This document shows positions 1 to 60,061 of a DNA stretch of 60,061 bases, piece after piece. The notes under the pieces are model-generated. The model was not told where the DNA came from, searched no databases, and worked only from the letters and a program-made list of their open reading frames with translations. Every line of letters starts with the position of its first letter. Positions within the stretch are counted from its first letter, which is position 1. The translations under genes were made by a program, and so were the position numbers. Location: positions 1 through 60,061 of the forward strand of contig ADNK01000994.1 in NCBI GenBank assembly GCA_000320545.1. The letters run 5' to 3'. Source of the DNA: Bigelowiella natans CCMP2755. Lineage: Eukaryota; Protista; Cercozoa.

Positions 1-230
1 CCCCTGGGGGGAACAAAGGGGGGGGGTTTTTTTGGGGGAAAGATTTCCCCCCTTTGAAATGGATGAATAAGAAAAAAAAAGAGGCCCAGGTTAATAGGGG
101 GGGGGGGGGGAATGTGGGGCGGTCTAAGGAAAATGTTTGACCGGGTAAACTTTATTGAACCCTCCCCAGATATGGTCCAAATTTAAAATTTTCCCTCTAC
201 TTTCTACCCCCCCCCCCCCCCTCCCCCCCT
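1..230. other. Homopolymer-rich, probably low-quality contig-edge sequence
   Basis: Consecutive runs of G, T, A and C with no reading frame; resembles degraded read ends. Confidence 0.5.
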
Positions 231-247
231 GTTCCTCCTTCTCTTAG

Positions 248-1198
248 GTTGGTATCGGAATCGGCCATTCAGCTGCTCAAAACGCAGTTTCGCTCTCCGA
301 GAGTCCCAGGGGTAAAAGATCCCATTGCACTCGCCTATTTACTCACATCAACACCATAATACACCATCATCATCATCATCATCATCCGCTATCATTGCTG
401 TGACAACATCATACCCGCTGCTGCTACTAAATGCCACGGGGTCTCTCCACCATCTCCTCCTTTTTGCTCCTCCTCCTCCTCCTCCTCCTCCTCCTCCTCC
501 TCTTCGCCACACACTCTCTCTTCTAGGGCAACGGACAGGGGCCGGCTCGCCTCGGAGTAGGTAGGAGTAATTATACTCGGAGCGTTGAAGCAAGGAGGGG
601 GGGGAGGGGTAGGGAGGGAGGCCGTTTCTAATAGCTCATCATTCATGATCACTTCCATCAGTAACCGACAGCACGACGATGATTCGATGATTTTCAGCAT
701 TATCATCATCATCATCGTCGTCATCTTTATCTTCTTCTTCTTCTTCTTCATAATCGCCATTTTCTCATCATCCTCCCTCCCTCCTCAATCATCAGGCTTC
801 TGTCCCTGGATCGCTCCTGAGCTACATGGTACTAGCGTTTCTTCCCATCCATTAAGCGGTTGCGGACCCGCGGGGGGGGGAGGGGGGAAGGGGATGCTCG
901 CGCGCGTGGTCATCGAGCATTCATCTTGCCGCAGAGCTTGAATTCCCGGTTTTTCCTGCCAGCAATGGCGGCCGAAGTACATGCACAGCACGATCACAGA
1001 ACTGTTAATATTAACATATACGGTAGGACCTGTGGAACCCTTCGTTGAACGAGTCGCATGCCATAATGGGATGGGAGGGTACCGAACAACTTGCTAGATT
1101 ATGAAGCCCGCGTCGCCAAAGAATCTGCGAAAGAAATGTCATCGCAGTCGTCCTTCACATGAGATAGATAGACAGGGCAGCATACACACTAACACAAA

Positions 1199-1248
<50 letters not shown>

Positions 1249-1456
1249 TATGTATTTATTGTGCATTTTAAATCATCATCCTCAATTGTGCGTCTCTTGT
1301 GGAAAAAAAATGTCAAGCTGCGCCGCCTTCGGAGAGTTGATGAGTGAGGATGGTGACTCCGAGACAGGAAGTTTGGCTATTTGCATAGGTGCTATTCTTT
1401 ATCACATGCCTGCATCGGGTCGGGGGTGGGGTATAAGTAGAAGCGACTCGCATTCG

Positions 1457-1494
<38 letters not shown>

Positions 1495-1648
1495 CATCAC
1501 CGTTACACAGTAATCGTCATCATCCTTAAAACTAGGGAAAACCACCTATGATCCTGCCTTGTGCGTTGGCATTGCGGCGGTGTCCCCCAGCACGGTGGAA
1601 CTGATCGAGACGGTCAAAGAGGCGATTCGAGTGGAGATGAAAGAATAA
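248..1648 (+). CDS. 3' part of a multi-exon hypothetical protein (5' end outside the window or in the low-quality edge)
   Basis: Short AG/GT-bounded exon-like blocks between microsatellite introns, including SCAAFGELMSEDGDSETGSLAICIGAILYHMPAS and a last exon GKTTYDPALCVGIAAVSPSTVELIETVKEAIRVEMKE* (TAA 1646-1648). No family recognised. Confidence 0.55.
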
Positions 1649-1708
1649 CGCCCCGGTTATGAATGTTTGCATGTGTTTGGAATCAAAGTATGACTGCGAA
1701 TCCCAATG

Positions 1709-1800
1709 TATGAGACGAATGTAATGTATAAATGAACAAGGTAAATTTGTACTTCAATTGTCATCCTAGTTTAGCTGTGCAAAGTCGTGGCTACAGCACT
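1709..1800 (+). repeat. Diverged copy of the dispersed TATGAGACGG repeat family
   Basis: TATGAGACGAATGTAATG...TCATCCTAGTTTAGCTGTGCA...GGCTACAGCACT aligns with the copies at 23721 and 23888. Confidence 0.7.
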
Positions 1801-2242
1801 TAAAATGTACTGTGTATGTACAAGATGTACACAACCATAGCCAAAAGCAAGTAGCTATATGCGCTACATATCTCTGGGAAGAAAGCCCCTTATATCATGA
1901 CGTGTATCCGCATGCATAGCTAAACAGCTGCGCGTAGTATTCATATTGCTACTGTGTGCGTGCACATATGCGGAGGCTTCCACAAATATTTACGATTATA
2001 ATTTATTAGTATTCGCAACATGTGACAGTCCAATTACCAGCGAGCCAAGTGCAACTGCGCGCACGTACGCATTATCACAGCAACGCTCATGTGCGTGCGT
2101 GAGATGCTAGCGGCCCACATCACAACTGTGCATACAATCAACCCAATGTGGAGGCTAGCCATGTTCATCAGAAGTCACTCTCTCTAATGATAAGGTGATT
2201 TAATACTACGAATGCCGGACGGTGCTAACACGGTGAAATCTG

Positions 2243-3824
2243 TTACGTCTCGTCGTTGCTAGCAGCCGCAACATAGTCCCAGCGCCAGTACAGCATCGGC
2301 TTGCCCTATGTGATGCAGTGGTACAAACTCAATCAATCTCATTAAGCAAGTGGGGCCAACATGCTTATTACGACTGACGAAAACCTGAATGAGACTGAGC
2401 ACGAGGGATAGCTTCGTCTGTAGATTCCTCGACGCCATGGCTAGATTTTCATAAAACTCCTCCTGGCTGGTGCGCTCCTCATCGTCAACAATGTCAGTGA
2501 TGCTCTTCAGCGCAAAGAACGGCGTCTTGAGACTGTGGCACACCCAAGCGATTGCTGCTGCCTCCATCTCCTTGACGCTTGCCCCCTCTCCGTGCATTAC
2601 CTGTAAGTCCTGCATTGTGTAATCAAGAGAGTCGCTCGTCGAGACGACCCCGACTTTGAGCCCAGCACGCTTGGCCAATTTACCTAATGGGGGGGACCGG
2701 AAATTCCCCAGTCTTTTTCCGGCAGAAGAGGAGGAGAAGGAACGGAATGCAGGTGGAGTGAGAGAAAGGCCGAGTACGATGACAAGACAAGTGAAAGTAA
2801 TTAAGTGGGGAGTTGGAAGGAAAGTCATTAGCGTGCGGCTATATGGCTGAGCATGGAGGATCAGAAAGGGCAAGGCCAACAAGGACTGACCCATAATCGC
2901 CAAACTCATGCTCATCTTCGATGTCGTCCGGGATTCTCCGATGGTGGTAGATGCACTTGGACGACACGTAAACATCACCAATCTGAGCCCCGCGTGAGGA
3001 AAATCCACCCGCGGTTCCCGCTGAGATGACCACATCGGGCTGCAATGCAGCGATCGATGCATAGGCCGAAACAGCGCTTGCAGTCGTCGCCACATTGTTG
3101 ACCTTGTAACGGTTATCGCTGCCCGCCCAAACTAGGAAGCATTCGAGATCGTGTATTTTCCCAGAGTATCCGACGATGGGGAGGAGAGGGTTCCAAGGAA
3201 CGCTTTCGAACCTTTGAAGCTGGTGCTTTTGGATGAAGGGCTCCGCCTCCTCTTTCTTTGTCATTCATGGTGTCAAAGGAGACATTGTCAAATCTCGGCA
3301 AAGAGCTAAGAAATTATACTTTACAATGTCTGCACATAGATATTCTCTAATCGCTTTAAGATCGGAGTACACTCGCACAGACATTCACCAAGTTTTTTTT
3401 TGTGTCGCGAGTCTCAAACCATGGCCACAAGGATCAAAGCACTTTTAATCGGCCTAGCGAGGCTCTCCCTCATCGTCCTCTTCCCCCTCGGCTCTGGGCT
3501 AGCGTGCTGTGTGAGGAGTTACAAGGATGACATGTCCGACATTCGTGCCAAAAAGGTACATCATTACCGTTCCCGACAGCAGCAGCGAAGAAGCACCACA
3601 CGCGGCAGCACCGAGGCCACAAGAGCAAATCAGACCCCTAACGAAAAAGAAAGAGACGAGTCTGCATCTAATATCTTTGTTGGTCTGTTTGGGGGAGGGG
3701 CGGGGCTCGCGTGCGCGGACCGACCGTGCTCGGGTCCAGAGCCGACGCATCTGGGCAGCCTGGGGGTCCTGGGCTGTGCTCTGCCGCTGGAGGCTATTTT
3801 CAGCGAAAATGTATCGAAATCCAT
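2243..3824 (-). CDS. MTN: 5'-methylthioadenosine/S-adenosylhomocysteine nucleosidase, plant MTN type, multi-exon
   Basis: Spliced translation RPIKSALILVAM|KEEAEPF...VISAGTAGGFSSRGAQIGDVYVS...VVSTSDSLD...VKEMEAAAIAWV...ALKSITDIVD...FYENL matches PNP_UDP_1/MTN motifs. Last exon GKPMLYWRWDYVAAASNDET*. The 5'-most exons (from ATG 3824) are less certain. Confidence 0.92.
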
Positions 3825-4339
3825 GGTCTGTATTTTCACCTAAATCTATCGAAATCCCGGATCGTCGATGTTGTTATTGTTGCCTGCGTGCCGCAAGTAG
3901 TACTTTTTCTTGGGAAAGTTTCCGGTGATACACCTTGTCACAACCAGCAGTGTCAGCGCGAGTTAACGAGTCTTCTGGTTCGCTCTCTCTCTCTCTCTCT
4001 CACTCTGTGTGTGTGTGTGTGTGTGATGCTGGTCTTTGTGGGAAGTCATGCTTTTTCATGTACTCTCTTATGATGGGTGGATATTATTTTGTTGCCACTG
4101 TGTTTAACATTTACTCGTGTGCATGTGCTGCGTTTACAGAGGATTACTAGTTCGTTGCTTCTTAATTGAAATGTCCAAAGCAGAGAACGAGAACGTCAGT
4201 TCACAGGTTTTTGCCTAGTTGTCAACAAATCCATAAAAAGATTAAAAAAAGGAAGCGCTCTCAAATCCCTCCAGGGCATAATTGTAATTATGAGTCTTTG
4301 ATATTTAGCCAGCTAAAGACTGCCCCGAATTCCTTACTG

Positions 4340-5097
4340 ATGGACCAAATTCTTTGTAAGACAGACGCCCGCCCTTTTGCTTATTTCAACACAGTTCATA
4401 TACGCATCAGATTGTGGCGTGCAACCCTTCTGAATGAATCATTCAGCAACACCTCATCAACTATTTTAGGGCTCACCGAGCATGGGAACCTTTCTTCAAG
4501 AAGCTTCCATACAAAGACTACAACGAGAATCGTATCAACAGTGCGAAAACTGTCACTAAAGAATCCAAGATTGTGCCAGGAAATGGAAATTTCGCCGCAG
4601 TGGATTTGAAAAAGGGAGAGTGTTTCGAGTGGGGAATAGCTTCGGTAGTCAAAGGCTACGACATCAACAAAACTACCCATCTCTTCACCTGGAGCAGGTT
4701 CCGTTATTTAGCCCTGTCTGCTATATTCGGTTTCAGTGCCAATTCTCTGCCTTTAACCGACGAATGCTAACTAAACATCAGCTTTGACAAGAAGCTGGCA
4801 GCTGCTTTGAGTGGATGTGCTCTGTACTACAACACTCTTGGTGATAAGAGTAACTGCCGATGTGTACCTTATCACAAGGAGAATCGCTATGAAATGTACG
4901 CTTTGGAGGACATCAAGGCTGGGACTGAACTAACAATTAGGTGCGTGTCTTCGCAGTGTGTGCAATGATCCATGACAACTTTCGAACGATAGTTTTGAAT
5001 TCAGCGTGTATTCAAACGATTTCTACTTAGGTATGATTCCATGGATTGGAGAGATTCTATGAAGCCACTGAAGAAAATCATTCACGGAGAGGATTAG
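4340..5097 (+). CDS. Small SET-domain protein (lysine methyltransferase-like)
   Basis: Exons give PGNGNFAAVDLKKGECFEWG...LSGCALYYNTLGDKSNCRCV...EMYALEDIKAGTELTIR|YDSMDW...HGED*, matching SET motifs (GxGxFA, YN, AxxDIxxGxELTIxY). Start uncertain. Confidence 0.85.
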
Positions 5098-5749
5098 TGA
5101 GTTTGACGCACGTCGACATGCGCGCACTGATTCATTCAATGCGATGCGACATGCTAGCATGGCCACATTTCCTGGATGAATTACGCTCATGCACAGTGCC
5201 CAGACTGATGTAGACTTCTTGGCTTTGTTTGTTCATATTCACCAGAAAAATCAGCCACATGCCAGTGCGTGTTGCACAATGTTCAGTCACAAACATATAT
5301 ATCAACAACAAAAATGGCAGAACTAGACAACAAAAGTGTTGCGCGTTGTGCACCACGAGCATGATCACATGTCAAGATGTGCGTGCAACTGCACATTGCA
5401 ATGCAAGTGTGACAATGTGCGAGACGTGTGCATCGATTAATTGGATTCTGCATGCGTCAACACTTGAACAAGTTTGATTGATTGAATGCATCCGTCTTGC
5501 ATTTGCATGGCTAGATGGACATTTCTAGATTTAGACATGCACGTGCAAACCTTCATCACAAGTTCTAGAGTTCGCCCACTCTCTTCCTAGCTACCGTCTG
5601 TTCACATGTCTAGATGTCCCTGCTGCTGTGGCGTGCTGGTGCCTGCTAGCCTGCTAGCCTGCGCTGCATGTGTGATGCAATCTGTGCTTGCTAGTGCACA
5701 ATTCCCGTCAGCAGGATTTGAGCAATGCACGCATCCATCCATGATCTGT

Positions 5750-6365
5750 TCAATGCGTGCGACGAAAGAGTTTGGGCATAGCTAGAGAGCTAGAGAGCAC
5801 TCGCGTGAGCGAGCTCCAGAGCTCGCAGGCGCTGCTGGACTGGAGCCAAGTCGTCAAGACGCACGCAGGCACGTTGTGCGCTGCTTGTGATCGGATGATT
5901 GTCGCAGCATCAGAGCTAGCTAGCCAGAGAGCAGTGCGAGCTCTAGTGGAGCTGCAATGCGATGCCACGCCACGGCTTCAATGGAGGGCGCTTGCAACCA
6001 AAAATTGATGGCTCATGCACACACGCATCCGTGAAGTAGAGCGAATCCAGCCCCAACCAAACATTTTCTGCTGAAGACAAGACAAAGACAATGATGAAAA
6101 ACTGCATTTCCAAAAACGTTGCAAGACGTTTGCAGTGCACGAAACGCAGTGCCTGCTCGAACTAGCTCCACTGGTCCAGTGAGGACTGACTGGTGAAGAC
6201 TAGCAGGATTTGGATGATGGCACACTAGCTGTCATAGAGCAGTGTGACTACAGCAATATGGCGGCGACGCAAAGCATGCATCTTGAGCAGGAACTTCCTG
6301 AAGGCCACATCCAAGCGACGATCCATTGAACGTTGCATCATCACCCTCCCCATTGAGCTTGCCAT
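5750..6365 (-). pseudogene. Probable eroded gene remnant (TpA-depleted, in-frame stops)
   Basis: Minus-strand reading MASSMGRVMMQRSMDRRLDVAFRKFLLKMHALRRRHIAVVTLLYDS*...FLEMQFFIIVFVLSSAENVWLGLDSLYF is protein-like with hydrophobic segments but interrupted. It lies in a TpA-poor, CTAG-rich tract. Confidence 0.35.
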
Positions 6366-6643
6366 GGTTGGTGACGAACCAGCAATTGTGTGTCGCATGG
6401 CTAAAAATGTAGGTACTTTCCCCTTCAAAAACGAGCTGGGTCTTGCATCTGTGACATGCTCAATGTGGCTCGGCCGATGGAAAATCCGAGATGAGGAGCA
6501 GGCCAAAAGTGTAGGAAAAAAACGTTTAATGTTTATGAAGAACGACTTGCATTTTTCTTGTCGCGCAGTGTAAAACAGCCTTGTCCACGCGCATACCATA
6601 CCTCCCCCCGTCCTCCAGACTACAAAGACAAACCGTAGCAGCC

Positions 6644-8769
6644 ATGGTCAAAGGTAAGATCATGATGGCGGTTGGGCTGGTGGCCGCAGCATCTACTCTT
6701 CTACTCATGGCCGCTTCTACGCAAAGAAGACCTCTCGCTATCTTGAGCAAAGCAGGTAATCGCCGCTTAACCCCACAGCCTCGATAGGACGCGTCGATAA
6801 GAAAACTCTTTCTTTTGCTTGCTCAGCTGGATCTATGGCAAGTCGTCAGAATTCCAGGCTAGCAGATTTAAGTCATGTTCCTTGCTCAGGCCTTCGGTAA
6901 ACCGAAATAGACAGAACCCACTGCGGTGGGGCTTACATTAGATCTGCTTACGTTATTTGTGTCTACATATAGACGTGGCACCTCCCTAATGGCGCAGAAG
7001 GACCAGGATTTGAACTCTGGCCTAGCGAGACGCTCCTTCGTGAAAAAGGTACGCTCGACTTTGTTTACCCCTAGCGCACATAAACTTTTGAAAGCCGTCA
7101 TGTTGCCACCGAGGCAGCGGAGAGATACCAGCTGGCGATTGTCGTTGCGTGTAAAAAATTAGTCTACACCTACCTCTAGCATTGCTTCTTCACCGAGATG
7201 ATTTGTACAACAGACTATGCTACCCGGCATGGGTAGCGCACTGCTGTGGAAGCTACAGGATGCTGGCATCGCAAGAGCTGACGAAGAGTTCGGAGCAGAG
7301 AGTGCCCCGGCGGAAATATCAGCACCGTCTCAACTGCAGGCGGAGGTAGCCAATAGCTCTCTTCACCCTAGAGTTCCTCGCACGAATTCATATGCCTACA
7401 AAGCACAGAGATGGGAAAAGAGTGGGAGGGGGGGGGTGAAACCCACACACTTTAATTTAGCGGTCACGATATTATGCATCTCGTTGTATCATTTCTTTGC
7501 CAAATGAGATTGATGCTAATACCTATAAACAGTTCGGCTTCCTACAAGACCCTATCCTATCGTACCGTTACAAGTACCCTACGGCTGCAGGAGGAAAGGT
7601 AGTGATTCCTTCTGCAACCACCATTCCGCGCTTCGTAGGAAGCAATTTATCAACGTTCAGCACGACGACAACCATCGCGATGAACGAGACATCGATTCTG
7701 CCCACTAATATTATTTCCACATCGACGATTTCGTTTTGTTCAGAAGCTCAGCTTGATAACATCAAGGAAGCCGGAGAAGTATTCAAGTGCGGCTCCCTTA
7801 AGGTTTTCGAGATCTCGATGGATGAGCAGAAAAGTAGCAATTTGTTGTGGGTGTGTGCCTCGGTAGCTCGGTGGCTCGGTGAACTACTCTGGACTACGAG
7901 GATGCGACCTCATTCTGTTCAAAATAAATCACGAAGTCACAAAACTTGCGTCTATTCTGGGTGTGGGGGGGGGGGGCGGGGGGGGGCGAAAAAGATCGCT
8001 ACGATACGTTGTCGCCGCCTCTAAGGCGGCTGCGAAGTCCTTAGAATGCTGGTGGTTATCAATGCTCATATTGTTTGTATATTAACGGGAATTTCTCTCT
8101 TTCTCCTCCTCCTCCTCATTCTGCTTCTTCTGCTCGCTTCTGGTGCTGCCTGCCACATGTTCCACCCTCCCTCCCCTCCAGTTCTAACTTCCGACATCGA
8201 ATCGTGAACCAAATGCTCGACTACAATAACGTACGAAGGCATCTCACCATTTACTGCTCTAAAAAGTTGAAAATCATGATTCCCCCCCCCCCCCGTCTCT
8301 TTGCCGCCTGTCCCTCCCTCCATTCTTCTCGCTCTCATCCTCCCTATGTTGGCAGCATGGTTGCTGCCAATTGCCCAACCGCAATGGATGTCTGATGCTT
8401 CTCGGCATCCCTGATCGCGCCCTCTCACTTGCACTTCGTAATAAAATAGCAGTGTGGATTTTTCTTCCGTGTCAGGATGATGAAAATTGTCCACAAGCTT
8501 TCCCCCTATGTCGTCGAGCTTTGGGTATGAATGCCGAAGTCATTCTTTGCCTCTGCTCTTCCTCCTCAGGGCGTTGTTTATGCGATGTACGTTTGCCCAG
8601 CCATCGGTATCCTCAAGAGGTTTCCTCCTTCAGGGATTGCGTTTTATTTTCTCTCTCGCGCGCGCGCGCGAGCTAGCTTATATTGCGATGAAATAAAAGG
8701 GGGGGGGGCGAGGGAAAGAACACCAATCTAGATGTTCTCGGTATATTTCATTTCATTGAGAGCGAGAGA

Positions 8770-8805
<36 letters not shown>

Positions 8806-9642
8806 GTACATCTCAACGAAGATCGATCATTTATCTTCTCACTTCTAAGTCCTTTTCTTTTTAGACTGGACCTCCCAGCAGGTTGCAGACACCATCCTTC
8901 TGGACCGGTAGTTGTAAGACAGAAGAGGGGGGGGGGGGGCGGGGGTATAGTTTTCCCCTCTGTGAGATATGGTCACGCCGTATTCTGCGCACGCTGTCGT
9001 CTATGTCTGTGAGTGTGCGTTTAGTGAATTTGTGTACGTATTTGCGTGTGTGCGTGTGTGCGCCAACCAGATTGAACGCGAAGTCGATTGAGGAAGGACG
9101 ACGCTACCTGGAGGAGAACGTCGAGGGAGGGTGAGAACGATAGAAGGGGGGGGGGGGGGGGGAGCAGTTATCCGCCAAGACAAGAGAAAAAGAAGGCATT
9201 CTCCTTAATTTCCATGGGCATTGGATGAGCGTATGCGTGCGTGCGTGTCTTCGTCAAGTTCACCCCAACGAAACGTTATGACCTGCGAATTCTTCTTATT
9301 TATCCCTTCTGCTTCTCTTCGTTATTAACGCGATCGTCGCCAGACTGAAGTATCAGGATGAAGACGGGACCTTCTATTTCCAATACGAGGTCCGTGCAAA
9401 GGGGGGGGTTGGTGATGCGGGGTGTACGCTACAGGAATGGCATTAGTAATAAGGCCGAGGTCACTTAGTAGTTCGTCGTGGTAAGAAGCCGAACATCGAT
9501 TATGAGGGTAACCCTCATCGGTGTAAGGCCCTTCCGCATGGATGTAGCTGGCCTTTTTCTTTTTACAAATGATGGCTAGAGCTTTTTACGGAAGCCTATT
9601 TAATTATTGCTTGCGCACGCGCGCGCTCGTGTGTGTGTGTGT

Positions 9643-9673
<31 letters not shown>

Positions 9674-10460
9674 TGTGTGTGTGTGTGTGTAAGTGTGCGC
9701 CCTGTCGTTTTCCGTGTGACTTCGGAGGAGTGAGATGTTGCATTATTATGCATTGAGCTTCGCCTAGGAACAATGATGATACTGCAATTGTCGTTGATGT
9801 TGTTCATTTACGCTGTTGGGGGTTGGTTTGCCAGCATTTAGAACCTGGGAAGATCGTCAGAGCAGCACAGTCGGAAGGGCGCCACAATCTTGCTGTCACA
9901 GCTGCGCGACCCGGGCAGGACGGTTCACTGTAATAATAGATGAAATAGGAATAGGAGGGAGAGAGGCTACGGCGGACAGACGCAAGCCAACAGCGAACAC
10001 ATCAACAGCTTCGTTTCCAACCCGCCACTACCACCGCCGCCATTCTCATCATCATCATAATCACCATCTTCGCTAGGTATCTATTCTCACTGAATATGGG
10101 ATGCCCGGAGCCATTGTGGGATGATCTCAAGGTAGTAGGAGAGCTGCAGTAGTTTCGTTTGAGCCTAGCAACAGCTGTAATTGATGCCTCTGACTTAACC
10201 CTCCTTTCTCGCAGACTGCGTTCTACGAAGCAGCTAACTCCTTCAGGATCGACCCTCTGCAAAGCGTCAGCTCAGAGTCCGATCAGCCGCCACCGTTTAT
10301 CCCCTCCCCCCTCTCTCCTTCTTTCTCTCCTCGCGGATGATTGTACTAGACATTAGCGGTGGTTGAGGTGGGGTAGTGGTGGTAATCTGTGTCCGATTGA
10401 TGGTTTGTTGTCGGTCGTAGGTATGTTCCTCCTGATAAGGACCCATGGGCAATCCTGTAA
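6644..10460 (+). CDS. PPD5: PsbP domain-containing protein 5-like thylakoid lumen protein with plastid-targeting presequence
   Basis: Spliced exons: SYRYKYPTAAGGK|KLSLITSRKPEKYSSAAPLS|SNFRHRIVNQMLDYNN|...DWTSQQVADTILLD...GTFYFQYE|HL...GRHNLAVTAAR...YLFSLNMGCPEPLWDDLK|TAFYEAANSFR...YVPPDKDPWAIL*. RKPExYSSAAPLS and the C-terminal YVPPxKDPW are PPD5 hallmarks. The N-terminus MVKGKIMMAVGLVAAASTLLLMAAS is signal-peptide-like, and ARA|DE is a possible thylakoid peptidase site. Confidence 0.9.
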
Positions 10461-11688
10461 AGCAAAGTAAAGTTGTTTTGCGACTCTTAACAATAGTGTT
10501 GTCCGCCTTCTTCCTTATTACTATTGGATTGCACGCACATAGCAGTAGCACGATACTCCGCCATAGCGTACTGTCTGCAGGGCTTCTTCTCTAAAAATCT
10601 TCCAGCATCTATTGCCTTTCTAGCTTCTATCGGAAGCTTCGCCGATGAGTCATCGCGTCTAATCTCCTCATGCGCAGTGCGCGCAGTGCATGCTCCCGCC
10701 CCATCCATCAGTCTAGCAGTGCCGAATTAGACTGTTCAGTGCGGTGGTACGTGAGTGAGCTGGCGCAGCTCCATCCGCAAGCCATTAATCTAGCAATGCA
10801 TGCTAGCAGGCGTGCGTAAACCTGGAAATGCGACGAGCCTATCGCATGCAGCATGCCATGCTCTCTAGCTCTGCTAGCTAGCTAGCACTCCTTCTGCACT
10901 TCGATGTGCGTGCTAGCGTGAGGCATAAGACGAGGCATGCGGTCTACATGTAGCTGCACGTACGTGGCAAACAAATTGGTGGATGAAGATGCTAAAATGC
11001 GCGCATGCATCGCTGATCGACGATACGATGTCGCCGCGATCGACGCACAGCGCTGGAGCGGCAACGGTGGGATAGCTAGATAGACACAGATCATGTCACG
11101 TGTGTCTAGGTGTTGCGAATGCATGCATGTATGAGTCATCACGTGCATCACATGCCACGAATGCGCCTGTATGTCCATCATGCTAGCATGGTAGCTACGC
11201 AAGCTAGCAAGCTAGCAAGCGCCAACGCAAGTGCAATGATGCAACTGATGGGCATAGCAGCCCTGTGGCCATTCATTGTGAACAATGCTAGCAATGGTAC
11301 AGCTTCCATCATCAGTCTACTATGGATAGGACACTTCTAGTGTTGCTTGCAATGTGAAAGGCAGTGAGCAGAGAGCACGACCTAGCGACCTCGGACCACT
11401 TGCTCATCTACGTCATGGCCTTGCACACAAAGATTGAGGACACATCGCTCGCCGTTGCGATGCACTGCATGAACTCGTGTCCACGCACGTAGAATTTCAA
11501 AATCAGCGCATCGACAATGTGAAAACGCTTGATGCAAAGTCACTGGCGGCTCATCCTCATTGTCTTTTTCAAGTTTCAAAGTTTTGCTTAACGGAGCGGC
11601 TGCCAACAATCTAGCTATAAAAGCTACGTTGTCTTCGAAGCACTGTCTCCTCCTCAGCAGGGGCAGCAGCTACAGCTTCGCTTTGGTC

Positions 11689-13293
11689 CTAACTGTTGCC
11701 CGCAGTGGCTTCGGTGTTCTCCGTTCCCTTGGAGCTGCTCTCGCTAAAGAGTGCAGCATTTTCCTTCTGCGTCCTCCTAGCTTCTTCCCTGCGTGCCTCG
11801 AGGGCCGCCTGTCGTGCCTCGTCTTTCTCTTTCTTCTCCTTGGCCAAAGCATCTTGCCGTGCCTTGAAGGCACTGTGATTCTCCTGGGCCAGCAGCTCGC
11901 GCTCCTTCTTCTTTTCTTCCTCTGCGCGTTTTTTTGCCTCCTCGATCTCTTTCTCTTTGGCTTCTCTCTCAGCCTTGATTGCGAGGGCGTTCTCTTCCTG
12001 TCGCTGTCGTGCCTCCTCCTTTCGCCTTTCTAATGCCTCCTTCTTTCTCTGCTCTTTGAGCTGTTTTTCCTTCTCGAGCTCTCGTTGCTTTGCAGCAAAT
12101 GCGTTGGCCTGATCACTAGCAACACGCTCGCGCTGTTTTCTCCTTTCTTCCTCTGCGCGTTTTTTCGCCTCTTCAATCTCTTTCTCCTTAGCTTCTTTCT
12201 CAGCCTTGATTGCGAGGGCGTTCTCTTCCTGTCGCTGTCGTGCCTCCTCCTTTCGCCTTTCTAATGCCTCCTTCTTTCTCTGCTCTTTGAGCGCCTTCTC
12301 AGCCTCCATTTCCTTCTTCTTCTGGGCGAACTTCTTGGCGTTCTCCTCGGCGATGCGGCGCCGCTCTTCCTCCTTCTGGGCCTCCACGCGTTTTTTCGCC
12401 TCTTCAATCTCTTTCTCCTTAGCTTCTTTCTCAGCCTTGATTGCGAGGGCGTTCTCTTCCTGTCGCTGTCGTGCCTCTTCCTTTCGCCTTTCTAATGCCT
12501 CCTTCTTTCTCTGCTCTTTGAGCGCCTTCTCAGCCTCCATTTCCTTCTTCTTCTGGGCGAACTTCTTGGCGTTCTCCTCGGCGATGCGGCGCCGCTCTTC
12601 CTCCTTCTGGGCCTCCACGCGTTTTTTCGCCTCTTCAATCTCTTTCTCCTTAGCTTCTTTCTCGGCCTTGATTGCGAGGGCGTTCTCTTCCTGTCGCTGT
12701 CGTGCCTCTTCCTTTCGCCTTTCTAATGCCTCCTTCTTTCTCTGCTCTTTGAGCGCCTTCTCAGCCTCCATTTCCTTCTTCTTCTGGGCGAACTTCTTGG
12801 CGTTCTCCTCGGCGATGCGGCGCCGCTCTTCCTCCTTCTGGGCCTCCAAGCGCTTCTTCGTCTCTGCAGCCTCACGCTCTGCAGCTTCTTTCTCTTCTTG
12901 CTCCCGCTTTCGCCTCTGTTTCTGTTGTTCCAAAAGCTCTTGCTTCCTCTGCTTCGCCGCTTCCTCTTTTGCTTTAGCTGCAAGCTTCTCTTGCTGAGCC
13001 TTTTCCTCTTTCACTTTTGCTACCTCGCGCGCGCGCTCCTCTTGCACGGCGCGCGCCTCGTTCTTGCGCTTCTCTAGCTCCTCGAGCTTGTGCTTCTCCA
13101 TTTCAGCTTTGTGCCGTTCGGCCTCCTCCCTCTTTGCTTTCCACCTGTGCGTGCATATCGTCGTGAAGGGCATCAGTGAGGTTGTTCTTGTTGATTATTA
13201 TGATGGTGATGATGAGTTGACGATACATGACGAAGCCCCTAGAGATGATGGCAACAGAGTTGATAGAATATTGTACACACGAAAATACTGCAT

Positions 13294-13364
<71 letters not shown>

Positions 13365-13808
13365 ATATTAGCATTGAAGGGGGGGAGAGGATAGAATATC
13401 ACCTTGCATGAGACGCATTGGCCGCTGCCCGACGAGCTGCCTCTTTTTCCTCTGCCAGCTTCTTCGCGTGCTCCTTCCGTTGCTCTTCCTCTTCTGCTGC
13501 CTGCGTGTAGTGTGTGTATACACATGATATATGGTGATACGTTCAACTCATTATGCGTGTTTGTATGTATGTGTGTGTGTGTGTCATAGGTCATAAAAAG
13601 AGGGAAGGAGGGAAAACCTTTCTCCGATCCTCTTGCTGCTTCTCTTTCAACATCCGTGCCCTTTCCTCCCGCTCTCGTTTCTAAGAGGAGGAATACGATG
13701 ATGGTCATTCTCAGCTGCCAATCTCATGCATAGTTAGTCACGATGAATAACACTGATGATATCAGATATCAGGAAGAGGAAGCACTAAGCCTATGGAATG
13801 GGAAACCA

Positions 13809-13864
<56 letters not shown>

Positions 13865-14434
13865 CGGGGGAGGTGGAAGGGGTGAAGAAGACCTTCTGCT
13901 CCTCCCTTAGCTTGATAGCTTCCTTCTCTTGCCTTTCTCGCTCAAGCTGCGCCTCGCGCACCTTGGATGTGATTATTGTTATGATGAGAAGGACCGTTAA
14001 CAGCAGCATCGACGAAGAAGAAAAAGAGATTCAATTAGCGAAAGAGACGACTCTTCCTCCACCCTCTCCCCAGGTATGGACCACTTTCCCAACCTTCTTT
14101 GCCCTTGCCTTTTGCCTTGCAGCCGCTTCTTCCCTCTGACGCTTCTTCGCCTCCTCGGCCATCTACGAGGGGAAAAGATGGAAGGACAAAAAGAGTAGGA
14201 GATTATTAAACGATACTTAATAACGTGCCATAATGCGTACCACGCAGCTCTCAAAGAATCCCAAAAATATAAACTAACAGCGATTGTATACACCTTTTCC
14301 TTCTCTTTCTCGCGCTCCTTTGCCTCGCGCATACGTCTCTGTGTGTGAAGGGGGGGGAGGGGGGGCGAGGGAGCGTATATCTAGATTATTTCTATTGTCG
14401 TATCCTTTGTCGCAGCTTCTTCTGGATATGTCTA

Positions 14435-14487
<53 letters not shown>

Positions 14488-15194
14488 GCCACCAGGAAGA
14501 GTGCACGGCTAGAGCCTTTCGCCTTTATTCGTTCAGGTTGTGCGCCGACCGCTTCGGCCGCCTTTTCGAATCCAGCAGTCTTTTTATTGGTATGGGGAGG
14601 GCGAAAGAGTTTTATGGAGGTGAGGGGGGGGAGTGTGGATGAACAGACTATGAGAAAGATCCCTTTCGCTTAAATCAGTGTCACCCATTGGTGAAACGCA
14701 TCAATTAATTATCAACCGTAAAAGTATGTGTTAAGAGTAGTAGCGCACCAAGTGTTTGATCGATTTCTTAGGCCCTTTCACCGCTGTTTTGGGCTTCGAC
14801 TCACTGTCAGTAGATCCGGCGCTGTTAGATCTACAAAAATGTATGCGCATATGTATGTGCGTGTATGGCTCTTCAACGTGAATAAGGTTTCCGTCAAGTA
14901 TCGCCGGAAGCTTGAAATGGAAGGAGTAATTACATACCGACAAGCGAGCACAAAGAACAAATATGGATTCAATCGCAAAAATCGAAGGAGAAGCGTACGA
15001 TTCTGATGTGCCTCCCTTAAGCTTTAACTTGCGTCCACGTCGAGGCCTTCTTGCCACAGCGAGCATGGGATCTTCCTCCTCCTTAACCTCGAACTTGGTG
15101 AGAAGATTTTTTCTACAAGCGGGGATGCGTTAAATCGATTCCAAATTTTAAAGTATGTGAGATTCCTTTACATCGAGTTGCGTCGCCCAGCCAT
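11689..15194 (-). CDS. Long E/K/R/A/Q-rich coiled-coil protein with internal 77-aa tandem repeats, multi-exon
   Basis: 494-aa ORF 11689..13173 of charged helical sequence, plus upstream short charged exons (REAQLERERQEKEAIKLREEQK, REAKEREKEKEK). ATG at 15194 is tentative. Confidence 0.75.
11880..12850 (-). repeat. Exonic tandem repeat, 231-bp (77-aa) unit, three near-identical copies plus diverged ones
   Basis: Marker CCTTGATTGCGAGGGCG recurs at 11973, 12204, 12435 and 12666 (spacing 231). Confidence 0.95.
13297..13360. repeat. Intronic compound microsatellite (CT)n(GT)n, representative of dozens in the window
   Basis: Seen directly. Similar (AT)n, (CA)n, (AG)n, (CAT)n, (TAG)n and poly-G/C tracts occur in most introns. 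Confidence 0.95.
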
Positions 15195-16543
15195 GAGAAT
15201 TTTTCCAAAGCCCGAAAAGCTTCCTTTTAATCCGGTTCTCTGATAATCACTTTGTTGATCAGAGAATAATATCTGCCTCATGTGTTGTCCCATGGATTTC
15301 AGCGTGCAACTATGCTCTTCCTCTATACTCATGCATTGGTATATGTGCTTGTCAAATCGATGAGATAGGGCTGCAGTGTTTCCTTTTCCTTTCCTCTATT
15401 CAAACTGGCTATCCATAAAATCCTCCGAACCCAAAAATTGTACAGTTGTTGGAAGATATCATATTATATCTTCCACAGGAAACGCCAAAAATACCCACTT
15501 TAGCTTATGACTAACCAAAGATTTTCGATGTGAGAATATTGGTGTATTTTATCACGTTCAAATCATCAAAAACCTTCGAACCTAACATGATAAAGAACCG
15601 TGCGGCTCAAAGATGTGCGTGGGCGCGTGCGCCACACGCCATCTCTGAGAACATCTCACGTTTCTGCATCACGTCACGTTTTGGCCCACATCAAACTCTA
15701 TTTGCACGTGGGTAGGAAATGTATTGTTTACAACTTCTGCTCAAGGTGTAGGAAGGACGGGAGGGAGGTGACGGAAGAAAGAGGAGGACGAGGGGAGGAA
15801 CTACCTGCTGATTTGGTTGATGAGTTGATAGAAAACCCGGTAATTTTTGGTAAAATCATCGAAAATTCCCCTCGACTCACCGGGTGCAGTCATACCCACG
15901 GAACTGTAGCTCCAAGTTCAGAACAAGGACACTTTTTCCTTTCCGAGGAATGGTAACAATCCATGATTTTGGTTCAATGCGACGTGGAAGGAAACAAAAA
16001 AAGCGGGGAAAACCAAAGCATTTAGCAGTTACGAAGGTTTGACTACTCCTGAATATTTTAAGTTGTCTCAAGCATACAGTTCCCGATTTCTGTCCTGATT
16101 TTTTAGAGGCACATTGCCACATTACACGGATCCGAAGACGTTTGTGCAGTTTCGTTGGCCTTACTAGATAAAAGATTTTAGATGTTTTTGTAATACTTTC
16201 CATTTTTTCGGATAATTAAAATCAAATTTTGTTGAACGAGAGAATTACCAAATTAAGAATTTCTTTTAGTACATATTGGTTGGAAGCGATGCAAAATATG
16301 GACTAATTTTGAAATCTAAACTGGACGAGTTGTTGATCCTGGAGCTCCCTGAACGGCTTGCCTCGCCAGCAGGTAAACAGTTTCCCCAGTGCCAAAAAGC
16401 TTATACTCTGCATGCAGAAACACATACCATTCATAAGATAGGGAAATTGACGGAAACATCGTTTTCTTTGCAATATCATCAAACTTTTTGTGTTAACTGC
16501 GATAATATGTTTTAACTGACTAAATTGCTTGGCTGAAGTAGAA

Positions 16544-17209
16544 ATGGAGTACGCAATTCAACAGCTGCAAGATGAGAATGAATATGAGTTGTACGAAGGA
16601 CGACCCGGAAGGCTGAAGTTTCTATTAGAAACTTTCTACTCTAAATTAGATTCGAAGCTCCCTTATGAGATGATCTTTCTGATTGTATCATTTGACAACG
16701 ATTCATCGATTTGCTTCGAGTGCCAAAAAGTGCTGCCTATCTATGAACTCGCCATGGCGGACAATGGACCTATGTTCAAATGCAGCGGTAGTGGGTATAT
16801 ATGTGTACCATGCCTAAGATCAACCATCGGGTTTTCCTTCTGTAAAGACAGTGAATATAAAGAGAGCAAAGTCGTCTTGGCAATTTCTTGATTTCTTGAA
16901 AGCTATATACGATGCTGAAGATCTGGTTAACTATAAGGTGATCATCATTGGAAAACTATTATCGCACTACAACATACAAGTTCGAATGTGCTATTTGTTT
17001 AGTTTGTCTTACAGAAGTGAAAAAATGACAAGAAATAAAAATCTTCAGTCCAAAATTTTAATGGAAGCTTACAGATTGTACAGATAAATTCCAATTTGAA
17101 TCATATTTTAAACATACAGAATATCCATGTGTACAACATGTAAATGCATGTCTATTGATCCAAGCAGCTCTACACTGTCCAGAAAAACCAATCTGTTGGC
17201 AATAAATGA
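16544..17209 (+). CDS. Small hypothetical protein with possible Cys-rich zinc-binding module
   Basis: ORF MEYAIQQLQDENEYELY...KLPYEMIFLIVSF...CFECQK...FKCSGSGYICVPC, followed by short GT-AG-bounded blocks. 3' structure uncertain. Confidence 0.45.
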
Positions 17210-17819
17210 GCAGCGGTATATCGTCAGTACCTAATGACAGATTCTATAATACTTAGATCATATCATTTCATGCCGACATATTAAGTCCTGCAAACACCTT
17301 CATGAGAAAATTTCAATTTTAAGCAGAGTTAGGAATTTAAATATCACATAGGATGTATTACGATGTGCACATACTGAGTCATTCGGCCATATATGTGCAT
17401 AGAAACGCCTGCGGCGTAAATTCAATGCACCGCGCATGCTTCATACGGACAACGTAAAATGCCTACTACATGTACATAATTGTATGTACATGTGCATGTG
17501 TGTGCAAATGTGTAGATGCATGATACTCTGTCTCTGTCAAGCATTCCATACGTGCATCTCAACAAGCACATGCGTTCACATGTTGCAATGCTGCACTACC
17601 TGTGCACAGCTAATGTGCCACACATGTGTGTTGACACTAGAGCCCGTTACGCCCAAGCTAGTAGCAAGTGTCTTGTGCGCATGCAGCATCATCATGACGA
17701 CATACATCGTACCACTCTAGTACTGAATGTCTAGATGCATTTAAATAGCCTTGGCTGATCACGTGTCAATGACATTCGACGCATCCAGCACGAACCTGTA
17801 ACACTGGCGGGTGGTGGCT

Positions 17820-19180
17820 TCACATTGGGGCAGTTGAAAGGAGACTGTGTGCCATCACAGGAAAAGAAAGTGTGTGCACAGAATTCCATGACGTTTTCTG
17901 CCAACTAGCCAAGCTAGCAAGGGCACTGCTACACGTCACTTCGCGTGTGATCGATCCACTTCTGCACTTCATCGTCTCATCGCTAGATCGTCTCTCGTTT
18001 GTTCTGTGATGCCGCTTGGCAACAGTGTCCTTTTTCATGCGCCATTTTGCTTTGAAACCTTCACAATGTTGGTGAGACCCTTTGGGGTGCCAAACTTGAG
18101 GCTGCAACTCCTTCACTCTCTGGATCGAGGTTTGCTTTGCTTTCCACAAAAAACTTTGACAATGTTTTGCGACATCGGTTGAACAAGCTTCTTTGCACAC
18201 CTTGCTACAGCCTTGCTCAAAGGTGTCTGGATGTGTGACAAGTGCCAGAGCCTGCTCATCATCAGCTTCAAAGTCTGCCTTGTTCTCCGCCAGCCAAACG
18301 ATCGAAGCCTCACAACGCTTCCACACGTCCAATGTCATCACGTCACGAACAATTGCCCAACGTGAAGCTGTCACCCAAGGTCCCATGCACGTCCCACGAA
18401 ACAATTCTTCCATCGCAGCAATGTTTGGCTCACTTTTGTCAGCGAGTGCTTCGTTTGTGGTTTCAAAATTGTTTGATTGTGATGGCATGAATTGAAGCTG
18501 TTTTGTCTTCGTCATTGCCAAGTTGCATTGATGTGTGCTTCACTTTTCACCAACACCTAGTTCAAAATGCCAAAATTGTCTTTGAGGAATTTGGGAATGC
18601 CCAAACAAAGCAAAGATGTCCAGTTCGGCCATGCAAATCCATGGAAATCCATTGTGCGCGTGTGTGTGTCGCTATCCCTCCTCCTCTAATCTCCGATGTG
18701 CATCTGCATGGTTGTGGGCGTGCTTTGTGGAAATCTTCACCGTGCCGTTCCAATTTTTGCTGATCGAGGGAATCCATCCAAGCGACACTCCAGAACCCTT
18801 TTTTATAATTGTTGAACCAAATCCATGTCGTCATTCCTATGTGCATTGGGATTTTTGTGAAAATACTAATATTGTAAAAATGCAGGTGATATTTTTTTCG
18901 CGACAAGTTTTTGACATGAAGATTTCCTGTTGTCCATGACCGTTTCTGTTGCACGAAGGTAACGCCTGCTCTGCTTGTCGCACAAGCGCTCGAAAGCGAA
19001 TAGTTTCGTCGAGGCATTCTTCTCAACCAGCCTGGTATGTGCCCTCCCTGAACAAGATTCAACACAAAGCAGAGATCTCTTCCGTACCCTCGGTGGAAGA
19101 CCGTCTTAAGAATATCTTACAACATGAACGATTTCGCAGCGGGAATATCTCGCATCCTTTTGTTTGCTCGTAGTGCTCAT
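17820..19180 (-). pseudogene. Degenerate gene whose 3' half is TpA-erased (233-aa ORF with no Tyr)
   Basis: ORF 17820..18521 is globular-looking (ELFRGTCMGPWVTASRWAIVRDV...DDEQALALV...VWHPKG) with 0 Tyr and 9 Cys. The upstream part is frame-disrupted. Confidence 0.55.
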
Positions 19181-19275
19181 CTCCTCTCCTTTCTGCTTCC
19201 AACGTAGGAAGAATCAGTAAGGCGCCGAAAATCCGAAGAACGGTTCTGTTGCATCCCCTATAAGTTTAGGAAAGG

Positions 19276-19399
19276 ATGGATCACACCCAATTGAACGCCT
19301 TTATCGACTTGGTATCCCATGCAGGAGGCAAATGTTCACTTCATTGTGGACATGTACTCGTCAGCTTAGCATTGCGTCTCGCTTATGCGTACACACATA

Positions 19400-19438
<39 letters not shown>

Positions 19439-19520
19439 TCACACGCACATACACACGCACACAAAGACGCACGCACACCCATATGTAGCTATACAGAGAC
19501 CGTGTGCGCTTTATCTCTCC

Positions 19521-19565
<45 letters not shown>

Positions 19566-19977
19566 AACTTTATTCATGCAAACGTACGGTAGCCTTCCCG
19601 GCCTGCGAGTAGAGGCTACGGCTTCACCCAGTCTCACCATCGATCTCCCCTAGCGACAGCAGCACAGCATAGTATAAGAGGAAGAGGCAATACGGGAGTC
19701 TTCCTCGGACCAAGTGAGTTTCTGTCTATATCGCCATTCTATCGATCGTCTGCATGCAAATAAATTCCACTCCGCCACCATCTGAGATCTTCTGTCAATC
19801 TCTCCTCCCCTCCTCGTCGGATATTCAGAACCGGACCGATTTGCACCCCCAGCGCGTGTTATTCAAACTTCAAATGATGGCACGCAGTGGCACAGCTATG
19901 GTATGTTCGTAGTACAAAAGAGACATGTGGCCACGCGTGTGAATGTGCTTCTACTATATATGTCAGTGTGTGAGAGG

Positions 19978-20015
<38 letters not shown>

Positions 20016-20183
20016 TGTAACGAAGACCACATTATTGTATAACACTTATTTACTGCTCGCAATCAGACTATAGACACTCACGAGTAGACAAGATCAATAA
20101 TACGTTAGAGAATGCAAGGTCATACAGAAATTGTACACTCAAATTTTATTTATACAAAGATAATGAAAGAGAGAAGGGAAAGG

Positions 20184-20239
<56 letters not shown>

Positions 20240-21022
20240 AACGTGTGCGTGTGCGTGTGCAATACGCATGTATAAACCAATTCATCTATTCCCCGCATCC
20301 CCAACACTAATTGCCTTTCCCCACCCCCAAGCAACAACTGAGAGAAGAATTCGACCCAATTTAGGTTGAAACCAAGGCCAGCAGACTTACATGCAATGGC
20401 AAAGCTCAAGTGCAAAGGAGGTAGCTTTACGAAGGAGGAGGACGAGGAGGAGGAGGAGGAGAAGGAATAATGGAACTAGTCATTAGCTCATTTTCCTTCG
20501 CCAACATCAAGAATAAATAGATGATTTATGCCTTCACGCTCTCGATGATATTCACCAATTATCACAGGGAAAGAGGAGCCGGGAACGTTATCATACACGC
20601 GGCCACAATTTCGATGCGGCAGACATTATGATCCTGAGGTCTTCCCCCCCCCCCCCTCCTCCCCTCCCCCCTCCCCCCTCTTAAACCTTATCTCACAAAT
20701 TCCACTCCCTCCCCGACGCCTACTTTTTCAGATCGCGCCCAAGAAATCAGATCTGCCAAGCGATATTATGCAAAAGCTCGAGTTGTGACGACACCATTTA
20801 ATTAGAAACGATCTAGAAAGAAATCGCGAAGAGGCATGACATTCACGCACACATGATGAAACTCAGGTCTGGAAGCCTGGTATAGGCTGCGATGCGGAGG
20901 AAGGCAATGAAGGTATATGCCGCCGGTGGGACAACTGTTGGCATCATTGATTGAAGACATGAATTCCTTCTTTTATGGATAGACTTTGCGCTCGCTTACT
21001 AACACGCTACTACACCACTTCC

Positions 21023-21072
<50 letters not shown>

Positions 21073-21928
21073 CTTATATATGTTTGTGTGTGTGTATGTG
21101 TGTGTATGTGTGTGTAAGATGTATGCTTTTCTTGGTTTTCTTGGTCCCCGAATCGAACAACTACTCATCATCCAATGGTTTCCATGCCCTTCTGCTGCCC
21201 AGGCTGAGCGCGATATGCAGCACGCCCGGAAAGAACTACGACGGCGCCAATTCGAGGTCGATCGAAGGCAGGGCTATATGAAGAGACACCACAAGGAAGG
21301 AGTCTTGCAACTAGACAAACCTGACTTCAACGACTCGCAGATGTACGGTGAAATTAGATTATTGCGGCTATCAATAATTTTTGGGTTTCCTATGGCGGCG
21401 TGTCGCTTGAAAGAGGCATTCGCCGAAATTCTGATGTGTTACCGTGGAAAGTGGGCGCGTATCTCGCCCATGATTTTTCATATTTCGGGAGAAATCGTAC
21501 GTGTGAAGGCTGTGAAAGTAGCTTGTGTTTGTGTGTTTGGGGTGTGTATGTGTGCGTGTGTATGTAGAATACATGTCGTATAGACGATATATGGTGAGTG
21601 AAGTAGAATTCGTTTGTTCCACAGCTTTAATGAGCAGTCTAAGATAAATGAAAACTACATGAAGGTCAGTATCAGCAACAACGGTCGCCGTTATCGTGAA
21701 TAAGAATATATGCAAAAGTGAAGGCTTTTCCTCTCCCTCTTTCGATCTCTCTCTCTCCTCTCCCTCCTTCTCTACTATGCATATACTCGCGCACGCACAG
21801 GTCTGAAGTAACATATTTTCGTTAGACACGGAGCATCCAATCAAGTATGAGATCGCAGAACATCGTTAGTAACGCCAAGACTTACTCGTTCAAAGGTACT
21901 GGTGCAATTTGGCTGCTGATTTGATTAC

Positions 21929-21970
<42 letters not shown>

Positions 21971-21986
21971 GCGGTGCGCACCGTGC

Positions 21987-22028
<42 letters not shown>

Positions 22029-23124
22029 TTTATTATGTGTGTGTGTGTGTGTGTTATAATATGTGCATATGTGTTGTGGATGATGAATATGAACATCTCC
22101 CAGGCGACGCTGCTGTGACTCAAGGAGGAAATAGATTCTTCGGAGCGGATGAGCAGGTGGTTCAACCAAAAAAAGACTTCCCTGCATACACAACCCCTCA
22201 CACCTAGTGAGTGTGTACATAGTGTTCCTGGCAACAAATGGAACCCTCTCCTTGCCCTTGTTAAAACATCCATCCTCCTCTCCCCCCTCCCCGCTGCATT
22301 TGCACCTTCTCCAAGGATGAGGTTAGCCGGAGAGAGACGGCTTTGCTGCAGAAACGAGTCCGCAACGCTCCGAAGCTAGATACTCATGACCGGTTGATGA
22401 GAGCATTTTTCTTCGTTTTAAGGGATGTATGCATAAAGCCCCCCGGTGCTGCGTGGATGGAATGTACAATCAACACAAAGGGTGGGGGAGGTGGGGGAGA
22501 TAAATGTGTGTTGGCGAGGATAGACCCTCACTTTCATTGCCACTGCAGCCTCTTTGGATCTCCCCCGATAAAAGACCAGACTGAGAGGAAACGAAGGTGT
22601 CGTGTCCGTGCCCCTTATTCGTCGTATTTCAGGCGAAGATTTGTCTCCTCGCTTTCCACGAGATCGCTTCACCCTTGATGATTACACTCACACCAACACC
22701 TGCAACAATAACATCGGGCTTGTGTGCGTACGTGCGTACATGCGTACATGCGTGTGTGTGTGTGTGTGTGCGTGTGCGTGTGTGTGAGGACAAGTATGAA
22801 TTCTCTGCTCTCCGCTGTTCTCCTCTCCCTGCAGATTGCGGAACATCGAGACGAGGGGCCGGAGCGTCGATCCTATCTTCCACAAAAAGGCAAAAACCCC
22901 ACAACAACGACGACCATCAATCTGCAGCATGATTTGCTTCCAACTCATTTATGTGCTTATAATGTGAGAGCGCCACCAAGACGACTAAGTACTCAGTGTT
23001 CTGTATGAGAAAGTCTGAATAAATTGGGGAGAGAGGAATTCGATAGGTGCTCTAGATGGGTGAAGGCGTTTGTCTTCTTCCCCCTGTGTGCTCATCAACG
23101 TATATGTCCTCAACTATATGCGCA

Positions 23125-23159
<35 letters not shown>

Positions 23160-23286
23160 TTGTGTATGTGTTTGCCTTTAGATTGAGATAGATCCTCCTA
23201 CCGTGAAATTTGCGGAACGTCCTTTCCTCATCTCTCACAAGAATCAAACATTCAGCGACGATATCCCAGACATCTATCCGCATTAA
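19276..23286 (+). CDS. Multi-exon hypothetical protein (about 15 short exons)
   Basis: Canonical AG/GT-bounded blocks between microsatellite introns, e.g. MDHTQLNAFIDL|PSRPASRGYG..., AERDMQHARKELRRRQFEVDRRQGYMKRHHKEG..., and last exon IEIDPPTVKFAERPFLISHKNQTFSDDIPDIYPH*. Confidence 0.6.
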
Positions 23287-23694
23287 TCACCGTCTCCTCA
23301 GACTGTGGATTAAAAACAACAGGTTGAGGTTCACGGACCATCATGCATAGAGGATTAAATGCTTTGTAGAAGAGTTGAGATGCAAGAACGTAGCGCATGC
23401 CAGAAGTGCATGTTTGCTGTCGCCATGTAATTCATTTTTCCACATCGTGAGTAACTCAACGCGCGATTTTCTCGCAGATGTGGATGTGCAAGCACAGCAT
23501 GACGGTACTGAGAGCATTTCTCATTTAGCCGCATCAAGTTCTTTGTTGCTGCATGCATGCTGACTGGGAGGGAAAACTACTATGCTAGCAAACGCACAAT
23601 TCACCGCAAGCTGGCTAGCAGCACCCACATAGCAGCAACAGCGCATGCATGGACATGCACATGCGCATGATGCCAAATACATTGTCCTGATGCA

Positions 23695-23813
23695 TAATAG
23701 ACACAGCAATATGGTATATTATGAGACGGATGTGATGAAGAATTAAATTTTTTCAATGGTCATCCTGATGTAGCTGTGCAATGCAGCGGCTACAGCGCTA
23801 ATGTTGCATCTGG

Positions 23814-23851
<38 letters not shown>

Positions 23852-24165
23852 TAAACATTTGATTACATCCGTCTCATATATATATATATGAGACGGATGT
23901 AATGAACAAATTAAATTTTTTAAATGGTCATCCTGATGTAGCTGTGCAATGTAGCGGCTACAGCGCTGATGTTGTGTCTGTTGGTTTCTGCCACAATGTG
24001 TTTCATGCATGCAAAAGCATCCTCTTTCGACCGATGATGGCGCGCATTGCGCGCAACAGTTCTTGAATCTTTTTCAGCCTTTGTCATCCGTTTGGTCTCG
24101 TCGTTGCGATTCATGATTGCGCTCATTTGATTGCGCAGTCTGATTTGTTGTTGACCATGTGTTGG

Positions 24166-24200
<35 letters not shown>

Positions 24201-24237
24201 CATACTTATAATAGACACAGCAATATGGTATATATTA

Positions 24238-24276
<39 letters not shown>

Positions 24277-24560
24277 TATTGCATGTCTATCATATGCTCT
24301 TGACGAAGAAGTATATATATAGGTATGCACACACTACACTGTCCATTGCAATGGGATGACATGCAATTAGTTTGCACAACTAGTCTCGCTAGCTACATGA
24401 GAATGACTATTGAACAAATTTGATTTGATCGATCACATCCATCTATCTTTCAACTAGTCTCGCTTGCGTTGCTGTGCGAATGAATATGCATGGCTGTGCT
24501 ACGCTAGGATGACTTCATTGAAAAGATCTAATAATATCTTTACATCCGTCTCATATATAC
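23695..24560. mobile_element. Cluster of direct and inverted copies of a dispersed repeat (putative non-autonomous or relic element)
   Basis: Direct copies at 23721 and 23888; inverted copies at about 23862, 24390-24445 and 24500-24560; related sequence at 1709, about 5270-5500 (inverted), 39626 and 51716. Confidence 0.7.
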
Positions 24561-24744
24561 TGCTATGCCAGTGTAGCGACCAGTGCAACACGTCTCTGCG
24601 CATGCTAGGAAGTAGTAAATCTACGGACAGCTTTTGCCTGCCATGGCCTGCTCCATAGCAGGTGCAGCATATTGTCATCATCAACAATTCACAACCATGA
24701 CGACTGACGAGAAGATGATGCGTCGCAGCCCATGCCTCTCATCA

Positions 24745-25617
24745 TTAGCCTTCGTTCTCAATCTGCTGTAGCTGCTCCGTGCAATGGTGGAACAGCAATT
24801 CCTCCACGAATTCATCCAGAAGGTCTCCGCCCAGCATCTTGTCCATCCCGAACTCGGAGTGCTTGATACGGTGGTCCGTCACTTGCTGGCGTGAGAAGTT
24901 GTACCTGATAGCATCATTTCCGTGATCTTAACCAAGGCGCTCTGCAAAGACGGGAAAGCAGCAACAAGGACAAACTACCACAAGCAGCGCAACACAACAC
25001 AACACAACCACATCGACACCAGCACCGTAACCATCATTTTGGGGCGGCTCTCACGTTCGTATTTTCTCCGATCGGTCGCCGGATCCGATTTGACTGGAGC
25101 GGAGGTCCGAGCGCCTCTGCCGCTCGATTTCTCTTTCTCGTTCATAAAGCCTGGCAGCAAGTACCTAGTAGCCGGTGACGTACACGGCCAAAAACCACGT
25201 CATTGGGAGAACGAGACGAGAGCATCAGTGATGATGATAATGATGATGATGATGAACACTAGCTGGGAACAACTGCGTCCGATCTTCGTTGTCGCTTCTT
25301 ATTCACCCCTCCCCCCATCACCGCCACCACGGACGACCTTCATCGCTTTCGCTTTGTTTTGGTGCTGGGATCGCTCATCCTGTAGGAGAACAGGCAGGGC
25401 GAGAAGCGGAAGAAGAAAGAAGGGGAGGAAGAGAAGTGCGGAGAGAGTAGACGGATGGGCGATGATGGGATAGATAATAAATGGGTGCAGTGATTACAAG
25501 GGACAGCACTAAAATTATGGACGCCTGCAAACTATTGAACACTTGCTCCGCAACACGCCCTTCTCGCCCCCCCCTTAGTTTTGCTACTGTCAAGTCGCAT
25601 GTCGCGGGTTGTATACT

Positions 25618-25652
<35 letters not shown>

Positions 25653-27119
25653 CTGAGTATACCTGCATGCAGACGACGATTCCAGTTGGAATGTGCGTTA
25701 AGCGCACAGCAGAGTCTGTCGTGTTCACGCTCTGCCCCCCTGCCCCACGGGAGCGGTAGAGGTCCACTCGAATGTCTTTATTCATCACCTCGACGCTCAC
25801 CTGATTTCATTGATATCCGTGCAGATTAGCACAGGACAGCGCCGGGGAAAACGCAGGGGGGAGGGGGAGGGGGGGAGTATACAACAGATGATGGGTGTCT
25901 CTACATAGCAGGACGACTTAGCACCTCAGGGGCCTCTGGGAGCACCGCAACTGTGCACGTGCTGGTGTGAATTCTGCCTTGCGACTCTGTTTCGGGCACA
26001 CGCTGCACTCTATGGACGCCCGTCTCGAATCGCAGCCGTTTGTAGACCTCCTCATCCCCCGTCACCACTGCGATCGCCTCCTTGTACCCTGGAACGCCCT
26101 CGGTCTTTGAAATCTCCAGCGTTTCAAAGCGCCACCCGCGGCGGCTCGCGTACTTCTGGTACATGTGGAACACCTCGGAGGCGAAGATGGAGGCTTCGTC
26201 CCCCCCGGCACCAGGTCGCACCTCCAGCACGGCACCCCCCTTCTCGTCGTCGCTCGGGGGGACCAGGTATTGAATCAGAGCCTTCTCGAGCCGCTGCAAG
26301 GATTCGATAGCATCTGTTTGCTCCTCCAGTGCCAGCTCCAGCATTTCCTGATCCTCTTCGTTCCCCGATATGGCTGTCATAGCAGCACCCTCGACTGCTT
26401 TCTTTGAGCCTTCGGCAGTAGCAGCAGCGGCAGCATCCCCTTCTGTTAATTCGGTAACGAGGGCCTAGTCGCGGATATAACGTGAGGGGGAGATTATACA
26501 CAACGGACACACTACATACGAATTCAGCGCCCTTTTTTTTAAAAAAAAAAAACATGATCAATAATTTATTTCTCTTTCGCGCTTCAGTCGTTTGATCGCT
26601 TGTACAGTGGAACTAACGAAAGTTGGAGTGTCCACGGGTAACGTAGAACCTTGCAGTCGTCCAACTGGGCTCGCGTGTTTTTCCAGTCTTTTATCATCTC
26701 CGCTGCATTTTCGAGCTTACCCACCCGAATCGACAGAGCCATCATATCGTCAACAGCGCCTTCTCCCTCACCACTCAGCATTTTCATGCCATCCTCATAC
26801 TAAACATGAAGCAAAGAAGCACATATGAATCAGAAAGTAGTAGCAGAAGTGCCCCCCCCCCAAATAAATGGAAAAAACTTTTCTTCGCTAGGCTGGATCA
26901 CTGCTCAGAACGGAAAATGACGACCTCTCGCAGGAGTCCTTCGACCTTGTCCATCACTGCCCCTTGAATCAACGGCTGGTACGTGGCAGCTGCAGCCGCA
27001 TTGTCGCAGAAAGGTCTACTGGAGAGTACGTGCTCTCTTTCACCAATCACCTGCAACTTGGGTCGGAAGGTGGCAAAGGTGAGAGGAAACGATCGCAGGG
27101 GTCGCCAGAGACCTCGCAT
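24745..27119 (-). CDS. prfA: Organellar (probably mitochondrial) peptide chain release factor 1
   Basis: [35 protein letters not shown] (PxT codon-reading motif), [24 protein letters not shown] (GGQ), [24 protein letters not shown]...VTDHR. The N-terminus [21 protein letters not shown] resembles a mitochondrial presequence. Confidence 0.97.
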
Positions 27120-27843
27120 TTGCCGTAGATTTTATCAACGAGCTTGAAGGACAAAGCTTCCACAAACTTTCAGGCGGAACAATTCGATGGGCTCCCCCAC
27201 CATTCGTTGACCACGTGCTCTGTGCCCGCTACTCTCGCAAACATGGGGATTCTTCGGAGATCTACGATGTTTTCCCGATGTAATTTTAGGCTAAAGTTGA
27301 TGACATTTGACAGTGCGCCGGATTGCATTTAGGATTCGTTACGGCCTGAATTCTAGACGACCATCTTGGTGTGTTTGCGCTACAAAAAGACGCCCCGCTG
27401 CTCCGGAAGCGTTGTTCCTGTTGCGAGGATCAAAAAGCTTTCACACGGGATGACTTCGGCGATCCGATGCCTTTTCCATTTTTGACCGAGCAATCTGGTT
27501 CAAGATGAAATCGATGTCGCAGGCATAAAAAACATGTGATTCCACGCGTGCGTCTGAGCTGGCGCAAGGCAAGAAGTCTGAGACATCCATCGGAGCATCT
27601 GCCCTGCTCCCTGACCGAAGGTCCCAAAGCTCTACGCAGCTCCTCGCTTGCAATCCCGAGAATGTGGAATGCCAATGACAAATGTGTTGCTGATTCATCC
27701 AGGCCCATGGGGAACTTCTTCTGAGAAGACCGGGTTAGACTGCTATTGCAATGAGTGCTTGAAGGCTGCTTGAAAAGGACACGATGACTGCTCGATGGCT
27801 GACCAACCGCGTTCATCGAGTCCATTGCAAAAATAACACGAAG

Positions 27844-30574
27844 ATGAAAATGGCGCACACATTGGGATTGCTCTGCGTAATTGCAGCGCTGTCATTATCT
27901 TGCATCTGGGACACAATCCAAACTAAGCGCCGATATATTCGCTCGGAAATCAGGTATCAAAGGCACTCACTCTAGTACGGGGGGAGAGGGAATCTAACGA
28001 TGCGACTCCACCCAAACATTACCATCACTTTTTTAGAGCAGTCACTTGATTATAAATGTCCCATGAAAAAATCCAATAGAGACTATCGCTGTCGCGTGCA
28101 CGCAATGTGGCAGTGTAGGATACTTTACATCTGAGTGATTTCCGGCTGCATCTTACCACCGACATTGCTCGACAAATACACGAAATTCTGTTTTCCCCCG
28201 AACGTCTCAACATAGGCGACCAAGATCGTCGTTGACTTCTCTCTTCGTACACCCAAAGAATAAGGACGTAGCTAGGCAGCAACCTCATTTCCGTCTTATT
28301 GGCAAGTTAAGGGGAGGTTGTTCATAATGATATAACTCTGAAGAAGCTCTTTCGTATCAATCCTTGGCATTCCACGAATCATTGTCTTTCTTCGCAATAG
28401 TATGCATGGTGATGGACATTCTCTTCCCCCCTCCCTCCCGCATGATCAGGATTTCTCGAAGTCGATAGAGCAAACGTGACTCTTTATGGCTACATCATCG
28501 CAAGGAGTAGGTTTCACACGCGACAAATTCTGACAACAATTCCATCATCATACTATCATCAGTATCATTATCATCACCGTCATCATTATCATCACCACCA
28601 CTACCATCACTTACATCGATGCCGCAACCGTAAAGCCGACGTGCGGCATTGTTTGCATAAATAAATATTGCCTCTGCTTTCCCCCCCTCTGCAATTCAAT
28701 ATCGCTGTGCATCCATCTCATTTGCCCTCATCCCCATTGTTACTACTACTACTACTACTACTACCACCACTACCGCAACTTCAAAAGTCACTTCGCAGAG
28801 GGAAGTCATCGCTCTGTCGTCGCCGTTCCCCAACGCAACGGCAACGGCCGCACCGCCTCGGCCTTCGATGGAATTGGCAGTCTCGGGGCCGAACATGCCT
28901 GTCGGGAAGAGCTACCTCCTCCAATTCACCGACGAGGTGGGACGATTCGAGAGATAACACATACGCATATTGATTGGTCTCTAAAAAGATTACGCCGGTC
29001 ATATTCATAAATAAGAAACTGTTCCGTTTTCCTCCAACGTCTGCTTGCTGCTGCTGCTTTGTGTGCTACAGACGGCGGATATAGCCGACACGTATCTCTC
29101 GCAGGGGAGCCACGTCAAGGTATGCGAGACCGTGTTTTCTTCGTAATTCTGTATCGTTGTGTGGTAGGAGCAGGAGAGAAGAGAATACGATGGGGGGGCG
29201 GAGCGGGGTGGCAGGAAACGCACAAGACAAGCCAGCGGTCGCGCCCTTGAGATATTGACGATATGTGATAAACCGTTGTCAGATAAAAGGAACTTGGGAG
29301 AAAATAGAAGGGGAGGAAGACGAACAGGAAAAGGAAGGCGAGGGGGTGGGGGCAACCAGCCATGGATCTAACCGTCTGCAACCTCGATTCAAGGTTCGGT
29401 TGATTACAGTAGAAGCAGTGGCTGGGCAAAACGACCAGAATTAGCCGTTTTTATACGAGGACAACAGTGTGTCGTTGTACTCTCTCTCTCTAGCTTGGAA
29501 TTAGGAAGTAGCGGTAGTAGTAGTAGTAGTATTAATAGAAGTAGAAGTAGTAGTAGTAGTAGTAGTTGTAGTAGTTCGGACCCCAATAGTAATATGATCA
29601 TCAAGATGTATATTTAATTCACATCCTGCTCCTCTTATTACCTAGGTCAGAGTGCAGAAGCTGCAGATCTACGGGGACCATTTTCAATCGTCGGCTTACG
29701 AGCAATCGCCCAGCAAGAAGAAACCTTTCATTAAAGGCTCTCTGCGACGAGGCGGGGAGGCGACGAACGACGGCGGCACCGCATCCTTAGATGCCGCCCC
29801 CGCTGCTGCTGCTACAGAAGTTCGGAATGATGAGGGGGAAGGGGTAGAGGATACAACAGCAGCAGCGGCAATGACAACGACCACACAGAATACTCATCAT
29901 CCTCCCGGGCCTTCTCTAGGAGCACCACCGTCGTCATCGTCGTCATTCCAGAAGGGACCGCTGCGGGGAAGCCCTGCCTCGCAGATGAGAGACGAGAAGA
30001 CGACTGTCACGAGTAGTCCGGGTGCTGGAGAGCACCTTAATAGCGCTGGGGGAGTACATAGCGAACAGCCTCCGTCGCCGTCTCTACTCGGGAGGCCAAA
30101 GGCAGCAGCGCGGGCCTTCGTAAAGGGGCCTCTCAAAACCACAGCTTCCGATCCTGCTCCTCCTCCTTCTCCTCCTCCTCCTGCTGCTACTTCGGGGGGG
30201 GGGGGTGGATTTGTGAAAGGGCCGCTGCGAATCCGCAGCGGTGGCAACCGACAATTCGAAACAGGCAGGAGCCGTGAAGGAGCAGCAGCAGCGGCGGCAG
30301 CTGACGGTAGTGCATGGGATGATACGGATGATGACGGGGCATTGTGCGGCTCTAGCGAGGATGACGACTCACGCGGAGACAAGGATGGGAAAAAAGGCCA
30401 CGAAGATGATGACGCAAACAGGCCAGGTCATCCAGTAACCATATATGGGCCACCACCACCATCTCGTAGTCTTACAGGATCCTTAGTATTAAGAATGAAC
30501 ATCGCTTCCCTGTGTGCTTTCCATCCGCTATTTCGCACTGTTTCCATATGCCGATCGACCGCTTGACGATCCGC

Positions 30575-30605
<31 letters not shown>

Positions 30606-31018
30606 GCATTTCTCGCTCTCTCTCCAGACGGTATGGATTCTGAGGACTGGGCCTTTGAGAAGGTCTGTGCTGAAGCACGTTAGTGGGCAAGAATCGCCCC
30701 GTATATGTGTGTGTGTGTGTGTGCAATCTGTAATGACAGATGGTACGGTTCATCCTTATCCATCAGGTACTGAGGCGAGTTAAGTCCGGAAAACCATTGA
30801 ATCCCGTCAAAATTCCAGTAAGAAAGCTTGATGAGGTTGTTCCTGGAGAATTCTGCAGGCTCAGTATCTAAGATCATCTCTGCTTTGTGTCGCACGGGTA
30901 TATAAGATGACGACAGCGAGACAGCGCCAAAAACAAGCCAGGGATAGAAATGCGGATAGGTTTGCAGGTGTAATCAAGGCGCGATATCAGCTCGAAAACG
31001 CATCGCCGCCAGCCGTGA
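27844..31018 (+). CDS. Multi-exon hypothetical protein with signal-peptide-like N-terminus and long disordered region
   Basis: Start MKMAHTLGLLCVIAALSLSCIW; exons REVIALSSPFPN...KSYLLQFTDE|TADIADTYLSQGSHVK; long exon 29646-30427 with repeated FxKGPL; then DGMDSEDWAFEK|VLRRVKSGKPLNPVKIPVRKLDE. Confidence 0.6.
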
Positions 31019-31444
31019 TAATGTATTCCTGTTCTATTTTGCTCGACAATAATGATTAACACACTGTGTAGCTCTTTGCCGCAGCTGCAGGCAGCACATT
31101 TGAGCGCACTGTGCCGCGCTGCACTGAAAAGCGGCTGAAGTAAGGAGATTCATTAGAGAATGCGTTTTTCTCAATGTTTGTTTGCCATGCATGCACTTCA
31201 ATCTAAACTGGTCAGCACAAACAGGGCAAGCTCAATCAAGTGTAGCGCAGCTGCTAGCAAACTTTATTCTTTGTGCACATTTCTACGACCTATTGGGCTG
31301 CACTTGTGGTGGTACTGTTTGTGCTGTGATCTATACTCGCTAACGGCGTGTCTCAACATGAATGATGCGTAAGCAAAGTCTGGAGCAGGAACCCTTTTAG
31401 GAAGTTATAAACTTATGTTTGTTTGCGAGCAAATGATTATTCCT

Positions 31445-31861
31445 CTACGCGGCCGTATGCAAAATGCCAAACCTATTGAGATGTTCCCCAAATTGTGCGG
31501 CATCTTTTACTTCTTCAATTGGCGGGATCGAGGAGGTCTTTCTCAAAGACCATGTTCCAAGATTCTGAACGATTGTTTCTTTTGCTTTACTGGTGCTATC
31601 TTCTTGACTGGCAGCCATCGTCTCTCGCATCAACAATCCGTCCTTTCGGTACAGATGGAAGTACACCCATATAGAATGAGATTGAAGGCACATCACAACG
31701 ACGCCCACCAGTAATGAGATCTGCATCAGATCATGATGATGAGGTGAGGTAGTGTGGTTGAGAATCGATAGGCAAACTAGTCGGTGTAAACTATACACAT
31801 AGGCATATTAAATATATTTGTGTGTCGTGTGTGTGTATTTGTTTGTTTGTATTTGCTTGTT

Positions 31862-31892
<31 letters not shown>

Positions 31893-32764
31893 ATGCACAT
31901 TACTAGATAAAGCCCTTTGTGCGTAGAGTTTCCGTATTTGAACATGACCCGTGCAGTGCCCTGTAAGAAATACACGATCCCAGGGAACAACACGAGGCGT
32001 GTGATGCAGAACACGCTCGTCCCAACGATGTTTAAGGCGCGATGGAGTCGATAACTCTCTGTCATCTTGCGTGAAAAGAGTGTCAGGAATAGTCCCGCTT
32101 CCTATCCGATGGCAATCATCATCATGTAGTTGAATTTAAATGTGAACAGCAGCTTATATCGTGCCAGCATCAGGCCTTGCAGTACCCACAGAGCGTGATG
32201 AACCAAGAGATGGAGGCGACTCGGCAAAAACACCAGGCGACCCACCGCCTCGGTGAAGTAAACAATCCCCTGCATCAGGGTGAAAAACCAGAGCTCCCAT
32301 TGGTATCGGTCAAACGTAGCCTCCACGTCGTCGCTGAGGAGGAACAGCAACCCAAAGTACGTGAATGGCACCGCCATACCTAGCAAACAACGAAGAATTC
32401 GCAACTTTTTCTGAGCAGATTATTTGCTTGGGCTTACGCTCACCTATCAGGTATATTATGTTCATGAGGGAGAATGCTGTGAAAAACTTCTCGAATTGGT
32501 CCATGCTTCTGTATTTGCTTGACGCCCATTGCAGCGCTTGATTCGACACGTACTGAGTGGGGAATCGTTACAACTCAGGTTAAAAAAGGAGGACTTGTGA
32601 ACTTCCATCCTCCACCCCTCTCCTGTCATTACCATCACAAAAATCCCGAGGAGGATGTTCCAGAACAGAACCTCGAAGACGTTCTCGAAGACAGCCCCAC
32701 CGAGCCTCGCATCCACATTTTCCAGCATGTTGCTGAAAGAAAGTAAGGCGGCAGCAGCCCCCAT
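31445..32764 (-). CDS. Multi-pass membrane protein, TLC (TRAM/LAG1/CLN8) domain-like
   Basis: Several hydrophobic helices with HLLVHHALW, VFCITRLVLFP and LQSHSIWVYFHLY, matching the HH and RxxxxP pattern of TLC domains. Confidence 0.7.
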
Positions 32765-33752
32765 CTCGTCCGTCCTCTTGTGCCGTGAATGTGGCGCGGG
32801 GTTGGTTCTCTCCGTCGTAGGTCTTGCAATCCCCCGTAAGGCCCGACCTGCGATTGGAGCACGACGGAGCTGACACACACGCACACACATCGGGAACACC
32901 GAGGGATGGATTCCATTTTGCATCTGTGTCAAACCGAATCCATTGTCGCGGCATCGCATTTCGTCTGGTTTGACCCAGCGGGGACAATAGCGATGTGACC
33001 AAGGCAAATTAGTCACGAGTAGGTGCGCAGGTCAGCAGTGCAGCGCACTGCTCGTGCCATGCAACGATGAACTTTTTGGCGATTTTTGCCAAAATCGAGG
33101 GGGGTTTCTCGCGCGTCGTTTCGCGGGAAACGCTTTGTTCTTGTGCGACTATCTCAATGCCTCGTGAACGTGATGATGAGTTCTGGCCGCATCTGAATTG
33201 TTCATTCATTGATTGGTTCATTCGTGCCTTTCCAGAAAACACCCTGGATCTGTCCAATTTGTTCGAAAGAACGTGATGCGGTTGCAGAACAAACTGTCAA
33301 TCTCAACGAGCGTTGCGTTCAGTCCTCTTCGAACCTGGCCTTTGCAACCTTGATTGTCTGTTGCACAGCCGTCGAACCCAAATTGAGAGTGCAGCCGTTG
33401 ACTCGCGGACTCCTCCACAGGTCGACGCATCAAAAGATGCCCATTGTTTCCTTTCTGAGAACGCCTGCACGCCTGTGCTCCTGACACCCATCATTCCACA
33501 CCGTCGTACCCTTCCTCCGATAGACGGTGTTTTTTTGCACAAGAATATTGTCGCAGATCACAATTCGCCTAGATTAAGCTTCAATTTGTACCGTTATTTG
33601 CTGCAGAGCATGGAAACAGGGTGGTGTACCCATAATTTCAAACGCAAATGAGCTCGTATTTCATGCTTGCGACAACCAATATCACCTAGAATTTACGCAA
33701 AATAGTTAGGACACTGCGCCGTTTCGGAGGAGGGAAAGAGAACGGAAACGCC

Positions 33753-35095
33753 ATGCTGTTCCTCCCCCTCCTACTCACGGCCCATGTGGCCCAGGCCTTC
33801 CAGGTTTTTGCAAGTTTTGACTCATCAAAGAAATCTTCTTGTGATGAAAACATTGTCGTTTTTCCAAAAAAGGGAGGCAGCACACTGTCTCCCGCAGAGG
33901 GCCTTCGAGTTGATGGACTGGATCCAAAGAGATTTGCGCAAGCTGATAACGTAAGAGCGCGGTCATTCGCGTAGCTCACAAAAGGGTCTGGCCATAATTT
34001 GTATGAGTGTATTTATTGGATTTAGGTGGGGCTTGTATTGGCAATCGATAATTCGAATCCTGTTCTGAGGTTTTGCAATTCCCCTCCCCCCGTTTTGGTG
34101 GAGATGCTAAGTTGTATTTCTTGCTTCTATTTTGCAGCTGGTGGGTCCCACCGCCCCCCCTCAAATTCAGAGGGGCCAAAATAATCTCTTCGCATGTAAC
34201 GATGTGGCAAGCAGAAGAAAAAAAAGCATTTCGGTCATGGAAGATCGAGGGCGAGGACGTTGATGTTCGGTATCAAGATGATGGGTATCCACTGAAGCCT
34301 GGCTCTCGCTACTGTTTCGCCGTCGAATATGAAACGTAGCAGATAAACTTCTAGTTAAATCAAACTGAGTCTTGTAAACGTATGAGATTGATGGATTTCT
34401 GGCATGTATGTTTATTATGTCCGTCCTATGCGCAGCTCTGATGGAGAGTTGGCCCCTCGATCTGAGAAGGCTTGTTTCGAGATGGGCTTGGGAGATGGCG
34501 AAAAGGTGGCAGGAGTTGTTCTTAATTGATTTGTGTGCGTGACTACTGAAACTATGCATTGTAACATCTCCTCAACTCATCCGTTTGTTGCTGTCATCAT
34601 CCCACTCCCCTCCTTAAGGCCTGGGGTCCATCGGCGTGGATTGGTAGTTAGATCATTCCAAAAAATAGACGAATCGATCGCAACAAAACCTGCCGGTTCC
34701 TTACCCATATCTTACCCACTCAATTTATTCTCAGGCAGCGATGACTTAAAGGTGCTCCGAACAGAGTTTGATGTATCCAGGCTGTTGATGCAGAAAGCGT
34801 CGACTGCGCGTCTATACGTCTCGGGCAGCTGGGGCCAGTACTACATCAATGGCGAGAGAATCAGCGTCAATGAGAGCCTAGGTGACGGAAGGTGTAGTAT
34901 CTCACATTTCCCCCTCGAGGTGACAATGTTATTGAACAGGCGTGGGTTGGACTCGGTACGACAAAAAGTGCTACTACGCAACCTACTCCGTCCTCCCCCT
35001 CCTGAATTCCTCTCGCAACGCCCTCGGAGTCGCCTTGGGTAGATGTACGCGCACGGAGTACACATATGTGTGTCATAAACGAGAGAAATCCTCAT

Positions 35096-35127
<32 letters not shown>

Positions 35128-36788
35128 GATGATTGGTCTCCATTTTGGAATGCGAATACGCAGGACAAGGCTGGCGAGATTTCGCAAACTTCCCGCCTAG
35201 ATTCGAGCCTGGAGATCTCCGCTTTGAACAGGCCCCGAACGTGACGCAGGTTCTCCCAGGGCGGGCCGAGATGAAAGGCCTTCTCTCGAAGCCTCCAAAA
35301 TGGACCTCAAGAGTTGTGCGCATGATTCTGAAGCTGCGCACAAACGATGGGGTCTGGCACACCATAGCACACACAACAGGCAAGAAGATGAAGAAGAAGG
35401 TGGGGATTGAGGAGCAGCAAGCAACCACGAGTAGTACAGGGCCAAATGCCACCGTATGGCAGGGAACTCTTGGTAATAATCACGCAGCAAGCTCCGATAT
35501 GCTTTTTAGTTCACAGATTATTTGTTACCGGTCTATGGTGGCTGATAACGTCATCCTTGTCGTCCAACCTCGTATTTCCTTAATGCTCCTCCGCATCCTC
35601 CCCACCGTCCTCCTCCTCCGCGTTTCTCTGCATACCTTAAATTACCTTTTTTTAAAATAAAAAGGCCCCGTTGTGTTCGATTCGCTTTATGATGGAGAGA
35701 CTTATGATGCGCGAGAGGCCCAGAGGATAACTGGCTGCTTCTCTCCTCACTACTCCCCCACTAATTCTTCGCTATGGGGCCCCGTACCTAACGTTGGAGG
35801 AGAGACGTGGGCGAAACGGACTACGCTGGTGGCTCAACGTACCCCCCCCATTCGTCAGCAGGAGACCGTTGCGCCTCTTTCCATCCGTAATAAGGAGGAT
35901 AGTAGTAGCGATTCTGATCGATGAGAGGGGCAATGATGATGACGATGATGTTGTATTGGTGATAGCTGCGATGACGTGTTCCATATGTCACAAACCCCGT
36001 TTCGTGCGGTGTGGGAGTGTGAGCTCGATGACATTCGATCCTCCTAGTCTTGTTGCTTCCGCTCCTTCCTCTGTTTACACGTAACCCTTGTCGCCGTTCA
36101 TTAGTTAATCAATTATTGTTCGGTCTCCCTCCCCCTGCCCACTTTTTTAAGGTCTGGTGGGCATGAGTGAGGATGGAAAGAGCGGCCATTTCGTGATCGA
36201 TTTTGAGAAGAATAGAGCGGGTGTGTGCAGGGTCTTGCTGCCGAAGGGGGAGAGGGGAAGCAATATCACTATCCGCCACGCCGAGACAACGATGCACGCC
36301 CCGTAAGTCACAAGTTGCAGCAACAATAAATATAGTAGTAGGAGGGGGAGGGGGGGGGGCCGGTTGGTTGGGTTTCCCATCTGTCTTCTCACCCTGCTGC
36401 TCGTACACCTCCCCTCCCTCCCTTTCTCCCCCCCCTCCCCCCCCTCCCTGTTGAAGATATGGGTATTTCGGTGAGGACGGGCAGTTCCTCTACTACGATA
36501 ACCTGCGGAGTGCCCGAGCCACCGACTCGTACATCTTCAGTGGCGCTCTGGATGAGGCTGGGCAATTCTGGCAGCCTGCTTTTACCTACCACGGATTTAG
36601 GCACATCGAAATCTTTCACTGGCCTTGCGGCAATGCTGGTAACGGTGTGGACGACGATGCGAAGGCCTTCGGTCTGCCGACGTACGCGCTACGCTGCAAA
36701 AACTTCCCTCGCGTTCAAATGATTCACTTCCGCACTGATATGGATCAGCACGGGGACATCAGGTGGGTGGGGAGGAAGCTTTTTATAT

Positions 36789-36831
<43 letters not shown>

Positions 36832-36924
36832 GTGTGTGTGTCAATTTTGTTTTTTTGGGCAAGTGAATAGAGATGGAAGGATTTGAAATAATGAGGTTAA
36901 AATACATTCTATACATCTCGCTAG

Positions 36925-36965
<41 letters not shown>

Positions 36966-37319
36966 ACACGTATCTACCTCAATATTCATAAATAGGAGCT
37001 CAAGTCCTGTGGTAAACTCATTTTGGGAGATGGCCTTGGGGTCTCTCGCCTCCAACGTCATGTCCGTGCCTACAGACTGTCCGCAAAGAGACGAGCGCCT
37101 CGGCTGGATGGGGGACGCGGGGAGCAGCGCAGATATTTCCGCATTGGTCCTCTACCGAATAGTTGACCTTTTTCTTTTCACGACTATTATGAGCGTGGTA
37201 GTAGCACCGATGGCCTGGCGGTGTGTTATTGGCACTTCCTTACCGCTCCTTTGGTTTCCTCCTGTGCTACACCAAACTGCGATTGCTGCGCACCAACTGA
37301 CGACTTTTACATACTACTC

Positions 37320-37351
<32 letters not shown>

Positions 37352-39452
37352 GCCACTATTACTGAACGATTTGTGCTGCCGCAGGCATTCGATGTGGCTG
37401 CCTTCCACGACGCGTTTCTGGAGCTAATCGAGGACGACATGTCCACGAACGGCAGCATTCCAGATGTGGTGCCGTTTTACCGTTATGGGAATCAGCCCGC
37501 AGACCCCAGCTGGAGCTCTGCATACGTCTTCATCCTCTACTCGCGCTACCACATAGCCGGCGACGTCCGCCCCTACGAGGAACACCGCGATGGCGTCAAG
37601 CTGTACTTGGAGAACATGCATCGTCAGTATGAGCGTCGTGGAGGATTCGGAGAGATGGAGCAGAGCGGGGTGGTAGTAGTAGTAGTAGTAGCAGTTGTTG
37701 TTGTTGTTGTTTTGTTGTTGCTCGGTGTTGTTGGATGGTGTTGTAGTGGTAGTAGTTGTGTAGTAGCACAGTAGTAGCAGTAGTAAGTAGTAGTAGCAGT
37801 AGTAGTAGTAGTGGCAGAGACCTTAAAAATTGTGACTCTGTACACAGAAAAAGTCTCTATGAGTGGATGAGTGCGTGCGTGTGTATGTGCGAGCGTTCGT
37901 GGATGAGGATGAGGATGGCGGTGATAATGTTGATGAGAGATATCGTATTGCTGATAATTTGACAGAAAGAATGGGGCACCTATGGTGAGTGGGTAGCAGC
38001 AGACAAGGAGCAACGTCCCAATGCGACGTACGGAAGACGATGAAGAAGAAGAAGAATAGACAGAACGACGATGATGATGATGATGACATTACTTGAGCAC
38101 TTTAGTACCCACGTAATTGGAGTGAGATCCATGTAATTCACAGCTGTCGCTTTCAACGTAAATAATGACTCGACCATGTGCTCACCAAATTCCTTTCTTC
38201 TTCCCCCCCCCCCCCCCCCCCTGTCTGCTGCCTATGCCATCGTCACCCGTTTTGCAAAGCTACGTGTCCGGATTCAACTGGATCTTGACCCTGCAGCAGG
38301 CCGCGGAGATGGCCGAGGCCGCCGGCGACACCCACCATTCCGCTCTCTATCGAAAGAACGCCTCGCGCATCAGCCGGGACTTCATCAACACGTACTACGA
38401 TCACTCGTCCCATACCTTCGGGCGTGGAGGCCAGACGGAGCTTAGTTTGGCGCTACGACTGAATCTTCTTGACAGCAAAGAGACTATGCGTGTCGGCGCG
38501 AGGCTGGCTGAGCGGCTGGAGAACGATGGCGGAGCTTGGGGAGTGGGTATGTTCGGTTTCAAGTATATCCTCCAGAGCCTTGTCAAGACAAAGCACGCAG
38601 GGGCGGCGTTTGACCTTCTGATGAACATGTCCGACCCCTCTCCGGGCTTCATGCTCAGCAATGATCTCGAGCCAGCGACGACGAATCTTTGGGAGATCTG
38701 GGACGCAATTGACCAAGGGGGCAATATGGACTCGAGGAACCACCACATGTAACATACAGCTGTTGTTTTTGGTTATTTGGTTTTCGGTTTTTGCCTGCGA
38801 TGTGTTCTTCCTCTGCCCGTTGCATGCCGCCGGGAGAAAATGCAATGACGATAATAATAATGATGATGATGATGATGATGATGAAATGACCATGGTGTTA
38901 CTTTTTGGCAGGTACTCTACGATCGCAACGTTCCTATTCGAGCTAGCAGGCGTGGAAGGGAATCAAGAACCAGGCCTCGGCTACTCCCAGAAGACTCCGC
39001 TACGTCTGGTCGTAGGCGGCGTTAGCACGAACATCTCCTCGGCATGCTCCAAGACGAAGACGGGGAGAGGGCCGTTTGAATTCTGTTGGGAGGTGAAGAA
39101 AGAAGGAATGATGACAGAAAAGCAGCAGCGATTATCCGCTGCCTCCTCCTCCTCCTCCTCCTCAGCATTGACGTCGTTCAATGTGGCGTTGTCCCTTGGG
39201 ATCTACAGCAATGTTACGGTGCCACTCGTCGGTAGGTCTAGCCTATTCACTCGCAAGGGAGTTCATGTGAAGATTGAAGAGAGCGGGAAGGAAATCTTCG
39301 AGGGGACACTCCATAGGCACACAGCTGAGCTTTCTCACAAGCCTGTGGCTGGCCTGCACCGACTCGCGTATGACCCGCAATCAAACAGTCTTGAATTCCT
39401 ACTATCTTCCGGGAAATTCGATTTCCAAGTGCTTGCAGGGACGGTGTCCTGA
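33753..39452 (+). CDS. Secreted alpha-L-rhamnosidase (glycoside hydrolase family 78), many exons
   Basis: Signal peptide MLFLPLLLTAHVAQA; YDGETYDAR; VIDFEKNRAG; SVPTDCPQRDERLGWMGDA; ADPSWSSAY; PATTNLWEIW...MDSRNHHM, all Bac_rhamnosid motifs. Confidence 0.95.
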
Positions 39453-39625
39453 TTTGAAAGACGGCAGTTCCATGAGCATCACTGAGTTGCGTAGATCGTG
39501 CGCGACAAACTCTCGATTGACGAGACTCTCTACCGGGAGCAGCACATCCAGCAATCTCTCTTGAAAAACATTTTGGTTGTCAGGACGAACAGCAACTTCA
39601 CGTGTCATCATTACGCCTCTTTGCA

Positions 39626-39800
39626 AGACGGATATGGTGAATCAAATTTGTTCAATTATCATCATGTAGCTGTGCAATGCTAGAATGCAGCAGCTACAGC
39701 GCTGATGTTGAATATGTTGGTCTCCGCTGTGATGTGCTTCAAGCAATCAAATGCATGTTATTTCGGTCTTGAATGGCGCGCATTTCGCGCGCAGCAGCGC
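39626..39800 (+). repeat. Copy of the dispersed repeat family
   Basis: AGACGGATATG...ATGTAGCTGTGCAATG...GCTACAGCGCTGATGTTG...ATGGCGCGCATTTCGCGCG aligns with 23891-24055. Confidence 0.8.
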
Positions 39801-40427
39801 GTGTTCCTTTTCTTCGCTCAGTGCGATGCCTTTTGCCAAAATTGCTCAGTCAGGTTGCGCGATGCATGCTAGCATGGTGGCCGTTTTCGCAGATTGCTGC
39901 TGTGCGTCGCATCGTATCAAAGACGTCTAGACGCATGATGCCCCACATTTCATTTCCCCACCAATGGGTGGTAGCATATGCAACAACACAGCAGATGAGC
40001 ACAAAGGACGATGCGATCGACGTCGTGCGACACAACACAAGAATATGCCGCATTGCAGCACAAAATGCACAGTGCAGCAATCACTGTTGCTGCACAAAGT
40101 GCATGCACAGGTTGAAGCGTCGAGTAGATGTACTTGCTCATCGTATATCAGAACGTTACATTTGACATGCATTCTTCGCAGCAAAGACGGAGAAAGTAGC
40201 CGACTCACGAATACGATCCACGAATCACCTGCAGATGTATGCACGGAAACGTGAGACAGGTGTTGTTTTTCACCATATGCAACATATGTCCATATAACCT
40301 GGGATGTCTCACTCATCCGCGTTTACTTTTATTTCATATAATGGACAGAACAATTTTGGACGGGAGGCCGCCGTTACGCTCTCTCATCGAAATCTCCCAA
40401 AAAAGATTCTCAAAACTGACGAATTTT

Positions 40428-41700
40428 TCACTGCGACAGTGCCTGGACTAGCAGGCAAGCTGCTCGCCAGAGAAGCATCAGCAGCATTCGCTGTCGCCCC
40501 CAACATTATTTCATAACTCTTGGAAATTACTCGCGTCATATTCTTTCGAAAACGGGCAAGTTGGTTGCAGGAATGTGCACATGATCAATAAGAGTGATGA
40601 GGCCCAGAAGAATACCTTCAATGCTTGCTCGTTGACCAGGAAGAAGACTACCGTCCATGCAACCTTCCTTATCCTATGGAAAGTAGATCATATCATGAGG
40701 AGAAATCGCATTTCGTTGCTGATTCTCTTCCTCTCTCACTCTCATCTCGCTCCGCACTCCAAAAATCAAGGTGGTTCAGCTTGAGGGGGAGAAGTGCGAG
40801 GGGGGCGGCACCAAAAAGGGGGAAACCAAAAGATGATATTTGTCGTGCCGCAGAGCTATATAGACCCCCGTTGTTCTCCGGCACATTCAGGTAATTTCCC
40901 AAGTTCATGGCTAGATCTCGTAATACACATGTTTGCATGCAGTCACAGTGATTAATACGCGAGCGGCCAGAATCCTTTGTATAAAGAGCCAATGCCCTCC
41001 TTCTTCGGCATGTTGATAAAGCAGTCGATCACACCTGTATGTTTGTGTGCGTGGTGTGTCCATGTGCGCAGGAGAGTAGACGTGCATCGCTGTGGGTAAC
41101 ACGCGAGAATATGATACGCTAGCATCAATAGCTAACCGCACCGACGCTGTTTTGCAATACTCTCTCGCGCGCTGCAGGTTACAGCTTGTATCACATATTT
41201 CTTGGAGGAAATTTAAAAAATAACAGGAACATGTCTTCGAAGCCTGAGCCTCGTCTATCGCTTAGTCAATCGGCCGAGCATAAACGTCCCAAAATTATCA
41301 CAACCATCATCATCATCATCATCATTCGTATCATCATCATCGTTGGGAGAGACCTTTATATTGAATGGCGCCCTTGTTCCCTCCGGCAGCGTTCATAAGG
41401 CGCGTCTTTACGACATCGACAGGCGTGGAAAACAGCGCGGACACAACCCCCGCCCCTCTGTGTGAAGCAAAGCAACAACGGCGTACGATTTACTGGTTGG
41501 TGGCGCTGGCGAATCATCGATCGGATAGCATCGTTTCAGTAATAATATATAACGGCGTTTTGACCGTCACGCGTGCTTATCTCCGATTTGATGGACTCAA
41601 GAATGAAATCGTATGTTATTTCGCACACACATACACACACGCGTGCGCGCGCACATAAAAAATAAAATATTTATATATTCATATATCTAAAATATCATTA

Positions 41701-41775
<75 letters not shown>

Positions 41776-42476
41776 AAAAGCATTCCTCCAGTCTCCCATG
41801 GGTGAATTCTATCCTCACGCATGAGATGATCCGAATTTTGTCAACTATCGTTAGCGTTCTTCTTTCCTCCTCACCCGGATGCTGCGAAGTGGGCGAGAGG
41901 GCCGTCGGAGACCCATCCCTTCGCTATGATCGTCGTTTTAAACTGATCGTAGCAGCCAATCTCGCACGCGTTTCCGATGAAACACCGAGCGATGTTCGGC
42001 TGCGCCCCCCTCCAAAAGCCTTTCAATCCCTCCTGTTGCCACACCTGAGGAGGAAGAGGGGGAAGAGGAGGAGCAGGAGGATACCCCCGGCCAACACAAC
42101 ACACACACACACACACACACACACATCATACCTATCATATGCCTTTTATCCGCCCCATCTTAGCCATTATTATTATTATCAATCTTATTATTATCATCAT
42201 CAACTTCTTCCCGTAGGTCATCATATGTAGAAGACAGCCACGCAATTTCACCGCACCTGCCTAGTTACTCCCGTCATCGTTTTCGAATCAGCAGCAGCCT
42301 GCATTTGCGTCTTGACAACATCGGTGGGGTTCATTACGAAGATCGAGGAGCCTCCAGCGATCCCGCCCGCCATCACGCGCTTCCAGAAGGGGATATCCTC
42401 CTTCTTGACCCCCTTTCCTGCTACAAAATTTCTTACGGGCTCATAAAGGACGAACGACAACCCCGTGTATGATACC

Positions 42477-42519
<43 letters not shown>

Positions 42520-42948
42520 GCCTAATATCTCCACCCCCCTCCCAAGAACCATCGTATCGATCCCAGAAGAGTGAGGAGTACCATCTCTTCTTTTAACAGA
42601 TAACAACAATTCGTTGCATATCAGGCCAATTTTGTGGGGGAATCATGGAAAAACGCAGCAGTTGTTTCACATGAGCAGCCCTACTTGGCGAGTCAGGGCC
42701 GGCCCGATTCCCTTCCATAGCGCAAAGAAACCCTCGTCGCAGCTTACGCGAAACATCGCGTGCAGCATGCCGTTGTACCGCATAACAGGGCGGCCGTCCA
42801 CCAGCAATGGCGTCTGCGTCTGAAGCCGAACTTTGGAGATGTCAACTGGCAAAGTTGAGATCTCAGCAGCCGCCGCTCCAACCCCCGCCCCCAGGAATCT
42901 CTGTATTGCGGCCTTCCTCTTATCCTTCCCAGAGTTGGTCGTTGGCAT
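40428..42948 (-). CDS. Mitochondrial carrier (SLC25), uncoupling-protein-like subfamily
   Basis: Three Px[D/E]xx[K/R]x[K/R] repeats (LPVDISKVRLQ, NPTDVVKTQMQ, TPVDVVKTRLMN), plus EGFFALWKGIGPALTRQ, EGLKGFWRGAQPNIAR...CEIGCYDQFK, EGIGSLYKGFWP and IRKVAWTVVFFLVNEQ. Confidence 0.95.
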
Positions 42949-43729
42949 TGCGCTTCTTCTTCTTCTTCTTCTTCTTCTTCTTCTTCGTCTTCTTTTTATT
43001 CTTCTTGGGGTTGTGTTCCTTCTGAAGGGGATCAGGAAAGGGAGGGGTAGTTTCGTCATGAATAGGTGGAGGGAGGGGGAAAGCGGGCAAATCGTCGTCA
43101 TTGCAGGGATTGAGTGCGCACGCGATAAGAGACTATGTTCCCAGATACAGATTGAACATTCATGTCGCATTAGAAATCCTCTCAGCTACGATGCAGCCGC
43201 CATCCCGACAAAAGAGATCGTAGTAGAGTGGGAAGTTGACACGTTGCTGTAATCTCCAATCATCATGAAAGGTCCAATTCTGTCGCTACTGCCCCCCCCC
43301 CACCCTCACCCGATCCCAAGCTCAGGCTAACCCTGAGCAGGCCGTTGTGAGATTCTGAGCGACCAGGTGAAAACGCCGGGATTTCTGATTCCTCATATTT
43401 TTATTGTCGCACCTCCGGAATTCGTTCTGTTTCTTCGAGGAAGATACGACCCGAAAATCAAACGTGGGGTGTCCTCGAAAACACAGAGGATCTTCACCTC
43501 TGCGACACGAATTTTATGCGTTTTTCTCCCGCACTTCGCCCGCGCTGCGTCCGACGCGTCAGAACCGGATTGAAAATCGGTCTGATTTGGCACAAACAGA
43601 GAGAAAGATTTGATTCTAAGCAAAAAACGGTTGGAGTTTCAATGCTGCGGCAAACTGTATATGTCTGTCGTAGCATAGAAACTTAGGTGATTTTTTTACT
43701 AAAACTATCCAAAACCCAACTCGAACACA

Positions 43730-45183
43730 ATGGAGCCTGCTGATTCGAAGCCACTTGTTGCAGTGCTAGCGAATGGAGGGTAAAAATGGCAGGGGGAGGT
43801 GGGATGGGGAGGGAAAATACGATGTCGGGGACGAATCATATAAGCAGAATACGCGCTGTTTATTTAAGCTTCATCTGCCCATCCACTCCCAGGCTGCCGT
43901 TCGGGGCGAGGGAGCTTTGGGAGAGGCAGTTCGAGCTTGTGAGCATGGAGACCGCGCTCAAGGAAGAAAACGGGACAATTCGAAGCAAAATCGTTGGGAT
44001 CGTAAACTTCGGACACAACAAGGTGATCACCGTTTTCATCTAGACTCCCACGGCCGTATTGAACCTTGTCACAACAACGCGTGCGGGTCGGAACTTTTCG
44101 CACTTGCAAACTGACTCGCTTACCGACAACAAGATCGACGAGAAGCTGTGCTCTAAGCTGCCCAGCCTGAAGGTGGTATCGAACATTGGTGCGGGCGTCG
44201 ACCATATCGCCGTTGAGGAGCTACGTCGAGCGGGAATCAATGTAGGCCACACGCCAGGTTCTTCTTTTTATGACGACATTAACTTCGATGTGACAACTGT
44301 AAAATCCATCACCCTTCCCCCATTCAATCAGGCATCCTAAGCGAAACAACGGCCGAGCTTGCATTCGCACTGATGATAGCCTCATGCAGGAGGCTGGCAC
44401 AGGTAGAAGGCCGGAAGTTTGCTTTGCTTCATATTCATCATCCATATCTTTCGTGTACATATATACATCTGCCGCTGCATCCATCAGGCGCATATATTTT
44501 GTGGAAGTAAAAACGATAGCTCCGCTGGCAGGGATATTCATGGCTTTATGGGACAGGTGCTTTCTTTGAAATGACTCTCGATGATCCAGTACACTTCTGA
44601 CAACGGCCTGCACCCCCCGCCTCCCTTCTCCAACATCAATATTACTACCAGGACTTGGCCGGGAAAACCGTTGGCATCGTTGGTATGGGCTCTATAGGAA
44701 AAGAAATTGCCAAGCGATGCAGCGCCTTCGACATGGATATACTGTACGTGTTTCTAAGTACTCCTGGCTAAGCTGTTTTCTGCCGTCCCGGTGTCCTCCT
44801 CATCCTCATCGTCATTATCATCGTCGTCGTCTTTGTGTGCTTTGCTTCCCCTCCTCTCATCACAACAGATACTATAACCGATCGCAACTTGCAGCAGAGG
44901 AAGAGAAAGAGGCTGGGAGTGCATCGTAAGTGATCGCTAACGATTTTGTTTCGCACATCGCTCTCCTCCGTCCTCCTCGCCCTTTCATCATGCTCGTCGT
45001 CGTCGTCGTCGTCGTCGTCATTTTCTCGTCGTTTTCCTTTATATTACCAAGATACTGCAAGAACCTGGAATCCTGCTTGAAGAGGGCCGACTTCCTGTTT
45101 CTGGTTGTGAAGCATTGCAGATGCTAAGCATGCTTATTCGATGACGTAGCGATAGTGTGCTATATACAAGCAAAATATACTAG

Positions 45184-45251
<68 letters not shown>

Positions 45252-45427
45252 TATCATCATACATACATACTGTTGCATCAGGTTGTTCCGTTGAATCCTA
45301 AGACGAAGGGGCTGATTTCCTCGAAGCAGCTAGCAATGATGAAGCCCACGTAGCGTGATTGACTCAATTTTATGTTTCATGTAGTGTATAGTGTACGGGA
45401 TGCGTTTATAATCGCCTTTATTGCCTA

Positions 45428-45477
<50 letters not shown>

Positions 45478-45963
45478 TTTATACATATTTTATACATATT
45501 TGTGTGCGTGTGTATGTGTGTGTAGGGAGGGTGGGAGTGCGTGCCTGACAACGTGCATGCGTATAAATTGAATCGATCGCCAAAATAATGACCGAAGGAC
45601 CAAAACTTACAGTAGTGCGTAAATGTATATCTCAGGGCACATCTGATCAACATCGCACGTGGAGAGGTTACTTCATCCGCATGTTTTCCGTCAGATTTTG
45701 TTCCCATTTCCTAGCCCCCCCTCTGCCCCTCCTACATGGCGGTGACATGGCGTGGTGGAGGTGGGAGGGGGGGGCTCTTCTGACAACATAGCATCTCAGG
45801 TGGTGGATACGGACGATCTGACTTCTGCCCTTCAGAAGGGCGAAATCTCTGCAGCAGCCCTTGTGCGTAGTATTCGCACCCTCATTGTGCTAGCGTACAT
45901 ACACTTGCTAGCGGGGAGGTTTTGATGCAATGCTGGTCACATGTTTATTTACATAAATGTTAC

Positions 45964-46004
<41 letters not shown>

Positions 46005-46603
46005 TATTCATTATTTATAAACAAATACGAATTTCTCGTTCAGGACGTGACGGCACCTGAGCCGTTGCCAGAAGACCACAAGCTGCGATCGATGGAGAAC
46101 GTTATCCTCACACCGCACATAGGCTCCGCGACTTTGGAATGCAGATTGAGGTCGGCAGTTACTGGGACTTGTTTGGAGTTTCCCGCTCTCTCTAACCGGT
46201 TCACATAGATCCAACATGCGTCCCTCCTTCCCCCCACCCTCCTCCCACATTTTGCTAGGATGGCTTGGATGGCACTTGACAATCTAATGGCCGCAGTTAA
46301 GGGTAAGCTCTGCGCGTTTGAGATGTCATTAAATAAAGGCTGCTGAGAATCAGCGTTTCTCTGGGTTGAAAACGGCCCTCCGCACATCTTACCTAAAAAC
46401 AACCATAAATCGTGAACTTGCATTCTAATCGGATGCGCTGCACTCGCGTGGACGCGTGCGCATTCCTTTTTTGTCTGCTGTTCTCAGGCCAAGCGATGGT
46501 GCGAACGCCAGGAACCTGGCCAGAAAAGTCTGAAGTACAGAAGCTGAACAGAGAGTACCGGCAGAAAGTGGCAAACGCAAACATCGACTTCAATAAGAAA
46601 TAA
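43730..46603 (+). CDS. D-isomer-specific 2-hydroxyacid dehydrogenase (glyoxylate/hydroxypyruvate reductase-like)
   Basis: [14 protein letters not shown]...VGHTPG|[36 protein letters not shown] (Rossmann), [16 protein letters not shown]...[12 protein letters not shown]. Confidence 0.95.
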
Positions 46604-47599
46604 GCAAAGAGATGCCTGCTGATCGACCTTCTTCGTAGAAGCGTTGTACCATGATGTATAAACGTACTAGCGTAGCGGCAGCAATCTTGCAACACTCTTA
46701 TGCATTGCGACAATGTCTGCGCGGCTGTCCATGCATTAGGCTAGATTGTCGAAATAAGTAACACATGCAAACATGGAAAATAAATAAAGAGAACAGCAAG
46801 CTCCACTTAGCATCGCATACAAGCGATCGCTCGGCAACAAGCTTATAGTACAGTATCAGTACTACATAAATGCATGATAAAGAGATCACAACATAATTGG
46901 TTCAACATTAACATTGAGATATGTGCAGAGTGTATGAGAGTACGCAAATGAAGAAGCTACATGCATATCGCAGTGTGCAACAGTAGTCACATACATCGCA
47001 TATGATTTAATAAGGCGCGCTTGTTAGCTGTCGTGCAACATGGCTACCCAATCATGGCCCTGCATACATTGATGTAGAACAATACATATAGAGTTTCGTA
47101 ATAAATTGAATTTCAAGCACAGCTAATAGCTGATAATAATGACTGCTCATGCTCAATCGCCGTTTTTTTCTCACATCACGCAGAATTCACCCAAGTACGG
47201 AGGGGAGGGGGGGGAGAAGGCTACAGGAAGCATGTTATAAGATAAGAATAGTAAAAAATAAGCGAGACGACGCTCACAAGGGTAGTGCTGGTAGAGGCCT
47301 TTACTTTGGAAAATGATAATATATACATACGCAGCGAGCGAAAACACCAAGAAAGAAGAAGAAGGAGAACCAACTCCCAAAGCAGATGAAGGATAAGAAA
47401 ACAAAAGTAAGTATTGAAAAGCGCGCTATAGTTTCCCTTCGCGCTCCTAGAGACTTCTGAGGGGGGAGGGATCTCACAGATGAGACGGGTATTTGGCTGC
47501 TGCTGCTTCTGCCGTGGTTAATTCATGTCATCAATGTCTATAAATATAAATAAACATATATATATATATATATATATATTTATAAGTTTTATATTAATA

Positions 47600-49900
47600 T
47601 ATGAGAAATCTAACTTTCTCTTCCTTAAGTCAAAAGTGCCGTGTCGGCGGGACGTTTTTCGTCTTCTCTATTCGAGCGAGCGATGACGGTTCTGATCTGC
47701 CTTTCTGCTGTTCATCGTCAGTAATCACTCGGCTCCTCAACCAATCATCGATCGGATATCAATCCGTCAAAATCAATCCTTCAGCTTCGATTCCGCCGAC
47801 TCAGAAATAGCATATGCCACGGGCCGGAGGGGCACTCCCGTTGGGGTGTTCACCCGCCCCTCATGAGGTGATCGGTGAGGGGTCGCCGGTTGGTGATTGT
47901 CGTAGCGGAAGCCAGTTGGCCTTCACAGGGGAGAGACGGAAAGTAAACGCAGAGAGAAAACAAATAGGAAGAAGGAAATATCGTAGAACCAATCGGTCAG
48001 CAAACAACCAAAAACAGCAAAGCTAAACATGTTGGGGCTCTCTCTCTCTGTCTCTCTCTTCCTCTATTCTTACTATCCTCAACTCATCTTTGGCTATATC
48101 ATTTTGCTTTATGTTGTCGCGTTGATTGAGTGGGCTCTTACGTCTTAGCAGGGTCGCCATAGCTAGGACAGAAGTAGAGTAAGGGCGGAGGAAGAAGAGG
48201 AGACAGCGAGCATTAAATGCACAAACATGAGAAACACAGAGAGATATGGGTTAAACGTTCAAGGAAAGAAAAAACAACAACATCTAGATGGGCAGGAAGG
48301 GGGGGGGAGGGGGGAAACTCACTCTCCAAATTCGGCAGCAGCCTGGGGGGACTGAGCGAAATGTCGTTGTTCTCTTCGGTACAGCGTCTTGGCTGATGGA
48401 TAGATGTTGGAATTATTCTTAAATGCAAGCTGCGCAGCCTAATCATGGTTATGATACCTCCAGCAGCCTGCATAATTCTGAGAAGTTCGGTCGCGGACAC
48501 GTCCTCAAATCCATCCCCGCTCAAAGTAGTAGTGGCTAAAGAACCAAGTGGATTCCCGTCGTTATTTTCCATCACCAACATAGATGGATCCAACAGCGGG
48601 TTACTCATGCCCTCGGGCTGAGCAGCAGCGCCGCCCTCCTCTAAATTCAGGCTGTAAGCGTACGTGATAGCAAACAAGAAAAATGATTAGGAAGCGATAT
48701 TTGCAACCATTTTCAAAGCTAATGAGAACAAAGGTAGCTTTGGTTGCAATAATTCTGGTATTCTAAGGTATCCGTTCATGTTTGGAAATATATATATATA
48801 AATATATATATATATTATCTGTAATATTTATGAAATATATATACATTGGACAAGCAAGAGGCTTAAAAATACTCATTTTATACTCCTGGTTGAATACACT
48901 TTTCTTTCCACCACCTTGCGAACGCTGTAAATACATTGGGAGACTGGACCTTATTACGGCCACCTGTTTCATTCGAAAGACGCAGAGGAGGAAAAATGAA
49001 CGAAAAGCGTTGAGAAATCAGCCATCTCATGACAGATTTTAAGTTGATACTATTGCTTTGAGTTGTACTACCACTCATTCTTCGTTGGATTTCGAGTGCT
49101 TGCTGAATCTCCTCCGTCGTTTGTGGCCCGTGCATTGGGCTACGCAGGGGACTCTTGGCGCTTTCCGCTGGAACTTGAAGGGAAGTAGGCCTCCAGCGGT
49201 CGTTAGGTCTACTTTATATTCAAAAAGTAAAAGGAGAAAAAAATCATCGGTAAAGAGTCCTCATTCGTAACATGAGGTTAGCTTGCTTCCAAAAATGAGA
49301 GGAAAGAAGAGTAGACCTGTTGTTTCGACGACTGGGAGAGCTTCCGCCTGACTCAAGATCCAATCGTTCGGCCGATGGACGAAAATGATTTCCTTTCATT
49401 CTTTTTTCTTTTTCTTCTTTTTCACGATTCATAGTCTATAAATGAATGATATGTTGATTCAATGATGTGTTAAATTAGGTGTTCGTTCTCTGTACGGAAC
49501 CAACCATAAAAGAGATGTTGATAATGTTTTCACCCTACAAACCCTAGCGTCCCCCGTACGCGGTGGGCGAGACTGTGGATATGGTTGGTGTTTTAAGGTG
49601 CTGCCTTGCCTTTCTTCTGGCGCAAGTTCGGGTCATCTCACAACCTATGCGGTGGTAGTCTGGTGTTTGGTGTTGTTTGGTGGCAATTGAGCTCGAGGTG
49701 TGGGTATTTGTTTTCCTTTCTCGTTTCAAAAAAATGAAACAAATTAAAAAAATGCTTGCAAATCAAAGTGTAAGACATCCTTACCTGGGATGTTATCAAA
49801 ATAATCACAACCCATTCAGTATCCCGCCAAGTTACGGGGATAGTGAGTTAGGCTGACTCTCCGGTACGAAGAACAGAAAATTCGTCATCCAAATTCTTCT
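47600..49900 (-). CDS. Multi-exon low-complexity hypothetical protein (boundaries approximate)
   Basis: Minus-strand AG/GT-bounded blocks: PNDRWRPTSLQVPAESAKSPLRSPMHGPQTTEEIQQALEIQRRMS|GGRNKVQSPNVFTAFA|LNLEEGGAAAQPEGMSNPLLDPSML... Confidence 0.5.
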
Positions 49901-50336
49901 TTAATTCTCATGTCTCACTGAGTGATTACCCTGCATTCACGTCACAGACCTTCGATGGAACATCACGGAAATTTCTTCCCCCGATGCAGTATTTGTAACG
50001 AAGTACCACATTTGATGATAACGACAATAAGTTGCACCATAATATCTGTAAAAATACAACCGAATCACTATTTATAGTTGTTCTTGCAGCAGGTGATACT
50101 CGATTCAGTAATAGGAAGTGGAAGGGGAAGAAGAAACGGCTACACAGGGTGAGCCATATCCGAAAAGCGACATCAACATTCGGATATCGCAGATTTTTTT
50201 AATTGGGGAAAAGCATTAGAGGTATCTCGAACCAGAATGGAGGCTATTTTCACCTGGTCTTTGAAGAAATCCTTGTCGCATGTTTCGCGTAGGATTCAGA
50301 AAATCAGCCTCCGCCCAACACCAAAAAATTACATCA

Positions 50337-51577
50337 TGGCGGAAGGTCGGCCTTCTTCAGCGCCACGAAAAAACTGCATTCTCCTTTTGAATGCATGAGA
50401 GAACTATTCAAACGAAAGAATTTTATAATTCACGGCAGTGAAGCATGCAGTCTAGAATCAATATGAAGAAAGTTTTTACTATTGAATCTAATTCGGTGCT
50501 GTTTTTCGGGCTATGCGCTGTACGTCTGTGCGTTTGTGTAGGTGTGTAGGTGTGTAGGTGTGTAGGTGAGTAGGATCTTAGGAGCGTAGAAGCGTAGGTG
50601 TAGGTGTAGGTGTGTGGGTGAAGCTGTGTTGCCAAAAAATTAAGATTATATTAAATAGTAACGTGTTCTTTTGGAGGGAAGCATGCACATCTGTTATCAA
50701 TTATCAACAATCCCATAATGTGTGTGTGTGTGTGTGTATGTATGATTGGCGTAGGTTCGAGCAAGGAGGAAACATGTCTTTTTGTAGTTCGAATCTTAGG
50801 AATTCTAGTTGGATGCACACTGGTAGGGTACGGAATAGCGATGCTCTTCGTTGGATCTGCACAAAGTAACGAACCATATAAGTGTTCTCTGACATAAACT
50901 GATTCATATTTTTGAATCACAGATATTAGAGGCTACATTGCCAACGTGTACCTGGCATGCTTTGGTATCCTCATCATACTCGCCGAGGTCCGAATGGATT
51001 TTCTAGTCGCCTACTTCAAGTTCTTACGCAACGGCTTTGGACTAGGTCATATCTCACTATTGAGCTGAATTTGCGGCAACCTACGTCTAACCATTGTTCA
51101 CATCTCGCTTTGGCGAAAATTAAAACGTTACAGATATATCCTATTCTCCATGAAGATATCGCATGAATGAAGTCTGACGGTGTTTCTCAACGTCGTGTGC
51201 TACGATGTGTGCCTGACATCTTGAATTACTCTTTGGTGCCAGGGGGATTCTACATATTTGTCGGATTCATGGCGTTATCTTCTGACTGGTGGTGCTACAT
51301 AATCTGTAAGTGCCCCACGATCATATGAACTCCAATACCGCTACCTTTAACACCAATACTGCCGCGACACCGCCCACTCTGCAAACGAGACTAGATGCAT
51401 TGAGGAGACTAATGCCCTTTGCATTCTCTTTTTGCTCACTATCTCTTAGTGGCAGTCTGTTGCACGGTCGGCGTCATGTATTGTGGATCTGCGTGCGTGT
51501 GCAAGGATCCGCTAGATGAGGAAGGAGTAAAGGGTGAAGCCAATGACCCGCCAGCCATGCGATCTCCAGTCGCGTGA
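50337..51577 (+). CDS. COPI-associated / TVP15-like small Golgi membrane protein
   Basis: DIRGYIANVYLACFGILIILAEVRMDFLVAYFKFLRNGFGL|GGFYIFVGFMALSSDWWCYII|LAVCCTVGVMY...SPVA* fits the Y..FG....E...F.FL....G.G.FYIF.G pattern. 5' exons uncertain. Confidence 0.8.
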
Positions 51578-51715
51578 GAAACCGCTCAAGTGCAGAAATT
51601 CACAGCTTCAGAAGAAATTTCCATGTTGCAATCATGACAGTGTACACAGCATTTGCACTGTGCATCACATGTACAGTGTTCACCGTGTCTGTTGTGGTTT
51701 AGTGGAAGTGATATA

Positions 51716-51790
51716 GGCACGGATGTGACAGTAAGATTAGATGTTTTCAATAGTCATCCTAATGTAGCTATGCAGAGCAGCGACTCTCCT
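51716..51790 (+). repeat. Diverged copy of the dispersed repeat family
   Basis: ACGGATGTGACA...TTTTCAATAGTCATCCTAATGTAGCTATGCA aligns with the 23721 and 23888 copies. Confidence 0.7.
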
Positions 51791-52926
51791 CTGTTCATCA
51801 ACAAGAAAACAAATTTATTTCAAAACTTGTCAAAAGTCTTATTGCTTGATTGATTGCTGCCAAGTGCATCATTCACATGCACTGCTGCGTGTGTGGCAGG
51901 CGCATGCTAGCATGCACGTCCAGAGCTAGACGACTATTTTTGCATGGTGTCCGTCGAAATGGACAAAACTGACGATGTCGACATGCAATGACTCGTCTGT
52001 CAATGCCATGCGACAATGCATGAGATGCTGACACGACAATGAAAAACAAAGACGCAAAGCTGTTGGATGAATGCAGCATGTGCACAGCTCCGTCAAACCT
52101 GCAACGAATCGCCAGAACGTGCATTTGGAAGCTTTTGCGCGCGACCAAGCGCGTTGTGTGATGTGATGGACATTGGATTTGCTCGCATTTCTTGAAATTT
52201 TTCGTGCACATCACACTTGGTCAAACACACGCGCAAAAGCATTCAAAATGTGGCAGAGAAGAACAAACGCGCAGCGTGCATCCTCTGCACAACGGGTGTG
52301 AATTTTCACACTTCACGCGCTCACTGAGGCCTTGAAAATGGACATTTGGGTCAACGTTTCGGTCATTTTTTGAGGTTTGGCCATCGGACAAGTTCTGATG
52401 ACTTTCCTTTGACTAACTGCAACTGCCTGCTGCTTCAAAGCTCGTCGCAAAGCGCTGCACTGTTCACAACCCCGTCGTCACCGGGTTTGACGGAGCTGTG
52501 TGAGCTTTGTCATTTTTCTTGGCGTGACGACCCATGTTCCTACTTGCAAACGCATGCTTCTGTGGAACCGCTTCATGCATTCATTCATGCGGAACGCTAC
52601 CACAATCTGCGTGCGTGCAGGCTAGCTAGCTAGCCAGAGCACGTAGCATTGTGCGCCCTGGATTGTCTGCTACGAAGCTAGCAGCGAAGCACCAGCAGTC
52701 TAGCAGTGCTAGAATGGCGCCAGAAATTTTCTCACAATGATGGGACATCGCTCTGTATGTCCATGTTCAGATGAGCTGCTGACGCATGCGAATCCCTGTT
52801 GGGAGGACTGAACCTCGAGTGGTGCGTTTGCGTCCGACGAATGACACGCACACGCACCACCGTGTTGTCAGGCTGCCTTCACTGTGGAACAACATGCTTT
52901 CAACCATATAACCACGGTGTTCCAAG

Positions 52927-55900
52927 TCAACTAGGAAAGCGAGATTCATCGATTTGGGCCACCGCCTTCTTTGCCAGTGCGGCTGTTTTACATGCCGCAG
53001 ATGCCTGGGCTTGTGCTGCATTGGACACGCTCGTAAATATTTTCTTCCCTATCTCCCGTCCTTGGTCCTGTGCTTCCTTGGAATCGTTTAATAAGCACAT
53101 AGGTGCTCCAAACTTCCCAGACACTGCGCTACCTTTGCCCATAAACAGAACGCCATGTCCCGCAGGCTCACCATTCTTTACTTCCCCGTCGAAATTGTAT
53201 GGCGTCGCAAGATGGGAGATCTTCCCTGGAAAGAATATCTGTCCGAGGCCGTTCGGCCGCCCGTTCTGGTGCTCACCGAAGTACCTGGCAAACCACCAAT
53301 CGGAGTGTTACATACACAAAGCAAAATTCGAAGTGCTGCGGTTCAGGCATTGTGACTCATTGTCAGTGAATATCAAAGTTTGTTGTGATGATCGTAACTC
53401 AGTTCCATCTGGGGAGGAAAAGCGGCCTAGGCCCCCTGGCCGGTTATTGCGGAACTTTCCCGCGTATATAAACCCGTTTGGGTTTGTGTACATGCCTTCA
53501 TCGAATTCTCCGTCCTTGAAACTTCCAAAGAAACGATCGCCCATCGCATTTTCCCAGTGTCCAAGCCCTTGTGCGCGGCCTTGTGAGTCCTTTTCTGTGG
53601 TCGTTGTCTGTGGCAAGCCATTCCGCAAACGTGCGGACATATCGTAGACTCGCAACCACCTGGCATTACATCGAGAACGGTTGTCATCGGTAACTATGAA
53701 AAACCACTTGATCACCACTCAGACACGTATGCACACATACGTCCACATATACAAATGAGCTGATTTCAAAGTCGATAACTTTGCCAAGTTTTGAACTAAC
53801 ACAAATTATGTAGTGCGTGCGCGGATGCGCGTTGTTTGTGTAAGGTCTCTGTTATCCTGCTGTACGCACCGAAATAATAGATGACCGCCGTGTTTCTTAA
53901 CGTTTGCCATTGCCGAGAGATGCAATTGCACTTCGCACAAGTGGCTGTCTATCCTCACATTCACTAAAACATCCCTGAACAACACATTCTGATGAAATCT
54001 ACACATGCAGAGCGTAACAATTAGAAGGAATTCGTGTACATACACAGGGAGATAGAGACTATGTGAGGCGGAGGAAGACCAAAAGATATTATTTATCATA
54101 TTGATTATATTAAATATGAAACAGAGAATTATAATGTATAGCTTGCCTGTAGCCGCCATCGGCCGGCTTCGAAATTCGATCCTTGATCCTCTCAACTTCC
54201 GCGTTTTTGAGTAACCATGTAATCGCATTGGCTACTTCCTCGCATGTATCGAATACTATCGAGCAGCGCGCGACATCTGTGAGCTTTGCCATCCGTCCAT
54301 ATTTTTCGTACACCTACAAACATACCACCGCCGAGTAAGACAGCCATTTTTACATCGAAACTGAAATCATAGAGTAGCGATGACACTTTTACAGGAACAT
54401 CAAGTTCATGTCCTGGGCATAATGCAATGCAATGTTTTTGGTGAGTGCGACTAGCCACGATACCACGAAAAAGTTGCAAGTTATTCGTGATATCGTGGCT
54501 GGCCGCACACATTAATAAAAAATTAACCATACATAAAATAATACATTCTGAAGTCAAATTTGATCATCACATGTTTCGTAAAAAATGGTCAGCCCTACTG
54601 TAGAAAAAATCCACGCGACTGTTAGTTGGCATTACCTTCCTGAGATAGCGTAATGGTTTCTTAATTGACCACTGTACTGCTGTGCCCTTCATTAGACCTC
54701 TTACGGACGCAGCGCACTTACAGGCCAGAACGAACAGAGGCCCAGTCGCTACCAGCGCTTGCTCATATCTATGATTTATAATAGACAGTAAGTGATTGAC
54801 GTTAACAACACTACCAATTCACCAAATCATCATCGAGTTATATATCTCAGCAGCGTCATGGCTTGAAGTATTACAGTTGGAGGGTTTGCGCGGCAACGTG
54901 CTCCGGCATCATGAGCTTGACGTCTGCGAAGGCCCAGCCGCTGTACTTAAAATGCACGCCAGCACCGTTACCCCCCTTTTTCTTAAATGTACATTTCGAA
55001 GCGGCTTCCGAGACTAAGCTTGGACCTTTTTCATGATCCGAAATTACCTCCCACGCCTGTGTGTATTTGGCCTTCGATTCGGCCTTCGCAGCCTCAATTC
55101 GGGGTTCTACAGAACTCCAGCTGAAAGGCCGAACAGTCCCTGCATCATCCGTAAGACGATAAGTTGTGTCACCGTTAAGCATCATATCTTCTGGTGTCGT
55201 AAATCGGGGATCTACATCTTTCCACTTGCGCGAGCTTGGCGCTTGATCAAGCCTCACTTTCTCCCACTGGGCGAAAGCACCAGAGTCAGAAAAACCACGA
55301 AGCTTGCCGAGGAGATTTCGGTGGAATCTATCTGGGCGGGAAGGCCCATAAAATTCGCACGGGATAACCCGTCCCGTGCCCCGCAGCGACGAGATCGCCA
55401 TGCGAAGAGCCACCCACTGTTCGTACCTTCGTGGTCATAACAAAAGGCAGGAACAACAGTTACAAGGCACGTCTCATTTTATGACTTGAGCCGCATAGCT
55501 ACGCATCCTGCAAATAATCACATAAACCATCAAAGAGAATTACGCTTTCGATGTCTTGGCATTAAGCTTTGTCCAGGCTACATGATCCGAAGGAAAATTC
55601 CAAAACATTGCAGTTGGCTCAAATTTTGAGGGCGGAAGGCCTGCAACTTCCGTCAGTTTGCGCTCCATTTGCCTGCTGAGATTACGCGCAGCCTCGATTC
55701 CAAATTTAACCTGTATATTATCTGCAAATGTCTGCAAGCTTGGCGTGCCTCGAGTGACATTGGCAAGCTCATTTCCAAGCTTTTCGAGCTGTTCGGGTGC
55801 TTTGTCGCGGTAAATCTCCTCCATGCAAACTTTGAGTCGGGTATAGTTGAACATCGGGATCTCAATTTTCGTATGATACTTCCCGTAAAGTTGTTTGATT

Positions 55901-56304
55901 AATGCAGCAAGATGGCCCTGTCCACCGCTCCTAATCATTTCCATGTATTGTGGCACACGGTCTCTAATTGAAGGCTCAAGGCAGAGCAACACGGCTCGGA
56001 GCTGCATTTCAAACTCCCCAAAGTCGAGTGCCCACTGAGCTTTCGCTGATGTCCCTCCTTTTTCTTCCGCAACAATCTTTCCATCTTGAATAACCTCGCC
56101 CCTGAGCACAGGAGGGGCGAACACCTCGAAGCCAGGAATATCCGTCGTTTCGATGTATCCCATAGCTACATTCTCAGGTGTAGCACTAGCTCCACTCGCC
56201 ATTTTACCGTCTACTATTTGAGGTTTAGAGGAGTTTTGTCCTTCTCCAACTTCTCCTCCTCCTCCTCGCTTTTCTCCTCCATTTGCGCTAGCCGAGCACC
56301 CCAT
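52927..56304 (-). CDS. Predicted N-acylated protein with RelA/SpoT-like nucleotidyltransferase domain and C-terminal MORN repeats (7 exons)
   Basis: Start MGCSAS; WSIKKPLRYLRK|VYEKYGRMAKLTDVARCSIVF...RIKDRISKPADGGYR|DVLVNVRIDSHLCEVQLH...GHLLFR|WLR; MORN-like FFGSFKDGEFDEG, IYAGKFRNNRPGGLG, YFGEHQNGRPNGLG and FDGEVKNGEPAGHG. Confidence 0.8.
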
Positions 56305-56568
56305 TCTGAATCGAATCTGTTCCGTGCTCTGTGCCCCAGACTTGGCTAATAAGATTAGATTCCAACTGGCTGGTAACGTTCGACACACGGAAGGCTCGGC
56401 ATCTAAACAAAAATGATCTGCATTTAGACTCGACGACAGGTGATTTTCGTTGTTCGAGAATCACCCTCAAATTCCTCCTGCGACAAGGAGAATGCAGCTG
56501 TCTTTCAAAGGCATGCGGGCGCATCCTTTGGGCACAAAAACAGGGCAAATGAAGCGTCCACAAAATCC
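56305..56568. promoter_or_regulatory. Putative bidirectional promoter region
   Basis: Only 264 bp separate the divergent ATGs at 56304 (-) and 56569 (+). Confidence 0.55.
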
Positions 56569-57901
56569 ATGTCGCCGTTGTGCGCCATCGCCGTTACCCT
56601 CCTCGTCTCCGCCTTCGCTAGGCCTTCCGCCTCGAATGGTTGGGTAGCCCACAGCAGGGGATCCGAATCTCAATGGAAGAGGGTGGAGGCCCTGCCAACC
56701 CCGCGAGACACCCTCTCTTTAGTCACCCTGCCAGACGGCACAGTGTTGGCTTTGGGGGGCACAGAAAGCGGGAGCAATGAAATCTCTGATGCCGCAGAGC
56801 GTTACTTCCCAGGAAATAACACTTGGGTCGCCGTTCCCGCAATGCCATCTCCACGGGAAAACTTTGGAGCAGCGTACTATGATGGCAAGGTTTTTTGTGT
56901 AGGCGGGTGGGGGCCTACGCCGTCGACTCCGACATCGTCCGTAGATGTTCTGGACGTGGCCACATGGACTTGGTCAAGGGTAGATCGCCACCTTCAACAC
57001 TGACCCATCTCATACTTAAGTAACGATTGCATGTGCATGATGTGTCAGGGCCCTCCCCTTCCCACAACAAGGGCAGGCACGAGAGCTGTCGGTGTTAAAT
57101 CCGGGGTCCTCGTAGTAGGAGGGTTCACTGAGCCTTTCAGCAACACTTCCTACCACAAAGACACCTTGTTGCTCTCGAATGCAAGTGGGAATTGGAAGCA
57201 AACCAAGACAGGCCTGCATCATAGACGAAGCAATATTGGCCTGACTGCATCATTGACAACCGGAAAGGCCTATGCAGTGGGAGGAGGCGAGGTTCATGCA
57301 GGGTACAACACCTCTGAGGCGTTCGATCCCAGCACCGAAGAATGGGAGCCTGTTGGGCAGCTGCAGGTTGCTAGAAGTTACGAAGGACTGGCGCCTGTCA
57401 CTATCGACGGAGAAGAATACATTTACTCAATCGGCGGAATGACGGAGGTTCTTCACAGCGGCTACACCTGCTTCTTTTTTCATGTTCTCTTCCCAACTAA
57501 AGTCTGGGAAATGCATTTCCTCATACCTCTTCTTGTTTTCTTTTTGTCATATCAGGTTCCCCTATTTGACCCAACAAACTCGGTTGAGAGGCTATCCGTG
57601 AGCTCGGGCAAATGGGAAGAGGCGGAGTCTCTCCCTGTAGCCAGAGGCGGGCTTGCCGCAACAACGATCGTCAAGGGAACCTCGATATTGGTCGTCGGTG
57701 GAGAGTATTCATTTGTCTTGTCGCCCTAGCCATGTAGAATTTGGGGGTGTATGTGTGCGTTATGTTCAGGAGCAACGCCCTTACTATTTATTTCTCTTTC
57801 TGGTGCATGCTACGTCGCAGAGCATCACTAAGTTGATTACACATTTCCCCCATCTTGCCTTTTATATCACCGCCACGATTACACAGCCAGTGCGTGCCTA
57901 A
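56569..57901 (+). CDS. Secreted Kelch-repeat beta-propeller protein
   Basis: Signal peptide MSPLCAIAVTLLVSAFA; six Kelch blades with GG and downstream Y/W (VLALGG..ERYFPGNNTW, VFCVGG..TWTW, LVVGG..GNW, YAVGG..TEEW, YSIGG..SGKW, LVVGG). 3' end uncertain. Confidence 0.9.
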
Positions 57902-58066
57902 TGACATAATGTATGAAAGGCTGGTATGTCTAGATGTGGTGCATCGTGTCAAGTCTAGATAGTGGTGCGAAAAAGCTTGCATAGAAACACATGAGAGAAG
58001 CATCATTTTTATCATAGCTATATGTACTTTTGCAAACATGAACGACACAAATCGCAGAAACTAACA

Positions 58067-58116
<50 letters not shown>

Positions 58117-58803
58117 TACTGAAGAGCAATTTTGCGCGGCTACATTATAGGATGCCAATTGAAAAATATAATCATTTCATCGACCACAACCGTCTCCCAT
58201 CATATCCACACCATAAGCTAACAAGGTTAGCTTGCTAGCTTAGATGGAAAGCGAGCTTTAAGCATATCAGCAACGCTCGCGCCGTCCGATCCGTGTGTCT
58301 AGCAGATGTCCTTTATTGCTGTGAACGAAATGCTTCCATTTTGACCGATTCTTATTGCATATAAGCTCATCGATCATGGTCATTTATTGCATCCAGCGCC
58401 GAGAACTCTACCGGCTTGGCGGCTGCACGTGCTACCACTCACGTCGGACACAAGCTAGCTAGCTAGCAAGATGCGGGCATGCGCTGCATGTGGATAGCTG
58501 GATAAGCATATTGCTTACATTCATCGACGTACAAAAAATATTATAGGCCGCGGTTCAATCCATCGTATTATATGACAGCAAGCGGCACTGCATGCTGCAT
58601 ACATATGAGACGTACATCTTATTATAGATGCAACCATGGCGTTGTGCTCGTCGTATTTATTCGATTTGGATCGCACAGTTCATCTCTCCGCTGCTGACAC
58701 GCGTACGATGTCTATAGCTGCTGCAGTTATGCACGCTCTACAAGGCTTAAATAACCGATACGTTCCTCCAAGCTCACCACCACCAAAGCTAGTTGCGAAG
58801 AGC

Positions 58804-59111
58804 CTACAGCTGCAAATCTTGGATGCTGATTTCTTTCGAATTTCGCATTATAAACTCCTTTCTCGGGGCCACCTGCACATTCACAGATCACGACCGCGTC
58901 ACAAAAATGGAAGACACACGTGCCAAGGTCTCCTTTCTTCCTTTTTATGTTTATGGAGGCGATGGCTGTTATGCAAGATTCCGTGAAAACTACACCTTAT
59001 CTCCCATGAGCAACGAGAATACTTGATCAGCCTCGGCAAGATCCCTGACAGTGACCTACGGAGAACCAAGAAACGACATTATACATCATTGCGATCCCCG
59101 CAATCCCTATA

Positions 59112-59171
<60 letters not shown>

Positions 59172-59194
59172 TTATCCACTTCAATTTATTGCGC

Positions 59195-59235
<41 letters not shown>

Positions 59236-59615
59236 CATATATTTCAATGCGATTCACTCTAGGTCATGTTAAGTATTTTTTGCAGATTGAATTCTGTCCA
59301 ACCCTCCCCCTCCCCCTCCCCCTTCGTTACCTTCTGCAGTCTGCGCGTTTTGGGATCCATTGTGGTCTCCCATAGCTGTCGCGGCATCATCTCACCCAGC
59401 CCCTTAAAACGCTGCACCTAGCAAGTAAGACAGAGATTATCACCGACAATTGATACGACTCCTCCTCCTCCTCCTCCTCCTCTTCCTCCTTCTCTTCCTA
59501 CTACTGCTACTACTATTACTACTACTACTACTACTTCAATCGGTTTGGATGATCTCCGTCCCTTCATCGCCTCCTCTCTCGCCTGCTCAAGGCCTTCCTC
59601 GTCCCATGTGTACAC
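58804..59615 (-). CDS. gyrB: 3' exons of organellar DNA gyrase subunit B (5' part outside the window)
   Basis: [29 protein letters not shown]|[20 protein letters not shown]|[22 protein letters not shown] is the canonical GyrB C-terminal tail. Confidence 0.96.
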
Positions 59616-60061
59616 CTGGTAAGTGATGAAGAAGATGGTGCTGCTGCTGATTGCTGATGATGATGATAGGACATGGCGGTTTACAACGAGGAATTAGCAT
59701 TTGGAGTTAAATGCACTAGTCCCAAAAGAGGGGGGGGGGGGGGGGGGGCGCTTGCTCTGCATCTGCTGATGTCCATCTTTGTGGGACAACACAGGCTTTG
59801 AAAATTGAAAGAGCCAAGACAAATTGATTTTCATGAAGTGTGGCGAAACTCTCGTTGAATGCATGTGCGATGCGAAATACCTTCATCAACTCAACATGTT
59901 GATATTTTTGGACTTTTTACAATCACGGCGTAAGAATGGGGCGATTTTCTGCTCGCAATGGTACTGTGCAATATGGAAGACAATGCTGATGGTGCTCCAG
60001 CTGTGCTGCTTTAGCGAGCCTCCTGATTTTCGTCTGTTGTACTGGCTTTCTTACTTCATGA

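Follow-up and report, generated by a model that had tools for sequence, protein, structure and literature searches.

Does a marine alga carry an alarmone synthetase outside its plastid, the compartment for which eukaryotic synthesis of the bacterial stress nucleotide (p)ppGpp has been described, and what would such an enzyme make? This question is raised by a gene on the minus strand of Bigelowiella natans CCMP2755 contig ADNK01000994.1 (assembly GCA_000320545.1; the window is the whole 60,061-nt stretch analysed, and all coordinates refer to it). The initial annotation described a lipid-anchored RelA/SpoT-like nucleotidyltransferase fused to MORN repeats, with altered motifs that would signal a different product or acceptor.

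The nuclear gene comprises seven minus-strand exons that join into a 778-aa frame without stops. Contigs of runs X15 and X16, from two studies, show the joints of all six introns (117, 106, 322, 172, 210 and 114 nt); the 'RNA' type of these runs is the tool's guess, but their contigs nevertheless skip the introns. Two of the six joints are found in the marine metatranscriptome X17, and none of the six in DNA run X1. A single contig of 2,111 nt (X15; 2,077 nt in X16) covers exons 1-6 together with sequence upstream of the ATG, so that one transcript holds both the synthetase domain and the first MORN repeats. Shorter overlapping contigs supply the joint between exons 6 and 7, with 28 letters on its short side in X15/X16 and 57 in X17. 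The domains thus belong to one gene, as proposed, and the quoted motifs follow MGCSAS in the proposed order, at residues 473, 493, 526 and 551. The first in-frame ATG sits within the RNA contig, which extends into the upstream stretch (56305..56434, minus strand), where two out-of-frame ATGs open short uORFs; no in-frame Met was found upstream of the MGCSAS start, although contigs of this kind cannot prove the true start codon. An alternative acceptor after intron 1, giving a 36-nt intron, was rejected, as it runs into a stop and the RNA gives 117 nt.

The 172-nt GC-AG intron (53975..54146, minus strand) interrupts GYR|D, and its joint is seen in the RNA-type contigs. The public model, Bigna1/72502, mis-splices it and so puts 16 false residues into the active site, an insert modelled at pLDDT <50. 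Both inserts of the public model are ruled out by the RNA joints, the model pLDDT and the profile score. When exon 4 and residues 435-597 were each used as query in word-indexed searches, only the public model of this gene came back (1 of 9 and 1 of 111 candidates, respectively). Because the public model breaks the active site, the family has been overlooked.

Residues 438-581 (53635..54768, minus strand, across exons 3-6) form a RelV/Apk1-type domain with the RelA/SpoT synthetase fold, as identified by both profile and fold searches. In the predicted structure (pTM 0.62), the synthetase core has pLDDT 82-97; a single-sequence fold prediction (pLDDT 34.8) was of no use. Residues ~425-600 match CapRel (Z 11.5), RelQ (Z 10.9, rmsd 2.3, 138 aligned), RelP (Z 10.4), Tas1 (PDB 6OX6; Z 10.3, rmsd 2.9, 147 aligned) and SaEAS (8VX3; Z 8.4), as compared to Z ≤6.6 for nucleotidyltransferases of other kinds; the tRNA-modifying CapRel tops these scores, with RelQ tied within 1 Z, and the matches to CapRel, RelQ, RelP and Tas1 extend over ~140-170 residues. 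Foldseek gave E 4e-5 to 4e-4 for this fold, and Atlas models aligned at TM 0.63-0.77 overall and 0.75-0.77 to bacterial RelA_SpoT-domain clusters. In a PDB profile search built from 123 relatives, the best non-MORN match was Tas1 (E 1.3e-15), followed by YwaC/RelP (5.4e-5 and 0.01).

Against the Pfam family PF04607 (RelA_SpoT), exons 3, 4 and 5 scanned singly gave no match; the mis-spliced public model reaches E 0.0015 (19.2 bits, weak), and the ortholog, whose splicing is correct, reaches E 3.3e-5 (24.6 bits), both below the 27-bit cut-off. Relatives P0026, P0193 and P0176, members of the MORN-bearing branch described below, exceed it at 35.5-36.7 bits. NCBIfam gave no match for the B. natans protein. 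A profile of 84 relatives outside the MORN-bearing branch, rows that had themselves been retrieved with the B. natans query, scores the spliced protein at 140 bits and the public model at 124; against the same profile, 200 domain shuffles (188 reported) score at most 3.7 bits. Taken together, the matches to RelQ, RelP, Tas1 and CapRel bear out the RelA/SpoT assignment. The term nucleotidyltransferase is apt for the fold and inapt for the reaction, which in this family is pyrophosphate transfer.

Synthetases of the RelA/RelP/RelQ type have the canonical forms GYxSxH (Syn3) and ExQIRT (Syn4), and YwaC shows canonical motifs. Both forms are absent from the B. natans protein, where Syn3 reads GYRDVLVN and Syn4 EVQLHL within a RelV/Apk1-like signature of GYRD, ExQLHL, KNR/KDR and a downstream K...H. 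Exon 3 (54636..54768; aa 438-482) supplies the first synthetase helix and a Syn1-type K474-x3-R478-x3-K482. Exon 4 (54147..54313; aa 483-538) supplies Y487, the catalytic-type D495 (54277-54275), R498, K526-D-R528 and G536-Y537, and exon 5 (53870..53974; aa 538-573) supplies D539, L541, N543, the catalytic-type E552 (53934-53932), Q554, H556, K564 and G568-H569. In the alignment to Tas1, D495, R498, E552 and Q554 correspond to D327, R330, E382 and Q384, and K474/K482 to K305/K313, by our own count anchored on R330, E382 and N370 as named in PMC12691689.

These positions are strongly conserved. A tree of 146 synthetase domains places 26 in one branch (support 99/98); it is unrooted, lacks the tested enzymes and draws its rows by similarity to the query, and so cannot name a donor. 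Within the 26 rows, K474, D495, R528 and D539 are invariant, R498, Y537, E552 and Q554 are each present in 25, and D495, E552, K474, K482, R498 and Q554 are kept in 24-26. Judged from these alignments, the domain retains the ATP- and Mg2+-binding residues of tested relatives, and catalysis by the B. natans protein is predicted on this basis. Two sites vary. The H-x-x-Y motif, which has Y in 20 of 26 branch members, has F572 here. The residue four after the Syn3 Tyr is L541, an L shared by 20 of 26 branch members (23 have L or M); elsewhere it is N in RelV/Apk1/SaEAS (N370 of Tas1, N169 of SaEAS) and H in RelA/RelQ. Bacterial relatives differ here too, with K in P0003/P0004, M in P0002 and Q in the Amycolatopsis azurea entry. 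No hydrophobic residue was found at this site among the tested enzymes compared, and L541 is a real departure at the Syn3 N/H position.

What product do these motifs predict? GYRD and QLH had been read as marks of a different product, but the same motifs are normal in RelV/VpEAS, whose product is ordinary (p)ppGpp. GYRDLN and EVQLHL occur together in the V. cholerae entries named RelV in the supplement of PMC12691689 and in its single entry for V. parahaemolyticus RIMD 2210633; the product of VpEAS is (p)ppGpp alone (PMC12691689). The single A. azurea entry there, which is probably AaEAS, has GYRDLQMN and EFRLHL; AaEAS, a T7SS-linked enzyme, is (p)ppGpp-specific. A guanine acceptor is thereby suggested by the nearest tested enzymes sharing GYRD and ExxLHL.

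Motifs predict the acceptor poorly, however, as Tas1 makes (p)ppApp and SaEAS yields (p)ppGpp as well as (p)ppApp (PMC12691689); Apk2 was not converted by motif swaps (PMC12226406). One alternative would be the same anchored pyrophosphokinase acting on an acceptor other than GTP/GDP, giving (p)ppApp like Tas1/Apk2 or pyrophosphorylating an RNA 3' end or a cofactor, with L541/N543 and the N-domain reshaping the acceptor site. The preference for L or M at position 541, Tas1 as the best PDB sequence match and the top fold score of CapRel, whose acceptor is tRNA, would each fit, as would an N-domain that was never seen without MORN repeats (21 of 21 matches, 17 of these also annotated RelA_SpoT), a pattern that a specificity module would show. 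GYRD-x-L-x-N is nevertheless common in bacterial relatives of the secreted-effector type, with L in 41 of the 84 rows outside the branch, and so is no eukaryotic innovation; file 4 of PMC12691689 contains GYRDVL 15 times, GYRDIL 14 times and GYRDLL 4 times. In addition, all tested GYRD enzymes found make (p)ppGpp, and Syn3 of Tas1/Apk2 has GxN rather than RD. A non-guanine acceptor is therefore unlikely, while remaining the strongest competitor to a (p)ppGpp synthetase.

A second alternative is a nucleotide-binding domain with little or no turnover, in which case the protein would be a scaffold or sensor at the membrane, the role its paralog is bound to have. This paralog, Bigna1/70000, keeps the whole layout and an MGCGSS start but has a degenerate active site, having lost K482, Y537, E552, Q554 and H556; the layout can thus persist without catalysis. 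The missing Syn3 N/H, and the fact that no antitoxin or hydrolase is known for the B. natans protein, point the same way. Yet the branch spans at least four lineages, and 25 of its 26 members keep both acidic metal ligands and Q554, the sole exception at Y537, E552 and Q554 being the paralog itself, which shows how fast these sites decay once free to do so. A non-catalytic role for the intact copy is accordingly improbable.

If the protein is a (p)ppGpp synthetase, where would it act? Exon 1 (55544..56304; aa 1-254) carries the start codon and MGCSAS (56304-56287), in which a Met-Gly start, Cys at position 3 and Ser at position 6 make up an N-myristoylation/palmitoylation signature. The MGxxx[ST] start occurs in 7 of 25 branch members and 4 of 125 other matches (p 3e-4); members P0011, P0021, P0026, P0053, P0061 and P0144 have sequence well upstream of the N-domain without an MG start. 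For the proposed lipid anchor, then, the acylation-type motif is present and enriched in the branch, and acylation itself is a prediction. The first 40 aa contain no signal-peptide-like hydrophobic stretch (Kyte-Doolittle maximum 0.4 over 11 residues), in agreement with the proposed non-plastid location.

A low-complexity linker runs to ~aa 90 and is followed by a helical region (aa 91-262) shared only with the B. natans paralog; the exon 1 part is modelled mostly at pLDDT <60. Exon 2 (54875..55426; aa 254-438) contains the N-domain (~aa 263-385; 55401-55033), a conserved, unnamed region of ~125 aa that precedes the synthetase throughout the family. No usable match to it was found in the Atlas (TM ≤0.39), in the PDB by profile (best E 0.76) or in Pfam (best E 0.031), the fold searches having barely covered residues 1-423. 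Exon 2 also drew a weak Polyketide_cyc2 match (E 0.003; 18.3 bits, cut-off 27.4), which was rejected because the model there is mainly helices and none of 82 other scanned relatives match at E 0.001.

Beyond the synthetase, exon 6 (53399..53659; aa 573-660) encodes its final helix (R576) and MORN repeats 1-3, and exon 7 (52927..53284; aa 660-778 and the stop) encodes repeats 4-5 and an Ala-rich C-terminal helix (~aa 729-772). PF02493 scores 24.0 bits on exon 6, over the 22.5-bit cut-off, and 19.4 on exon 7, under it, and MORN structures are matched at Z 11-19. The tandem beta-hairpin repeats of 23 residues that define MORN proteins are thus confirmed by profile and model, but the ten predicted strands make about five hairpins, not the four first counted. 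Together with the C-terminal helix (model residues ~605-816), they match junctophilin-2 (Z 19.4, rmsd 1.8, 173 aligned) and MORN4 (Z 16.8, rmsd 2.0, 139 aligned) above radial-spoke proteins (Z ≤12.6). A ciliary site is consequently not singled out, even though by sequence the MORN part best matched ciliary proteins (FAP266, MORN2). The backing helix is found only in the ortholog and paralog of the B. natans lineage. The synthetase is the part most alike in the ortholog (109/144 residues identical), as compared to 78/125 in the MORN part and 20/52 in the last helix.

The layout of the branch is the ~125-aa N-domain, the synthetase and MORN repeats, often behind MGxxxS, and its named members are a rhizarian, pelagophytes, a haptophyte and a dinoflagellate transcriptome. 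The closest bacterial relatives among the matches bear eCIS, PAAR, VgrG or toxin domains. A phage relative precedes a small ORF and a predicted alarmone hydrolase. None of 19 candidate metagenome stretches was confirmed, and an 18-residue match was seen in 2 of 20 viral stretches.

Taken in aggregate, these data favor a likely N-acylated, cytosol-facing RelV-type pyrophosphokinase that is predicted to make (p)ppGpp, probably only upon local activation, a reading to which we assign a probability of about 0.5. Myristoylation of G2 and palmitoylation of C3 would hold the protein on cytosolic membranes rather than inside the chloroplast, and the enzyme would move pyrophosphate from ATP onto the 3'-OH of GTP or GDP. 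VpEAS kills when cytoplasmic, and since RelV-type domains kill cells if free in the cytoplasm, a brake is expected; the family-specific N-domain may restrain the active site. MORN repeats act as protein-binding modules (PMC7725318), and the junctophilin/MORN4-like module of MORN repeats plus helix could bind a partner protein that places the enzyme or sets it off. As a further alternative, the enzyme might be a latent effector of suicide or defence, sensing a viral, parasite or prey protein through the MORN groove and draining ATP/GTP like bacterial toxic alarmone synthetases. This would suit the toxin-type bacterial relatives, the phage arrangement and the killing by VpEAS, but is very unlikely: distant protists share one conserved layout within a single branch, and two studies show steady transcription, which fits housekeeping or signalling better than a fast-changing weapon.

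More tentatively, marine protists may share an old family, vertically kept or widely swapped, of membrane-anchored RelV-type synthetases making cytosolic (p)ppGpp or a related nucleotide, gated by the new N-domain and the MORN module; in B. natans, the inactive twin could tune the active copy. If true, eukaryotes would have a pathway of alarmone signalling that does not depend on the plastid. An expressed, conserved and apparently intact RelV-type domain with a predicted cytosolic-membrane anchor, in a cultured alga with a genome, makes extraplastidic alarmone synthesis directly testable; the degenerate paralog in the same genome is a natural negative control, and with the N-domain the enzyme brings a new conserved module. 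For animals, PMC10107265 names as an open question the missing obvious synthetase that would partner the cytosolic hydrolase MESH1. The literature searched, with subscription papers mostly outside its scope, contained nothing linking RelA/SpoT and ppGpp with Bigelowiella, or ppGpp with MORN; RelV/ppGpp papers on algae named no eukaryotic RelV in title or abstract start, and neither 'eukaryot' nor 'Bigelowiella' appears anywhere in the six supplements to PMC12691689.

Among known systems, RelP/RelQ and the long RSH enzymes (Rel/RelA/SpoT, plastid RSH1-4) share the fold of the B. natans protein (Z 8-11) and differ in their canonical Syn3 and Syn4; against the plastid RSH1-4, it has no HD hydrolase domain and no hydrophobic leader, and HD, TGS and ACT domains gave no Pfam match at E 10. 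The divRel proteins are likewise synthetase-only eukaryotic RSH, thought horizontally acquired and listed in Dictyostelium, three ascomycetes and two diatoms; the portion of Atkinson 2011 (PMC3153485) consulted does not mention RelV type, MORN fusion or acylation. Junctophilin-1/2 and MORN4 share the MORN sheet with a backing helix, at ~21-30% identity, and the B. natans protein is without a C-terminal transmembrane anchor. Tas1/Apk1, a divergent RelV-subfamily homolog (PMC7229694), is the best PDB profile match, but with Apk2 and SaEAS it has GY-x-G-x-N, makes (p)ppApp (both products for SaEAS) and belongs to secreted bacterial toxins or enzymes. AaEAS, taken as the A. azurea entry, shares GYRD-x-x-x-N and GH-x-x-E-x-x-L-H-L; it differs as a bacterial LXG effector that probably comes with an immunity gene, and in having Q at Syn3 +4 and E-x-R in place of E-x-Q.

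The closest likeness is to RelV/VpEAS (PMC12691689), with K-x3-R-x3-K, D-x2-R-x-(T/S)-I-V, K-(N/D)-R-x-K-x-P, GYRD, E-V-Q-L-H-L and K-x3-G-x-H in common, and a Photobacterium RelV-like protein shares 27% identity with the ortholog across 94 aa (pairwise E 4e-11). RelV consists of one domain, preceded by a Sec signal peptide, and has N at Syn3 +4, whereas the B. natans protein begins with an acylation-type motif, carries two additional N-terminal regions and MORN repeats, has L at Syn3 +4 and is encoded with introns. Its N-terminus is hydrophilic, and neither a Sec peptide nor a Pfam secretion-system domain is present. By its sequence, the protein is thus predicted to work like RelV without being an EAS, and what is new here is a family that joins the N-domain, a RelV-type synthetase and MORN repeats, often behind a likely anchor signal, and recurs in several unrelated algal groups.

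The synthetase gene (52927..56304, minus strand) comprises seven exons encoding a 778-residue protein, and the motifs quoted in the initial annotation are present in the same order. Among 24 sequencing runs listed, two RNA-like runs contained 0.69 of the sampled words. In contigs aligned to the window, both runs skip 6/6 predicted introns at the predicted lengths, as compared to 2/6 in a marine metatranscriptome and 0/6 in a DNA run. The splicing originally proposed is correct, and that of the public model (JGI Bigna1/72502), otherwise identical save for 16 extra residues at GYR/D and 29 in the MORN part, is wrong. Intron 4 is of the GC-AG type and lies inside GYRD, between R and D. Because exons 1-6 all lie on one contig, the synthetase and MORN regions belong to a single gene rather than to separate ones. 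The metatranscriptome contig departs from the window at 56152 and 56252 by one changed base and one 3-nt insertion; these differences, from one contig of depth <5, point to expression of the gene in a wild relative as well.

A longer RNA contig contains two upstream out-of-frame ATGs with short uORFs (56402-56423, minus strand). Approximately 140 nt from the end of the synthetase gene's RNA contig, in head-to-head orientation, is a Kelch-repeat gene (56570-57730, plus strand; Pfam Kelch matches on both ORFs, RNA cover from ~56573), and a shared promoter is possible. Elsewhere in the window are a small spliced membrane-protein gene with one exon matching COPI_assoc (50655-51330, plus strand; PF08507, E 1e-6) and an exon matching the DNA gyrase B C-terminus (59262-59417, minus strand; PF00986, E 4.9e-17), which probably belongs to a gene for a gyrase targeted to an organelle.

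Profile and structure matches both uphold the assignment of a RelA/SpoT synthetase fold. With a 123-sequence profile, the top non-MORN structure is Tas1 (E 1.3e-15), followed by YwaC, RelP, and RelSeq; a 30-sequence profile gives the same ranking more weakly (Tas1 E 0.0016). In a structure model from the larger alignment (pTM 0.62; both false inserts of the public model at pLDDT <50), residues ~425-600 match CapRel, RelQ, RelP, and Tas1 with Z 10-11.5 and SaEAS with Z 8.4. A search of 48,161 chains agrees, with polymerase-beta-type folds reaching Z 6.6 at most, and Foldseek and Atlas comparisons are concordant. Here, D495, R498, E552, and Q554 align with Tas1 D327, R330, E382, and Q384.

The initial annotation measured the motifs against RelA/RelQ and took GYRD and QLH as pointers to a different product or acceptor; the proper reference is RelV. 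The V. cholerae RelV entries in supplement file 2 of PMC12691689 read DLARATIV, KNRFKNP, GYRDLN, and EVQLHL, and the sole RIMD 2210633 entry there, taken as VpEAS, has equal motifs. File 4 of that supplement, covering bacterial synthetase domains, contains GYRD 329 times. According to PMC12691689, (p)ppGpp is the only product of VpEAS and of AaEAS, and SaEAS makes (p)ppGpp as well as (p)ppApp; Apk1 and Apk2 make (p)ppApp (PMC12691689, PMC12226406). As GYRD/QLH is normal in Vibrio RelV and VpEAS, these motifs do not signal a new product. The true departures are L541 in place of the Syn3 N/H and F572 where Y is mostly conserved. Use of another acceptor is the strongest alternative, although a doubtful one. 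Acceptor choice is described as hard to predict from motifs (PMC12226406); (p)ppGpp is our best single guess.

A HMMER search using the public model's residues 428-600 retrieved 432 proteins at E ≤0.001. Among the best 150, the MORN part was matched by 20 and the N-domain by 17, the latter count being partly circular as the profile was made from family members; Pfam adds three further MORN carriers among 82 relatives scanned. In a tree of 146/154 domains (eight with <70% coverage, including two MORN carriers, were left out), every one of the 24 rows that carry the N-domain or MORN lies, together with two fragments, to the same side of a single branch (99/98, with bootstrap values that had not quite settled). 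Among 30 proteins looked up, named members or cluster mates come from B. natans, Aureococcus anophagefferens, and Prymnesium parvum; Pelagophyceae sp. CCMP2097 is the cluster mate of a row left out of the tree, and a Gymnodinium smaydae transcriptome carries a member that may be prey sequence. We guess that a further transcriptome, labelled 'Hpha', is from the diplonemid Hemistasia. An N-domain profile search gave 21 matches (15 near-copies from one lineage, five already in the query), with MORN in 21/21 and RelA_SpoT annotation in 17/21. A separate second eukaryotic branch holds P0012 and ~34 related rows, in very long proteins, with Rhodomonas salina as one named cluster mate; within P0012 there are hydrophobic stretches and, it seems, two copies of the synthetase domain.

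The MG start follows the myristoylation consensus, and by the chlorarachniophyte leader rule the hydrophilic N-terminus is not of the plastid-leader type. An MGxxx[ST] start occurs in 7/25 branch matches, a set that includes several fragments, and in 4/125 others. Six longer branch members begin in other ways, and among them are proteins with an SH3, a weak Dpy-30, an AAA_33, or a zinc-finger-like region; this suggests that anchoring is retained across the family while the anchor itself varies. Two branch members, P0053 and P0189, open with AAA_33 plus a Dpy-30 motif of weak score (E 0.0015-0.002, below the cut-off) in place of the MG start.

In structure comparisons, the module formed by the MORN sheet and the Ala-rich final helix comes nearest to junctophilin-2/-1 and MORN4 (Z 19.4-16.8), and TIC100 and radial-spoke proteins rank lower. 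Although the best sequence matches of the MORN part are ciliary proteins, the structure favors junctophilin/MORN4, and the suggested placement in cilia is a possibility that these data do not indicate. MORN repeats have been argued to bind protein rather than lipid (PMC7725318).

The B. natans paralog Bigna1/70000 keeps an MGCGSS start and all regions and has lost K482, Y537, E552, Q554, and H556; judged by these substitutions, it is likely a pseudoenzyme. That the window protein, in which E552 and Q554 are retained, is likewise a non-catalytic scaffold seems unlikely. Least probable of all is a latent defence toxin.

Beyond sequence, splicing, fold, and conservation, what we say of the window protein we infer. 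The most likely reading, at a probability of about one half, is that it would be acylated and placed on the cytosolic face of a membrane, bind a partner via the MORN-helix module, and make (p)ppGpp locally under N-domain control. Should cytosolic alarmone synthesis be shown, the significance of the finding would rise.

In the plasmid collection, the top match is a RelV-like Photobacterium gene (E 7e-6); among phages it is a protein with GYRD (E 0.1), encoded upstream of a small ORF and of a predicted alarmone hydrolase. Photobacterium sp. DA100 carries a tandem pair of RelV-like genes (L004, 2669-4501), both with the Syn3 Asn replaced by K. In Bordetella phage PHB04 (L003, 3074-5339), a portal gene is followed by a protein with a GYRD-type synthetase domain, then by an ORF of 70 aa and a predicted alarmone hydrolase; this order resembles apk2-iapK-aph1, but the phage motifs are RelV-type. 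Published eukaryotic RSHs, as described in PMC3153485, PMC6881373, and PMC10107265, are the long RSHs of plastids, MESH1, and divRel proteins of scattered occurrence, and the literature searched yielded no description of a RelV-type synthetase-MORN fusion. The feature is real, and it is of the RelV/EAS kind with new variations rather than new chemistry.
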